Assembly (NCBI GenBank): GCA_965113315.1
Contig: OZ220367.1
Length of the DNA: 64,000 nucleotides
Direction: 5' to 3' (one strand)
Source: Podarcis vaucheri
Lineage: Eukaryota
Positions 1 to 64,000 of the stretch are shown one piece after another. Each line of letters starts with the position of its first letter. Position 1 is the first letter of the stretch. The notes beneath the pieces were generated by a model, which saw nothing but the letters and a program-made list of their open reading frames with translations, made no database searches and was not told the origin of the DNA. The position numbers were made by a program, and so were the translations under genes.

Positions 1-2
1 AA

Positions 3-269
3 CAATTACTGGATCTCAGATCTAACTACACTGACCTAGTTGGACTTTTGAGAGGTAACGGAATACCATACAGGTGGGAGTTTCCACAAGGCCTTTCATT
101 CAAATACAAAGGAAAGAAGATAAAAATCAAAACGAAAGAGGACAGCCAGAAGTTCCTATACGACAACGGAGAAGACTTGCAGAAAGGAGCGGCAGCTATT
201 TGGCCACCACCAGAGTCTGGAAAAGAGCTACCATCCTCGGACTTGGACAAAAAAGAAGACGCCCAATAA
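3..269 (+). CDS. L1 ORF1 C-terminal part (partial)
   Basis: Open frame from the window start (QLLDLRSNYTDLVGLLRGNGIPYRWEFPQGLSFKYKG...) ending just before ORF2; resembles the L1 ORF1 C-terminal domain. Confidence 0.75.
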   Translation, partial: QLLDLRSNYTDLVGLLRGNGIPYRWEFPQGLSFKYKGKKIKIKTKEDSQKFLYDNGEDLQKGAAAIWPPPESGKELPSSDLDKKEDAQ

Positions 270-292
270 GAGTAACAACAGGTTGATACAGG

Positions 293-3200
293 ATGTCTCT
301 GCCGCTGTATAGTTGGAACATTAATGGCGCGAATTCCCCGGAAAAACGCAAAAGGATTTTCCATATTCTAAAGAAAGAAAATTTGGACATAATTTGTTTG
401 CAAGAAACCCATGTGACCAGGATACACAGGAAGGTGTTAATAAATAAAAGATTAGGCCAAGAATTCATCTCATCAGATAGAGTTAAGAAGAGAGGCGTGG
501 TGATCTACGCCAAGGAGAATTTATCACCAAAATTTTTGTTCAAAGACGAACAAGGAAGAATTCTGGCTATTGAAATATCAACTCAAGGAGAGAAAGTTTT
601 GATATTAGGAATTTATGCACCAAATGAGGGGAAATCAGAATTTTATAAGAAGCTGCATGAGACACTACTGGACTACCTGGACTATTCCAACATCATTATG
701 ATGGGAGATATGAATGGGGTTGTCTCCACTTTTATGGATAAGTCACAGAATCAGAATTTGACCAAAGATGGAAGACTACCAAAAACTTTCTTTGAACTAA
801 CTGACAATATGGATTTAATTGATTTATGGAGGACGAGAAACCCCCTAGGTAAAGAAGGAACTTTCTTTTCTGAGGCCCACCTGTCATGGACAAGAATCGA
901 CCAAATCTGGGCAACTAGAGGGCTGGCACCTAAGACTACAAAAATAGAAATCTGCCCAAAGACTTGCTCCGACCACAATGCTTTGAAAATGGAAATGAAA
1001 TTTACTACTGCCGACTCCTTTAGATGGAAAATGAATGACAACCTGTTAAGAGATCAAGAGATTGTAAAGAAGGCCCAAAAAGCCTTAAAGGACTATTTTG
1101 AAATCAACTTGAATACCTCGGTGGAAAAGAGAATAATCTGGGACGCAAGCAAAGCTGTCATGAGAGGGTTCCTGATACAACAGAATACGATCAAGAAAAA
1201 ACTTTGGAATGGTAAAAAGGACAAGATATTGGAGAAGATAAGAGATGGAGAGAAAAAATTAAGATTGAATCCAAAATCAAAAGAGACTTTAAGAGAAATC
1301 AAATTTCACCAGTCACAATATGCGAAATTGATTAACCAAGAAGTGGAATGGAAAATCAAACAAATGAAACAAAGATCTTTTGAATCTGCGAATAAATGTG
1401 GGAAACTGCTAGCTTGGCAGTTGAAAAAGAGACAAAAATTAAATTATGTTACCAACTTAGAAGTTGAAGGGAAAAACATTCAGAAACCGGGAGAAATTAG
1501 AAAGTGTTTCCAGAAATATTTTAAAAAACTGTATACACAAGAATCCGAGGAAGCAACTGAGATAGAACAATTTTTGAAAGACAACGGCCTACCAAAACTA
1601 TCTCAAGAGAAGAGATCAATCTTGAATTGTAAAATAACACAACAGGAAATCGAGGATGCCATTCAGAATATGCAACTAGGCAAATCTCCAGGCCCTGATG
1701 GACTCACCTCCAAGTACTACAGGATGTTAAAAGACTATTTGATACAACCATTAATGGAGGTTTGCAACCAGATTATGGGGGGAGGGAGGGCACCAGATAC
1801 GTGGAAAGAAGCATTCATCACACTGATACCTAAAGTGGAAACTGAAAAGACTCAACTTAAGAACTACCGCCCCATCTCACTCCTAAACGTGGATTACAAA
1901 ATATTTGCGGATGTTTTGGCTAACAGATTTAAAAAAGTATTAAATGAAGTAATCCATAAGGACCAAGCAGGCTTTCTCCCAGGTAGACATTTGTTTGATA
2001 ACACCAGGAATATTATTGATACTCTGGAACTTTTACAAACAAATATTAACACCAAAGCAGTGTTAATTTTTATTGATGCGGAGAAGGCCTTTGACAACAT
2101 TTCTTGGAAATTTATGAAGAAAAACTTGGAAGGGATGGGAGTGGGAAGGGGGTTTGAGAATGGAATAGAGGCAATCTATTCAGAACAAAAAGCTAAGTTG
2201 ATAGTGAACAAAGTGGTGACAGAAGAACTTCATATTGAAAAAGGAACACGCCAGGGGTGCCCCTTATCCCCTTTATTGTTTATTTCAGTCCTGGAGGTTT
2301 TGCTGAATATGATAAGGGAGGATCGGCAGGTACAAGGAATACGGGTCGGAGCGAAACAATATAAACTGAAAGCATTTGCAGATGACTTGGTTTTAATATT
2401 ACAGGAGCCAGAACATAGTACAAAAAGAGTTTTGGAATTGATTCAGAAATTTGGTCGGGTGGCGGGTTTTAAGCTGAACAAACAAAAAACCAAGGTGTTA
2501 GGGAAAAACTTGACAGTTACTGAAACAGAGGGGTTTCAGAAGGAAACAGAACTAAACATTGTTAAAAAAGTGAAATACCTGGGGGTCAATCTGTCTTCTA
2601 AGAATTTGAATCTATTTAAAGATAACTATGAAAAATGTTGGTCAGAAGTCAAAAAAGATCTAGAAATTTGGTCAAGATTGAAACTATCCTTGTTAGGCCG
2701 AATTGCAGCTATAAAAATGAACGTTTTGCCAAAGATGTTGTTCTTGTTTCAAGCCTTGCAGATCGTGGACAGAGTGGAATGTTTTGGAAAGTGGCAGAGG
2801 GATATTTCTAGGTTTGTCTGGCAGGGCAAAAAGCCCCGAATAAAGTTTAAAATACTAACCGATGCAAAGGAGAGAGGGGGGTTTGCCCTGCCAGACTTAA
2901 GGTTATATTATGAAGCTGCGGCCTTCTGCTGGATGAAAGATTGGATTTTATTGGAAAACACTGATGTCCTAGATCTGGAAGGCTTCAATAATTCGTTAGG
3001 TTGGCATGCGTATTTGTGGTATGACAAGGGGAAAACACATGGAATGTTTAAAAACCATATTGTCAGAAAAGCAATATATATGGTCTGGAAAAAATACAAA
3101 GACTTATTGGAAAGTAAAACTCCGAGGTGGATTTCACCAATAGAGGCCAAAGCTCGGAAAACACCCAATATGGAGGCATATTGGCCGAAATATTGGGAAA

Positions 3201-4033
3201 TAATAGAAAACATTGGAGGTAATTGGAGGTTGCAGAGCTTTGAAAAATTAAAGGATAAGGTGCAAAATTGGCTACACTATGCCCAAATTAATGAGGTTTT
3301 TAAGCTAGATAAAAAAACAGGATTCCAGGTGGAAAAATCGAAACTTGAGACAGAGTTGTTAGAACCAAAGACCAAGGTATTATCGAGAATGTACAACTTG
3401 CTGCTTAAATGGAATACTCAGGATGAGACAGTTAAATCAGCCATGATAAAATGGGCTCAAGACATTGGTTACAATATTATGTCTGAGGACTGGGAAAGGT
3501 TATGGACCACCGGTATGAAGTTTACGGCATGTAATGCCTTGAAAGAAAACATTATGAAAATGGTATACAGGTGGTACATGACCCCAGTCAAGCTCGCTAA
3601 GATATACCATTTGTCTGATAATAAATGTTGGAAATGCAAGGAGGCTGAAGGGACATTCTTTCACCTCTAGTGGACTTGTCCAAGATTGAAGGCCTTTTGG
3701 GAAATGATCTATAACGAGTTAAAAAAGGTGTTTAAGTACACCTTCCCCAAGAAACCAGAGGCCTTCCTTCTGGGCATTGTCGGCCAGAAGGTGTTAAAAA
3801 AGGATAGAATTTTCTTTATGTATGCTACAACAGCAGCAAGAATTCCCATCGCTAAGCATTGGAAGACCCAAGATTTGCCCACACTGGAGGATTGGCAGAC
3901 GCAATTGATGAACTACATGGAACTAGCCGAGATGACTGCAAGGATCCGAGACTTGGGAGAAGAGGCAATGGAGGAGGACTGGAAAAAATTTAAAGACTAT
4001 CTGCAAAAGTATTATAAGTTGTATGAAACATAA
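293..4033 (+). pseudogene. L1 ORF2 (APE endonuclease + reverse transcriptase + C-terminal Cys/His domain) with one premature stop at 3668-3670
   Basis: SWNING, LQETH, GDMN and SDHN endonuclease motifs; GPDG, YRPISLLN, QGCPLSP, FADD and YLG RT motifs. ORF 293-3670 and ORF 3686-4033 are in the same frame, separated only by a TAG in CWKC...HL*WTC. Confidence 0.95.
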
Positions 4034-6774
4034 GACGCCGTATGATTCGGAACGTTAGCCCCAGCAACGAAATTTATTATCTATGAAATTGATAACATTC
4101 ATGAAAGAATCAAAGTTTAAATGGGTAAAAACGAAATTATGTTATATTTTTAGAGTAAATGGAGAATAAGAGATTTAAACTTAAATTGCAACTGAAAATA
4201 TAAAGAAACACACGAAATAAGGGTATAATTTGCTGATAACTTTATTATCAAGAATGCATTATGTGGGAGATGTGGGGAAGTCCAATGGAAATTTGAAATA
4301 AGTTGTTGAAATGGTTGTGATTTTCTGTTCTTTTTTTCTTTTTTTCTTTCTATATGTCTATTCTTTTGTTCTTTCTGTAATTTGGAAAAAATGCAATAAA
4401 AATTATTATAAAAAAAAACAGAATGCTTGAAATTTTTAACTGACTGGCTAACATGTGAATAATAAAAACAATAGTCTCTGCCTGCCAACTTCTGACCCAA
4501 GTAACACAATACAAAAGGAGAAAGAGATGAGAAAGGAAGAGGAGGCAAGCACACACCAGTTACTATCTAAGTTTAAGGACTAGCTGTTTAGGGAGATGTT
4601 GTTCTCATAGCAGGACAGGTAGAAAGGCCCTTCCTCTCATCTCTCTCTTTGCTGTGGCCTGATAGAATGGTTGCTGCCATGTGGTGGTTGAGGAATAAGC
4701 CTGATGGAGTTGGTCTTCCAACAGAGTTGATAGAGTGGCCCTGCTTCCCAGAGTTCCCTCTGAATTAATCAGCCATTAGCTTCACTAACAACTGCTTTGT
4801 AAACGAATTCCTTTTTGATGTTTATGGATGTTTAAAGAATCTATGTCCCAATCAGGCACTGTTATTGTCCAATGTGAACTCATTATGGCTCATTGGGTAC
4901 AGAGGCGTTTTATTTCCATAGGAAAGCTCTTGCCGACATGTGACAGATATGCTGTGTGAAAGGTTGCTGTGAATACCTGCTTTATATGCCTTGTGACTGG
5001 TAAATGGTCACACTGAAGTGGTTAATCGTTGGACCTCTGCTATCTACTCTCGCAGAAGTCAAAGAGCAGTGATTTAAGAGGGTTGGGGGATGAGAACTCG
5101 GATACATCACTCATCTTAAATCTACAGCCATGCGTTGCAGTAGAAAATTAGCTTATTCTTCAAGCCACAGAGATAGACTGAATTGCTTAATAACCAGAAA
5201 GTGATGAGAGATAGAAAATTGAGTGCCGGGGAAGGAATCAAAAGCATTCAGTGTGTTCCCTTTTGCAAGCAAACGGAGCCAGATGAAAACAGAGAGGCTG
5301 AAAAGCTGCTGAAGGTTCAGCCTACACAAGCAGGCTCTCTTCTGTACTTTCCCCCCTGCTTCTTTAAAATGGGATGTGAGGCTCCCTCAACACAGAATCC
5401 ATCTACCGCACAAAGAATACATCCCCACTTGACAGGAATGAACAGGTGTAACAGGCTGCTTTCTCTTACCATCTGACAACACTGCTGACTCAAATATTTT
5501 TCTGTACCCTTAAAAAGAATCTGCTTATACTGTCTGATGAAACTATCCCTTTGTTTTGCTTTCCCCCCTGCCGTTTATTTTTGTGGCTATTGGATCCCTC
5601 CTTTTAAAGCGTAAACTCACTGGTTTATTTTTATGCTCATTACTGAGGAGGAAAACAACCCTGACACTTTGCACAGAGGAACAGCAGCCTTATCATTAAA
5701 GCTGGGTCAGGAGGAAAGTCCTAGCTGCAGCAAGAGCTTCCTCTTTGGCTGCTTCTTGAATGGTTTACTTGACTTGAATTCACAATGGCAGAAGCCATGG
5801 GAGCTGGTTCAGAATGTCAGCAACCTCTCTGCTCAGGGTTGCCCATTACAGCACTATTAGGCCATTGTTTAAAGATTATAGATTGGGTTTTGTGTGTCAG
5901 CTGGCATATGGTGGGATGTTCTGTTACCATGTGCCCTGGTTGACACGCCTGTGTGCACTTTTCAGACACGGACCCTTAACATTTGGAGAGGAATTTTGAA
6001 TGTTGTGTTAATGCTGGTGTTCAAGTGCTACTGAAATCTGATGTTCTTTTTAAAGAGAATTGAAGAGGCCTGAGACGATTGTATTCCAGAGGAGAGCAGT
6101 GAATTTTATCAAGAAGAAATTAATGAAACAATTTATTTAAAGCACTTAATCCTAACCAGAATTTATGGTGCTAATAAATGCTCAGAACTGTTCATTATTC
6201 TGGCAACTATAGGTAAAAGCAGGAGCTAAGCAGAAAAGCAAACATGTGCTGTAAAATATCCCAATTCTCTAGTAAGAATATGGAAAGGGGGTGGGGGAGA
6301 GGAAGTTGGGCACAAATAGATCGTTTTAAAGTGATTATTTTTGCAAATGCTAGGAAGTTGGGCACAATTAGAGGGTTAAAAATTGATGTAAGTGTTAGGG
6401 GTTTCTGGGATGAGATGGGTAGAGAAGAGAGCAGGTTTCCAGGGGGTGCAAATAAGTGAGGATAGCAGAGCAGAGGAAGAGGTGCTTTTCTTGGGGCAGG
6501 GGCACAGTGTGTCATGAGGGAAGGTATGTGAATAATGCAGTGGTTTGGCAAAGAGTTAAGAGCTGAAGAGCTTATGCCTTAGGTGTGCAGAAAAACTAGG
6601 TTAGAAACAGAACAAAATTCGAGGGGGTGTGGAAATAGAGAGGTGATAACTTTTGTTGGCTTATGGACCAACTAAGTAAAGAGGAAGGAATTAGTGGAAC
6701 TCGTTACCTTTCATTATCTGCATAGCTGACTGGTGGTGAAGTGGAGGCAATTGGGCTCCAGTAATGAAAAGGGA

Positions 6775-7114
6775 GGGACGCAGGTGGGTTGAACCACAGA
6801 GCCTAGGACTTGCCGATCATAAGTCGGTGGTTCGAATCCCTGCGACGGGGTGAGCTCCCGTTGCTCGGTCCCAGCTCCTGCCAACCTAGCAGTTCAAAAG
6901 CACGTCAAAGTGCAAGTAGATAAATAGGAACTGCTAAATAGGAAGGTAAACGGCGTTTCCGTGCACTTCTCTGGTTCGCCAGAAGCGGCTTAGTCATGCT
7001 GGCCACATGACCCGGAAGCTGTACGCCGGCTCCCTCGGCCTATAGAGCAAGATGAGCGCCGCAACCCCAGAGTCAGCCACGACTGGACCTAATGGTCAGG
7101 GATCCCTTTACCTT
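6775..7114 (+). mobile_element. Sauria SINE (lacertid type)
   Basis: tRNA-like head with GGTTCGAATCC B box, CCCTTTACCTTT tail, 13-bp TSD TAATGAAAAGGGA (6762-6774 / 7115-7127). Confidence 0.92.
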
Positions 7115-10100
7115 TAATGAAAAGGGAGATGGAGGAGGATGAGAACGCAAGATTTCTGATGCCATCAGACATCTTTGGGAGAAAGAACCCCAAAAATCTG
7201 GAGCCACTAACTCTGGCTTTTTTGCCCAGGTTTAATAAAACAACAACAGCAACAAAGAATAGATTCCTGTTATTGATGGCTCATTTAAAGCATTACTGGG
7301 ATGTTTAAAGTTTTAAAAGGTGCACACAGTTCAAGCACTCCCACTTTGCTCCTGCCACAGTGGATCAGGGAAACAGCAATTGACTTAGCGTTGCATCTGA
7401 ATCAGTTCTCATGGTTTGCTTCCCTCCCTATAAACCATGATCTGAAGCCAACATTTCTTTTGTGGGAGAAACAAGCCACAAGCATGGAACTTTTGCCCAG
7501 TGTCATTAAACAAACCATACCTCTTGGCTCAGCATTATGTCTGAATGCATCTTCTATGCACTGAAGGAGACATAAACCTGGCTTTCCCCTTAACCTTGGC
7601 TTGAAGATTGCTTGCCTTTCTAATCAGAAGCTTTCTGCCAAACAGGTGTGTTCTTTTGCAGATGAAAAGTCTGCCTTTGTCTCTTAGCAGGCTGACTTTC
7701 AGTTTGTGCTAAAGCAAATTCATTAATGTTGAAGAATTTCAGTCAATTTGTGTTGCCACTTCAGCGATGAAATATGCGCTAGTCAAAGGAGCTTTAGCGC
7801 AAGGTTGTTTCCTGCCCAGTTCTGTGCAAGAAAATTACTTTGACGTTCATTTGCCATGGAAAATAGTGTCTGTCTCAAACAGCTCTGAGTTTAAGGCAAA
7901 TCAATATCCTGTTTGTGGCTAATCTATAAATTAGGAGACCTGTCCAGAGTATTCTGGATCCATAGCAGAGACCTGAATTACGACAGTTTTGCTCTCGAGT
8001 AGTTAATTCTTAGATAATTTGCCTCACAGTTGCATTATTAATCTGAAAAAGAAATGTAGAATAGCATGGAATAGATGCATATTTAAAGCACAGTGCTGTT
8101 TAAAACAGGGCTTTTTTGTTTATACTAATGTGCAGTTCAGAGACTTTATGAGAAGTTAGAAGTTGGGGTGCTGTGAATAAAGGACATTGCTAAGGGAAGA
8201 GCCAATTGAACCCAGCTTCAGATGTGAACCAGGGGATTAGTACAGATTTAAAAATATTTTTTGCTGGCTTTGCTTTATTCTGTTTTGCTCACCTACTTCT
8301 GGAATTGAAACAGTGAGGAGGATGCATTTGAAGAGAGTTAAGTCACAGTTGCCTTGATTATAGCCTATATCAGATTTGTATAAGCATGGTAACAATAAAC
8401 TTATCCAATTGAGTTAATTGCTCAGAGGCAAATTATCTCATAGCAATGTACTCCAGGGCAAATTTCTTACTTGAACAAGTACCCATATTTAAACTTTTAG
8501 AGCACAGGAGCACAGAACGCTGTTTATACAGCGGCAGTTCATTTGTCCCTTTAGCTCAGTGTTGCCTATATTGACTGGCAGCCGCTCTCCAGAATTTCAT
8601 GTGTCTCTCCCAGCCCACCTGGAGATGTCAGGTTGAACTTGGATCGTTTGGTATGTATCACATGTACTCTTTCACTGAGCTATGATTCTCCCCACAATTT
8701 GATATGATGAGTCAGGGTAGTACGCATCATGTTCAAGAGGAAATTAGTGCTCTCATAAAATCTATTTGTTGTTTGCATGAAGCAACAGTAGTGGTAATGT
8801 TAGGCCTGCTGACTCTACCTGTATTACCACCAGTATCTGGAGGAAGTTGTAAGCAAATACACTAAAGGAGTACTTGAGTTCTATGGACATAACCAGGGTT
8901 GGGTGTCCTCTGTCTTTTGGCTGAAACAGTTTAAGTATATGAATGCTCACTAGGAAAAGAGTAATGGCCAAGCTACACATTATGTAATATCCAGACTCAC
9001 ATTATGTATTCTCTCTACACCCACACCAGTGTTTTTTTCCAAATAAACTTGCCGGCTCAGGTGACTATTTGCCTTTTAGAGCTTAAAATATGTATATATA
9101 ATTAAAATCTTATAGCAGAACAAAGCTGTATCAGAAATAAAACTAGTGTGCAAAACAAAAACAATTTAAAATTAAGAGTCAATAGTTTTTTTAAAAAGCT
9201 TGTGTAAACAGGTAAGTTTTTAAGAAGCATTTAAAAGCTCATTAATTGCATATCATTCCAGAGGGAGATGGTGAATGTTATCACTACAAGGCCTGTAGTA
9301 ATCTGGTAGTTGCGGAACCACCGGCAGGGTCTCATTGGAAAATCTAAAAAATTGCCCTGGTCTGTACTGGAGGTCATGGTCTTCTAGCTATTACTTAAAA
9401 ATATGTTTTTCAATTGACAATACATATGAGTAGTTCATCAAGCATCACTCTCCTGGCTCCCACTCTCAGACAAAGTACTCGGACTCTCAACTTGAGAATT
9501 CCCAAAGGCTTTATTCCAAAAGTCATCACATAGTTTAAGATACAGGCTACAGAATTGGTAATTCAGAAATAAAAGTGTAAGATATATGGTTGGCAGAAGC
9601 TAACACATTGTCAGAACAGCTGACATGTCCACTTTGCTCCTGCTTTGCAGAGCGGGGTGGTCACAGTCAGTCTCATGATTCATGTCCCAAACAATGCGAC
9701 TGGACAAGCAAGTGGGCACTCCTGTATGTAGGCTGGATCTGCTTGCCAGCACATTTAACAGCACATCTTTGGAGATGGGGCCAGCTCGCTATTTGATTCA
9801 GGCTCATTTACCTCCCTGGTTGCCAGGGCAATCTCAATCTCCAGAGGCAGGTTGACAGCTGGGATGTCCAGCAGCATCTGGGCAGACTATCTGGACCCCT
9901 CCTCTTATTTCCCGCTCTCTTATAGATCCTGCCAGGACCATCCCTCCTTGTTTGTTGCTATGGGGCTTTTGACAGTCACTTTTGATTGCTTTTATCAATT
10001 TGTTTTTATTGATTTATTCTATGCTCTGACTCTATAGCTGCCCATAAGGTAAATTTACTTGGATATTTTATTCTCTGTTTTCCCCTTTTCATCCTTCTGT

Positions 10101-12877
10101 CATATTCATCTCATTTCACATGTTTGGTACTCCTTGTCAGTTATGCATGGCTGTCGTTAATAAGGTGGTACTATAAGGGAAGACTGAAATCTTTGCAAAA
10201 TTGCTGCTGAGCTCTCCACACCTAAAATACTGGATGAAATCCAGTATAGCGCTAAGTGAACAAGGATTGCTGCTTGTGCAGCAGAACATTCCCCCTTCCC
10301 TCATGTACCCCTTAAATCTGTTCTAGGGGTTGCCCATGCAGATTTGCCGTGGGTGTCCATGGGGGGCGGGAAGGGGAGAAGGTCTCATTGTGCAGGTGGA
10401 AATCCTTGTGCTGACAGGGTGGTTTGTTGAATACCGCCCAATATTTTGAGAACACTTGAAGGGTCAGCTCAAACTTTCTCACAAGGAAGAGGGGCCCCTG
10501 AAAATGATGAGTTCACCCTAGTCTTTCACTCTGGAGTTTATGGACAGGCACCAAAGTCTGATGGACCTTCCTCTGGATGTCTACAATTGTCTTGCATTGA
10601 GCAGTCACTCAGCTGCTCTCCACACACCCAGTTCCAGGCTTCAGAAGGCTTAGTGAGTTTCCCAGGGGATCTAAAAGATGGCAGATGGGAATCCCTCCAT
10701 TCATAGTTCATTCTGTGGCCTCTTCACAGTTCTCCTTTTCTAGCTACTTGGAAGAGTGCTTTATAGCAAGCTCTCTTGCTCAGAAGTTCTGCAGAATAGG
10801 ACTATGTAGGAAGGCTGGATCTGACTAAATTAAAGTGCAGCCATGTGTTATCTGTTTATGAAGGAATCCCTCCCTGCACCTCATGAATACCATATGCTCC
10901 TCCTTACCATAGGAGGGCAGGGATAAAAGGTCATGCTGCATGTAGCTTGGAGTGAATCAATAACTTTTATAAGTGCTAAGCCACACCAAAACTAATTATT
11001 TTTGTGCTCCAGAAAATACTTTAGTGCTGCATTATGATGCTGGCATAGGCAAGTGGAATCCATCAAAGTCACTGGTCTCAGTTGGTGGGGGAGAGCAGCT
11101 TGCTTTGAGAAGAAGCTGCTCCTCCTGTTGCAGGCAGTGTTTAGGGGAGTGCTGAAGGGAAAGTGGAGGAGCGATCCCTGCTTCCTTCCCATAATACTTC
11201 TTGATAGAAATGTTCTAGCTACATACTACTCGCCCCACTTCCAAGAGAGAATAATTGGACTTACTGTGAGGTTTTATTGGTTTACCTTACCCAAGTCCTA
11301 AGGTGTGTGAGTGTGTTATGAATGCAATATTTATAGAGGATATCACCTAGGTTGGGGACTCCTGGGGACTTCTAGCTACTCTTGTTCTCTTTGGATTGAT
11401 AATATTGTTATTTAATATTAATGTCCCCCCCCCCCCTGAATTCAATGTTTAAGTTTAGATATATCTATATTGAGAAGGATGTGTGTGTTTTGCTCCTCTG
11501 TTACTTGTTTGTAGCAGTAGGTAAAGCGTCTCCTTAAAGAAACTTTATTCCTACCCTGGCACTAATCTCCTTGATAAAGCATAGTGGGCTGAGAGCCAGT
11601 TCCTTCTCATTGGATGAATACAGCTGTCTTTTTACAAAGGGTTTTGCTTGTCCCCCTTTGCTCATTATGGGACACTGTATTCTGTATAATGATTATATAA
11701 AAGCAAAATTATCAAAATAAAGAATTTTAGCGTGCTTATGTGAATGTTCTCTAGTAGTTGGAATAAGGAATGGATTCTAAGGGTTTTGTGTGCAAGAGGT
11801 TTGGAGAGAGAACTTCGTTCCAAGAACTAAGAGACGTTTTAGGTTAGGAAAACAACTGCAGCTTTTGTAGGCAATCGTTTGGATCGTTTCTTCATCTCCT
11901 TAGTGTTCATGTAATGTATTGACCTCTGCTATGTCTATGAAAGCAATTTACATTTAGAAGAGCTGTTATCACACTTACCATAAAGAAATCAGTATTTTTA
12001 TTCGTAGAACCGGGAGACTTTTAACAACCTGAAACAAAAATGAAGTTCATGCTTTATCTCCATTTGCCTTTGTTTTGTTTTATTTTATTTTGTGTTGGTC
12101 ACAAATTGCATCTGTACGTTGTGTGACTTAATTTTATTTGCACTTTTATATACCACCATGCAATCTGTTGATGGAGGGTGGTTTAGAAATATTCTCAATA
12201 TATAAAAATACATTTTGATTGTCTTAACTCCTAAGACTCTAATAGCCTTGTACGGGGATTCAACATTGTACTGAGGAGTAAGTGGAAGTTATTTGAAATA
12301 TCATATTGTTCTTGTCAGCATCTCCAATCAGCTGTGACTTGTTTATTATGCACTTTGCAGATAAGGTTGCTTACATGCTGTCCACCTTTGATGCTATAGT
12401 TGGGTCAGAAGTGTCATTAGTATCATATTTTGCCGTTGACTATCTGTTTTGGTTAATATCACATTAGGCCACAGAGAGCATACTTAAGAAGCTGCATGCA
12501 GCTGTATACACAATGCACCATAGACTGCCCCGGCTGATAAAATTTGCTAGGGAAGAACTCAACTTAAAACTGTCTCCTCTAATATACAGTATTGTCTTAG
12601 TGCTGGAGATTTTCTGGTAATATGACTGACAAATCCTCCCAAAATAGTGGTGCTATGGGATAGTCATAGGTGGCTCATCTGGTATGGTGCAGCTGCTACA
12701 TTAGTTTCTCAGCAAATGGATTACTTTTGCTTACCAAGAAGTCAATACGATGCGAATTTGGCAGTCCTGCTGGCATGCTTGCACTGCACTGACTTCCCTG
12801 CCACATCTCCCATCTCCTAGTAAGTAATAGCATCACAACTGCTGGGAAACTAGCATAGCAGCTCTGTTACCCTGGCA

Positions 12878-13306
12878 GCTGAGACCACATAACACCAGTC
12901 ATGAAAGACCTATATTGGCTCCCAGTATGTTTCTGAGCACAATTCGAAGTGTGGGTGCTGACCTTTAAAGCCCTAAAAGACCTCGGTCCAGTATACCTGA
13001 AGGAGCATCTCCTCCCCCATCGTTCAGCCTGGACACTGAGGTCCAGCTCCGAGGGCCTTCTAGCAGTTCCCTCACTGCAAGAAGTGAGGTTGCAGGGAAC
13101 CAGGCAGAGGGCCTTTTCAGTGGTGGCACCCGCCCTGTGGAATGCCCTCCCACCAGATGTCAAGGAAATAAACAACTATCTGACTTTTAGAAGACATCTG
13201 AAGGCAGACCTGTTTAGGGAAGTTTTTAATGTTGGAAGTTTTATTCTGTTTAATATTCTGTTGGAAGCCACCCAGAGTGGCTGGGGTAACCCAGCCAGAT
13301 GGGCGG

Positions 13307-13364
<58 letters not shown>
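12878..13364 (+). mobile_element. L2-type LINE 3' fragment with (TAA)n tail
   Basis: Translates as DHITPVMKDLYWLPV...RAFSVVAPALWNALP, typical of the L2/CR1-group ORF2 C-terminus; ends in a TAA microsatellite tail. The 5' boundary is approximate. Confidence 0.85.
13309..13364. repeat. (TAA)n microsatellite, about 18 units
   Basis: Read directly; forms the tail of the L2 fragment. Confidence 0.97.
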
Positions 13365-14102
13365 TATCTATCTCTGAGGACAGCATAATTGAAGTTTGAG
13401 AACCATTGTGGCAATTTCTGGATTTGAGTACTACCTGAGACTACTCAGCACTGAAAGGCTGAAAGATTCCAACAGGCAAGAAGTATCATACATGCAGACA
13501 GGCCCAATGCCAGCATTGTTTTGCAACTTTGAAAATGAGCAACCCATGTCTACATTCAGCTCCTGTGTAGCAAAACATAAGCTGCTTCACGTTTAGGGTG
13601 ACTGTGAACACTGGAGCCATCAAAGGAAGGGAAATTTCTGATTGATACCTAGAACCTCATCTCCTCAGCTGCATTGTTTGTTAGATCATAATTACTGCGA
13701 ACCTTTTTTTTCCTCTCTGAAAAAATATATATAATCGGTTTGAAACAGAAATATCCAGATGACTGAACAGACCAAGACTATATGTATGGATATATTATTC
13801 TAGAATCTGTTTCAGGCAAACTCAAGAGGAGGGCTTCAAGGACCAGTTTAGTATGGTGTCAAATAAGAAATCCTAGGTAACTTAGTAACCACCAGATGAT
13901 CCTAATTTTTATTGGTTTTCCATGTAGAACTGATATGTGTAAATATATCCCTTTGAGCTGTTGATTTTAAACTTTGTCAGCTAAAATGACACCACAGCTA
14001 TGCAATACAATAGAAGAAAAGGCTTCTTTGCAACACGTAATGGAGAATATTTTCACTCTCCGACCTTCATACATGAATGTAAAATTTCTCTCTCTGTTTC
14101 AG

Positions 14103-14181
14103 AGCCATTATCAACCATTTCAATCCAAAGATAGAGTCTTACGCAGCTGTGAATCACATCTCACAGCTTTCAGAAGAACAG
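14103..14181 (+). CDS. ARMH3: ARMH3 (C10orf76) coding exon, third from last
   Basis: Polypyrimidine tract + TTTCAG acceptor, GTAAGT donor; encodes (R)[26 protein letters not shown] and joins in phase to the next exon. Confidence 0.93.
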
Positions 14182-17100
14182 GTAAGTTACATGCATCTTT
14201 TTAATTCTGTTATTTCTTATGGTGCAGTGTTCAGAAGAGTTCACCCTACTCTGTCCCGGCTGACTGCATTGGAAGCCTTACATTATCCCGAGCTAGGGTT
14301 TAGCAAGCTCTCAAAATAGCAGCCCATGAGCAATAAATGGGGCATGTGCTGCCACATGCTTAAAGTCTAGGAAGGCAGAGCTGTGGCCCAGGAAGAAAGA
14401 CTTTTTCCAAGACTACCCTGGTGGTTTCTCATTTGCAAATGTGTACTTGATAAGTGATGACTCTGAAAATGCACAGTGAGATCTTGGCAAACATTTGGAA
14501 TGCAACTTAATTTGGGGGAGTGCTAGGATTATGTGAACATACGCAATAGTTGATGCTGATTTTTCAGTGTAATGGAATTCACTAAGCCATGAATAGCTAT
14601 TTTAAGTACATTTCTAAATGAGGAGATTTTTCATAGAGAGAGCAATTACGGTTATATTTTATTTTATCATAATTCAACCTGATTCCTCTACTTCCTTGCC
14701 TGTCAGAGCTGTGTAAATGGGCCTTCCTGAAGTTAAATAGCTTCAGGGAGGAAAAGGTTGACCTTCTTGTCCATTTCATTAAAACACACACAGAGAGAAC
14801 TGGGGCTTAGGAATTTTGAAGCTTGGCAGTAGCTAGTCATACACTCGGTCCACCCTTCTTTCCCTTCAGTTACAATTTATTATGTTGATGCATTGCAGGA
14901 TAACCTGAAGGTATGGGTTAATGATGCAGCATCCCTGTTCTTGTTGGCTTTCCTTTGTACAGTTCCTCTGCAGAAAGAGTACTGCCAAGCTCCAGACAAT
15001 CTATTCAACTTAATTTTCTTGCCAGGAGTTGCTGTACCCGTTACTATGTTCTATGATGTTGTATTTTACAGATTCTCATTCATCTGTTCACTGTTGATTA
15101 TATCAGCCTATGCTTTTTTTACTTCTTTTTTTAAACCCTTTCAGCACGTGCAGTAATTGAAAATGGGGCCCTGGATGTGGGAGGCTTCGCAACCATGCTT
15201 GGCTTAGTCTGCTAGTTTTAAGAAAGGGAAGCAGCTTCTCCCTGTCAGTGCAGTGGAGCATTCATCCCCCAGCAGTTCAGGGAGGTCATGCTGAATTCTT
15301 TCTTCACCACACGCCTGTGCTTTAAATAAAACCACCACCAGCAGCAGGCGGCAGGTAATGAAATCAGCTCTGATGCACAGAGCAGTTTGAGGAGAGATTA
15401 TTAGGAAGCAGGGAAGTGGTTTGATTTCTTCTTTCAAATGGAAGCATTACCCCAAAGTGGCAGAAAGATCAAAATAGAGAGGAGTTAATTAAAAAGAGGT
15501 GGGACCTCCGGATGGCATCCAAAGGAGGAAGGTCTAGGCTAGGGCTATGCTAAATGGTAGCCACTTCAATTTTGTGCATGGAGGTAAAGCTTTGGAGAAG
15601 GGGTGGAATGTTCAGTGAACACTCAAATTTTGTTTACCTTCCTATCTCCTCGCTGCTATTCACTGCCTGGTTTTTTAAACTGGAACATCTTCCTGGGACT
15701 ATTGAACCTAGCCAATCACAGATCAGCTAGTGACAGTAATGATTTCACTGAGGACAAATGAAGCCAGTATATTTGTTTATATTTCTTAAATTTGTATACC
15801 TCCCCCATCATCTGTAGTCCTCAGGTCAGTTTACAACATAAAAATACAAGGCCAAAAAACCCCTCAAGAACATAAACAAATCAATAACCACCCACACCTC
15901 CTTCCAGCCAGTTGCTTTGCCCTCACCATGAACCATGATATCAGAGATTAGGGATAGGAGGGATCTTGGACCTGTTGTCAAGGCAACCAGGCTTGGCTAT
16001 CTTGGTCATTGCTACATTGGACTGGGGTGGATTCATAGGTTAATAGCCTTTGCTGTCACTGTCCCCACACAATAGGTGAACATTTGAGCCCCCTTTCTTT
16101 GACCCTTCAAAAAAATAATAATGAAGGAAGGGTCTGCATTTTGTAGATGCTTGAAAGGTTTTGAGAAACAACTCTCTTTGATTCAGCATTAATCTATATG
16201 TCCATCCTAAGAGGGCCTTAGATCTGTTTCTGCAGTGAGAATCATGGAATCATTCTGGATATGGGACTCGGCTCTATTTTTGATTTTTTTAAAAGCTAAA
16301 TATTTCTGAATGCTTCTGCTTTTAACCAATCTGATAATGAGCTAAAATATATATTCCAGTGTTTTGAACAAATAGCTTGACTAGATAGTACACACAGACT
16401 GTTAATAATTTGGAACATCATATTAAATACATTGGCTAAAGCAGGGTGAGGGTGAGAAAGCGCAATATTTTTGGCAGTAGTGTGCTGTGAGCACTGAATA
16501 TGCTTTTTTGAAAGGTCATCTCCTGTTAAAATCTGATAAGAAATCCAATTTTGTAACTTACAAATAATTAAGTAAATTGCATGATTATTCATAGGTTATA
16601 TCAGTGCTTTTTTGTACTATCAAGCATACAACTAACAGCATTGTAGTAGATAGAAGTTACATCTGTTGAAAGGTCTGGCTATCAAGTTTTCAAAACTAGG
16701 GAATGTCATTGTGATCAAGTCTACCCATCCTCTGGCTATGCAGGCAACTCCACAAAGCAGTTGTTGCATCCAGGCATTGTGATTTAGTTAACATGCTTCT
16801 CAGTTTGTGTCCACATACAGGCTTTCCCAATTTTATAATACGTGGAGAACTTCTTATTGTTCACTGTGCATTTGCCTCTCAATACTTGCTCTTTTTTTGT
16901 CCCTCCATTTTATTTTCTACTCTACTGGATGTGGATGTGGGGAGGATAATTAAGTTTAACCCTCAGAGTGTGTGGGTTACTCTGCTGGTCACTCCCCCAA
17001 ATAGATGAACCAGAACAAGCCATATTGTGGAAACCTTTAAGCGACTGCTGCAAATTTTGCTGCACAGTCAGGGCAGATGTATTCAGCCAGTTCTGTCTTT

Positions 17101-19854
17101 GTGCCCCATTTTTTTCAAGCAGCTGTAGCAAAACTACTATATCATGCTGTCATTCCACATTATCATTCTGCATTGTCATTCTGCATTGTCATGCATTTCC
17201 TATCTAGTTCTCCTGATTCAAACCTTTAGTAATTTTGCTGGAATTGTCTGTCTGATGACATTTAGCTCTTCCCTTAGTGATTACAGTTATGATGTAATAA
17301 GAGCTCTGTTGCTCAGTAATACTAATTTGTGTAAAGCTATTAGCTAAATTTTCTTCTGCTCCCTCTGCTTTTCATTAGTTTATTTAAAACAACTTTTTAA
17401 AAGCAAATAAACTTAGGAGTTGCTGTTTGCAAGCTCACATATCCCCACCATGATCCTAAGTGCTCTGCTCTGTTCTCTTTACATCTGGGTATGTACTGAG
17501 TCCCCAGCTACAAGTAAATTAATATAGTAGTTGCTTTAAGTGGCTGTTCTTGGTATTTTGAGCAGGGAAGAATATGTTCAAGCTTTTTCAAGCCACTGTT
17601 TCATGGTCAGGTCATATATCCGTAAATGTCTTTGTGCATGTGTATTTAGTACTCGAAAACCGATGCAAGAAAGATCAGAAATGGTCCTCATTGTTAACAG
17701 GCTCTTTCATACACACTCACCAAAATACCACCAGAATTTCATAAATGTCCAGCTTTCATTTAAATATGAAGTGTACTCCAGAATTTTAACCTTTGTTTTC
17801 TGGGGCTTGAATTCCAAGATCATGGATGAAATTAGCTTGCTGAAGTGGTGGTTTTCTTACTTCTAGTACACATTGTGCTAGTTTACTGTTCGAGTAGCAC
17901 ACATGAGTTATGTAATACCTTGTGACAGCTTTAGAGCATGCATATGACAACATTTAATTGTGTCCCAAAAATATCCCTGCTTAACTACAAAGAGAGAGAG
18001 AGAGAGATAAACCTCAGAGCAATTGCTTTAGTGCCTTTTAGTGGCTTCCATTAAATTTAATGTATTGGATGCAATAAAACAAATGTCACTGGAGCAGGAT
18101 GGAATGGGCAGAAAAGCCACATTGGAGACAGGATTGGCTTGCTATATACCAGGGGCAGTTTATTGCCAAGGAGAGTTGATCCCTCCTTCCCCTGGTTTTT
18201 CAGCCATTTCATAAATGCATTTTCTAATTTAGTTATATTTTAATTACATGGAAGAATCAAGGCCTTTCAGGGCAGCAAGTATACTTTGGCAACGATGTAT
18301 TCTGAGTTTATCAGACTCACATGTATCTATGTACAGGACTTAGCTTGACAGTTTAGGAAAGATCTTCAAGTGCAACTTCTTCATAGTTCAGAAGCAAAAA
18401 ATATTTCTTTTTGATAACTAAAGGGGAACACACATTACAGGTTTCTGTCTGAGATAGCCAAGATAAATTATTTTTTTAATTACTTGAATTAAAATTAATT
18501 GAATTCAGTTGCTGCAAACAATTAAATTTCCAAAATATCTGTCAGGTTTCCCTGAGTACATATGTGATGGGTGGAATTCAATGTCACGCTCCTCCAAATG
18601 TTCCATCTGTGCAAGCATTGCAGCTTGCCAGATGAAGCAATCCCCCCTCTCTTACCGCTGTGTGCTATTCTTGGATTTTTCCCGCCACTGCCCCTGAGCC
18701 ACATTCAAGGTACATGCTGAGGGAGGAGAGGGTGTGCAAGCAGAAGTCCTTGCATAGGGTTTCCACTGATGGGACATTAGGTTTACTTTGCCCATTATGA
18801 TCAGCTCAATGAGAAGATTACAATTTTTGCAAGATCAGGATGGAAGACATTCCTCTGATGGGGTGACACTTGCCACCACATGTGACATGCAGGGTCCAAC
18901 CAGGTCTTCTGCCTCGTCTCCAAAGGGAGGAGCCATTCTGCCCACCAGTTTGTGGGTGGTCTAGGTGCTGGGTTGAATGGCTCTATGTAGCAGTTTATCT
19001 TCTGACTATATGGTGTGTGTGTTTTCCAATTTTTCTAAACTCTTTTTTTATCCAGTTTGGTTGAGTATGTTCCTTCCACTCCATGTTCTCATTCTGTCTC
19101 CTGCCGTGAAACATTAATTTTCTTCTTCATTAGTTTCTTTCCAGCCCCTTTCTTTTTCTCGTTCAACCCCATTAAGTGTTTGTTCTCCTTCCTCCACCAC
19201 CCACCACCCCGGTGTGGTTCCCTGGGGTGTATGTGGGGTTTATTTTAGGAGTGATGCTGAGGAGTCCTGTGATCCTCAGAAAGGGTCTTGGAGGGTAGTT
19301 AGCAGTGGTTTCTCCTTTTGAGATTTGTCTAGTGACACAGAGCACAACAGTTCCCAGTCACCTCTTCCAAAGGTGGAAATGTTTAAAGTGGTCTTTCTGC
19401 CACACCCCTCTCCTTGTTTCCTCACCGCTCCATAGTGAGCTATTCAGCCCTGCTCTCTGGTTCCAGGTATTCCAGCACCTTTAGTTCATCTGGACTGTCT
19501 GTGCTCCTTAGCCTTCTTGGCAATTGGTGTGTGGGCATCGTTTGAGAACAGAGCAACTTCAGGTGCATCTCACCCTTAGACTAGCTTGGCAGGAGCATCA
19601 TTTTGGATTTCATGCATGTCTGCAGATACTGGCTTCCCATTAGGAAACTAGCTCAGTGGGGAGGCCTGTTGAGGCTGCGGCATTAGGCACTAGGTGCATC
19701 GTCACAATAAACTGGCTAGGCAAAAATACATTTCCTGTGCTATAGGTGTTTAGTAGTTCACTCTCACAGGAGTATGCTAGTCAGTAATCACACAGTTCAA
19801 AGATGGAGTTAACTCTCTGTTAGCAAAAACATGACCGCCACAGACTTGGTTGTG

Positions 19855-20339
19855 TGTCAGACCTAACGAGCAGAGTAGCTCATTCCCAATGGTCTTCCTC
19901 CATGAAAATCAGCAAGACTCAAAGTCCCTGCCTCCTCACCAGGGCTTTCCCCAAGCAATCAAAACCGCACCTGCATGCAGTCAACCTCTCCTCCAAACTT
20001 TTCATATCTCTTCTGGTTCTGGGAGACAAGTGGGGAAGGGAGCTTGCTGCAGCAGGAAGAGGAGACACCTGTGACTCTTCATCAGCCTGACTCATTTCTG
20101 CCTCTTGGCCTCCTTCATCCTCCTGTCCTGCTTCAACTTCTGCCTCTGATTTTGGACTTCTCTCTGCCACAGACTCTCCCAGCTCACTAAGTCCTGTTCC
20201 CTCTTCAGCTTCTAACACCTCCTCTTCTCAGTCTTTTCCTTCTGACTACTGATCGTTGTCCCACCACCACTCCCTGGGCTTTGAGCCTTCTCCAGCTGGT
20301 TCCTTCCATCATTCCTCTTTCTCCAGCCAGTTCATGGCA
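19855..20339 (-). mobile_element. Possible solo LTR-like repeat
   Basis: About 485 bp bounded by TG...CA and purine-rich on the minus strand; resembles lizard LTR-like repeats as I recall them. No TSD found. Confidence 0.4.
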
Positions 20340-20411
20340 ATGACTGTATCCTAGGTATAGATTAAATTTGAATTTAGACGTTTGAATTTAGAAACTATAG
20401 GTGGTAAGCTA

Positions 20412-20764
20412 GGTAAAGGTAAAGGGACCCCTGACCATTAGGACCAGTCGTGACCAACTCTGGGGTTGCGGCGCTCATCTCACTTTATTGGCCGAGGGAG
20501 CCGCGTACAGCTTCCAGGTCATGTGGACAGCATGACTAAGTCGCTTCTGGTGAACCAGAGCAGCGCATAGAAATGCTGTTTACCTTCCCGCCGGAGCAGT
20601 ACCTATTTATCTACTTGCACTTTGACGTGCTTTTGAACTGCTAGGTTGGCAGGAGCTGGGACCGAGCAACGGGAGCTCACCCCGTCGTGGAGATTCGAAC
20701 CGCTGACCTTCTGATCGGCAAGCCCTAGGCTCTGTGGTTTAACCCACATTGCCACCCGTGTCCC
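20412..20764 (-). mobile_element. Sauria SINE
   Basis: Reverse complement of the 6775 copy; 14-bp TSD TAGGTGGTAAGCTA (20398-20411 / 20765-20778). Confidence 0.93.
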
Positions 20765-23700
20765 TAGGTGGTAAGCTACTAATGCATCAAAGTGAACACA
20801 AGAATTTCTGCTTGCACAGTGAAACTTCCCTCTCTCTCCACTTCCTGTGCAAACGCCACACCCTCCCCAAATTTAAGAAGAATGCAGGAGGAGGGGAGGG
20901 GAGGTGGGAGAATGTTCCATTGCACAAGCAATAGTCCTTGCACTGATGCAACAATTGCCTTAGTGCTATGTTGGATTCCACCCTATATTTTTTCCTATCC
21001 ATTTTTTTGTGTGGTTTGCTTGTTTCTACTGTATTCCAACTCTTGGCCCACACATCTTGTATGCTGGGATATTCTTAAACAAATCTTTACCATTTTACTG
21101 CTAATTATTTTAAGGGCTGTTGCTTGTTGGTAATCTGGTTATTTCAAATAATTAACTTTGATGTTACTTCAGTTAATTAACTTGAACCAATTAACCTCTT
21201 GTTTTATGGATACTCCTTGTCCCATCCAAGCACTTGGGGTCAGAAAGCACTTTGCTACATGGCGGCGGGGCGGGGGGACTAAGGCAGGACTAATCAATAA
21301 GGATCTTTTTGCTGCTAAGGATGTTCAGATTCTGTGTTTCTAATGTGCAGTTAAAAGACAGTGGTTGGGATACTAGGGATCCTCTCACATCAGGTGTTTT
21401 TTATTGTACAGATATAGAGGTAAAGCGTTAAGACATCCTGCTTTGCAGCGCCAAACATCCAGCATGGAATGCCTGTCCTGGTGTCAGAATAGGAAGCTGA
21501 GTTTAGTGGTCAACATATTTCTTCCTAGCTGTCCCGTACAATTGGGTGTGCTATCTTAATTCTGCATGAGGATGCAGGCAGAAACATTTTGAGAGACAAG
21601 GCTGCTATTTTGAGCAGCATTCAAAGTGTTGTATGATGTGTCTAATTTTAGGTACTCTTTCAGAGATGGCTTTGTTTACTGTTTTGGTATATTGAAACTT
21701 GCCACGAGCCTCTGTGATAGGGTAGGTTCAGTGGTAGTAAAACTGCTGCTCCCTAAGCATCAACTCAAGAGTAGCATAGCAGGTTATTAACCTATTTTCT
21801 ATTTATAATCCAAATTCACTGGGTTATAGGCTAGTGCTCAGAGCACACTCATTAGTTCTATTTTTTATTATCTCTGCATTTGCTTGTAGAAAAATGCCTA
21901 ATAACTTCCATAATTTAATTCCATCAGTTGGAGCAGGGGGTACTTGTGGCTTTCTTAACACTGAGGCTTAATGTGTTGGGACTTGCGAAGCTCACTGAGA
22001 TTTTTGTGATGGAGGATGTTGTCAAGTTCAAAGTGATGCTGTTGATTAGCCCTGCCATTAACCATCTGCTCCAGTTGGTTAAAGTGCCACTGAAGAACAA
22101 TCAAAAGAGCCTGCGTTTAAAACAGATTAAATTACAACTTTTTGCATCTGATATTAAAGAAGGAGCTGTCGCTTGTTAGCTTTTGTGAGCATTTGATTAT
22201 CTGTATTTTCTATCCCCCCCCCCCCGTTTTAACCCTTTCTTGAAACCAAGGGGACAATAAGCACTGACTGCTTTCAGGCATTGACTTCAGTAGCATGACA
22301 TGCAGGTGCTATGTTAAGCTGCCCTCCTGACACTGCCCGCCCGCCCGCTGCTTTCCCCTGGATTATCTGCGCTGTGTAGGTGACATCTATTCCCCATGGT
22401 GGCAAACTAGGTCATCTGATTTTTATTTGCTTCCTAGGAGGGGGAAGCAGATCAACCACTGTGTCTCCTGGAGCATCAGAACAAATGCTTGTGAGGCAAA
22501 AAGGTGCAGTGTCTGTAGGGAGACAACGTAAAAACAGGAGAAGGAACGGTGCTTTGGTGGTTGGTTTGCCTCTCACTTTCAGATGCTGCGAATTCAGTTC
22601 AAAGTGTTAGCCGGCAAAGACTGTCAGCCCCTAGATGCCCAAAGGGATGCTTTTCATTCCACATGAAGGGAATCCTGCCTATCTCGGCTGAGATGTGTCA
22701 CTGTTCTGTGTTGTATCTGTCCTGGAGAGCCAGGAGATTGAATAATGCCAAATTAATGGAGAACTAGGTGCAAAAAAGGGCCACTATTTTGTTAAATTGA
22801 AATAGCTGTATTGAGTCCCATCAAGGGAAATGGTGGGTATAAATAATGTATAAATAAATAACTATATAGAGAGCAACCAAATTTTTAGTTTAAAGAGAGC
22901 AGGGCAAGTCAGAAGGGTGGTATACAGGTGCCAAACAAATGGACCATTGTACTGACATTCCTCTCTTCTCCTTGAGGTAGAGGAGGATAGTTTTCACCTG
23001 CTGTACCTCTTCCTGGTGAAAGGTGAATTCTGGACACTAGGATGGCCCTATTTTCTTAATAGGGTTCAAGAGCTTTACAGAGCTTCTTTTTCTTACCATG
23101 TTCTCTTCCCTGCCTTTGCTAATTAGAGGCCCATGGTACCCAGACCAAAGTAAGGAAGAAAAAAATGCCCTTTGCTAGCCTGTCACTTTAAGATTACCCA
23201 GTTTTTCTAGCCCTTGGTTCTCCTCTGGTGGGGAGTCATGTCCTTCCTGCCAATTTCCCAATACACAGGCTGGGGAAAGGCTGCTAGGCTGCTGTCTCCT
23301 AGGTGCCATTGCTACCTTGCCTGATTCATCCCCTGGTTAAGAGCCACCTGTTGGGCAGAACCAACGTGGGTCAAGTGCCTTAAAAGCTGGACTGTTGCAA
23401 ACAAAATTGGTTGTCCCTCAACTTCACAAATAAAATATTTTTGCTCTCTGATGTCTTTAGTTTTACACCAATAGCTTTAAATTTTTTTTGGAAGCGTGTT
23501 GGTTTCTTTTAACAGTACTTGGAATCTGAAAGTCAGCAAGATGGTCAGGTATATGCTTCTATCCCTCTTCTGACGATGGGCAGATAAGGGTCTATGTTGA
23601 ACATACCATATGATTGCCTGGCAACCATTCCTCTTGCCACCAGTAGCAGCTTCTGAATGCTTTGCTCCAGTGAAGCAAGCAAACAATCGAAATAAAACAA

Positions 23701-25838
23701 AGCTCCCCCCCATAAGCAAGGCAATAGTTTATCTTCTTGACAAAGAGGCAGATGGTTTCACAGATACGTAGTTCCATCCCCCTGAAATAATTAAAGTCTC
23801 TATTTTTCCCCCTTAAAGGGAATTTGGTATGGGACAACAGAATCTGTCACTACATCCTCCATGCCAAAAAGTTCCAGATCTAGAGGACTTCCTAAAGCTG
23901 CTTAATTCTTATTCAAAAGTAGGCTCTGATTCTTCATTTAACAGATGACAGAGCTACCTCCCCCCTTTTACCCTGCCCAGCTTTCTAGTTTCCCAAGTTA
24001 TGCTGTTTGACTAGGGTATAGCCATCCCTGTATGGAAGATCAGATCAGATCACTTGCACATTCACAGCCAGTATTCCAGACCATTCTTTTCCTTTGTGCC
24101 ATCTGAGTGTGTGTTTTAAAAGAAAAGAGTCAGAGAGGTATGGTGTTCTGAACTGCCCCTGATTTTGCCTCAGTGGTCTCCCACACATTGTGGATAATGT
24201 GCCAAACTACTATCAGCTTAGCTGAAATGTTTGTCCCTTCCTAAACCTGACCTTTGTCTCTGCTCATAGGAGGAGGAGCTCACACTCCTCTGCTGCCCAG
24301 CACAAAGTAACTGTTTGTGTCAATTGTCCATTACTTTCCTTTGTACCACATGGTAGTTCTTCTCTCCAGCCAATTCCTGGCCAAGAAACTGATTCAGCCT
24401 GCATTTTTACACAGCTAAGCTGTCTTGCACCTGGGTGAGGACTTCAAGCATTTAGTGATCTGCATTCACAAACTAGAAACTACTGGGGGAATATCTGGTA
24501 CCCAGGACTTTTCGGGGATCCTACAAATCCATAACAATGCATACATAGAACAATAAATAAGATTTATAACATTTGTGTGCACATGATATTTTTAAACCAA
24601 TCATTAAACTGTGAATAACCTTTCATGGAAGCAGGCAAACAGTTTCAGACATCACAACCCCTGGTAGTAAAATCTAACCACTCCCAAAGGTCCTGGGCAA
24701 AGATGTGCATCCTCATCTATCGAGAGGACACCAATAGCATCAGCACAAGATGCACCTCAGAAGAGAGATCTATCTTTCCACAAGTGGGGGACCACCAGAT
24801 AAAAGGTCTCCTGCACTGTCACCTGTAAATGTAATTTGCAGGTGGAATCACAAAGACTGTCTCCTCTATAAGTCTTGATGCACAAGCAGGTCAATATTTC
24901 TTTTGAATATGGGGTCCCAAGTTGTTTAGGGCTTTTTATAAGCACCCAGAATCTGGCTAAGAGGAGAATTGACAATCCTTTTTGACCCCATAAAATTTCC
25001 CACTATCTAGTCTCAGTGCCAACATGTAAAAGAGGATTGAATCTTTAGCTGGACAGATAGCTGTCCCATAGAGGAAGAGTTAAAAAAAAATCATATTTTT
25101 TTTAGCTCTCAGCCTTTTCTGACCCACGCTCAAAGTATCATGAGTTTTGGTGCAGAGGAGGCAGTTTGACATGACATGGGCTTTATTTTATCAGCATGAA
25201 ACAACTCTCTTGCTGCTTCTCTGTCACAGTTGCTGCAGTTACTTTTCCAGGAGGTTATACAGGAATATAAAGTAGGTCATGCTGTGCACTGTGGATTCCG
25301 TGCAACCCCGAATATGGAAATCTGCCTGTGCAGTCTATAAGTGGGACATTCTAGAAAGTTCTGGAAGATTAGAGGTGCCACCACTCTCTTCTTTACCCAG
25401 GTATTTTGGTGTTCTTTACATGGAGTGAGGGAGTTTAACCAACAGCTTTTGGCTCAGTTTCTTTATGACCACATAGTGAGCAGCAGCAGAAAGGGACCTC
25501 TCATCATTTGGTAGTTTTGTAAGTTGTTGTTCCCATTCTCTTCCCCACCTCCAACTCTGTACGGATAGGGTATTGCTAAACCAAATGTGTCATGACTTCT
25601 TCCACCCCTTCCAAATTCTCTGAATTGGCCCGTCCTTGTCATTGCCTAGTTTGTCAACATTGTGAAGGCATCAGCCTTGTAGAGCTTCTTGAACTCTTCA
25701 TCAACACTGCCTTTGGAATCTTTAGGCTCAGAAGCCTTTGGCTACTCAGTGCCATTACTGTATTTCATCCACCTAAGCAGTTGTGGCTAAGCCTTATGCC
25801 AGTGCCCCCTTTGTATCAGCATGTTAAGAAGCTTTATA

Positions 25839-26054
25839 CAGTGGTACCTCTAGTTACGGACTCGATCCGTTCCAGGGTGCTGTTTGCACACTGAAAAGTC
25901 TGCAGCTAGACTGCCACTTCTGTGCACGTGTGAGACACGCAGAGCGCTTCTGCGCATGTGTGCGCAGCGAAACCCGGAAGTATACACTTCCAGGTTTGCC
26001 ATGTTCGTATCCTGAAAAAATGCAACCAGAGACTGACGTAACGAGGTACGGCTG
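25839..26054. mobile_element. Tc1/mariner (Tigger-like) MITE
   Basis: TA|CAGTGGTACCTC ... GAGGTACGGCTG|TA, i.e. terminal inverted repeats with a TA duplication. Confidence 0.8.
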
Positions 26055-27087
26055 TACAGGATCTCCTTCTAATACTTCTACTTGTTGCATCATCATTTTC
26101 TCAACCCTTTGACAGTGGCCAAACACTATAAACAGTTCAACATTGCCTACAGCAGTGAAAGTTTTAAACCTAACCTAGTGGGCTGAAGAAGTTACTCTTG
26201 GCTATCGTTTAAAATGGTTGAGAAGGAGAGAAGTGAGAACCATCCTTTTTCCTCCCCTCTGAGGTCAGAAGACAGAAGCGATGGACCAGACACGTGTTTC
26301 ATTCCAGAAATCCTTTTCCTCTGTACTTCACAAAAGGAAAAGAAGGCAAAGAACCACGATCTCCTCCTTCCTCCCGGCCCCTTGCTGTTCACTGAGGAAG
26401 AGGTGTGAATTCTCACTGCATTTTTCATCTATCAAGTTGGGAGTGGGGGCAGGGGAACAGGCATGATGCCAGCACACTTCCTCCCCATCCCATCAGCATT
26501 GGGGGTTGCCTCTAGCACTTCAGCCATGAAGAGGCAAAAGCAATCATAGACTCCCTACATGTTGAAGCCAGTCTTTCAAAGATAGTTGTGGAATCTTTGA
26601 AAGCATGAAGCTATGCTGATGTCTGTCCAGCACGACTTCAGAGGTGCCGTTCACAATGACAACACCTGTAATTCTCAACTGTCTGGGCATTTAAGAGTGG
26701 GTTAACATTGTTGTGAGCACTTGATTCTTCTAAGCCTGTCCCTTTCCCACCTGGACTGTCTGACTAGTGCTGCTCTGCTGTGGAAGTAAGTTAATAAAAT
26801 TGTTGACTGGATTGATTCTGAATTACACTCTGTATTACTAAAAGAAATTAAATGCTAGATGAAGACATCACTGCTCGGATGTCCTAGGATTCAAGACTTC
26901 GTTAGGCTAAAATACTGGGTTTTGTATAGAAACAATAATTTAGAAGAGGAAGTCTCCTTCTGCATGTCAACTTCCCAAATCATATATTCACAGCAACATT
27001 AATACTTGTGTCAGACTTTCAAAATAAGTAATGATATACACAGCTTTTCCTTTATGGGCATTATCTCTGTGTAGGCAAAATCACCAG

Positions 27088-27592
27088 AGGGTGGTATTTT
27101 GGCTACTACATGCAGTCAATGCAAGGATTTCTGCTTGCACACTAGGACTTCCACCCCTCTCTTCCCCTTGTTCCTGTTCTGTGCCCTCCTCTAAACTACT
27201 CTGGGGGGCTGAGGGAACTCCTAGAACAAATGTAGGGGGCATGCAGGCAGGGCTGTAGCTAGGGGGTGGTGAGGTGGGCCCCCGCCAGGGGTGCACAAAA
27301 TCAGCTTAAAAATATGTCCATAAATATATATATTGAGTATTGCCTCATAAGAAATGGTTTTAAATAGAGGGTGAATTGAATGGGTGGAGGGAGGGGGTTG
27401 TAGGAAAGGCAGAAAGAAGAGCTAATTTGTCCATGGCTAGGGGGTGCAATCTGGACGGTTCTGCCAGGGGCGCAAGATCACCTAGCTAAGGCTCTGCATG
27501 CAGGGGGAGAAGAGGGAGAGAATGTTCTATTGGTCAAGCAGAAATCTTTGTGCTGATGGAGTTTTCACTTTAGCACTATGTTGAATACAACC
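27088..27592. repeat. Old palindromic MITE-like repeat (related copies near 10232-10439, 18670-18790, 20795-20983 and 43835-44001)
   Basis: Inverted arms AAGGATTTCTGCTTG (27123-27137) / CAAGCAGAAATCTTT (27535-27549); the same motifs recur at the other sites. Confidence 0.6.
27248..27496. mobile_element. hAT-type MITE nested in an older palindromic repeat
   Basis: 16-bp TIRs CAGGGCTGTAGCTAGG / CCTAGCTAAGGCTCTG (3 mismatches); perfect 8-bp TSD CATGCAGG (27240-27247 / 27497-27504). Confidence 0.85.
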
Positions 27593-30500
27593 TAGACATG
27601 ATTCTGCTGAGAAGGGATAATGGGGCAAGTCCATTAGGAGCGGGGAACCAAGCAATAGGAAAATAAAGACAAGAAAATAATAGAGAGAACTATTTGACTT
27701 GGGGCAAATGAGCGATTTTAAAACAGGAAAAAGCAGCTAACATATTAATCCCTGCTGTGCAGCCTCTGTGTTCTTTTTGCAAATGATTTCTGAATGTCAT
27801 CTAATCCTTCTAAAACTTAGGAAATACAGGCTTGTCTCTGTACGCAATGCTATGTAATCAGAGGAAATTAACCAGATGAAGTGAAGGGAGCTAACTAAAT
27901 TGATAAATCATTGACGGTAAGGAGTTGTGTATGTACTGCATCTAATTGCATTTTGTAAATTAATGCCCAACATGTTCCTGAAGGGTTGGTGTGCTGAACA
28001 TATATGCAAAAATATGCTAAAATACCCCAGTGAGGCTTTGAAATCTGCCTGTTCATAGATCATTGTGCACATCACCTTCAATTGCTCTGGACAGCTTATA
28101 ACAGGGACTTTTTGCAGCCCTTGAATTTATGCAGTGGAAATTCACAATGGAAATTGAACAAACCTCAGAGTCACGGAATAAATCAAATCTCATTTCTCCG
28201 TGTGTGGAGGGTGGGCTTTTTGTCCTGTCCCTTTGCCTTTCCAGCAACTTTTAAATTGTACTGTTTTCACACCACCAGGTCAGATCCACCTTTCCTTTTA
28301 ATGATCAGTTCTTAGTGCTTGGCCACTTCCCTGAACCTTTTTTATTTTTTATTAAATCTGAGCTAATGGCTTCTCAGGTGCCTGGTGCCTTGCTATAGCT
28401 CTGTAACTTTAATTCTTGCATGAGAATTGTTAGGCAGAAAGAATGATGGCCCTCTCAGGAATATAGGAAACTGCTTTATATTGAATCAGGCCATTGAGCT
28501 CATGTATTCCCTGCACCAATGATGGTAAATCTGTGGCCCTCAAGATTTTGCAGGGCTACAGTTCCAGTAATCCTTGAGCCATGCTCGCTGGGGCTGATGG
28601 GATTTAGAGGGCCAGAGGTTTCCCAATCCTTGTCTGTACCAACTGGTAGTAGTTCTCCAGGAAAGGGAGTCTTTCCCACCTGTTTCTGGAGACACCAGGA
28701 ATTGAACCTGGAAGACCAGGTTCTGCATACTAAGGAGGCACTGGACTACTGAGCCTTGAGCATTCTTTAGGCTCACATGTAACACATTTGGTTGGCAGTA
28801 CAGGCCAGAATTCCTAAATGCTTTCTATGAAATGCTTCTTTCACTGATAAGAAAATCTTAAATGATTTGAATGTGCTGCTTCTTTTCTTTTTTCATTTAG
28901 GCCAGGGGTGGTGGGCAACCTCTGGCCTTCCATATGTTGGTCTGCAGCTTCCATCAACTCCAGCCAGAGGTTCCCCATAGATATACATACAGGATGTAAA
29001 TAAGGTTACTCAGGGCTGTAAATACTGTAACATCAGTATATTGGGCTGCAGTCTAGAGAACTGCACAATTCTTCTCTCTTTCTATTTTTAAGGCAGATAT
29101 TTGGACACCAAGACTGGCACTATAAAAGAGGATTGCCCTTATTTTTATTGTATACCTGGAATCCTATTGATTCTCTGCCTCTTTGTAGAGAGGAGGGCAG
29201 AGTTTTCTTTATACCCATGAGAGACTGATGTAACCACTTTCCAAAATCTTAAACAGAATGGCTTGTTTAAGATCCACCCAGCATTTCTTTAGTAGCCCCT
29301 ACAGAGTCCACACCGAAGCCTTAGCAGACATTGTTTGGCTTGTTGGATTTGTGCACTACTTGGTGGGGATATTGAAGAAGTGGATTTTGGGGTATTAGCT
29401 GTAAATTCTTAGTCTAATAGTTATGCATAGTACTCGTCTCTCCTGCCTTAAGCATTGCTTGAGAACTTTTTTTGTTGGGGGGGCAGTGCTTTTTACACCC
29501 TTGGAAAACCTGACTGGCACTTTCTCCCCTTATCTTCTGAGTTGTACTTACTAAAGGTTGCAATGATGAGACTAGCCATAGCATATACGTTTGCTCATGG
29601 CTATGAAGGGTTATCTTTTCCAAAGCCTACCTCACTATCAGGGCTTACAGTTCTACTCATTCCCTCATCCTTGACGGGGAACCATATGCCTAGATCAGAG
29701 GTTTTCAACCTTTTTGAGTCCATGGCGCCCTTGACCAACTACATTCTTTCTGCAGGAGCCCAGTTATGTCACCCTTGCCTGCAGAGCTGGCACCCTCTCA
29801 CCCTTTCTCGAACACGCTCACTTGTGGAGTGTTCCCTCGGTCTCCTCTCCCCTCTCATTGGGAGTCCTCTGAGCTGCCCCTCCCCCACCCTCTAAGAAAT
29901 GTGCTTCCTCACATTACCCCACAGAGATCTGGGACTTGTCTGCCCATTCCCAACAGTGGGTCTGCAGCTCCCAAGTCTCTAAAAGCTTTTTGATTGCACT
30001 GTGGGGACAAAGGTTAATACTGGCTCTTTGTTTTGTAAAGGCAATTTCTTCCAGAAGAAATCTATCAGGCTTATATGTGTGTGCCCAGCACAGAGAAGTC
30101 AGCTGCCTTGCCTGGACCTGCAGCAGCCTCTAGGGTGGAGTTTGGCAGATGTTTTGCATTCGCAGTGGTATCATGAAGGGTACAGCAACGAATTGCTCCC
30201 CTGATTAAATCTGCAGGGTGCACTTTAGGGAATCGGGATTGAATTACCGGAGCTGGAACTTGTTCAAAAGCCTGAGGATGATCCCTGCTGTGATTAACAA
30301 CAAAAACAAACCAACTGTTGGTTCTCTTCTGCTTCAGACATTAACTCCCTGGGTTGCACCTGTGCCCCTACTCCCCCCCCACCCAGTGCATTGCATAAAA
30401 GAGGGGAGTGGTAACTATTATGGATTCTGTAGGCAAGATTATCTGCATTTTGCCATGGAAGTGGGGGAGATAAGTTCAGTTAAATAAAAAGGAAAAGTGT

Positions 30501-31898
30501 ATTGGCTTTTTGATTAAACAAAGCATCTCAATATATAACACAGACCTTTTTCAGTTTTGCTCTATGGAAGCTTACATTTTTTTAAGCAACAGGAGTAGGT
30601 TCTGTTGGAGGTGATATCCTCTGGTGTGAGAGCTATCTCACCCTTCCCTGCACCTGCGCCAGTGATCCTTCCTTCTGATCATCATTGCCTGTTTGAGCTT
30701 TGCCTTCCCACTTCCCAACTGCAGTTTGCCCCATGATGTTATTGTGCCCCCTTTTTGTCAGTTGTAGTCCTAAGAAGCAATTTATCTGGGTGCCCAGCCT
30801 CAGTGACCTGTTACACAAATCATGTTAGTAGTACTTGTGATCTAGAACTAACCTTACTATGGGTTATAACACTAATTTTGCCGTAGCAACTTCGAAGAAA
30901 GGACTGGTGCTGCTTTGGAATGATAGGGAATAAAGAAACAATAGTGTTTGTTTAAAAGAACAATAATTCTTGAGAATTGGAGGGGGGCAGTTTGAGAGAA
31001 GTGCTAATGTGCCTGGATTGAATAAGCAAAAGGAGTGCAAGCAGCATAAGTGGTATTTTCCCTAGTGAATTGTAGCCACGTGATTCTCATTGACTTGAAT
31101 GGGTGTCGTGCTGCTAAAACACTTTTAAATTCAGCCCATTTAATGGCCAGGCTGGGAGCCAGCGGGAAATTACTGCCGTTGCTAATACATGCTTGCATCT
31201 TTGCAAAATCTGAGAGTAAACCTAGGTGGAGGAACTGTGGGTTTTGTACTCTCCTCTCCACCTCCAACCACATCATTTTTCCTCTTCACTGAAACTCTGC
31301 CCAAGTCAGACTGTGGTCCCTGCCCCCACTACGGTCTTGAACAGTGCACAGCACAAGGCCTAATCTAGTTGGTAACTTTGAACTACTGCTAGACCATTTT
31401 ACTGTGTCCTCAATCTTGGCTGTGTGGAGAAGTGATTTGTTAGCCTCTTGGAGTATTGCAACAATAATGTCGTCTACTGTGCAGTAAAGCAAATGAAAGA
31501 TGATTTTCTCCCCAGATTTACAGCTGTGTTGGCCTTGGGGTCCTGGCTGTGTCATGACTCCAGAGTCTAGCAGCAAACCAGACTCTGAGGCTGCAGCTAA
31601 GGAGCTGTTAGCCTCAGAATTTCATGTAACAGAACGCTATCCAAATTCACTTATCATGGGAGTTGGCTCTCTCTCTGGTGAGTTTGAGCCCCAATTCCCT
31701 CTCTAGCTCTGAGCTTGGGAGAAGGGCAGAGGTTTGCCTCTGCTATCAAGTTATTCTTTGGAGGCACTTGCTGCACAACCCAAAGTTCAGGATGATGTCA
31801 GACAAGCTCTTGCCCCTGCTTCAGCGACGAGTAGAGTTGATGGTGAGCAGCTGTGTATCACCTTCATTTGAAAGAATCTGGAAATGGACACGAAATCT

Positions 31899-32170
31899 TA
31901 AGAACACAAGAAGCATTTGTTGGATCAGGCCAATGGCCCATCAAGTCCAGCACCCAGTCATCACATTGACCAACCAGATGCTGGTTGGGAAATCAGCAAA
32001 TAGGACCCAAGCACAAAAGCATTTGCCTCTCTTGTGGATTCTAGCAATTGATATTCATAAGCATACTGCTTCCAACCATGGAGGCAGAGCATAGCCATCA
32101 TGGCTAGTAGCATTGACAGCCTTCTTCTCCATGATAATCCTATTTTAAAGCCATCCATGTTGATGGCCAA
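31899..32170 (-). mobile_element. CR1-type LINE 3' end fragment
   Basis: Matches, in reverse, the ...GGACTAGA...TGATCCAGCA...TTATGTTCTTA 3' end also seen at 59030-59318 and 60205-60279. Confidence 0.65.
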
Positions 32171-32791
32171 CAGTTCTACAGCACAGTCATTTAGGGAGTC
32201 TAGGCATTTTACCTTTTGTCATAGGTGGAACGCATATGCAGCCATTTTATGTGAGGATACTTGAAGCCACCCATTACTACAACAAAATTCCCATGATATG
32301 CTTATATCGGTCACCAGAAATTCTTTGTTGCATTGAAAATGCAAACTAGGCCCAGGTGGCAGTGCAATTTTGTTTTGAACAATTTTGAAGTTGGCAAATA
32401 TTTGGTTTATTTTGGAAAGTATGCCCTTGGTTAATGCAAATCATTGACTTTGGCTACTGAGGGATGCTTTTAAAAGCTATGAACACTTAATTCATATGTG
32501 TTCCTTCCAGCTGAACTAATGAATGTATACAGTAAACAATAGAGAGCACAGCTAAAGTAAAAAGAGCCAAATTTGTCTGGGAAGAGAATGTTTTGCCAGG
32601 TTCAGTTGTGTATCCTCTTTAAAGGGCTCCAGCTACTTTACTGTTGCCAGAATGGTACACACACCCACACATCCACACACCCACACAGAGCGAGAACCTA
32701 AGACCATTTTTAACAGCATACTTGCTAGGCCTGCCTGAGGGAGGAGCTGGACTCCAGGACAGTAACCTGCCTTCCCCAAATACCATGTAGT

Positions 32792-32851
32792 AGAAGAAGA
32801 AGAAGAAGAAGAAGAAGAAGAAGAAGAAGAAGAAGAAGAAGAAGAAGAAGA
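32792..32851. repeat. (AGA)n microsatellite, about 20 units
   Basis: Read directly. Confidence 0.97.
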
Positions 32852-35499
32852 TTCTCCTCCTCCTCCTCTCCTCTCCCCTCCCCCACCCCCAGTTTGGTCC
32901 TACTTCTACTCATTTGTAATTTCTGCTAGTTTAGTATCCGTAGTACATTATCTGAAGAATGTAGTGAGACTCAACTGATAGCTCCATCTGCTTGAACTAA
33001 CATACGAGAATGACTTGATTCTGTGGTTAGTCGTACGGATAACTGCTGATAGTCTGAAACAGCACTGCTGTAAAAACCTTTCAATTTGGATCATGAACCA
33101 CAGCCTGCTTAGCCATTCTGTCTACAGCTCAGCATATTTGTCTGTGGAAAAGTGGTCTCCTGCTTCAAATTCTGGCATTGTGTGTTCTATGCCTCTACAA
33201 TAAAACGGAGTAGGGCACTTCAATTGATCAGGCGCTAACTATGTAACTATTGTGGATGCTGGTTTTAGTCCAGGGCTACTGCTTTAAATTTCTATTCCGC
33301 CTTTCCACACAATAGTGTTCAAGATAACAACAACAAATGAGATACAATGCAAAATAAAGTAATTGCACAAAATACTCAGCTGTTTATAGAACAAGTAAAA
33401 AACAGATCAATAAAGCAGTGGCTATTTAACAAAAGGCAGGCAGTAGATGAAACAGATCAGTTGTTGAGCATCACCAGCAGTTTGAATTGCACTTGGAAAT
33501 AGACTGTTGGCCAGTGAAGATGTTGTATGAAGAAAGTAACATACTGCCTATAACCAGCCCCGGTTAGCATCTTGGCTGCAGCATTCTGAACCAGCTGAAG
33601 TTTCGAAGCACTCTACATAGGCAACCCTACACAGAGTGAAAATACAGTAGTCCAGATGAAATGTAACCAAGACATGTGCCATATGGCCAGATCTGAAATT
33701 TCTAGGAATGGACACTGTACACTAGCCATAACTGTGAAGGGCCATTCATGTAATGGTTCTAATGTATGTTCCTTAATAAATACCTTAAATGAAACTAGAT
33801 TCAGATGCATTCACTACTTCTTCATTTGCTGAGATAACACGATGTTTGTTAATGTGTTGAGTGCTCTAAGGAACATTAGGCTGAATTGAAAAGAAGTTGG
33901 GATTTTTTTAAAAAGTAGAAACCATGGAAACTTGGACAAAGCTTCTCTTGGTCAGGAGTAGTGTTTATGCACAATTCCCTTCCCTTGTCATTTGTGCAGT
34001 TATATATTACTTTTTACCTTGCTTTCTCGCTTCCCCAAGGCCTCACCTAAATGTTCAGCACACTATGAAAGACTAAGTGTTGCAGTAAATTACATAATAG
34101 TTCAGAAAGTATGCAAATTTAATTTAGTAAATACTCGAGTGAGGAATTGGGATTTTGGTGGAATTGAGCTGAACACTGTTAATGGATCTCAGATGAATAT
34201 TGTGGGTGGTCCAGTCACAGTCTAGAAATCTAGAAACAGTTACAAAATGTGCTGAGTGTTTTGTTTTTATTTAACATCTAATTATTTAGTTACGTACTTT
34301 GTCTTTGCTGCTTCTAGGAATTAATTCCAGCAGAGACTTCAGCTGCATCAGCAAATTCTTAAGATGCTGTCTGCAGACTGATACAATTTTTCAGCTTTTT
34401 CTGTATTAATTAGAACACTCTTGTAAAATTTGTCAATTATCTGTTGTTTTATGTACAGATGCAGTCACTTCTTTCCAGTTAAAGTGATAAGTCTTTCAAT
34501 TACAGGAAGAAATTATATTAGCAGCTAATAGTTTCCAGAGACATGCTTTTGGATAATGGATTGGCATGTTAAGTGTTGGACCATTTTTGTGACATACAGT
34601 GCTTAATTAACTTTATTTGTTTTGGAAGAATGCATAGGAAATAGCTGTTTAAATTAAACATTGGGCTGATCTGTCCCATCTAGCTGTATTCTGGAAGGTG
34701 AACACTGCAGGTCTAGCAGTTCATTATATTTTGCTTTGAAAGGGTTTTGGTTAGGATGGTCTTCCCCAACCTGGTGTGTGCCAGATGTGTTTTGGACTAT
34801 AACTTCCATCAGCTTTCTGTTGCAGGGATAATATAGGTTGCCACTTTCAAAAGAAACTAAGGCAATTGCATCTTTGGCCTATCTTCTCAGCTGTTTCTGA
34901 AATAACCTCATGACAGATATTACTGCGAGTTCGTATGACCCCCTTTGTGTGCTCAAATTAGGAGGGGAAAAGCAAAATAGGGGCACTAATTGCACAACCT
35001 TCCTTGTTTCCAAGGTAGCTATTAAAATCTTAACACTTTTCGATTTCCCATATATGCAGTTCCACAGTCCCCAGAGCTACAATTATGTCCTTGCCGTGGG
35101 GCGTTTATTTTTTCTTGTTACTAAACCTATAAGAGAGGTCATGGAGTGAAGGCCTATTCAGTGATAACATGGTGAAAGATAGATCTAATCTTCAACAATA
35201 CATACCTGTGTGAAAATGGTTACAAGTTCCTTCTTAAAGCGAGAATCTGACGGGTTTCCTCCTCATAAGGAACATCATTTTCAAATGTTGCAACAAACAG
35301 GCTATCTTTACATGTGCACAGCATTTAGACTATATGCATAGCATTTAGACTATAGCCCCACCCTGAAGTACCCTTGATGGGTGCATAGCATGGTTAAAAC
35401 CTGTGACGTTTTATATAGAAGTGTTCCTGATATGCAGAATGTAATAATCTGAATTTTTTTAGTGCCAATTACCCAAATCAGGCACATTCATAGCACACA

Positions 35500-35990
35500 T
35501 GCCCCAAACACCATCTTTTGATATTGTTGACATCCATCTGTCTCGATAGAGGAAGAATGTGCCATTAGGGGTAAGTGAAATTGCTGGAGAGTTACAGCAC
35601 CTGCTGTAGCTGTAGAGACCAATATGAAAGAGACATGTTTTAATGCAGCTGGGGCAGATGAAGGTGTCCGCTTCTGCTGATGAATGTGTACTATGGTGTT
35701 TCTTCTCTCTGTGGTCCTCCTAGCGGTCATTTCTCCTCTTGTCACTGCTGACTGTCTCCAGACATTGCAGTTTTAATGTTGCCAGCCTTCATATCATGTT
35801 TGCAGACATCTTTATAACATGATCTGCCAGCAGGCCTGGAGCCTGGAGCCAGCTCCTTGGGGATCCTGCCATCTTCCATTCTGTGTCCAAGACCAAGCCA
35901 GTGTAGATGTCACTGAGACAGAAGCGTGAACATGCTGAGAATGTTGGCTTAGAAGAGCACATCTTTGTTTGAGACTCTGTCCTGCCATGT
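35500..35990 (-). mobile_element. Degenerate RTE-clade LINE 3' fragment
   Basis: Minus strand gives RMEDGRIPKEL and YKDVCKHDMKAGNI, typical of the RTE ORF C-terminus. Boundaries are approximate. Confidence 0.6.
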
Positions 35991-38694
35991 GATGTTTATA
36001 TTAGGAAAGCCAATACTGATTTATCAGGAAATGTATTCTAACACTATAAAATATAAAGTCTCTCAGTAATTCAGTAGGATTTTATTCCATCAGAAACAGC
36101 CTTTTTGCACCTCTATGTTCCCGTGATAGTTCAAGAAGTTCATTCAGTTATCATACTAGTGATGTGTTTTGGATGCTGTCTCTGCCTTCCATATTAATAG
36201 GATACCAATGTGGCTGGGATAGATGTTTGTTTGTTTTTTAACTCACTGTGCAAGAGGTCTAGTACCTGCCTCAGATCAGCATCTCTGACTGTAGTTCCTG
36301 AAACAACAACATGGCTGAGTTGCAATAGTTACCTGATCTTCTTATTTGCAAAACTGTATTTGACCATACAAGCACAAGAGCTTAAATTCTCACAAGTTGC
36401 TTAATAAGATCCATGTTTCTTCTATACATGGACAAAAATCTGTCTTTTGGAATGATTGGGAAACAATTCATTTTTGCAGAGAACATCATGGCCTCTTGGT
36501 TCATGAGAACAACATGTCTAAATCTTTGACAGTAGTGAGGATTTCCACCAAGTGGACAAAACGAGCCTGCTCCTAAAAATTCTTGGACTGACACCCTTCA
36601 TTTGCTCCATAGCAACTGTAATGTGATGCTCACTCAGACAGCCTCCTGTATTGCAGATTGTCATTTGCAACTCAAGTGTTGTTCCTACTTACTGAGATGC
36701 AGAGAAATTGGTAATGTGCAAGACTGTTGCCACAAGTTGCGGCTTGTTCAGGGATTGACCTCACTGTACCACCCACATCTTGCATCCCTAAGATACGGCT
36801 GGCAGTAGCAGGGTGGTAGCTGCTACTTCGGGGGGGGGGGGACAAGCTGCAGAGAAATCTGGAGCAGGGTTTATCTGAATGAAGAACAAAGAAGATTTAT
36901 CAAAGGAGCCAGCTCTGTTCCAGCTGTGAGTGGCCTCAGCCTAGATCTTCGAATTACATAAATTCTAAACTGCATTTGTCACTTGTGGAAAGAGAAGACG
37001 ATTCAGGCAAAACCACTGCAAATGCCAGGGTATAAATACTGGTCCTCAACAGAGTGTAAGAATGGGGAACTGAGATTTGTGGAAGAGCTGCTCCCTGCCG
37101 TGTTCTTGGCTTAAAAACCATTGCAGCTATTCCCCTGCCTGCTGGACCTCTCTTTTTGCAAAGCTCCTAACAGGTATTTTTGTGTGCCATCTCTGCCCAC
37201 AAATTGACGCTTACACATCTTCAGAAAGTGAGGTGATATTTTTAAAAGCTGTGCCAATCCAATAGGGACAATTAAGCTTTGTCTCTTTCTGAGGTTTTTT
37301 CCCTGAGAGGCTTGGAATACACGCCTCTGTTTGCTGCTGGAGTTGTTGTTATTACTTATATTTGTTAGCTGATTTACACAAAAGTAAGTCTCAAAGCAAC
37401 TTAACAAGATAACAGACCACAGATAAAACAATTAAAACCAGAAAATTTAAAACAATGAAATCCAAAATACTTAAAGCATTTATCCACCCCACTAAAGGTG
37501 ACCATCACCATAGGAGCCAACGATTAGCAACGGTCTGAGTAATAATGATGGCACCAGGTGCATTTCCCTGGGGAGAACATTTCACAGATGGCTGGGGAGG
37601 TCACTACTGAGAATGCCCTTAAGCAACAGAACTTCATGTGCAGCAGTAGGAGGCTGATGTGACTTATGTGTTGCACAACAGCAAGAAAGCCCAGCCAGAA
37701 ATGATGTCAGAGACTTCAGGTCAATGCCCAGGAACAGACAACCATTTAAATATGAAAGGAAAGTAATTGATACTAAACTTAATATGCCTTTTTTAATTTT
37801 AAAAAAACCCAGTGTTGAGAACTTGTGTGTGCAAACTCTTGCATTCTCACTGCCTCCTCAGGCATTTAAAAATAAGATCATGGTAGCTTTTTCAATGTGT
37901 CATGGTAAGAAGCTAAACAGGTGAGAACCTTGTACACACTGCCTTGAAGCACACATTCAGAAGACAGCTCTGTTCAGAACCTCCTTCCCTTTCAAGTACA
38001 CTTCACCTTCTTTCTGTGGTTAATTGCAGATGACTTGAATCTGTACAGTTGGCAAGAGGACAGAGTTCTGATTCATGGAGCTGTGGTGATAGCTTTCTAT
38101 TTAACTGTCTGGCAGAGGGTGTATTATTCTATTATGCTCAGTCCCTAGTGGCTAGTTGCATTCGGGAGTGAATTATTCTTCCTCCTGGGTCTGATCTCTG
38201 TGCTTGAGGTCTACGCTTTCAAACACTTATTATTCCCATCGCAACCTCGGCACATATGCAAGAAAATGGCCAATTGAATCTGTAGATAGCTGTTACTGCT
38301 GGTGATTTTTTCCTCACTGCCAGTAAACCTGACAAACAGAATCAAGGAAGGAGCCTGTTTTCAGAGGAGGCAGCCTGTTCTAGCAACAGCTGGATTGCTG
38401 ACAAAACTATTCAGAAGTGACCTTGCAGCACATCAACATTTATTCTTCCACTGCACCACCCCATTCTCTGTTGTGTAATGCATAGATTGCACCTGTGGAG
38501 AGCATCTTCGAGGTGCTAGGCAGCACATTTTTATAGATCTACTTGGCAGAGCTCCTCCAAGTTTGGCAGATTCCTCTTCCATACTCATTTCCCATTAAGG
38601 CAGTAGGATTCCTGTACGCTCACTGCTGAATGCTGTAGATTGAACAATTTTCAACAAGCTGATTCTTCTTTCTCATTGTATATTTCTGGTGCAG

Positions 38695-38811
38695 GTTTTG
38701 GAAGTGGTGCGCTCCAACTATGACACCCTCACCCTAAAGTTGCAGGATGGGCTGGACCAATATGAACGTTACTCGGAGCAACACAAAGAAGCTGCTTTCT
38801 TTAAAGAACTG
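38695..38811 (+). CDS. ARMH3: ARMH3 penultimate coding exon
   Basis: TGCAG acceptor, GTGAGT donor; 117 bp encoding [39 protein letters not shown]. Confidence 0.95.
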
Positions 38812-40766
38812 GTGAGTTTCAGCTCGTGAGTAGGAGCCTCAAAGTCTTGGCCCATGGTCTACTTTGCAGAGCAGACACAGCACAGCCAGAACGTCCCTTT
38901 TATTATCCAGAAATATGACTGGCACAGGTGACAAACTAGTGTACTTTTCATTAGGTCACTTTGAACAGGATGCTGGCGAGACATGATTAGGGAAAGAAGG
39001 TTTTACCTCCATTCATCTCAGGGTTTCTTGCACTCTTTTCCTGCATGTTCCTGAAGGAGAGAGCCAGAGAAATCTCATGCTGATTGAACCTTCCAGCAGC
39101 TCATCAGATGAGCATGTTCCAATAGTTCCATTGACAGAACATGAATAAGGGTGGTTTTTCATTTGAATTTCCCAAGAGGGAAATTGCCAAACACAGAAGC
39201 TTGAAACAGCCATGTTCAGAAACAGCCATGGTTGTCCTGATCTGTGCATTCATATAAGCAGGTGGCATATTCCCCTTCCCTTGTACCACGTTCTCTGCTA
39301 CTTTTTGTGCATCAGCTGTGAGCTGCCTAAGTTCTCTCCTCCCCCCCTTTCTTCCGGGAATTGTTGCTGCTCAGTATGCCCTGCTGTTCACTAACTTTAC
39401 ATTTCCCTTGATTAAAATGCAGATTTGCTTTTTCCAATTTTCTGAGATTATACTTTTTCCAGAGTCCATCCTCCTAAATGCTAGTAGTTTAGATTCAGTT
39501 TCACCGAGTATAGCTAACACAATTGCCAGCAGTCTTCCTTCCTCCAGTTTTTCTATCAGAAATGTTCAAATGGACTCTCTTCCCAGTTGAATGAAGACAA
39601 GGAAGCTTTCGTCATTATTCTTCATCTGATGATTGAACAAATGCAACCAGTTTAATCCCTGTTTCTCTAGAGACTTCTTGAGCCTCTTACAAGCCAATCT
39701 CTGAGAACTACAATAAATGTTTTGTGTATTCCCTGAGTTTGCTATCAAAGCAGAAGGGAAGAATCCAATTGACCTGGTTTGGTTGTATGTTGACAAAATC
39801 CCATTATTTACCAGTTAAGATCTGCTGCCCTATTTAATAGTAAGGGGGTACATCCTCTGAACCAAACATGTTCAACATTAAATTATGGAAATGTCCCAGA
39901 TCCGCACTGTTTATTTTGATTGCTGTGTTCTGAATTTTTATGCAGAATTATGTACATTTATCTATGACTACAATAGAAGGTGATCTACATGGAAACACAA
40001 AAGGTTCAACTAGTTTAGCATTCTGTTTCTTACAGTGTCCCTGAAGGCAGCTGTCATGACTTAACAGACCTATCACCCATGCTTTTCCCAGTCCTCTTTT
40101 AAAACCATTGAAACCAGTTGTCCTTGCCACATATCATTACAGTGAATTCCATTTAAAAACATAGAGAAAGGAACAAGTGTACAAGCTCTTAGGTTTCTTC
40201 TCCTGGCTTGTGCAGGATGCAGAAGAAACCTTATTGGACTTCAAAGCAGTAAACATCCATCCAGGACTCAGGGCTTGCACCACTTGTGGCTCAGTTGTGT
40301 ACTGAAGCTGCATGCCTGGGAGCTGTTCACAGTCCTGCCAACCTTGCATCTAGCCAATTTCCCACTCTGTCTTGCCACTGCTATTGGACCTCCACTAGCT
40401 CTAATCCTGACCTCGCCACCACATCCTTCCTCCAATTTACCTCTGGGTTGAATGCACCCAATTCCCGAGAGCCCTATCTTGGCCCACAAGCTCTGAACCA
40501 CCCGAGACACAGAGACAGACTGAGGAAGGAAATTTTTCAGCCATCTCTGCACTTGGATAGATTCCAAGCAGCATGAGAGAGATTCATAGGCTGTTTTGAT
40601 CTGACTGAACATCCTTGTGGTTGTTGAAAGTCTTAGTTTGTTGGTAGGCTTTCTTCCCCGAGCCAATCACGTTGCAACAAAAGCTCACCTATCAGGGGTC
40701 TCCTTCAGTGCCAGAGGTGCTGGTCTGTGTAAGTGGTATATGAAATGACTGTCCTCTCTCACACAG

Positions 40767-40859
40767 GTTCGATCCATCAGCATCAATGTCCGGCGAAATC
40801 TGGCCTTCAACACGCTCAGCCAGGAAACCTTGCTTAAAGAATTCTCAACCATCTCCTGA
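40767..40859 (+). CDS. ARMH3: ARMH3 terminal coding exon
   Basis: CTCTCTCACACAG acceptor; [30 protein letters not shown] matches the ARMH3 C-terminus as recalled. Confidence 0.95.
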
Positions 40860-41633
40860 AGCGGAGTTACCATCCTGCTTCCTGGCCAGTCCTGGCATCA
40901 CTGAGTCCCTTTCCCCAGCATTGGCTGTAACTCCTGATTGTGGGGTGGTCTATCCCTAGTGCTTGTGTGGTTTTCCCCAGGAATCATCAAGGGAAGAACT
41001 GGACTTGTCCCACATTCCTGAGCACAGAGAACTGGTGATGTTGACTACACTGTGGAGTTGGGAGTGAGGAAGAGGAATATGTAGTTACCGCTTTTTCTCG
41101 CTTTTCTCTGTGCAGCAACTATTGTGCAGGGATAAGAGTTTTTCCCCAAGTGAGCAAAATTAGAGCAAAACAGTGTTGTTGGGAGAGCTCATCCTTCTGA
41201 TTCTCTGCAACCTGTCTGATGATGGACAGATGCCGAGGAAGAGAAAGTAGTGCAGGCCATGGGAACTAAGTCCTTTATAATAAGGGGCAGATTGACTGAA
41301 CTTCTGTCTATAAGTTATCTGCTTGACTTGGGTGCTTTGCATCTGTTGCCCATGTGTATTGCCAGCCCCATCTCAAACTGGTGTGGAAATTACCAGCTGA
41401 AGTCTCTGCCCTTCACTCTGAGTTAGGGCCTCCTGACTGAATGGTGCTTGCAAGAGGTTCTCTTCAAGAGGTTTCGCAGTGTCCTGCCTAAAACACTTGG
41501 TCTCTGGAGTTCCTGAACTAAGAGGTTATCTCTATGAGCTCACCTCTGCTATTCCTACTGCCCTGTTCTAAGACTCTGGGGATTAAGGATATGAATATAT
41601 GCCATTGATTCCCCACCCCCACCCCATAGGACC

Positions 41634-41945
41634 AATAAAAGAGAGTGCCCTCTGCTTTTATTGCTAATACAGTTGTTGTGTATCAGAGGGAACCCATTTT
41701 TTCCTGTTTCCAGTAGGTTAACTAAGCTCCTACATTAGGTTCTTCAGCATCTCTTCCCCTGGCCTGATACTCCTGGATCCCCAAGGTGCTGATATGGTGA
41801 CCAAGTGCTCCTATCCACATTTTCAGTGTTTAGTCCATTCAACACATACACTGCCTATGCCAAATTTCACGTTGACTGAAGCAGAAACTGCTTAGTTCAC
41901 CTTCCCTTCCTCTGTCAAAGTCTACCTTCTCTGTGCTCCAATAAA
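41634..41945 (+). terminator. Candidate ARMH3 polyadenylation signals (AATAAA at 41634-41639 and 41940-41945)
   Basis: Canonical hexamers 0.8-1.1 kb after the stop codon; the first is followed by a T/GT-rich stretch. Confidence 0.5.
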
Positions 41946-43372
41946 GTGCTTCCTTGCATAGGTAGAAGTAGGGAATTAATTCGTTGGTAGTATCTCACAG
42001 CATTTTAGGGGAAAAGAAGCCTGGGATGGGGCAAATCAGTGTTCTACATCTCTGGCATTCTGTTCTATACTCCTGTCCACCAAGTGCTGCAACGGCAGAT
42101 TACAGGACATGTTTGTGCGGTCAGCTGCCCCATAGATTTTTGTTATTCTTTTTCTACAAATATAGGACTGTGCTCTGTTGGGAAGCCAGGAGTCTGTCAT
42201 ACCTTTGGTACTGTACTCAGACTGGAAATCTCAATCAGATGAGCACTAAAATTTAGAGTCTGAATTCTTAATTAAAATGTTGGGAGGATTTGGCACAGTA
42301 TCTGTTGCAGGGGGTTGCCTCCTACCTGCATATTATCTTCCAGGTTGCAGAACCATGTCCAATGGATGCCAACAGGATTTAGCAAGCAGGTGTACAGGCA
42401 CCCTTGCTGGGCTCTTTCCTGGTGTATGTTGGTTATTATTCAGAACAGACTGCCAACTTGTGTGAGTTCTCTGCTCTTTTTGGACTCAAATGAGAACCTC
42501 CCTTCCCCAGTACGTTGATGGATCTCAGCCATGCTTAGCAGTGGACTCTGAGGCCAGAATTTCAAGGAATAATTCTTTTTTCCCCCTCTAGAAGAAACAC
42601 TATGAACACCTTGCTGCTGAAATAGCACCTGTAAGATGATGTATATAGAATTGGGCAGTAAGGGGCCAGGGAGGGGTGTGGCGCCTCTGATCACTCTGTT
42701 GTGTGCAGTGTATCTTTTTGTGCTCTTTTGGGGGAGAGGTAATAAATTATTACTACTCTTAACATTTTCTTGGTGCTAATTCTGTGCTTGCCGCTGTACC
42801 AAATACACAAACGACATTGTCCTTGCTAAAGAGCACTTGCCATCTTCAGTGAAGTATTTAGGATGGGATCTGCGAGGTGGAGAGAAGTTGGGTTTGAAAA
42901 TCTGAAAATTACAAGCTTAATTCTTTGAATCCTTTTCAGTTTGTTACCTGCAAGCATTTTCTTTGTCAAACCAGTTGCAGGGGCTACCAACACAGAGCAC
43001 ATTTGACTTCTGCGGCATTCACCGGGTCCCCTCCCCAGCCGAAATTGGGTTTGAGAGATGTATTACTTTGCAGCCAATAGAAGAGGTTGTGACTGAGAGG
43101 GTGGGCCTTTTACTTCTCTCCCATGTGACCACATGGAATCTTTTCATTTGTTCACGTGCCTTCTCTTGCTTGGTAGGCAGGGTCATCCTCCTCAGAATTA
43201 ACCGGGAAGAGAAGCTCTGTGTTCCTATACTTTGGGCTGGGAGTGGGGTCTTCACAGAGGTCATCAGAGTTCTTTTCAGCAAGGTGTGTGTTTCTGAGCT
43301 TCCCCCTTTCCAATCTGCATTCTGTAGTTAGTTCTCAGTTTGTTATAGGAGTACCCTTTGTTTTAGGATGTA

Positions 43373-43736
43373 AAGGTAAAGGTAAAGGTACCCCTGCCCG
43401 AACGGGCCAGTCTTGACAGACTCTGGGGTTTGTGCGCCCATCTCACATCTATAGGCCGGGGGCCAGCGCTGTCCGGAGACACTTCCGGGTCACGTGGCCA
43501 GCGTGACAAAGCTGCATCTGGCGAGCCAGCGCAGCACACGGAACGCCGTTTACCTTCCCGCTGGTAAGCAGTACCTATTTATCTACTTGCACCCGGGGGT
43601 GCTTTCGAACTGCTAGGTTGGCAGGCGCTGGGACCGAGCAGCGGGAGCGCACCCCGCCGCGGGGATTCGAACCGCCGACCTTTCGATCGGCAAGCCCTAG
43701 GCACTGAGGCTTTTACCCACAGCGCCACCCGCTTCC
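43373..43736 (-). mobile_element. Sauria SINE, different and CpG-rich subfamily
   Basis: Same head and (ACCTTT) tail as the other copies but a divergent body; about 15-bp TSD TTGTTTTAGGATGTA. Confidence 0.92.
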
Positions 43737-46700
43737 TTGTTTTAGGATGTACTTCCTAGTTTATAGTGATTGGTATTATTATGAATTGATGCCTTTGGGT
43801 TTATCTGACTCAGTTGGAAGCATCTTGGATTGTAGTCTGTATCCAACACTGTCATTTCTCTTGCACAACAGACTTTGGCTTGCACGGTGGAACTCCCCCC
43901 TGCAGCTCCCTGAAGCAGGTATGGGGAGGGTGGGGAGAGCAGAGGCAGAAGAAGTCTCATTGTGCAAGTGGAATGTCCCTCACTCAGCTTTGGATACAAC
44001 ACAATGTCATTTTTCTACTGGAATTCTTTGATCAGTAGCGCACTTCCTGTTTGTATGCATATCCCTTGATGCTTGTGACAAAAGGTTGGCTGGGGGAAGA
44101 TGCTACCCTCACTATAAGCACATGTCAAGCAATTCAAGGTGGCTTGAGTCAAGGGTCTCTGTTATGAAGTGTGCAGTGTGCACGCAATGCAAGCTTGCAC
44201 ATGCAACCTTGGCACCTATTTTTAGGATCTTTTGTGCTTGAGCCTGAACACACTTTGGAATTTGGCACTCCATGGGTAGTCATGGACAACGAAATCTAAA
44301 GTAATTTTTTTTATTGGAAGGAATTACTGTAACATATTTGTTGAAAGCTATTAAGCAGAATCAATTGATGCCAATGTTCACAACACACTAACAACAGGCT
44401 AAGTTTAAATGAGTTTAAAGGTAATAAAAGGGTTAAAACTAATGGTGCAAGCTTTCAATTCGCAGAAATATACAGCAAAGGAAGAATGCTAACAAGAAAT
44501 TGAGGAGGGGGGGAGCTGCCCGGCCACAGCAATAAAAGGAAATCATTCTAAAGCACCAGCCTTACCACAAAAACTGCAGGAGGGGGCTTGTGCAGCACAC
44601 GTTGAAAAAAGAAGATGAACACAATTTGGCAATGTTAACAAATGAGGGAAACGTTTGGGATGACTGGCAAAGGAAAAGGATTTCAGTTCTGGAGAGCCTG
44701 AAGCAACTAACGGTATGAGCTATCTGGCTTTCTTAACAGAAAACAGGGAAGTAAGTCTTTTTTTAATAGTGGAAATGCTTGAAGTGGTTTGTGAGCATAA
44801 AGGAGAGAAACATGGTGGAGAAAATTGCTGCTGAGGATGTGCTATGCAAATCTGTTTGGAAGGAATGTGAAGGGAAAGGCAAAAAAAATGCACGAGGTGG
44901 GGAGGGATTTTTAGAGCAGTAGGACAAGCATGGAGAAGGGAAAGATCTGTTGCCAGCTTAAGAATACTGGCTCAGAGTATTTTGGTAAGGGATGCAGAGG
45001 AGAGTTTGGTAGTGTCATCCTGGAGCGATTCTGGTACAGCAAAAGGAACAAAAACAAGGAAAAATAAAATGAGGTAGTGTAACGAAGGGGCATATGGCCT
45101 GTTCTGTGAAGAAGAGGACACAGTTTCTGACACCTGCAGAGTGGGTGGGTGGATCTGAGAGTCACAGATTACAACCTTAGTGAAGATCCTGGGAGATGGC
45201 GTCCGACCCCTGAAGATAAGAAGCCCCTAACTCTGAGCAGGCTAGTAGCAGCTTTTACAACCAAATCTGAGTTTAATATTTACAATAAAAGGCTAAAAAT
45301 ATTGTCTTCGCGAAAGCATTGGGTGCTAAAAGTTTCTAAATCATGCCAGCCTGGAAGAGACTGTCCTAAATCTCTGAGAAATGCATTCTAAAGGTGTAAC
45401 TTCTTTCTGATGTCCAGGTGCAGAAGGGGAAAAAGATTAACATCACCACTATTTTCTGGTGGGAGCCTGATGCCACTGAAACTTCTTAATTAGCTATGTG
45501 GGGAAAACAAAAGAGTGACATTTTAGGCGTCTTGGCTTAACACTTCCAGAAAGAGTCTTATGCTCTTGTGTTTTACTTTTAAATTTACAAGTGATAAGGA
45601 AGGATGTCAAGAAGACAGCTGCCAATGTATTTAGCAGGACACATTTCAGGTGGTTCATTCCTTGTCGTCCAGATCATAACAGAGCTTCCATTCTCAGGTG
45701 CAGGCTACAATACTTAGAGCAAAATCTGAATTTAGGGGTACTTGGTATCATTCCCTGTTGCTACTGTACTGCACACTGGGTTTTTTTCCAGCAGAACTCA
45801 TGTCTTCACACAGTATAGTATTAGAGGCATTGCATTAGGCCCAAGGCAAAACCTGGGTTTGATTATTTTGTTGACTGGTCTTCCTTTTATCCTGTCTGGA
45901 ACCACAGCTGCCTCCCAGGCAGTGGTTTGTCCCTTGAGAGATATGGAAATTATGTCACTGCTTGCAGAGGCCATAGAAAGAGAAAGAACTCAGAGCTGTG
46001 AATTAGTGATTCTAGATTAGTTAGCAGAAATCTATCTCCAGTGGGGTCTCCCTTATTCTGAGCCATGACCCCTATCTGAGACATCTGTAGCTTTTCATCT
46101 CTGCTAATTCTGCTTGGATTTTCCTCCATTCCTTCCACCTGATGCTGGCTCAGACTCTTTAGAGACAGGATATGTTTAGCGCTAATGAGGGAGACTAAGA
46201 TGGGGCTTGTGGTGGAGAATTTCGACAGATCTATATGGAGCACTTGAATAAATTTTATAATGGTTAATTTATAGCTACCTTTGCCATCAATTTAGCTGCC
46301 TCTGAGACTCTGGAGTTGCCAGGTCTTAAGTGGAGTGGCAGAAGCCAGAAGACAAATATTTTAACTGCATATAATGACCTAATCTTAGGAGGGAGGGGGT
46401 ATGTACCACAAAACATGAAAGTGGATGTGCCTATTTTTTAACTTATATGTGATCTAAGCAGTACTATTTTTCGGGGGGGGGTGCCAGAACTCAACACAAA
46501 TGTCTCCCTTGTTCTTCTATAACGGCAATGGTGCCCACCTGAGAGGTGCTAGAACTGAGTTCAGGTGAGTTCTGGCACCTCTTTTCTCCTAGGATGCTTG
46601 CATACAGAGTAGCCTCCTTGCACCCATATTTAGGGGGGCCAAGATTCAGATGAGGGCAGGGCACCTAGACCTATATAAATAGTTGTGTGGAGGAGAGAAT

Positions 46701-49700
46701 AACATGCAAACTGTACCTGCTGAAATTCTGTGCTCTGCATAACCATTAAAGGTGCAGGAACCGTGCCCTCATTTGCATCTTGGCCACCCTGCCCACCTTT
46801 GGTCTTGGTCTTTCAGTGCCCAGTTCTCCTCATCTGTAGGCGCCAATACTGAAGCCAGAGCCAGCAATATGTCAGACTTTAATAAAAATGGATGCTTTTA
46901 AATTCTAAACATTTAATTTTGGCAGCCAACCTCTTGCAAAGCTTTCAGAGCAATCTTGTTAATGTTTTAACCAAAGCAAAAACAAGCATATCTCAGCACT
47001 TCTGTCTGGCTCTCAGGATCCCCCCCCCTCCTACCTCCCGGCTTCTGCTCCTGGAGCATGCTCAATTCTGCTGCTGCAGCGTGCTTTGCCTGGAAAGTCT
47101 TAATTTGCCAAATGGACATTTGCTCACAGCTTGCCCTTAGTTAAAGGGTGGATTGAAGTGGGGCGATTGAAATCTCATAGCCATTAACAATGTCTGTGAA
47201 GTGAATGTTCATAAAGCAGTGAGGGGGAGACCCCTGCAACATCCTTCCATTCTGAGCAGAATCTAAACTAAGAAAAGGATAAATTAGAGGTGTTTTCAGT
47301 GGGCATATATAAATAGTTGCAAGCCAAGGAACTCTTGCTCTCAATTTTTAAAAAACTGCAATACACAAAGAAACACTGTCCATGCTCGTTAGGGATTGTG
47401 CTGGTGATTTCACCCTCATATTACCTATATATTGGGCAGCCAATGAGATAATGATGTTCTACCACATGCCTCATCTCTCTCACACGCACACTGACCACTC
47501 AAGTGCTCCCATTCCATCAGCTCCAGTGGCTCAGGCAGTAATGACTCTGCTACTTCCAGTCCCCAGGTATCTCCACAGGCAGTTCTAATCTTGTACTCCT
47601 CACAAGAACTATTTCTGAGCACAGTACAAAAAGGAATGTCTATGCAAAATAAGACATTTCAGCACTTTTCATAGAACCTCAGACCATGTCTGGCCAACCG
47701 GTACAGAAAACTACCTCCAAGCAGCCTTGCAGCTGCTGAATGACCAGAAGGCAGATTTTGCTGCACATCCCTGAAATAAATTTCTGTCCCTAGCACCAGC
47801 AATCGTTTTAGTGTTCTGACAGCCCCTGGACTGCAAGGCGAAGTGGCCCAGAGGCACTATATGGTCCATTAATAGAACACCTAACAATGGCAACTTTCAC
47901 CCATTTAAATCTGAAACGGCTCAATCACTGCATGAGAACTTAATATTTGCCAATTTTTCATCCTGGCAGGAATTGAATCTCTGTGGGCATCTGTTGATCA
48001 TTCAGAAGCAGACTCTATAAATGTTTCCAATACAGAAGGCTTCCAGTTCTCTCTTTGCAGCCCTGAGGGAGTTTGTGAATGTTTTTATAAAGGTTATGGC
48101 ACACTTTGTCTAGCAAGAATTGAGTCTTTCCCAACCCAGATTATATTATTCTGCTCTTGTCCATGGGGCGGACAAAGAATAAAGGGATGCTCAAGCCTGT
48201 CTTAACCTGCCTCATGGACTAACTGCATCTAGAGAGCTCTCTTCCTCTGTTGCAGTGATGAGAAATGCTGAATTCATGATGAAATTGGGTTATTGATGTT
48301 AACATCCTGATTTAGGTCACTGAAGAGGACTTTAGGCAAATGTGGATCTTATAGTCTGTCAACCAGTAGGGGATGATTGTCTCACAAGAGTAATTGGTCC
48401 AGATTCCACACAGTTTTTTTCAGGGCTCCTCTTGCCTTCTGGCTTGAGACTGCAGTGCAAACATACCTACAGAGTTAGTTAATGAGGGATATTTGTGTAT
48501 CGCCATTTTGGTGTCTGTTCCCAGTCAGATGCAGACAACCACAGACTTTCTTCCTTAGTCTGAGTATTTTTGTGTGTGATGAAGCATCCTGGATTTAGGA
48601 GCCAGGAAAGAATTCCCACTCAAGTTCCTCAAAGCAGAGATAGGGATGATGGGTGAAGTGTGAATCCGAGAACTAAACTGGTGCAGACAGTACTTGGTTT
48701 AAAAATAAGTAAAGGCGCAGCACAAATAGCTAGAAAAAGAAAAAGTCCTCAACCTTAGCTGCTGTTCCTGGATGCAACAGGAGGAAGGTTATTCCCAGGG
48801 GTTGTGGGGTGGGTCATTTCTCCCATCCATGTTAAAAAGAAGCAAGAGAAAGAGAACCTGCTGGTCACAGGCCAAAGTATGAACCAGTGATACCTGGCTT
48901 GTTCTTTTTGGATGTCTGAATTTACGAGCTTCCAGCTTAGATATTCTGAGTCCAGCAGAATCTCATAATGTTTGTTTTACATTCGTGTGCATCTTAGTGC
49001 ACTCGGGTATAATAGTCTTCTGTTTTTTATATATATAGTTTTAACTTGTTAGGACTAAAGAGCTTTCTTCCAGGCTATATGGGCTTAGTATAGGAGCTAG
49101 AGGGAAGCTCCTTCTCCCCCTGGATAAGCCCAACAATAAACACTGCCTGACCCCAGAATCCCTGAGAATTAAAGTCAGTGGGGAATACTTCAAGTTTAGT
49201 GGAAGAAGGGGTATATGATCCTTGTGCCAAAAATCAGCTATTTGATTATTTTCGCAAGGAATTCCCAACATTATCCTGCCTTCAGCTGCATGGTTTCTGC
49301 CAAGCAATGGATCTGCAACTCAAATCCTGCAAAGTACTTGGGAAAGAAGCATTCTCTCCCAACCCTAAGAGAGCAGGTCCCTTTCCCATTTATTGCAGCC
49401 AGCTGCTATCAACTCCAATCTGCCTTCTCCCTAGCTGCCTTTTATCACCTCAATTAACATTTCCTTTATGGCAGCTTGTGAGTGTGGGTAACTGTTCAAT
49501 AGCCTTCTCCCAAGGCACACTATCCAGACTTCATATGCTCTGACGGAAGCTTACCTGGCATTCTGTCCTCATTACAGCCATTTCACACCCCATAAGTCAC
49601 CACAGGGCACTAATGTGGCACATTCACACTGGAAAGGGCTCTCCTACAGTAGCATGTCTTGCTGTAAAATGTGTGTGTGCATGCACTGTGCTACAGCACA

Positions 49701-50298
49701 ATAGCAGTTCCAAGCGTTCTGGCTCTGGTTGGGCAGTTTATAAGCTATCCCAAATGGTTGCTTACTATCTTGTGAGAAGCTTATTACCACTCCACGGCTA
49801 TACGGGAAAGCCTGCTGGTCCATATCAAATGCATTCCACAAATGAGTACCTTAGGAAAACCATCACCAATCTTGCCTAGTTGTCAGGGTCTTCTGCCCAG
49901 ATGGCTTTGAGTTCAGTATTAGAAGGATATAATCCCTGGTGACAGCCATTACCTTGTTTCTCTGCCAGTGGAGCTGGTTCTCCCCAGTGCTCCTGTCCCA
50001 AGTCCTCATACACAAATGTTGAGGTGGCATGTCTGTGATTGGAGCAAGGCTGCACCACTTCAGATTGTACCACTCCATGACTGATGGGTGGGCAAGGAGA
50101 GGGATTGGCTACTGCTGGCAGCAAGGAATAAGAGCAATTGCCACGATTCATCTGGCTTGGGTAGTTCTAGTGATCAGTGGGCCCTGGCAGCTGACCTGGG
50201 TTACATATTTAATATGCATTGTGTACTTGTTCAGGGAAATGAGAATAGATAGGGTAGAGGTCACCAGCAATGCTCATGTTCAATGGCTAATCCTCAAT

Positions 50299-50434
50299 AT
50301 AGGATAGGGAACCTGTGGCCCTCCAGATATTGTTGGATTACAACCTGACATCCTTGAGCACTGGTCATGCTGGCTGGTGATGATGGGAGTTGGAGTCCAA
50401 CAACGCCTGGAAGACCACAGGTTTTCCATCCTTG
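50299..50434. mobile_element. Small palindromic hAT-like MITE (decayed relatives near 28516-28632, 28902-28980 and 34755-34845)
   Basis: GGATAGGGAACCTGTGGCCCTCCAGA ... CTGGAAGACCACAGGTTTTCCATCC inverted arms. Confidence 0.7.
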
Positions 50435-53234
50435 CCTTACAAGTTCCTTCTCAAGTAGATGCTTTTTAGGGTGAATTTTGCATCAAGGCCAGAGCCAGAC
50501 TTCCTTCTTTAGGGACGAGGAGGCTGTGGGAAGTTTATACCTGTGCATGGGGGAGAGAACATGATCGATACTGAGGACTATTTTGTTGAGTCCAATGGCT
50601 TTTGAATTCAACAGCCAAAGCAATTCTATGCGAAAGAGTCAATTGCTGGCTCTTGAATCCTATATCTAGAATGGAGTGTAGATGCCTAGCAAATATTTAG
50701 ACTGGCAGCAGGGCAAGATCTTAAACCTGCCGTGATCAAGCAAGTCATGTGACATGAAAGGAAGGAATGTCCTATGTAAACTATTGAAGGCCCATCTGAT
50801 TCCAGTTGTACAGCATGACAAATAATTATATATGAAATTTCTATGCCCTGCAGAAAAATGTTAGCCCTTTGATCTAAGCAGAGCGTCTCGCCTGCATCAA
50901 AGGAACAAGGCACTTTGTCCTAGGGTACTGTGAGCCAACTCGGTTTCAACAGTGTTTGCGTCTAAGGATTTGCTTTTGTGTTGTTGAGGTGTGCCAAAAG
51001 CACATGGGACCTGTTCCGTTTTTCAAAGTGGATGGGGAGTCTGAGCATTGTCTTCTGGTGGAGGTCTCTCATCATCATCATCACCACCATCTGGCTGGGT
51101 TTCACCAGCCACTCTTAGACCTTATCTGTTTTTGTTTCTGGCGTGCTTGCTTTGCCTCTGTCATATTTGCTGGTTTTGGAGCCAGCTGTAGCACTTGAGG
51201 TCGGCCAAGTGGTACAGCTGAACCATATGGCGTGAAAGCATGGATAACATGATACCCTTCAAGACAGTGACTTGCTGCCCTACCTTGTCTGCAGGAAAAC
51301 ACACCCACACATAAAGCAGCACTTGGTGCATAAGGATCATGATGGATGATGGGCCTCTAGCATGGGAATCCATCTGGGGTCAGCCTGGCACTTTTGCAGT
51401 TTTGTATTCACATTTCCTGCCTTAAAGCACCCTGTTGTCTAGCTGCAAGCTGCCATGTGGCACAACACATTTCACCGTGTTGGCATAAAATAAGGCTGCC
51501 AGCCTTAGCTCAGAACTCTCTGTGTCCCTGATTCACAGGTGGCCAGTTCCTCAAAGGGGGTGTGCAAGATTGCACTTCACAACATGGAAACAATGTAAAG
51601 CCATGTTCCCTCTCCCTGCAGCCCCAGCCTTTGGCTCTTGTTGAACTATTAGCTTCCAGCAAAGCATTTTTCACACTTCTGGTTAGCAAGCTGCATTGAT
51701 ACACCTTTTGTGGGGTTGGGAAGCGGCACAGCATTTTGGGGGGAGGGGCTCATTTGACTTGTCTCCATACAGAAGATGATTCCTGTTGCTTCTGTTGATA
51801 TGCATTCCACATCTATGCATATTTACACACGTTGGCCCCGCTCAGTTCAGTGGGACTTACTGCCTAGTAAATGTACACAGTGGTGTTGTGGGGATTCTTT
51901 TGCACACATACCCCTTTTTGCAGAGCATGCATATGCAACGTTGGGGAAATCATTGCTTTAGACTAGAGAATGAATTCAGGCGCTCCGTTTTGTTGATAAA
52001 AATGTGCCCTGTCTCAAATGGTTTACACTGGCCTCTCAGTCTTAGAGAATAATTCAGGCCCAGGCCATTCCAGAGACAAAGATAAATGCATTTCCCACCC
52101 TACCTTGCTAATCATTCTGGGCAGAGTTGTGCCACCTCAGGCCTTTGATTCATTTCCCTTAAACGCTTCCCTTCCTTTCTGATCTACCTAGTTGCTGATG
52201 AAGTGCAGCCTGGTTCAGGCTCCTTCTCCTTTGCCCCTCTCGGACTAATTGAATTAAGCGGATGGGAAGTGAATCCAATTGACTAGATTAAATGAGCTGG
52301 GCACAGATCTGGGAAGAAATCAGGGCCTTGGAAGCTGAGCAAAGGAGCGCTTCCTCTGGCCACAGCTCTTCCGCTGCCCCATGAACTGCACCCCCCTAGG
52401 TGCCGTCACTTCACCACCCTTTGCCTTTTGCTTAACCTCTCATCCCTGGTCTTCCAGCAGCCCCTGCTGGGAAAGTGCAATGGCTCCCGTCTCCTCAGAC
52501 ATTTCCCCCCTCACTCTCTTCTGTTGCGCAGAGCCTCCTTACTCTCCTAGGTAATTAGTGGTTAATTAGCCAAGCTGTCTGACTTCGGCATGGCCCCCTC
52601 CACTCACGCTTCCCTCACGCTGGGCCTCAGGGCTGTGAGTGTGTAATGAACTGCAGGCTGGGGAAGGCCCCAGCCACATTTGCTCATTTAATTTCTGCTG
52701 CATCAGCTTACAAGCACATTGGATTTGAGGCTCTTGCTGTGCTGGAAGGGGCTTGGGACCTCCAAGCTGTTAGGTTTAAGCTGCGCTCCGGGGAGCAAAC
52801 GCTCTGGTGACAAGCACCAGCTGGGGCTGGAGGCTGGTGAGCACTGTCCTCTTCAATGCCAGCATTCCCAGACTGGCTTTCTCTCCCCGCCCCGCCCCCC
52901 ACTCCCGCCTCCAAGAAGAACTGTCCCTAGATACTTCCATACATCTGCTGCTAGTGGAGGGAAGAGCATGTTTGTGAGGATGAAACACACAGTCTCCATT
53001 TCCCTCTTTCCCTTTCGAAAGTGAGTGGAGACGCGGTGCAAACGCCTCTAGAAATAATGATAATCTGAAATGGAAGGTTTTGCCTTTTACACTTGACATT
53101 CCTATCTGGTCCATGTTTAGGATCTCCCAAGGTCTGGGTAACATTTTCATAGGTGCCGACTCCATGGGGCTTGAGGGGGCCCGAGCCCCCTCAAAAATTC
53201 GTTTGGGGGGGCTCTGCCCCCCCAATAATCTCGG

Positions 53235-53500
53235 GCGCCCCTCCAGCAGAGCGCCGCCGCCGCGCTGGCTCTGCCTGTCGACGCTTGGCGCGTCCGCGGC
53301 TTTTATAGGGCGCCCAGCGCGCACCAGCTCGATAACGGGCACCGGCGCAGCGGGGGGCGCCGGGCCGGGGGCGAGGGGCGGCCGGCCTGTCTCCTTGGCA
53401 ACCCCATTGAGCAGCGCCGGCTCCCCCGGGAGGGCCATCCCCCCGCGCCGCCGATCGCCAACACCGCCGGCGCTGTGGCTGCCGGAGCCCGAGCCCGAGC
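53235..53500 (-). pseudogene. TAL1: Captured fragment of a TAL1/SCL N-terminal coding exon (no bHLH domain)
   Basis: RRGGMALPGEPALLNGVAKETGRPPLAPGPAPPAAPVPVIELVRAGRPIK matches the TAL1 N-terminal motifs LLNG(V/A)AKE and P(P/V)VIEL as recalled from human and chicken. Preceded by a (TTCC)n tract + CTGACAG acceptor; truncated at the transposon arm. Confidence 0.8.
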
Positions 53501-53513
53501 CTGTCAGTCAGCC

Positions 53514-53540
53514 AGGAAGGAAGGAAGGAAGGAAGGAAGG
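53514..53540. repeat. (GGAA)n microsatellite; polypyrimidine tract of the captured acceptor on the minus strand
   Basis: Read directly. Confidence 0.9.
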
Positions 53541-53965
53541 AGAGAGAAATGGGGAGGGAGACGAGGGAGGAAAATTGCGCGCAGGGTGAAGAAAGGAGAA
53601 GGGCGAACGAGACGAGCTTCCAACCCAAAAAAGGGCTGGAAGACTTGGAGGATGAAGGATCGGGAAAGAAAGCGACGCCTTCCCCGCCCACGACGTCGCC
53701 CACTTGTCATTGGCAGCGCAGCGGGTGCCCAGAGAGGCTGGGCACCGGCGCAGGGCCGCTCCGCAGCCGCGGAGGACAGCTGCACGGCTAGCAAGGTGCG
53801 CCGCGTAGAGCGCGGCCCTTGTGTGGCCCGGTGGCCACGCAAGCTCGGGTGGGGACCCCCATGCGAATCTAAGACGGGAGAAGAGGGCAGAGCAAAGGGG
53901 GTCCCTTCCCCAACCTCCAGCTCTGAGACTTCCCTGCGCCCCAGAAAAGCGAAAGGATTTTCTCT

Positions 53966-54983
53966 CTCTCTTTTTTTTATAAATATTTTATTAAGTTTTC
54001 AAATACAAAGTTAGAAACATACACTGAAGAATAAAGTAAAAGAACAAGAAAAAGAAAAAAAGAAAAAGAAGAAAAGAAAACCAACCATTCAACACATTTT
54101 TTATATAACTAACTGGACTTCCTCGCATCTCCCTTACCCTGCATTCTTTATAATAAAGATATCAGCAAATTATTACCTTGTTTCGTACCTTATTTTGTAC
54201 TTTTCAAATACTATACCTCTAAATTTAACATACTTTTCATCAGTTACTTATATCTTAAATTAAACATAGTATTACCTTAGATTTTGACCTTTTCTTACTT
54301 AAAATATAATTTCCTGTTTCCCAAATCTAATTGCTGAAGCTATAGTTTCCGAATCGTGTAAATTTTTAACATTCATACAACTTATATTGTTTTTGTAAAT
54401 AGTCCTTAATTTTTTTCCAGTCCTCTTCCGTTGTTTCTTCTCCCAAATCTCGGATTCTGCCAGTAATTTCAGCCAGTTCCATGTAGTCCATCAATTGCGT
54501 CTGCCACTCTTCCAGTGTGGGCAAATCTTGTGTCTTTCAATATTTTGCGATAAGTATTCTTGCTGCTGTAGTTGCATACATAAAGAAAGTTCTATCCTTC
54601 TTTAACCCTTTCTGGCCAACAATGCCCAAGAGGAAGGCCTCTGGTTTCTTGGGAAAGGTATACTTAAATACATTTTTTAACTCATTATAGATCATTTCCC
54701 AGAAGGCCTTCACTTTTGGACAAGTCCACCGGAGGTGAAAGAATGTCCCTTCAGCCTCCTTACATTTCCAACATTTATTATCAGACAGGTGATATATTTT
54801 TGCAAGTTTGACTGGGGTCATGTACCACCTATAAATCATTTTCATAATATTTTCCTTCAAGGCATTACATGCCGTGAATTTCATTCCGGTGGTCCATAAC
54901 CTTTCCCAGTCCTCAAACATGATGTTATACCCAATATCCTGAGCCCATTTTATCATGGCTGATTTGACTGTCTCATCCTGAGT
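53966..54983 (-). mobile_element. 5'-truncated L1, same family as 1-4418, nested inside the hAT element
   Basis: ORF2 C-terminus nearly identical in protein to copy 1 (TQDETVKSAMIKWAQDIGYNIM...), premature TGA at 54537-54539, AATAAA (minus strand) at 53987-53992, A-tail, 10-bp TSD GATTTTCTCT (53956-53965 / 54984-54993). Confidence 0.95.
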
Positions 54984-57900
54984 GATTTTCTCTTCAACCT
55001 GCCCTCCATCCTCTTGCGGAAAACTCTTTGCCTGCCCTGCCCTGCCCGTATCTCGTTTTTGCTTTTTAATTCCACACACGCACCCTTCGGACTTCGTGGC
55101 AATCGGGCGCGCGGGTGCGTTTCCTAAGAGAGTGAGGACCCCCGCCTCCTCCCCACCTGCTCCCTCGCCAGCCAGCCAGCCGCGTGCCCTAGCAATCGGC
55201 TGGATCTCCCTTCAGCAGGCCGGGCTCACAACTCGGCCCAGGGACCCCCCAGCAGCGGATCTCCGGCCCAGCTGAAGAATCCGGCAACAAGCCCCCTCCT
55301 CCCCAATCGCTCCGTCGAAATACGCTCCAAAACCCCCCAGATAGGCCGCCGGCCGCCATGTCTCGTGGCGCCCTGAGCGAGGGTCTCTCCCCAACACCGC
55401 CACCTCGAACTGTGTTCTCCCGGCTACCCGAGCGAAGCAGCGGCAGGACCCCGGTATGGGCCCCCCCAATATTTTTTATAAGTCGGCGCCCCTGAACATT
55501 TTTATTAGCTGCTTTGAAAATTGAGTGTGTCTGGGTCCCCACACACTCTGGATTGTTTAACCTTTTCCTCCAAACATCCATCTCCTGATGTAATTTCCCC
55601 CACACCCTGCCCCAAACTATTTTTTAAAGTCAGGAACACCATCTGCACCTTTTCCTTCCCCCGCCCCAATGCCTCACTACTCATGGAGATAATAACAATG
55701 GGGGGGGGGAGGGATTTACATAAGGGAAAGGACTAAAACCCTGTCCAGAGTAGCCACATGAGGGTGCTTATTTAGTTTTCTCCTTCTCCTTAACACATAC
55801 TGTAATCCTAATCCCAGATCTCCAACATGCCAAAGTTACACAAGAACAGCCCTATACTACCCAGCTCCCTTGCTGATTTGGAAACTCAAAACATTTGCTA
55901 TCACCATCTTGCCACATTTTAAATCCCCGATAGGCTGCAATATTTGCCAGCAAACATGGAGTTCCTGTCCATGAAACTGACAAGTAATCTATACACTGCC
56001 ATTCATACTTAGCAGAGTTTTTAAAACTCACCTATCCAGCCTTAAAGATTATTATACCAAGTAATATAGAAGCAGAGGACAGGAAATGAACCTCCCTTCT
56101 TGAAATGCTTCCTGAATTGCGGAGGTGGCTGTGGCCTTCCCTGCAGAATGGGATGCCAATCTTGCTCATAGGTAGCAAGGCTTTAGGTTAAAATCAAACC
56201 AGGTATTATTGTTGTTTATTAAATATCTATACTGCCCTTTATCCGAGGATCACAGGGCTGTTTACAATATAAAACACAACACTATTCCCCACTTCAAAAA
56301 GAGGAAAAATTAATTATGGTAAAATCAAAATGGAACATCAATTGTCCAAGATTTAGATCATGGTGATTTAATATCCTGTGCTTGACTTTTCCCACATAGT
56401 TAAGCCATAAGAATGGAAATCTGCAATTAGCTAAAGGTGTGCTTAATAATGGTGATCAATGCTCTGTCTTTACTTAATGAGCTGTTAAATTGCATCCCTG
56501 AGATAGATCACTAAGACCAGCCTGCCATTGTAGCTGGGAGGTGAAGTGCTGTGTTGCAATGGTGAGGGCATTGTGCTCTCTTTCTAACACAGATACACAC
56601 CATGCTTTCCTCCTAGCAGGACTGAAAGGACTTGATAGCAATGTTCTTCATTTGCCCTCTTGATTTACAAAGTCCCAGTGTTTTGGTCCTGAAGGGTTAC
56701 TATGAATATGGTCTCATAAGTTTCCCACTAGCCTCAAACACTGCAGCGAGACTGTATCTCCTGCTGCCACCCCCCATAGCCTTCTTTTATATCCAGGTGA
56801 TTGTAAAGGCCTTCTAAGTGCACAACAAGCAACCCAATTGCTTTCGAGCTCAGGTTGATTCAGCCTTCCAGCTGCAAGCTTTGAACATAATGCTCTTGCA
56901 AGATATGCTGGTCTATTATTGAGGTGTATGTGATGGATTTGTTATCTGATCTGTACCAGCATTTGAATAAGCACTCTTTCACAGCTGCTTTTGTTTTAAT
57001 ACAGCCAAACAGCAGCAACAAGTGATGGAAGATGTATATAACTGCATGCTGTATCTATTTTGGCTATGTTTGCTAATACATCAAGGCTGTTGGAGTCCAT
57101 TCTTTTTGTGTCTAAGCCTTTGTGAAATGCTCCAGGCCAGAGTAAATCAAGTAGCCACTGGAGGTTTAGCATTGAGGTGAAAGCTATTTCAGACAATGCA
57201 GGTATGACTCAAAGCAGCTTTACGTCCTGCAAAGAAGTCACTAAACAGGAATGATTCTGTCATCTTAAAAAATGGTCTTTATTTCTTAAATTCAAATGTA
57301 TGCATGGTACACTCCCTTCTATTGATCTTGTAACAAACTGAAAGAAATGCAGAGAGGAAGAGTTGGTTTTGCGCACAGAGCAATTAACAACCAGAACAAG
57401 TAAAAACTACCATCTCCAACAAACCAAATGGAAAGTGTACCCAAATGGGTATGTGGTTTGTTTTTTTTTGGTGCCAGGAAGAATGAATTATTCCCACTTG
57501 GGGGGGGGCAGTTCACACATGCATGAACATCACTTGATGACATGCAACTGACAAGTCTTGTCTATGCATGCAGCAGAGTGAGCTGCTTGAGTTCTGAGGT
57601 TACATAATGGATTTTACCACTTCCAACTAGGGCTGAGGAAGGAAACCACTTTGATGTTCAAAATAAATAAATCCCTGCAAATAGCAAAGTATGAAGCAGG
57701 CTGCACCAAAAGCTTTATTCCTTCCATGTTATATGTCTGTATGTGTTTGTCTATATGTCTTTACTGTTTATATGGAGGAGTGTGGGATTTTGCCTAGGGG
57801 AGACCTGAAATTGCACCCACCCACCCCCTACACCCGCAGTATGAAATGGTGCAGTCTGTCACTGTCACAGGATTCCAGTTCTAAATATATGAACCTACTC

Positions 57901-59029
57901 TATTGAAAAGTATTAAGTTTTTAGATGATGTCAGGTGCTTGATCTGTGGTGGCTTTTGCAGATGTTTGTAGCCTCTGAGAAGGAGCTCCCAGTCTCTCTC
58001 TAAGGTATTTCCTTTCAAGAGGCACTCAACTCTCGTTTTAACTACATCCTTGATTCACCAGAAGAGCACAAAGTCTGATTCCTGAGGTCCCACAACTGGT
58101 TCAGAGAGAACATCTGAGAAGCAGCTCTTGAGAAGCACCCATGATTCTTCCCCAAAGCCATGCCTGCACCTTAGGAGATGAAGAGGCTGCATCCATGAGA
58201 GTTGCTCATGCCACAGAAAGTTGAGTGTTGTATCTAGTAATCAAATTGTGCTGTTTGTTTTACTTCTGCGCTCTAAAATTTACTGTTCTCATCTCACATG
58301 TATACTGCCCATCTCATATCTGCTGCAGACTTGCCTGTACACCTCATGCCCCATTAAATCAATATGCTTCTAGTCTATAGGGTGCCAGAACACTTTTTGC
58401 CCTCCTCCTGCTCACAGAGCTGCTTTCTGGGAAGTTCTATGAGGTATACTTATAGTTACCTATGTAGAGCTTGTCTGGCATCTCCCTGAGACAGGGAGCA
58501 ATTACCCAAAAAGCTTTGATTAACTCTTATTTGACAGCAATTGAGAAAAATAACCTTGGCCAGAAGAGTTTTTGGCACTGATTATTTAACCTGACATCAT
58601 GTGTCCTGTTGGCAGACCCTGGGAGGCGATATCCATCTGGAACCACTTACGTTATTCATTGTTTCTTACATTTGTTTTTAATTTGCCCTTATTTGACTCT
58701 GGCTGTGACCACCTAGCTGACTGCAGTATATACACTCCCATTCCTTTTTCCTGGGCTCAGGTTTTACACTCTGCTTACAAACAAACAAAAACCAACCAAC
58801 CAACCAACCAAAGGATGGAGACAACAGAGGATGGCAGTCAACTCTTCCCATCACAGTCCATAAATCGACCCCTCCCACAGAGCCCCAGGTCAACAGCCAG
58901 CTGCTCAATCCCAAGATTTCCCCCAGCTTTTGAGGGCTGAACAGAATGGGACTATAATATCCCATCCAGCAAGTGGCTAGAGAGCAGCTTTTCCTCCCTC
59001 TTTCATAATACTAGAGCCCCAGAGTCACC

Positions 59030-59318
59030 TAATGGTAGACCATTCAAGACAGACAAGAGGACTACAAGACTCTGGTTACAGCCACCAATTTGTATAGCTT
59101 TAACATGGGATTAGATAAATTCATGGTGGGCAAGGCTATCAATGCTGAGAGTCACAATGGTTGTCTAATACTTCCAGGAAGAGAGGCAACAGGGAGACGG
59201 AGAGGGCTATTGCTCTTGGGTCCTGCTTGTGGACATCTGGTTGACTGCTGTGTGAAAACAGCACACTGGACTAGATAAACTTTTGGGTTGATCCAACAAG
59301 GCTACTCATGTTCTTATG
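59030..59318 (+). mobile_element. CR1-type LINE 3' end fragment
   Basis: GGATTAGATAAATTCATG ... GGACTAGAT ... TGATCCAACAAGGC ... ATGTTCTTATG terminus. Confidence 0.6.
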
Positions 59319-60739
59319 GACTCCGGGATCAACACAGGTTGTTTATAAGGCGCAGTTCTGTCCTCTGTGACCAGTGTGGGCTGCATTGATAGGTTGAACT
59401 ATTGGAGAGGATGAAATTCTATGATTGCATTGAAACAACTTGGGTCAATAATAACAACAGTAGCATTGGCAAAACATTTCACTGTCTGCAAAGCGTTTCA
59501 CATATATGTAGACCTTTTAGAAGAAAAAAAAATCCCAAAAGTGAGTGGTTTTATCCTCATATTGCAGTGGGGGATTAAGGCTGAGAGCCAAACTTGATGT
59601 GACATTATTTTGCCATGGGCTTTAAAAAAAAATAAAAATAGCTGCTGTGGAGGAGGGAGGCTTCAAGCTTTTGCCCCCACCCTGGACCCAATCTGAATGG
59701 AATGATTCCACACCTGCTATCTGCAATGACAGGGAAGCTCTCGCTGGGAACAAGAACCTGTGGTTTTTAGTTCAGTGCCAGGACTCAGCACCAGTCCCCT
59801 GAATATATGCAGAGTTTAATTTCAGCCAGGTGTCACAAAGGTTTAAAATCTGGAAGCTGTCTTCAGTGCCTGTGAATCTGCCTTCATTATGTAATACTCT
59901 GTGTCTAACTAGAACGAGTTCCAGGTTTATTAAAGAGAAGGTGGGAAGCATAAGAGAAAATGAAACAAGCTGCACAATACACAAAAGTAAAATGCACCTA
60001 CAAGTCTAATATTAGACAGGCAGGAGCTTAACTTCCAGCACTGTAACCCCTAAGGGGCCACAGCAGCATATTAGAAATTCAAACTAAGTAAAGCAATGTA
60101 GTTCACTCTTTTAAAAAAAGCTCTGCAGAAAAGTGGGAAACCACTTAGATCTTACAACTCATGAACAAATCAAAAGAGGGAGGGAAGATAAATTTCAACA
60201 TTTTTGGCCATGACCAGAGGCAGGATGCTGAACTAGAGAGGCCACTGGTCTGATCCAGCAGGCTCTCCTTATGTTCTTAAAAGTAACTGGTACATATATA
60301 TATATTTGGAACTCTCTATGGACTGAGTAGAAAACAGGATTTCTCTTTTCACTATGTACCCCACTGTACCATCCTCACATTAGAGATCTTGGTGTGCTGG
60401 TAATTGGTAGCTGGCCCCCTCACCACACTTTTCTATTCACATTAGCTGAAAGATGGGCTGTGGATTGGACTCTGGCAGAGATTTCCTCTTTGTTTGACAT
60501 CTTTCAAGAGAAATACCACCGGCTATTTGATAGACTATCAAAGGAAATTGTTCCTCTTTGTAACAGCTAAAAAGCCAGGCTAGATAAAGTGTACATTTTG
60601 GCATTTTTTTTTTAAAAAAAATATTGTGGTGGGATAGAGAGAGAATGTCATTCTGGAGATAGGAGTACTGTACTGTACTATATAAAAAGAGAAAAACAGC
60701 TAGAGTTAGGGAATTTGGTGAGGTATAGTTACAGTATAA

Positions 60740-61105
60740 GGGACGTGGGTGGCGCTGTGGGTTAAACCACAGAGCCTAGGACTTGCTGATCAGAAGATCG
60801 GCGGTTCGAATCCCCATGACGGGGTGAGCTCCCGTTGCTCAGTCCCTGCTCCTGCCAACCTAGCAGTTTGAAAGCACGTCAAAGTGCAAGTAGATAAATA
60901 GGTACCACTCCAGCGGGAAGGTAAACGGCATTTCCGTGCGCTGCTCTGGTTCGCCAGAAGCGGCTTAGTCATGCTGGCCACATGACCCGGAAGCTGTCTG
61001 CGGACAAACGCCGGCTCCCTTGGCCAATAAAGCGAGATGAGCACCGCAACCCCAGAGTCAGCCACGACTGGACCTGATGGTCAGGGGTCCCTTTACCTTT
61101 ACCTT
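60740..61105 (+). mobile_element. Sauria SINE
   Basis: Full-length copy with A and B boxes and (ACCTTT)n tail; 13-bp TSD TAGTTACAGTATA (60726-60738 / 61106-61118). Confidence 0.94.
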
Positions 61106-61143
61106 TAGTTACAGTATATCCTTGCCCTTGAATCACTTGAATC

Positions 61144-61302
61144 TACCTGGGCAGTTATCTTTCTACAAGGGCTGACATTGATGCAGAAATCCAGCATCGC
61201 CTGAGCTCTGCGAGTGCGGCTTTCTCCCTGTTGAAGTGCAGAGGGTTTGAGGACCAGGACATTCGTAGGGAAACCAAAATGCTTGTTTACAAAGCTATTG
61301 TA
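61144..61302 (+). mobile_element. RTE-clade LINE internal RT fragment
   Basis: YLGSYLSTRADIDAEIQHRLSSASAAFSLLKCRGFEDQDIRRETKMLVYKAIV, the post-YLG region of RTE reverse transcriptases. Confidence 0.75.
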
Positions 61303-63344
61303 CCCTTGAACCATGGAACACTGCTAAAATGCAAGCCTTTAAAGTAAAAAGTGAAATATATATTGAAAGTGCATTTAGCCACAGGTTAGAATTTGTGTTT
61401 TTATATTATTTCAAACCAGTATTGATTCCTTCATCCTTACCAACTCCATACATTTTTTAAATAAACCAAATTGGATTTGGTTTGGGCTCTATGATCCTAA
61501 TGAATCTTTACTGCTTCTGACAGATCTCCTAAAGGTGTGGGCTCAGCATGTGCTCTTTGCTGCAGGGCGAAACTGGCAGGGCTAGCAGCATCCCTAGAAG
61601 AGAAAAGGCAGCCTTCTGCCTTCCAAATAAAATGGAAGCTTTTGTCGGGCTCCCATACGTCTGGGTTTCCCTGGACATTACTGGGATTTCAAAGGCAGAA
61701 TTGACATTGGGGGTGGGGTGGGGATTTCCCAAAGGCAGCACTTTGTCCTGGATCTTAGGCAAGTCAATTGAAATAAAAAATTGGGGGGGGGGGGTAAACA
61801 ACCTTGAGGTTTGTGTAAAAAAATCCTAACAAGTTCAGTGGTTTTATTTAAAAATAAACCAGCTCAACAACATTCAGGATATCCTGGTTTTTAGTTTTTG
61901 ATATATGGCAAGCTTTTGCCCTTTTTGCATACGGCAACTTGCACCAAGGAGACATGAACCACAGCCTCTCTTGATTTGCCCTGGTACTTCAGGGCAAAGG
62001 AATCTGTCTTACTGTGAGTGTTCCCTTTCTTGTGCCAGTGGGATTAGCTCAATGGCTTATTGATCAGTTTCCCTTCTTCTTGGCTGCAAGGTTCTCCAAG
62101 AGAAGGGCAGCTGCTTTGTCCCTAGTGTGCAGCCCTGTTGCGGAACAATTATGGACACCCTCTGAGCCTATATATATCTTCTTACAATACCTTCGGAGTT
62201 CTCACCATGTCAGTGACGGCCACTCTATTCTGACATTTATGCCCTCGCCCTCTGGTCTTGTGGTGCCTTCCAAATAACTCCACTGAAGACCTTGGTTCAA
62301 ACTGACCCACTCCTACCACGTCCCTGATTCCCCCTGTGGGCACAGGCAAGAGCTTTTTCTTGTCCCCCTCATGCTTCAACTTTGCAAACAAGTTGAATCA
62401 GAGTCAGATTGCCTCCCCATTTCTGTCTCTCTTTCTTTCTCTTCAGCAATTAATTTGTGGAAGGAGCTGCATCATTTTCTCCCACTGCCTCCTAAGCGAA
62501 ATGTGTGTCTCATTTGCTGTGGGAATGCTGAACGCTGTATTCAGTATTTAGAGCACGAGCAAGGAAAACCTCAAATTAATAACCCTCCCACTCACCATCG
62601 GAGTGAATGGGGGTGGAGGAGAGGGAGGGAGGGCCGCATGCAAGCAGGAGAAATGATTAGAAAGAGATTTTCTATCAAGGCAAGAGCTCAAGAAGAGGGG
62701 GAAGGAAAGCAGGAGAAGGGCGCTGGGAGCCACAAGAGCAAGAGGTGATCTCCTTCCTGGGTCTGTGTGTGGGTACCACCAGCTCCGCAATGTAGGGGGC
62801 TGGAGGAGGCGTTACTGCTCATCAGAGGACAACCTGGAGTCAAGGTAGCCTACGCCACCCAGGCTTTTTGAACGAGAAAATGTGGAATAGCCAGTGGTCT
62901 TCTTTTGATTGGTCCTAGGGGTGTGAGAATACTAGGCATATTTCTCCTTTGCCTTGAACATGGTGAGACAGGTGCCAAGATAGTGTTTTCTCCGGAGAGA
63001 CTATATGCAAGAAAGTTCCAGGGAAAGGGAATGGGGAGGAGTAGGACAGAGAGCACTTGCCAAGGCCAGTAAAACTCTCATGGGGAGAGACACCTCTAGG
63101 AGCATAAAGGACCTAGAAGCAGCAGCAATAGATTGCCCTTCCTCCAGACTCTGGGCCCTTGCAAGACCATCTTACGTGGGCTGCCCTTTGGGGCTTGGGG
63201 TTAAGTCAGGGAAGGATAGGGAAATCAGCTGGTTTTGAGAAAGTGTTATTCTGTGTCAATGAGCTTTGCTTTGTCGCTTGCCCCCAAGCCATGGGAGGAG
63301 GGATGGGGGCTATTTTAATTGGCACAAAGTAAAATCTGAACATT

Positions 63345-63629
63345 GGGAAGAGGGTGGCGCTGTGGGTTAAACCACAGAGCCTAGGAGTTGCCGATCAGAA
63401 GTTCGAAAGCATGTCAAAGTGCAAGTAGATAAATAGGTACTGCTCTGGTGGGAAGGTAAACGGCATTTCCGTGCGCTGCTCTGGTTCGCCAGAAGCGCCT
63501 TAGTCATTGCTGGCCACATGACCCGGAAGCTGTACGCCGGCTCCCTCGGCCAATAAAGCGAGATGAGTGCCGCAACCCCAGAGTTGGCCACAACTGGACC
63601 TAATGGTCAGGGGTCCCTTTACCTTTACC
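63345..63629 (+). mobile_element. Sauria SINE with an internal deletion removing the B box
   Basis: CAGAAG is joined directly to TTCGAAAGC; 12-bp TSD TAAAATCTGAAC (63330-63341 / 63630-63641). Confidence 0.9.
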
Positions 63630-63759
63630 TAAAATCTGAACTAAGCTTGGTTTTTCATATTGTGACTCTCATTACTCCAAGTTCACAAAGGGAATGGCCT
63701 CTCTTTTTGTCCCTAGGAGCCATTGGGAGAAATTCAATGTAGAGCTGTTATTCGTTATG

Positions 63760-63953
63760 TTTATATCCCTCCTTTCATCTAAGGAGCTCAGGTGTGCGTA
63801 CATTCTTTTGGTTTCATCCTCACAACAACCCTGAGAGGCAGGTAAGGCTGAGAGGCAGTGGCTGGCCCAAGGTCACCCAGAAAGCTTCATGGCTCAGTGG
63901 GGATGTGAACCCTAACCTTGCAGGTCCAACACTCTTAACCACACCACCACACT
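63760..63953 (-). mobile_element. MIR-like/CORE-type tRNA SINE
   Basis: ATCCTCACAACAACCCTG..AGG ... GCCCAAGGTCACCCAG ... GAACCC pattern. Confidence 0.7.
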
Positions 63954-64000
63954 AGTGCTATGGCAATTGTTCTGTCGGAGCAAGCTTCTCATCCCCATGT

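What the first reader, a model, noticed from the sequence alone, without database searches (positions are those of the whole stretch)
53140..55502. Pack-type hAT transposon that has captured host gene/CpG-island DNA in a lizard
Seen: an isolated CpG island is bounded exactly by imperfect 14-bp TIRs and a perfect 8-bp TSD (AACATTTT). It has no transposase. Once the nested L1 is removed, it holds about 1.2 kb of GC-rich cargo containing coding-exon and promoter-like DNA. Known: 8-bp TSDs with short CA-initial TIRs indicate hAT elements. Gene capture by TIR elements is common in plants (Pack-MULE, Pack-CACTA) and much less documented in vertebrates. Inference: the whole cargo arrived by cut-and-paste transposition, so a gene-fragment-shuttling hAT family may exist in lacertids.
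Basis: partly seen in the sequence, partly recalled or inferred. Interest (0 to 1): 0.92.

Follow-up and report, generated by a model that had tools for sequence, protein, structure and literature searches.

The report
Lizard hAT transposon carrying TAL1 fragment
A 2.3-kb cut-and-paste (hAT-type) transposon with no transposase of its own has inserted here in one wall-lizard lineage, carrying a 78-codon piece of the blood-development gene TAL1 plus CpG-island-like DNA; by read depth it is one of hundreds to thousands of copies, an unusually amplified example of a gene-fragment-carrying ("Pack") transposon, a kind already known in animals.

Summary
An 8-bp duplication (AACATTTT) and 11/14 inverted ends (CAnnGGnGCCGACT) bound the CpG-rich block 53148-55494.

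A related species (organism F) has a contig that runs from 53139 straight into 55495, with a single AACATTTT.

The interior carries host DNA. 53262-53495 (minus strand) is an internal piece of the first coding exon of TAL1, 72/78 residues identical to Podarcis TAL1.

No transposase is present. The L1 fragment has its own 10-bp duplication. It appears to belong to the unit that was amplified, because its junction with the cargo is multicopy in a species that lacks this insertion.

The whole element is repeated. Summed contig depth suggests roughly 300-700 cargo copies in the source species, 1,500-2,000 in a second and about 17 in a third. The arms run to thousands of copies. Shorter members lack 53263-55138.

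So this is one decaying copy of a young, amplified Pack-hAT family, not a one-off capture at this locus.

Pack-TIRs are documented in animals (Tan 2021), so the kind is known; the copy number is unusual.

This scan has flagged the same phenomenon on other DNA of this genome, with other cargoes. I did not check those notes.

The hAT assignment rests on the TSD and TIRs only. The donors of the remaining cargo are unknown.

The parts
53140..53147 (.). Left copy of the 8-bp target-site duplication, AACATTTT
   Evidence: The empty site in organism F keeps one copy.
53148..53161 (+). Left terminal inverted repeat, CATAGGTGCCGACT
   Evidence: 11/14 match to the right TIR.
53148..53243 (+). Left arm. 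It looks like a whole mini-MITE: an outer TIR, two palindromic G7C/GC7 units (53171-53195 and 53202-53226), and an inner, crippled copy of the right terminus (GCCCCCCCAATA...GGGCGCCCCTC).
   Evidence: D19, I1; DNA fold z = -3.3. Depth in the bin holding it is about 7,000-14,000 times the unique depth.
53244..53261 (.). GC-rich linker, also present in the short family members
   Evidence: Joints 53260/53262->55139; sequence.
53262..53495 (-). Captured internal piece of the first coding exon of TAL1 (residues 36-113 of Podarcis raffonei TAL1). It is cut inside the exon at both ends.
   Evidence: 72/78 identical to Podarcis, 64/76 to Rhineura. The family-majority letter at 53374 gives the TAL1 residue Pro.
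53496..53955 (.). GC-rich cargo of unknown origin, with (AGGA)7 at 53514-53541, a GC box and an inverted CCAAT at 53709. No coding match.
   Evidence: Multicopy (X10 record 11, depth 300, 4 differences).
53956..53965 (.). Left copy of the L1's own target-site duplication, GATTTTCTCT
53966..54983 (-). 5'-truncated L1 3' end: ORF2 C-terminal CCHC region, 3'UTR and A-rich tail
   Evidence: -: 81% identity to window 3413-4349.
- shared ORF2 C-terminal peptide.
- its junction with the cargo is multicopy in organism F (X10 record 14, depth 336).
54984..54993 (.). Right copy of the L1 target-site duplication
54994..55138 (.). Cargo of unknown origin; the end of the block that short members lack
   Evidence: joints ending at 55139.
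55139..55459 (.). GC-rich internal part shared by the long and short members. It contains an exon-1-like ORF whose ATG (55358) is private to this copy.
   Evidence: (depth 110-180k; majority A at 55359), and (no protein match).
55460..55494 (-). Right arm, with the GC7 motif and the right TIR (reverse complement CAGGGGCGCCGACT at 55481-55494)
   Evidence: The bin holding it has depth thousands of times the unique depth.
55495..55502 (.). Right copy of the 8-bp target-site duplication, AACATTTT

Best explanation
53148-55494 is one copy of a young, multicopy, non-autonomous hAT-type DNA transposon of wall lizards (a Pack-TIR or 'Pack-hAT').

**Layout**
- A mini-MITE-like left arm, whose inner end is crippled.
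- A mosaic GC-rich cargo. It begins with an antisense 234-bp piece of the TAL1 first coding exon and includes a 5'-truncated L1 fragment.
- A 320-bp GC-rich segment that is shared with shorter family members.
- A second right end.

**How it moves and how it arose**
- A transposase encoded elsewhere in the genome (inferred, not seen) recognises the CAGGGG... termini and the G7C/GC7 subterminal motifs. It cuts the unit out and pastes it into a staggered 8-bp cut.
- Here that happened at AACATTTT, in the lineage of the source species, after its split from organism F (shown by the empty site).
- The TAL1 piece was acquired once by an ancestor of the family. Template switching during repair or replication is the more likely route. 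Fusion of neighbouring insertions is a possible route for the three-ended backbone. Both routes are inferred.
- The L1 then inserted, and the whole unit amplified to hundreds or thousands of copies, very unevenly among sister species.
- This copy is now decaying by CpG transitions and shows no sign of a function of its own.
For: - **TSD, TIR and island boundaries:**
- **Exact empty site in organism F:** one 2,293-nt contig runs 52179-53139 and then 55495-56274. A second run of F ends its match at 53139. Organism B's contig starts its match exactly at 55495.
- **Filled site in organism A:** a contig crosses the junction 53139/53140 (record 1).
- **TAL1 identity:** 18/18 hits are TAL1, E = 2e-22; 72/78 identical to Podarcis and fewer to other squamates. 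The family-majority base at 53374 restores the TAL1 proline.
- **Multicopy:** unique flank depth is 90 / 84 / 19 in X1 / X4 / X10. Cargo bins are 50-67k / 137-179k / 170-580. Seven to fifteen distinct contigs cover each variable site.
- **Near-identical copies in F:** organism F contigs at depth 300-525 match the TAL1 piece, the unknown cargo, the L1 3'UTR, the L1-cargo junction and the right part with 0-4 differences (records 10-15).
- **Short members:** joints 53240/53260/53262->55139.
- **No transposase:**
- **Decay:** 6 of the 11 listed differences from the family majority are CpG transitions.
- **hAT form:** lizard hATs have 8-bp TSDs and CAGGGG-type TIRs (PMC3014272).
- **The kind and the capture models are documented:** PMC8277862 and PMC8903248.
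Against: - No other copy was read end to end, so distinct TSDs of sibling copies were not seen.
- The tool warns that summed contig depth is not a copy number, so the counts are rough.
- The hAT assignment lacks a transposase partner. The single TSD does not fit the common nTnnnnAn preference.
The donor relation therefore rests on protein-level identity.
- About 920 bp of the non-L1 interior has no identified donor. Only 18% of the non-L1 element is shown to be host gene.
- Two protein searches aimed at sibling copies or other donors were blank.
Confidence: 0.85

Rival explanations
1. Native CpG island: a local promoter that happens to be flanked by a chance 8-bp repeat and weak inverted ends.
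For: My own estimate is about 0.3 pairs of an 8-mer repeat with an 11/14 TIR by chance in this window, given the 8,549 pairs. The ends alone are therefore weak evidence.
Against: Organism F has the locus without 53140-55494 and with a single AACATTTT. All parts of the island are multicopy. The TAL1 piece sits far from any TAL1 gene structure.
Confidence: 0.01
2. Assembly chimera: repeat-rich sequence wrongly placed here.
For: The element is a high-copy repeat, which is what assemblers misplace. The best DNA holder (X1) may be the very sample the window was assembled from, so it is not independent.
Against: An X1 contig crosses the left junction by 32 nt with 1 difference in 1,672 nt (record 1). 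The perfect TSD is what a real insertion leaves and a chimera would not.
Confidence: 0.03
3. The long form came first. The cargo block was already in the original element, and the short members (53262->55139) are deletion derivatives. On this reading there was no stepwise capture into a pre-existing short element.
For: Internal deletion is the usual origin of short non-autonomous hATs. The joints carry 1-10 filler letters, as abortive gap repair leaves (table 5c). The GCC repeat at 53253-53262, retained in the short forms, could itself be a TAL1 remnant.
Against: The short-form breakpoint (53260/53262) coincides to within 1-2 nt with the end of TAL1 homology (53262). That is expected if foreign DNA was inserted there and unlikely for a random deletion.
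Confidence: 0.3
4. Not a hAT: another TIR superfamily with about 8-bp duplications (P, Merlin-like, MULE-like) mobilises it.
For: No transposase partner was seen. The TSD AACATTTT fits neither nTnnnnAn nor nnnTAnnn.
Against: An exact 8-bp TSD with short TIRs that begin CAGGGG is the form of the listed lizard hAT families (PMC3014272). P and Merlin ends look different (my own knowledge).
Confidence: 0.1
5. Apart from the TAL1 piece, the GC-rich interior is the family's own sequence (remnant UTR or subterminal DNA of the autonomous parent), not captured promoters or exons.
For: - There is no protein or RNA-family match for 53496-53955, 54994-55138 or 55139-55459.
- 55139-55459 is shared by the short and long members.
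- The exon-like ATG is private to this copy.
Against: High CpG content with CCAAT and GC boxes is host-promoter-like. Other notes of this scan report first-exon cargoes between similar arms (unchecked).
Confidence: 0.35

Closest known systems
Animal Pack-TIRs, especially multicopy Pack-hATs such as Pack-hAT-N8_XT of Xenopus tropicalis (Tan et al. 2021, PMC8277862)
   Same: A non-autonomous hAT with TIRs and an 8-bp TSD that carries a few hundred bp of a host gene, is moved by transposition, and is absent at the orthologous site of a relative. Multicopy cases tend to carry GC-rich DNA.
   Different: That survey found only 4 multicopy cases in 100 animal genomes, and the frog example has three copies. 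By summed contig depth, this cargo is present hundreds to thousands of times and differs roughly 20- to 100-fold between sister species. The cargo here is a mosaic that includes a LINE fragment. No squamate case is mentioned in that paper's main text (0 occurrences of 'lizard' or 'reptile').
Plant Pack-TYPE elements formed by fusion of neighbouring insertions (Gisby & Catoni 2022, PMC8903248; Pack-CACTA model of Catoni 2019)
   Same: A three-ended layout: a complete small element with a disabled inner end, then internal DNA, then a second outer end. Family subgroups differ by an internal gene-derived insertion of 160-280 bp.
   Different: This is an animal host. The TAL1 piece is cut inside an exon on both sides and is flanked by unrelated DNA and a microsatellite. 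That fits template switching better than mobilisation of one contiguous host segment.
Young high-copy non-autonomous hAT families of Anolis carolinensis (Novick et al. 2010, PMC3014272)
   Same: A lizard host, 8-bp TSDs, 12-16-bp TIRs beginning CAG(G/T)G, hundreds to more than 1,000 copies with 0.3-3% divergence, and often no matching autonomous partner.
   Different: None of the listed TIRs equals CAGGGGCGCCGACT. That paper reports capture of extraneous DNA only for a Helitron family, not for hATs.
Rice and maize Pack-MULEs
   Same: GC-rich gene fragments carried between TIRs and amplified. Antisense fragments of the parent gene are common (my own knowledge, and the discussion in PMC8277862).
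   Different: A different superfamily (9-11-bp TSD, long TIRs) and a plant host. Membership is excluded by the TSD length.

Membership tests
hAT superfamily (non-autonomous member) | 8-bp target-site duplication | tested here: met
   A perfect AACATTTT on both sides. The empty site has one copy.
hAT superfamily (non-autonomous member) | Short terminal inverted repeats beginning (C/T)AG | tested here: met
   The right end is CAGGGGCGCCGACT and the left end is CATAGGTGCCGACT, matching at 11/14. The form is the same as in the lizard hAT families.
hAT superfamily (non-autonomous member) | Mobilised by a hAT transposase (BED finger, DDE/RNase H fold, hAT dimerisation domain) of an autonomous element with matching ends | not testable with these tools
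   No lizard genome collection was on hand. There is no transposase in the element or elsewhere in the window with these TIRs.
hAT superfamily (non-autonomous member) | Target preference nTnnnnAn (Ac/hobo type) or nnnTAnnn (Buster type) | tested here: inconclusive
   The single TSD AACATTTT fits neither pattern. One site cannot define a preference.
Pack-TIR / Pack-TYPE transposon | A TIR element without a transposase, bounded by TIRs and a TSD | tested here: met
Pack-TIR / Pack-TYPE transposon | An internal segment copied from a host gene whose parent can be identified | tested here: met
   53262-53495 matches TAL1 residues 36-113 at 72/78 identity, E = 2e-22. The parent was identified at protein level only. 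DNA of the TAL1 locus could not be fetched.
Pack-TIR / Pack-TYPE transposon | The captured segment moves with the element: absent orthologous site, several copies | tested here: met
   Empty site in organism F. The TAL1 segment lies at 17 times the unique depth in F and at about 300 to 2,000 times in A and B. Distinct TSDs of sibling copies were not seen.
MITE (the left arm as a mini-element) | Under about 600 bp, with TIRs at both ends, high copy number and no coding capacity | tested here: inconclusive
   The 96-bp left arm has an outer TIR and an inner end resembling the right terminus, and sits in a bin at very high depth. No free-standing mini copy with its own TSD was read.
Processed (retro-)copy of TAL1 | Spliced mRNA-derived sequence with a poly(A) tail and an L1-type TSD | tested here: not met
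   The piece starts and ends inside one exon, has no tail, and abuts transposon DNA.

The most novel reading that the evidence does not exclude
Wall lizards may host a recently or currently active Pack-hAT system on a scale not reported in any vertebrate. One MITE backbone would repeatedly pick up CpG-island or 5'-exon DNA. At least one derivative, this TAL1-carrying 2.3-kb form, has been amplified to hundreds or thousands of near-identical copies, with differences of roughly 20- to 100-fold between sister species. This would seed the genome with promoter-like modules and antisense TAL1 coding fragments that could yield chimeric transcripts or small RNAs against TAL1.
Probability: 0.35. Interest if true: 0.8.

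Novelty: new member of a known kind. Interest (0 to 1): 0.58.

Why it matters
Gene-fragment shuffling by cut-and-paste transposons is a major force in plants. In animals it is regarded as rare and mostly single-copy: Tan 2021 found 4 multicopy cases in 100 genomes.

A lizard family that carries a TAL1 exon piece and CpG-island-like DNA at hundreds to thousands of copies would offer three things:
- It would be the most amplified vertebrate example.
- It would give a natural system, with filled and empty sites among sister species, for dating and for testing capture models (template switching against fusion of neighbours).
- It would raise testable questions about dispersed promoter-like DNA and antisense fragments of a key haematopoietic regulator.

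For this locus alone the consequence is modest. It is one decaying insertion.

Tried and rejected
- **TAL1 locus DNA.** No DNA-level comparison of donor and copy was made.
- **Exon-like ORF.** phmmer of the 45-aa exon-1-like ORF (55358-55492) against 1.84 billion proteins gave 0 hits. Its ATG is private to this copy, since the majority base at 55359 is A. The 'captured first exon' reading of that ORF is rejected.
- **Sibling copies called as proteins.** The search for homologous proteins on residues 40-97 of the ORF that runs through the end of TAL1 and the mini-MITE found none. A blank here says little.
- **Pfam.** Nine element ORFs gave only a sub-threshold DUF hit, on the L1 ORF.
- **Rfam.** 51500-57400 gave nothing.
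- **Other copies in the window.** A TIR pattern search and blastn found none. The only match was the L1.
- **Literature search for the TIR string.** Only unrelated hits. No paper was found on Podarcis hAT capture.
Rejected. In real TAL1 the exon continues upstream (P0001; P0006 reads through). Homology here ends inside the exon, so the CAG is incidental.
- **The search of earlier findings by sequence.** Blank, which means nothing.
- **Gene context.** Whether the site lies downstream of ARMH3 was not verified. Stop-free segments of the window showed no obvious exons.
- **X15.** This run is labelled 'RNA?'. It covers the flanks evenly at low depth and cannot be taken as evidence of transcription.

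Full report
**1. The observation**

The sequence is as described.
- AACATTTT occurs at 53140-53147 and 55495-55502.
- Directly inside lie CATAGGTGCCGACT and, on the other strand, CAGGGGCGCCGACT, which match at 11 of 14.
- These are the only two matches to that end pattern in the 64 kb, apart from one 2-mismatch chance hit.
- The window holds 8,549 pairs of identical 8-mers that are 300-5000 bp apart. Only this pair has at least 11/14 inverted identity directly inside.
- By my own binomial estimate about 0.3 such pairs are expected by chance. The ends alone are therefore suggestive, not proof.
- The ends coincide with a sharp composition boundary. GC is 56-77% and CpG observed/expected 0.67-1.0 inside, against 0.12-0.30 in the flanks.

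**2. Proof of insertion**

I laid contigs of four public runs on 51500-57400.
- In organism F (run X10), one 2,293-nt contig at single-copy depth (18.9) matches 52179-53139 with its letters 539-1502. It continues without a break at 55495-56274 with letters 1503-2293. That is the locus minus 53140-55494, with one AACATTTT.
- A second run of F (X15) has a contig whose match ends at 53139.
- A contig of organism B (X4) starts its match exactly at 55495, after 19 letters that do not fit the element. This suggests an empty site in B but does not show it.
- In organism A (X1) a contig crosses from the flank 32 nt into the element. X1 is nearly identical to the window and may be its source sample.

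The block therefore arrived as a unit in the lineage of A.

**3. What it carries**
- No ORF has a transposase domain, and there is no Rfam match.
- The minus strand of 53262-53495 encodes 78 residues that match TAL1. All 18 database hits are squamate TAL1, with a best E-value of 2e-22.
- Identity is 72/78 to Podarcis raffonei residues 36-113, 71/78 to P. muralis, 64/76 to Rhineura and lower to snakes, geckos and Anolis. The donor was therefore a lacertid TAL1.
- In the real gene the exon continues on both sides (P0001; P0006 is a single read-through ORF). Here homology stops at a microsatellite on one side and at transposon DNA on the other. This is a DNA-level capture of an exon-internal piece. 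It is neither a retrocopy nor an exon with its acceptor.
- At 53374 nearly all other family copies carry the base that restores the TAL1 proline. This fits the direction TAL1 to family to this copy.
- The rest of the non-L1 interior (53496-53955, 54994-55138, 55139-55459) is GC-rich with CCAAT and GC boxes. It has no identifiable donor.
- The tidy ATG ORF at 55358 gave no hit among 1.84 billion proteins. Its ATG is a private mutation of this copy.

**4. The L1**
- 53966-54983 is a 5'-truncated L1 3' end on the minus strand. It is 81% identical to the near-full-length L1 at the start of the window.
- It has its own 10-bp duplication, GATTTTCTCT.
- In organism F, which lacks this insertion, a contig at depth 336 spans the junction between the L1 truncation point and the cargo (54948-55112) with no substitutions. 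Another, at depth 525, matches the L1 3'UTR part exactly (records 12 and 14).
- The L1 therefore entered an ancestral element and has since been carried along.

**5. A family, not a singleton**

Summed contig depth, all:

| Region | X1 (organism A) | X4 (organism B) | X10 (organism F) |
|---|---|---|---|
| Unique flanks | ~90 | ~84 | ~19 |
| Cargo bins 53273-53863 | 50-67 thousand | 137-179 thousand | 170-580 |
| Right internal part | 110-137 thousand | 159-181 thousand | 1.0-1.4 thousand |
| Bins holding the arms | 190-630 thousand | 228-769 thousand | 17-44 thousand |

- Seven to fifteen distinct contigs cover each variable site.
- The tool warns that summed depth is not a copy number. As a rough guide it implies about 300-700 cargo copies in A, 1,500-2,000 in B and about 17 in F, with thousands of arm copies in all three.
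- F's copies differ from this one by only 0-4 letters per roughly 170-240 nt. They carry a 28-nt stretch at 55191 that the A and B copies lack, which serves as a subfamily marker.
- Joints 53240/53260/53262->55139 reveal short members that lack 53263-55138.
- This copy differs from the family majority at the 11 best-supported sites that the table shows inside the element, leaving out one in the L1. The tool did not show 260 more rows. Six of the 11 are CpG transitions. It is a decaying copy and was probably methylated.

**6. Mechanism**

*Shown:* cut-and-paste-type insertion with an 8-bp duplication; mobilisation of the whole composite; amplification.

*Inferred:*
- A hAT transposase is supplied in trans. 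The 8-bp TSD and CAGGGG-type TIRs are the form of the lizard hAT families listed by Novick et al. (PMC3014272).
- The left arm looks like a complete mini-MITE whose inner end is degenerate. It reads ...GCCCCCCCAATA...GGGCGCCCCTC, against the true right terminus ...GCCCCCCCAATA...GTCGGCGCCCCTG. The element is therefore three-ended. This is the layout predicted by the neighbouring-insertion fusion model for Pack-TYPE elements (PMC8903248).
- The TAL1 piece is exon-internal and flanked by unrelated DNA and a microsatellite. Its boundary (53262) coincides with the short-form joint. [quoted passage not shown] (PMC8277862).
- The opposite order, with the long form first and the short forms arising by deletion, is not excluded.

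**7. Comparison with what is known**
- Pack-TIRs are documented in animals. Tan et al. found 370 in 100 genomes, 208 of them hAT. Only four were multicopy, and their example has three copies. The multicopy ones favoured GC-rich DNA.
- Young hAT MITE families of more than 1,000 copies are known in Anolis.
- This is therefore a new member of a known kind. What is unusual is the scale of amplification of a gene-fragment-carrying form, its uneven spread among sister species, and its mosaic cargo that includes a LINE.
- I found no paper that describes it.

**8. Earlier notes of this scan**
- The scan's index holds 34 notes on 'Pack-hAT' elements in this same genome. They report other cargoes, including PKD2, POLR2H, CDK5R2, CRPPA and RANBP9. 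Several follow-ups called them rare but not unprecedented.
- One note on this window named TAL1. I tested it: the TAL1 identity holds and the splice-acceptor reading does not.
- I could not read the other loci, so I have not shown that they share these arms.

**9. Limits**
I therefore read no sibling copy with its flanks, no TAL1 locus DNA and no autonomous partner.
- The gene context (ARMH3) was not verified.

Noticed in passing
window 293-3670 (+), continuing to about 4350: A near-full-length L1 with an open 1,125-aa ORF2 (endonuclease, RT and C-terminal CCHC region). It belongs to the same L1 lineage as the fragment inside the hAT element but is only 81% identical to it over 3413-4349.
   Followed up: partly
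window 56031-56424 and 51697-51893: Other high-copy repeats in the flanks. Depth is 6-40 thousand at 56031-56424, with hundreds of loose ends at 56215 and 56274, and about 760 at 51697-51893, against 90 for unique DNA. They were not classified.
   Followed up: no
window 55512-55556: A contig of run X1 skips 43 bp just right of the insertion (joint 55512->55556, letters between unknown). This may be an indel polymorphism or an alignment artefact next to the element.
   Followed up: no
window 55191: Family copies in organism F (runs X10 and X15) carry 28 extra letters here that the copies of organisms A and B lack. This marks the subfamily that expanded in A and B (table 4).
   Followed up: partly
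window 51500-57400 (flanks): A run of only about 100 Mb that is labelled 'RNA?' (X15, organism F) covers nearly all of the unique flanks at an even depth of 4-7. That is too much for shallow whole-genome data. The locus may lie in a transcribed intron or UTR, or the run may be a capture library. This is unresolved.
   Followed up: no
window 53237-53290 and 53715-53770: Family variants with small internal replacements or deletions: 49-52 bp replaced by GCGGTG-type filler, and 34-48-bp skips. They are seen in several contigs of organisms B, F and A (tables 5 and 5c).
   Followed up: no
window 32640-32900: A long simple repeat: a poly-T/poly-A run next to a (GAA/GAG)n-type run that gives poly-E, poly-S and poly-F in translation.
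   Followed up: no

Follow-up and report, generated by a model that had tools for sequence, protein, structure and literature searches.

Pack-TIRs are known from animals as well as from plants. In the survey of Tan et al. (2021, Nat Commun), 100 animal genomes yielded 370 Pack-TIRs, of which 208 are carried on hAT elements and 4 are multicopy (PMC8277862). The described example Pack-hAT-N8_XT, from Xenopus tropicalis, holds a 291-bp piece of the CAPSL 5'UTR in hAT-N8_XT and is present in three copies; lizards are absent from the discussion in that text (PMC8277862). Plant Pack-TEs are usually not highly repeated (review PMC8616336). Among lizards, Anolis carolinensis harbours hobo-type hATs, autonomous and non-autonomous, which incorporate extraneous DNA from the genome and go on to amplify it (Novick et al., 2011; PMC3014272).

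The locus described here lies in a stretch of 64,000 nucleotides of Podarcis vaucheri DNA (the window). It bears, on the minus strand, a piece of TAL1/SCL. The piece is read as the cargo of an amplified, non-autonomous, hAT-type Pack-TIR (transduplication) element, of which the window holds one insertion; the probability of this reading is put at about 0.88. Like animal Pack-TIRs, the element is a non-autonomous TIR transposon with a few hundred base pairs of the 5' region of a host gene between its TIRs, with a TSD around the whole unit and with the insertion missing at relatives' orthologous sites (PMC8277862). Unlike them, it is present at several hundred copy equivalents, and its cargo comprises protein-coding TAL1 sequence together with promoter-like pieces. 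Gene-fragment transduplication, sharp breakpoints, mosaic cargo and a TSD that proves a single mobile unit are shared with the Pack-MULEs and Pack-TYPE elements of rice and Arabidopsis (PMC8616336). The plant carriers, in contrast, are Mutator, CACTA and Harbinger elements, and the hosts are plants. Pack-MULEs and Pack-TYPE elements prefer GC-rich 5' gene ends, a trait which the TAL1 element shares. The hobo-type elements of Anolis carolinensis are, like the TAL1 element, lizard hATs amplifying acquired DNA, a likeness of description; their filler, unlike that of the TAL1 element, consists mostly of other repeats, and host exons are without mention in PMC3014272. The TAL1 element is thus a Pack-TIR, of a kind known in animals, unusual mainly in its high amplification. 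It is further set apart by its cargo, coding sequence from the gene for a developmental transcription factor.

On the minus strand, (TTCC)7 at 53514-53541 is followed by CTGGCTGACTGACAG and then by the open frame GSGSGSGSHSAGGVGDRRRGGMALPGEPALLNGVAKETGRPPLAP...VPVIELVRAG; the frame after CTGGCTGACTGACAG begins GSGSGSGSHSAGGVGDRRRGGMALPGEPALLNGVAKETGRPPLAPGPAPPAAPVPVIELVRAGRPIKAADAPSVDRQSQR.... The earlier note had described this order, a (TTCC)n tract and then a TAL1-like frame, and sequence and translation bear it out. Its derivation of the frame from TAL1 also holds, the best matches being TAL1 of Podarcis raffonei and P. muralis. Identity to residues 36-113 of the P. raffonei protein is 72/78 amino acids (BLASTP, E 3e-24). 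In a word-indexed protein search, residues 1-70 of the ORF match 18 proteins, headed by TAL1 of the same two species; all named proteins among the 18 are squamate TAL1, and the single unnamed one, P0006, reads as a TAL1 N-terminal exon. An 87-aa fragment has five matches in 1.84 billion representative proteins (HMMER), all of them genuine sauropsid TAL1 N-terminal exons. The 78 TAL1 N-terminal residues of the fragment include the motifs LLNGVAKET and PVIEL. The resemblance to TAL1 is far beyond chance.

In a multiple alignment of 16 orthologues, the fragment matches Podarcis TAL1 at 70/78 positions and the TAL1 of Rhineura, snake, gecko and Anolis at no more than 63/78. It carries SGSHS, GGVGD, GPAPP, VRAG, KAAD and APS, states that are confined to Podarcis TAL1 among the 16 orthologues compared. 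Such Podarcis-only residues place the capture in the lacertid lineage. The corresponding region is conserved across all squamate TAL1 proteins, with core motifs extending to birds; the direction of transfer is therefore from gene to transposon. Complete TAL1 genes are present in related lizards (protein search).

No bHLH exon is found when the whole 64 kb is scanned in six frames for its motifs (RERWR, QQNVN, LSKNE or similar), which agrees with the earlier note. Compared with TAL1/SCL and its paralogues TAL2 and LYL1, the fragment shares the 78 N-terminal TAL1 residues; it differs in being without the bHLH exon and residues 1-35, frameshifted (the PDLGLG homology stands in another frame), multicopy and transposon-borne. 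It is neither a gene copy nor a TAL1 paralogue. The string TATAAAAG at 53303-53310, considered as a promoter, was ruled out; it encodes the P-I-K-A codons of TAL1 itself.

The TAL1 breakpoints were placed at the protein level, against TAL1 of other species. At the right edge, TAL1 homology finishes with ...RQSQR at 53262. The same position is the point at which other repeated internal sequences branch from the 3' backbone (loose ends 53256-53263, agreement 0.84-0.97); the junction of cargo and backbone is therefore set at 53262/53263. At the left edge, upstream of CAG, a different frame gives T-D-R-L-G-L-G, matching P-D-L-G-L-G of TAL1. The left breakpoint therefore falls near codon 34, within the coding exon, and a frameshift accompanies it. 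An alternative offered earlier, a decayed 'MTDR' start followed by a frameshift, is thereby half right: the frameshift stands and the start codon does not. In squamates and birds, TAL1 from Met1 to about residue 200 is a single uninterrupted frame (genomic ORFs P0006, P0020, P0022). TAL1 is therefore without an intron before residue 36, and the pyrimidine tract with CAG is not an inherited splice acceptor, as it had been taken to be in the earlier note.

Coordinates of the carrier and its parts are collected in Table 1, together with the read depths discussed below.

Table 1. Parts of the TAL1-bearing element, its target duplication and nested L1, and summed contig depth in run X1 (a depth ratio, not a formal copy number). 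Positions are those of the window.
Feature	Position	Strand	Description
TSD, upstream copy AAAATGTT	55495..55502	(-)	same 8-mer at both ends; one copy at empty site
5' TIR CAGGGGCGCCGACT	55481..55494	(-)	11/14 vs reverse complement of 3' end
5' subterminal sequence and GC-rich cargo A	54994..55480	(-)	CpG-island-like, Kozak-type ATG
Nested 5'-truncated L1 3' end, AATAAA and poly(A) tail	53966..54983	(-)	own 10-bp duplication AGAGAAAATC
Cargo B, GC-rich promoter-like block (CCAAT, GACGTC, GGGCGGGG) ending in (TTCC)7	53513..53955	(-)	GC 0.63, CpG o/e 0.79
TAL1-derived segment	53262..53512	(-)	codons ~34-113 of lacertid TAL1; frameshift near 53490; two private non-synonymous changes
3' backbone	53148..53261	(-)	degenerate internal copy of 5' TIR motif, two perfect 10-bp-stem hairpins, 3' TIR (53148-53161)
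TSD, downstream copy AAAATGTT	53140..53147	(-)	adjoins 3' end of element
Flank, depth in run X1	52400-53141		flat ~90 (one bin 96, last bin 110)
3' end of element, depth in run X1	53142-53247		1.0-1.2 million, ~11,000-13,000x flank
TAL1 piece, depth in run X1	53301-53459		60,000-82,000, ~700-900x single copy
Depth in run X1	53566-53975		42,000-122,000

The TAL1 piece lies in a non-autonomous DNA transposon, probably hAT-like, 53148-55494, minus strand; length of the TSD and form of the TIRs point to the hAT superfamily. The element starts with CAGGGGCGCCGACT at 55494 and finishes with AGTCGGCACCTATG at 53148, so that its termini are CAGGGGCGCCGACT...AGTCGGCGCCTATG. With the family majority letter at 53154, the match between the TIRs rises from 11/14 to 12/14. 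Host-gene sequence is thus found between TIRs and within one TSD, as in a Pack-TIR. A TSD with a 14-nt TIR pair of such quality occurs once in the window; 3 of 20 shuffled windows (~15%) also gave one, and the pair taken alone is suggestive and not proof of a transposon. The block 54994-55494, made up of cargo A and the 14-nt 5' TIR, has a GC content of 0.64 and a CpG o/e of 0.84; in the flanks CpG o/e is 0.10-0.24. Within cargo A, at 55150-55360 (minus strand), a Kozak-type ATG at 55361-55359 opens MAAGGLSGGFWSVF..., and a donor-like CAG|GTGGGG is seen near 55157. By these features cargo A looks like the first exon of another gene. The 3' subterminal 114 bp have a DNA fold of -36.6 kcal/mol (z -4.0). 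An Rfam scan of 51000-57000 at E 0.1 gave no RNA family. No transposase is found in the window, nor are other copies of the termini or of the cargo within it.

The termini of hAT elements follow the rule YARNG, and the hAT TSD consensus is nTnnnnAn. The 5' end of the element, CAGGG, fits YARNG; the 3' TIR starts with CATAG, one position off, and the TSD AAAATGTT departs from nTnnnnAn. A Pack-type transposon of another superfamily with 8-bp TSDs (e.g. P, Merlin or the Mutator-like group) would suit both departures as well as the lack of a visible transposase, and is nevertheless unlikely: the combination of an 8-bp TSD and short TIRs of the CAG type is seen most typically in hATs, which are the dominant active group of DNA transposons in lizards (PMC3014272), and hAT is the main carrier of animal Pack-TIRs (208/370; PMC8277862).

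An empty site is present in another sample. In run X16 (organism C), a 422-nt contig tracks the flank as far as 53147, and its next 30 letters agree with 55503-55532 at 28/30. The contig joins both flanks with a single 8-mer; it is therefore the empty site in a closely related organism. The filled site is seen in run X1, where a contig of depth 90 enters the element by 24 letters, below the 31-letter bridging rule; X1 is possibly the sample behind the assembly itself. The flanks of the two organisms, one with the filled and one with the empty site, differ at ~1% of positions, and the insertion is therefore recent or polymorphic.

These contigs bear on the reading of the locus as an assembly chimera, with GC-rich TAL1 reads misjoined into it. 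GC-rich first exons are often misassembled, and the sole contig over the border of flank and element is the one that reaches just 24 letters into the element. Such a misjoin would have to account for exact TIRs with a TSD, for a nested L1 with a TSD of its own, for an empty-site allele in another organism that fits both flanks exactly at the TSD, and for the same cargo junctions being covered by family contigs in four runs from three coded organisms. It is extremely improbable.

The element belongs to a large family. Read contigs were compared with 52400-53975 of the window, which covers the flank and the 3' half of the element, and depth is given as summed contig depth and not as formal copy number; 3,649 contigs were placed in run X1. 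The rise in depth falls exactly at the end of the element, 53148. Dozens of contigs end at 53147/53148, at the 3' end of the element, and run on into mutually unlike flanks (agreement 0.36-0.47); the terminus of the repeat is therefore the end of the TIR. Depth over the TAL1-bearing part indicates several hundred copies, and that over the terminal 100 bp about ten thousand, both as depth ratios and not as formal copy numbers. Cargo B, from its depth, therefore belongs to the repeated family as well. A homologue search with the 120-aa open segment (candidates of 66-210 aa) was empty, so that other copies leave no trace among database proteins.

The 3' backbone is joined at 53256-53263 by three or more further repeated internal sequences, some of them GC-rich. 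This suggests that several cargo types share one 3' backbone. Six letters (GCGGTG, plus strand) replace the 49 bp 53238-53286 in the TAL1-bearing contig that dominates in runs X11 (organism F) and X16 (organism C). The depth of this replacement form is 1257.9 in X11; a similar form is rare in X1, at 58.7. The form is a deletion-derivative subfamily without the last TAL1 codons.

The earlier note had taken the piece for a one-off orphan capture, moved at the DNA level and not as a retrocopy. The second half of this stands: the piece is part of one exon, with no poly(A) behind it. A processed retrocopy does not fit a partial single exon without a following poly(A), and the poly(A) near the TAL1 piece is that of the nested L1, an insertion with a TSD of its own. 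The first half does not stand. A unique orphan duplication, in which TAL1 N-terminal exon, upstream intron and splice acceptor were copied to a place near ARMH3 by a segmental or repair-mediated event with no transposon, agrees with the confirmed TAL1 origin, with the missing poly(A) and with the pyrimidine tract and CAG before the piece. It disagrees with the position of the piece between TIRs with an 8-bp TSD, with the clean empty site in a relative, with a depth over the piece of ~700-900x single copy, with genomic ORFs that have no intron before TAL1 residue 36 and with TAL1 homology that persists 5' of CAG in another frame. The orphan duplication is largely refuted and is very improbable; the piece is cargo of a transposon bounded by TIRs and a TSD.

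The nested L1 entered later. Copies of AGAGAAAATC flank it at 54984-54993 and 53956-53965. Its sequence is 82% identical to 3416-4417, where a full-length L1 of the window has its 3' end, and the ORF2 C-terminal translation matches. Having its own TSD inside the GC-rich block, the L1 is therefore a secondary insertion and did not bring the TAL1 piece in. A 3' transduction by the L1 was ruled out as the source of the GC-rich block, the 10-bp TSD of the L1 being internal, with GC-rich sequence on both sides. The other L1, near full-length at 293-4420 (plus strand), opens with a 1125-aa ORF2-like frame (293-3670); a separate C-terminal piece of 115 aa (3686-4033) follows, then a 3' UTR and, near 4410-4420, a poly(A) tail. 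This L1 is possibly young. The 82% identity between the two L1s therefore indicates at least two L1 lineages.

The copy in the window has decayed. It shows 10 private differences from the family majority in ~730 bp, 6 of the 10 being CpG to TpG or CpA changes; its private letters include 53316A, 53349A, 53372C and 53374A. The changes at 53372 and 53374 turn P-S of TAL1 into L-A, and the family majority restores PPPSPGP. No sign of selection was found on the TAL1 piece of this copy. The private changes are neutral decay and not constraint. An ORF of 220 aa, opening at an internal Met and running from 53438 down to 52776, passes through the TIR into the flank; it is therefore an accidental ORF.

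Transcripts were sought in RNA run X23, from the organism whose sample X16 has the empty site. The reads map chiefly to the high-copy terminus and come from both strands. Over 53142-53300 depth is up to 126, and 96% of the reads run on into unlike sequence; transcription or read-through therefore affects many members of the family. At most four X23 reads touch the TAL1 part, all with family or TAL1 letters and not those of the window copy. The organism is without the insertion, and X23 therefore says nothing for or against expression of the window copy.

The piece was also weighed as a functional exon or small gene, in which the 220-aa ORF would serve as a TAL1 N-terminal decoy peptide expressed from the promoter-like cargo, or the piece would be spliced into a host transcript. 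Upstream cargo with CCAAT, GACGTC and a GC box lies on the same strand, an ATG opens the 220-aa frame, the GC-rich block around the TAL1 piece is island-like (GC 0.63-0.77, CpG o/e 0.8-0.95), and some animal Pack-TIRs are transcribed as chimeras (PMC8277862). A functional product is nonetheless quite improbable. The frame continues through the TIR into random flank, two private non-synonymous changes are joined by the frameshift upstream, the insertion is absent in a relative, the few X23 reads on the TAL1 part include none with the letters of the window copy, the sole ARMH3 exon identified lies on the other strand, and no chimeric protein model containing the piece occurs in the 1.84 billion representatives searched with HMMER. 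The TAL1 piece of the window copy most likely does nothing as protein-coding sequence.

The host setting agrees, if weakly, with the earlier note, which had named ARMH3. A canonical 79-nt exon at 14103-14181 (plus strand; pyrimidine tract-cag|...CAG|gtaagt) is present; its match to positions 156-184 of Pfam ARMH3_C is weak (E 0.0087, 16.3 bits, under the curated cut-off). Taken at face value, this exon indicates that ARMH3 lies on the plus strand. The TAL1 piece is 39 kb off and on the strand opposite to this sole ARMH3 exon identified; transcripts of the exon's own strand therefore could not use CAG|G. At 12937-13440 a repeat-like ORF (..ALWNALPPDVKEINNYLTFRRHLKADLF..) is followed by a long trinucleotide run that reads as poly-L, -Y, -N or -I by frame, probably an element of the SINE/LINE-tail type.

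The history proposed for the TAL1 element is as follows. A non-autonomous transposon, probably of hAT type, acquired at the DNA level a copy of ~250 bp of the first coding exon of lacertid TAL1 (codons ~34-113), presumably by gap repair or template switching. In the resulting composite, a 5' TIR is followed by promoter-like, GC-rich cargo, by the TAL1 piece and by a hairpin-rich 3' backbone with the 3' TIR. A transposase acting in trans would have mobilised it to several hundred copies. The copy in the window is one insertion of this family; it made an 8-bp target duplication and received the L1 insertion later.

A false lead is removed by this reading: the locus is neither a displaced or split TAL1 gene nor a new paralogue of it. 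In its place stands a well-anchored vertebrate case in which a cut-and-paste transposon has transduplicated gene sequence, complete with TIRs, TSD, empty site and an identifiable parent gene. Multicopy Pack-TIRs are very rare in the animal survey (4/370; PMC8277862), in contrast to hundreds of copies of the TAL1 piece. If the pattern is general in the genome, it bears on the shuffling of exons and CpG-island promoters by DNA transposons in vertebrates; it would also be a risk to annotation, where hundreds of TAL1-like matches may be misread as pseudogenes or exons. It is possible, though doubtful, that the lizard lineage hosts a capture-prone, highly amplifying hAT system, in which one backbone carries CpG-island 5' exons or promoters of many genes, each to hundreds of sites. 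If so, vertebrates would have their first high-copy Pack-TIR system, one that could scatter CpG islands or promoters throughout the genome and whose sense, antisense or small RNAs could act on the parental genes, TAL1 included.
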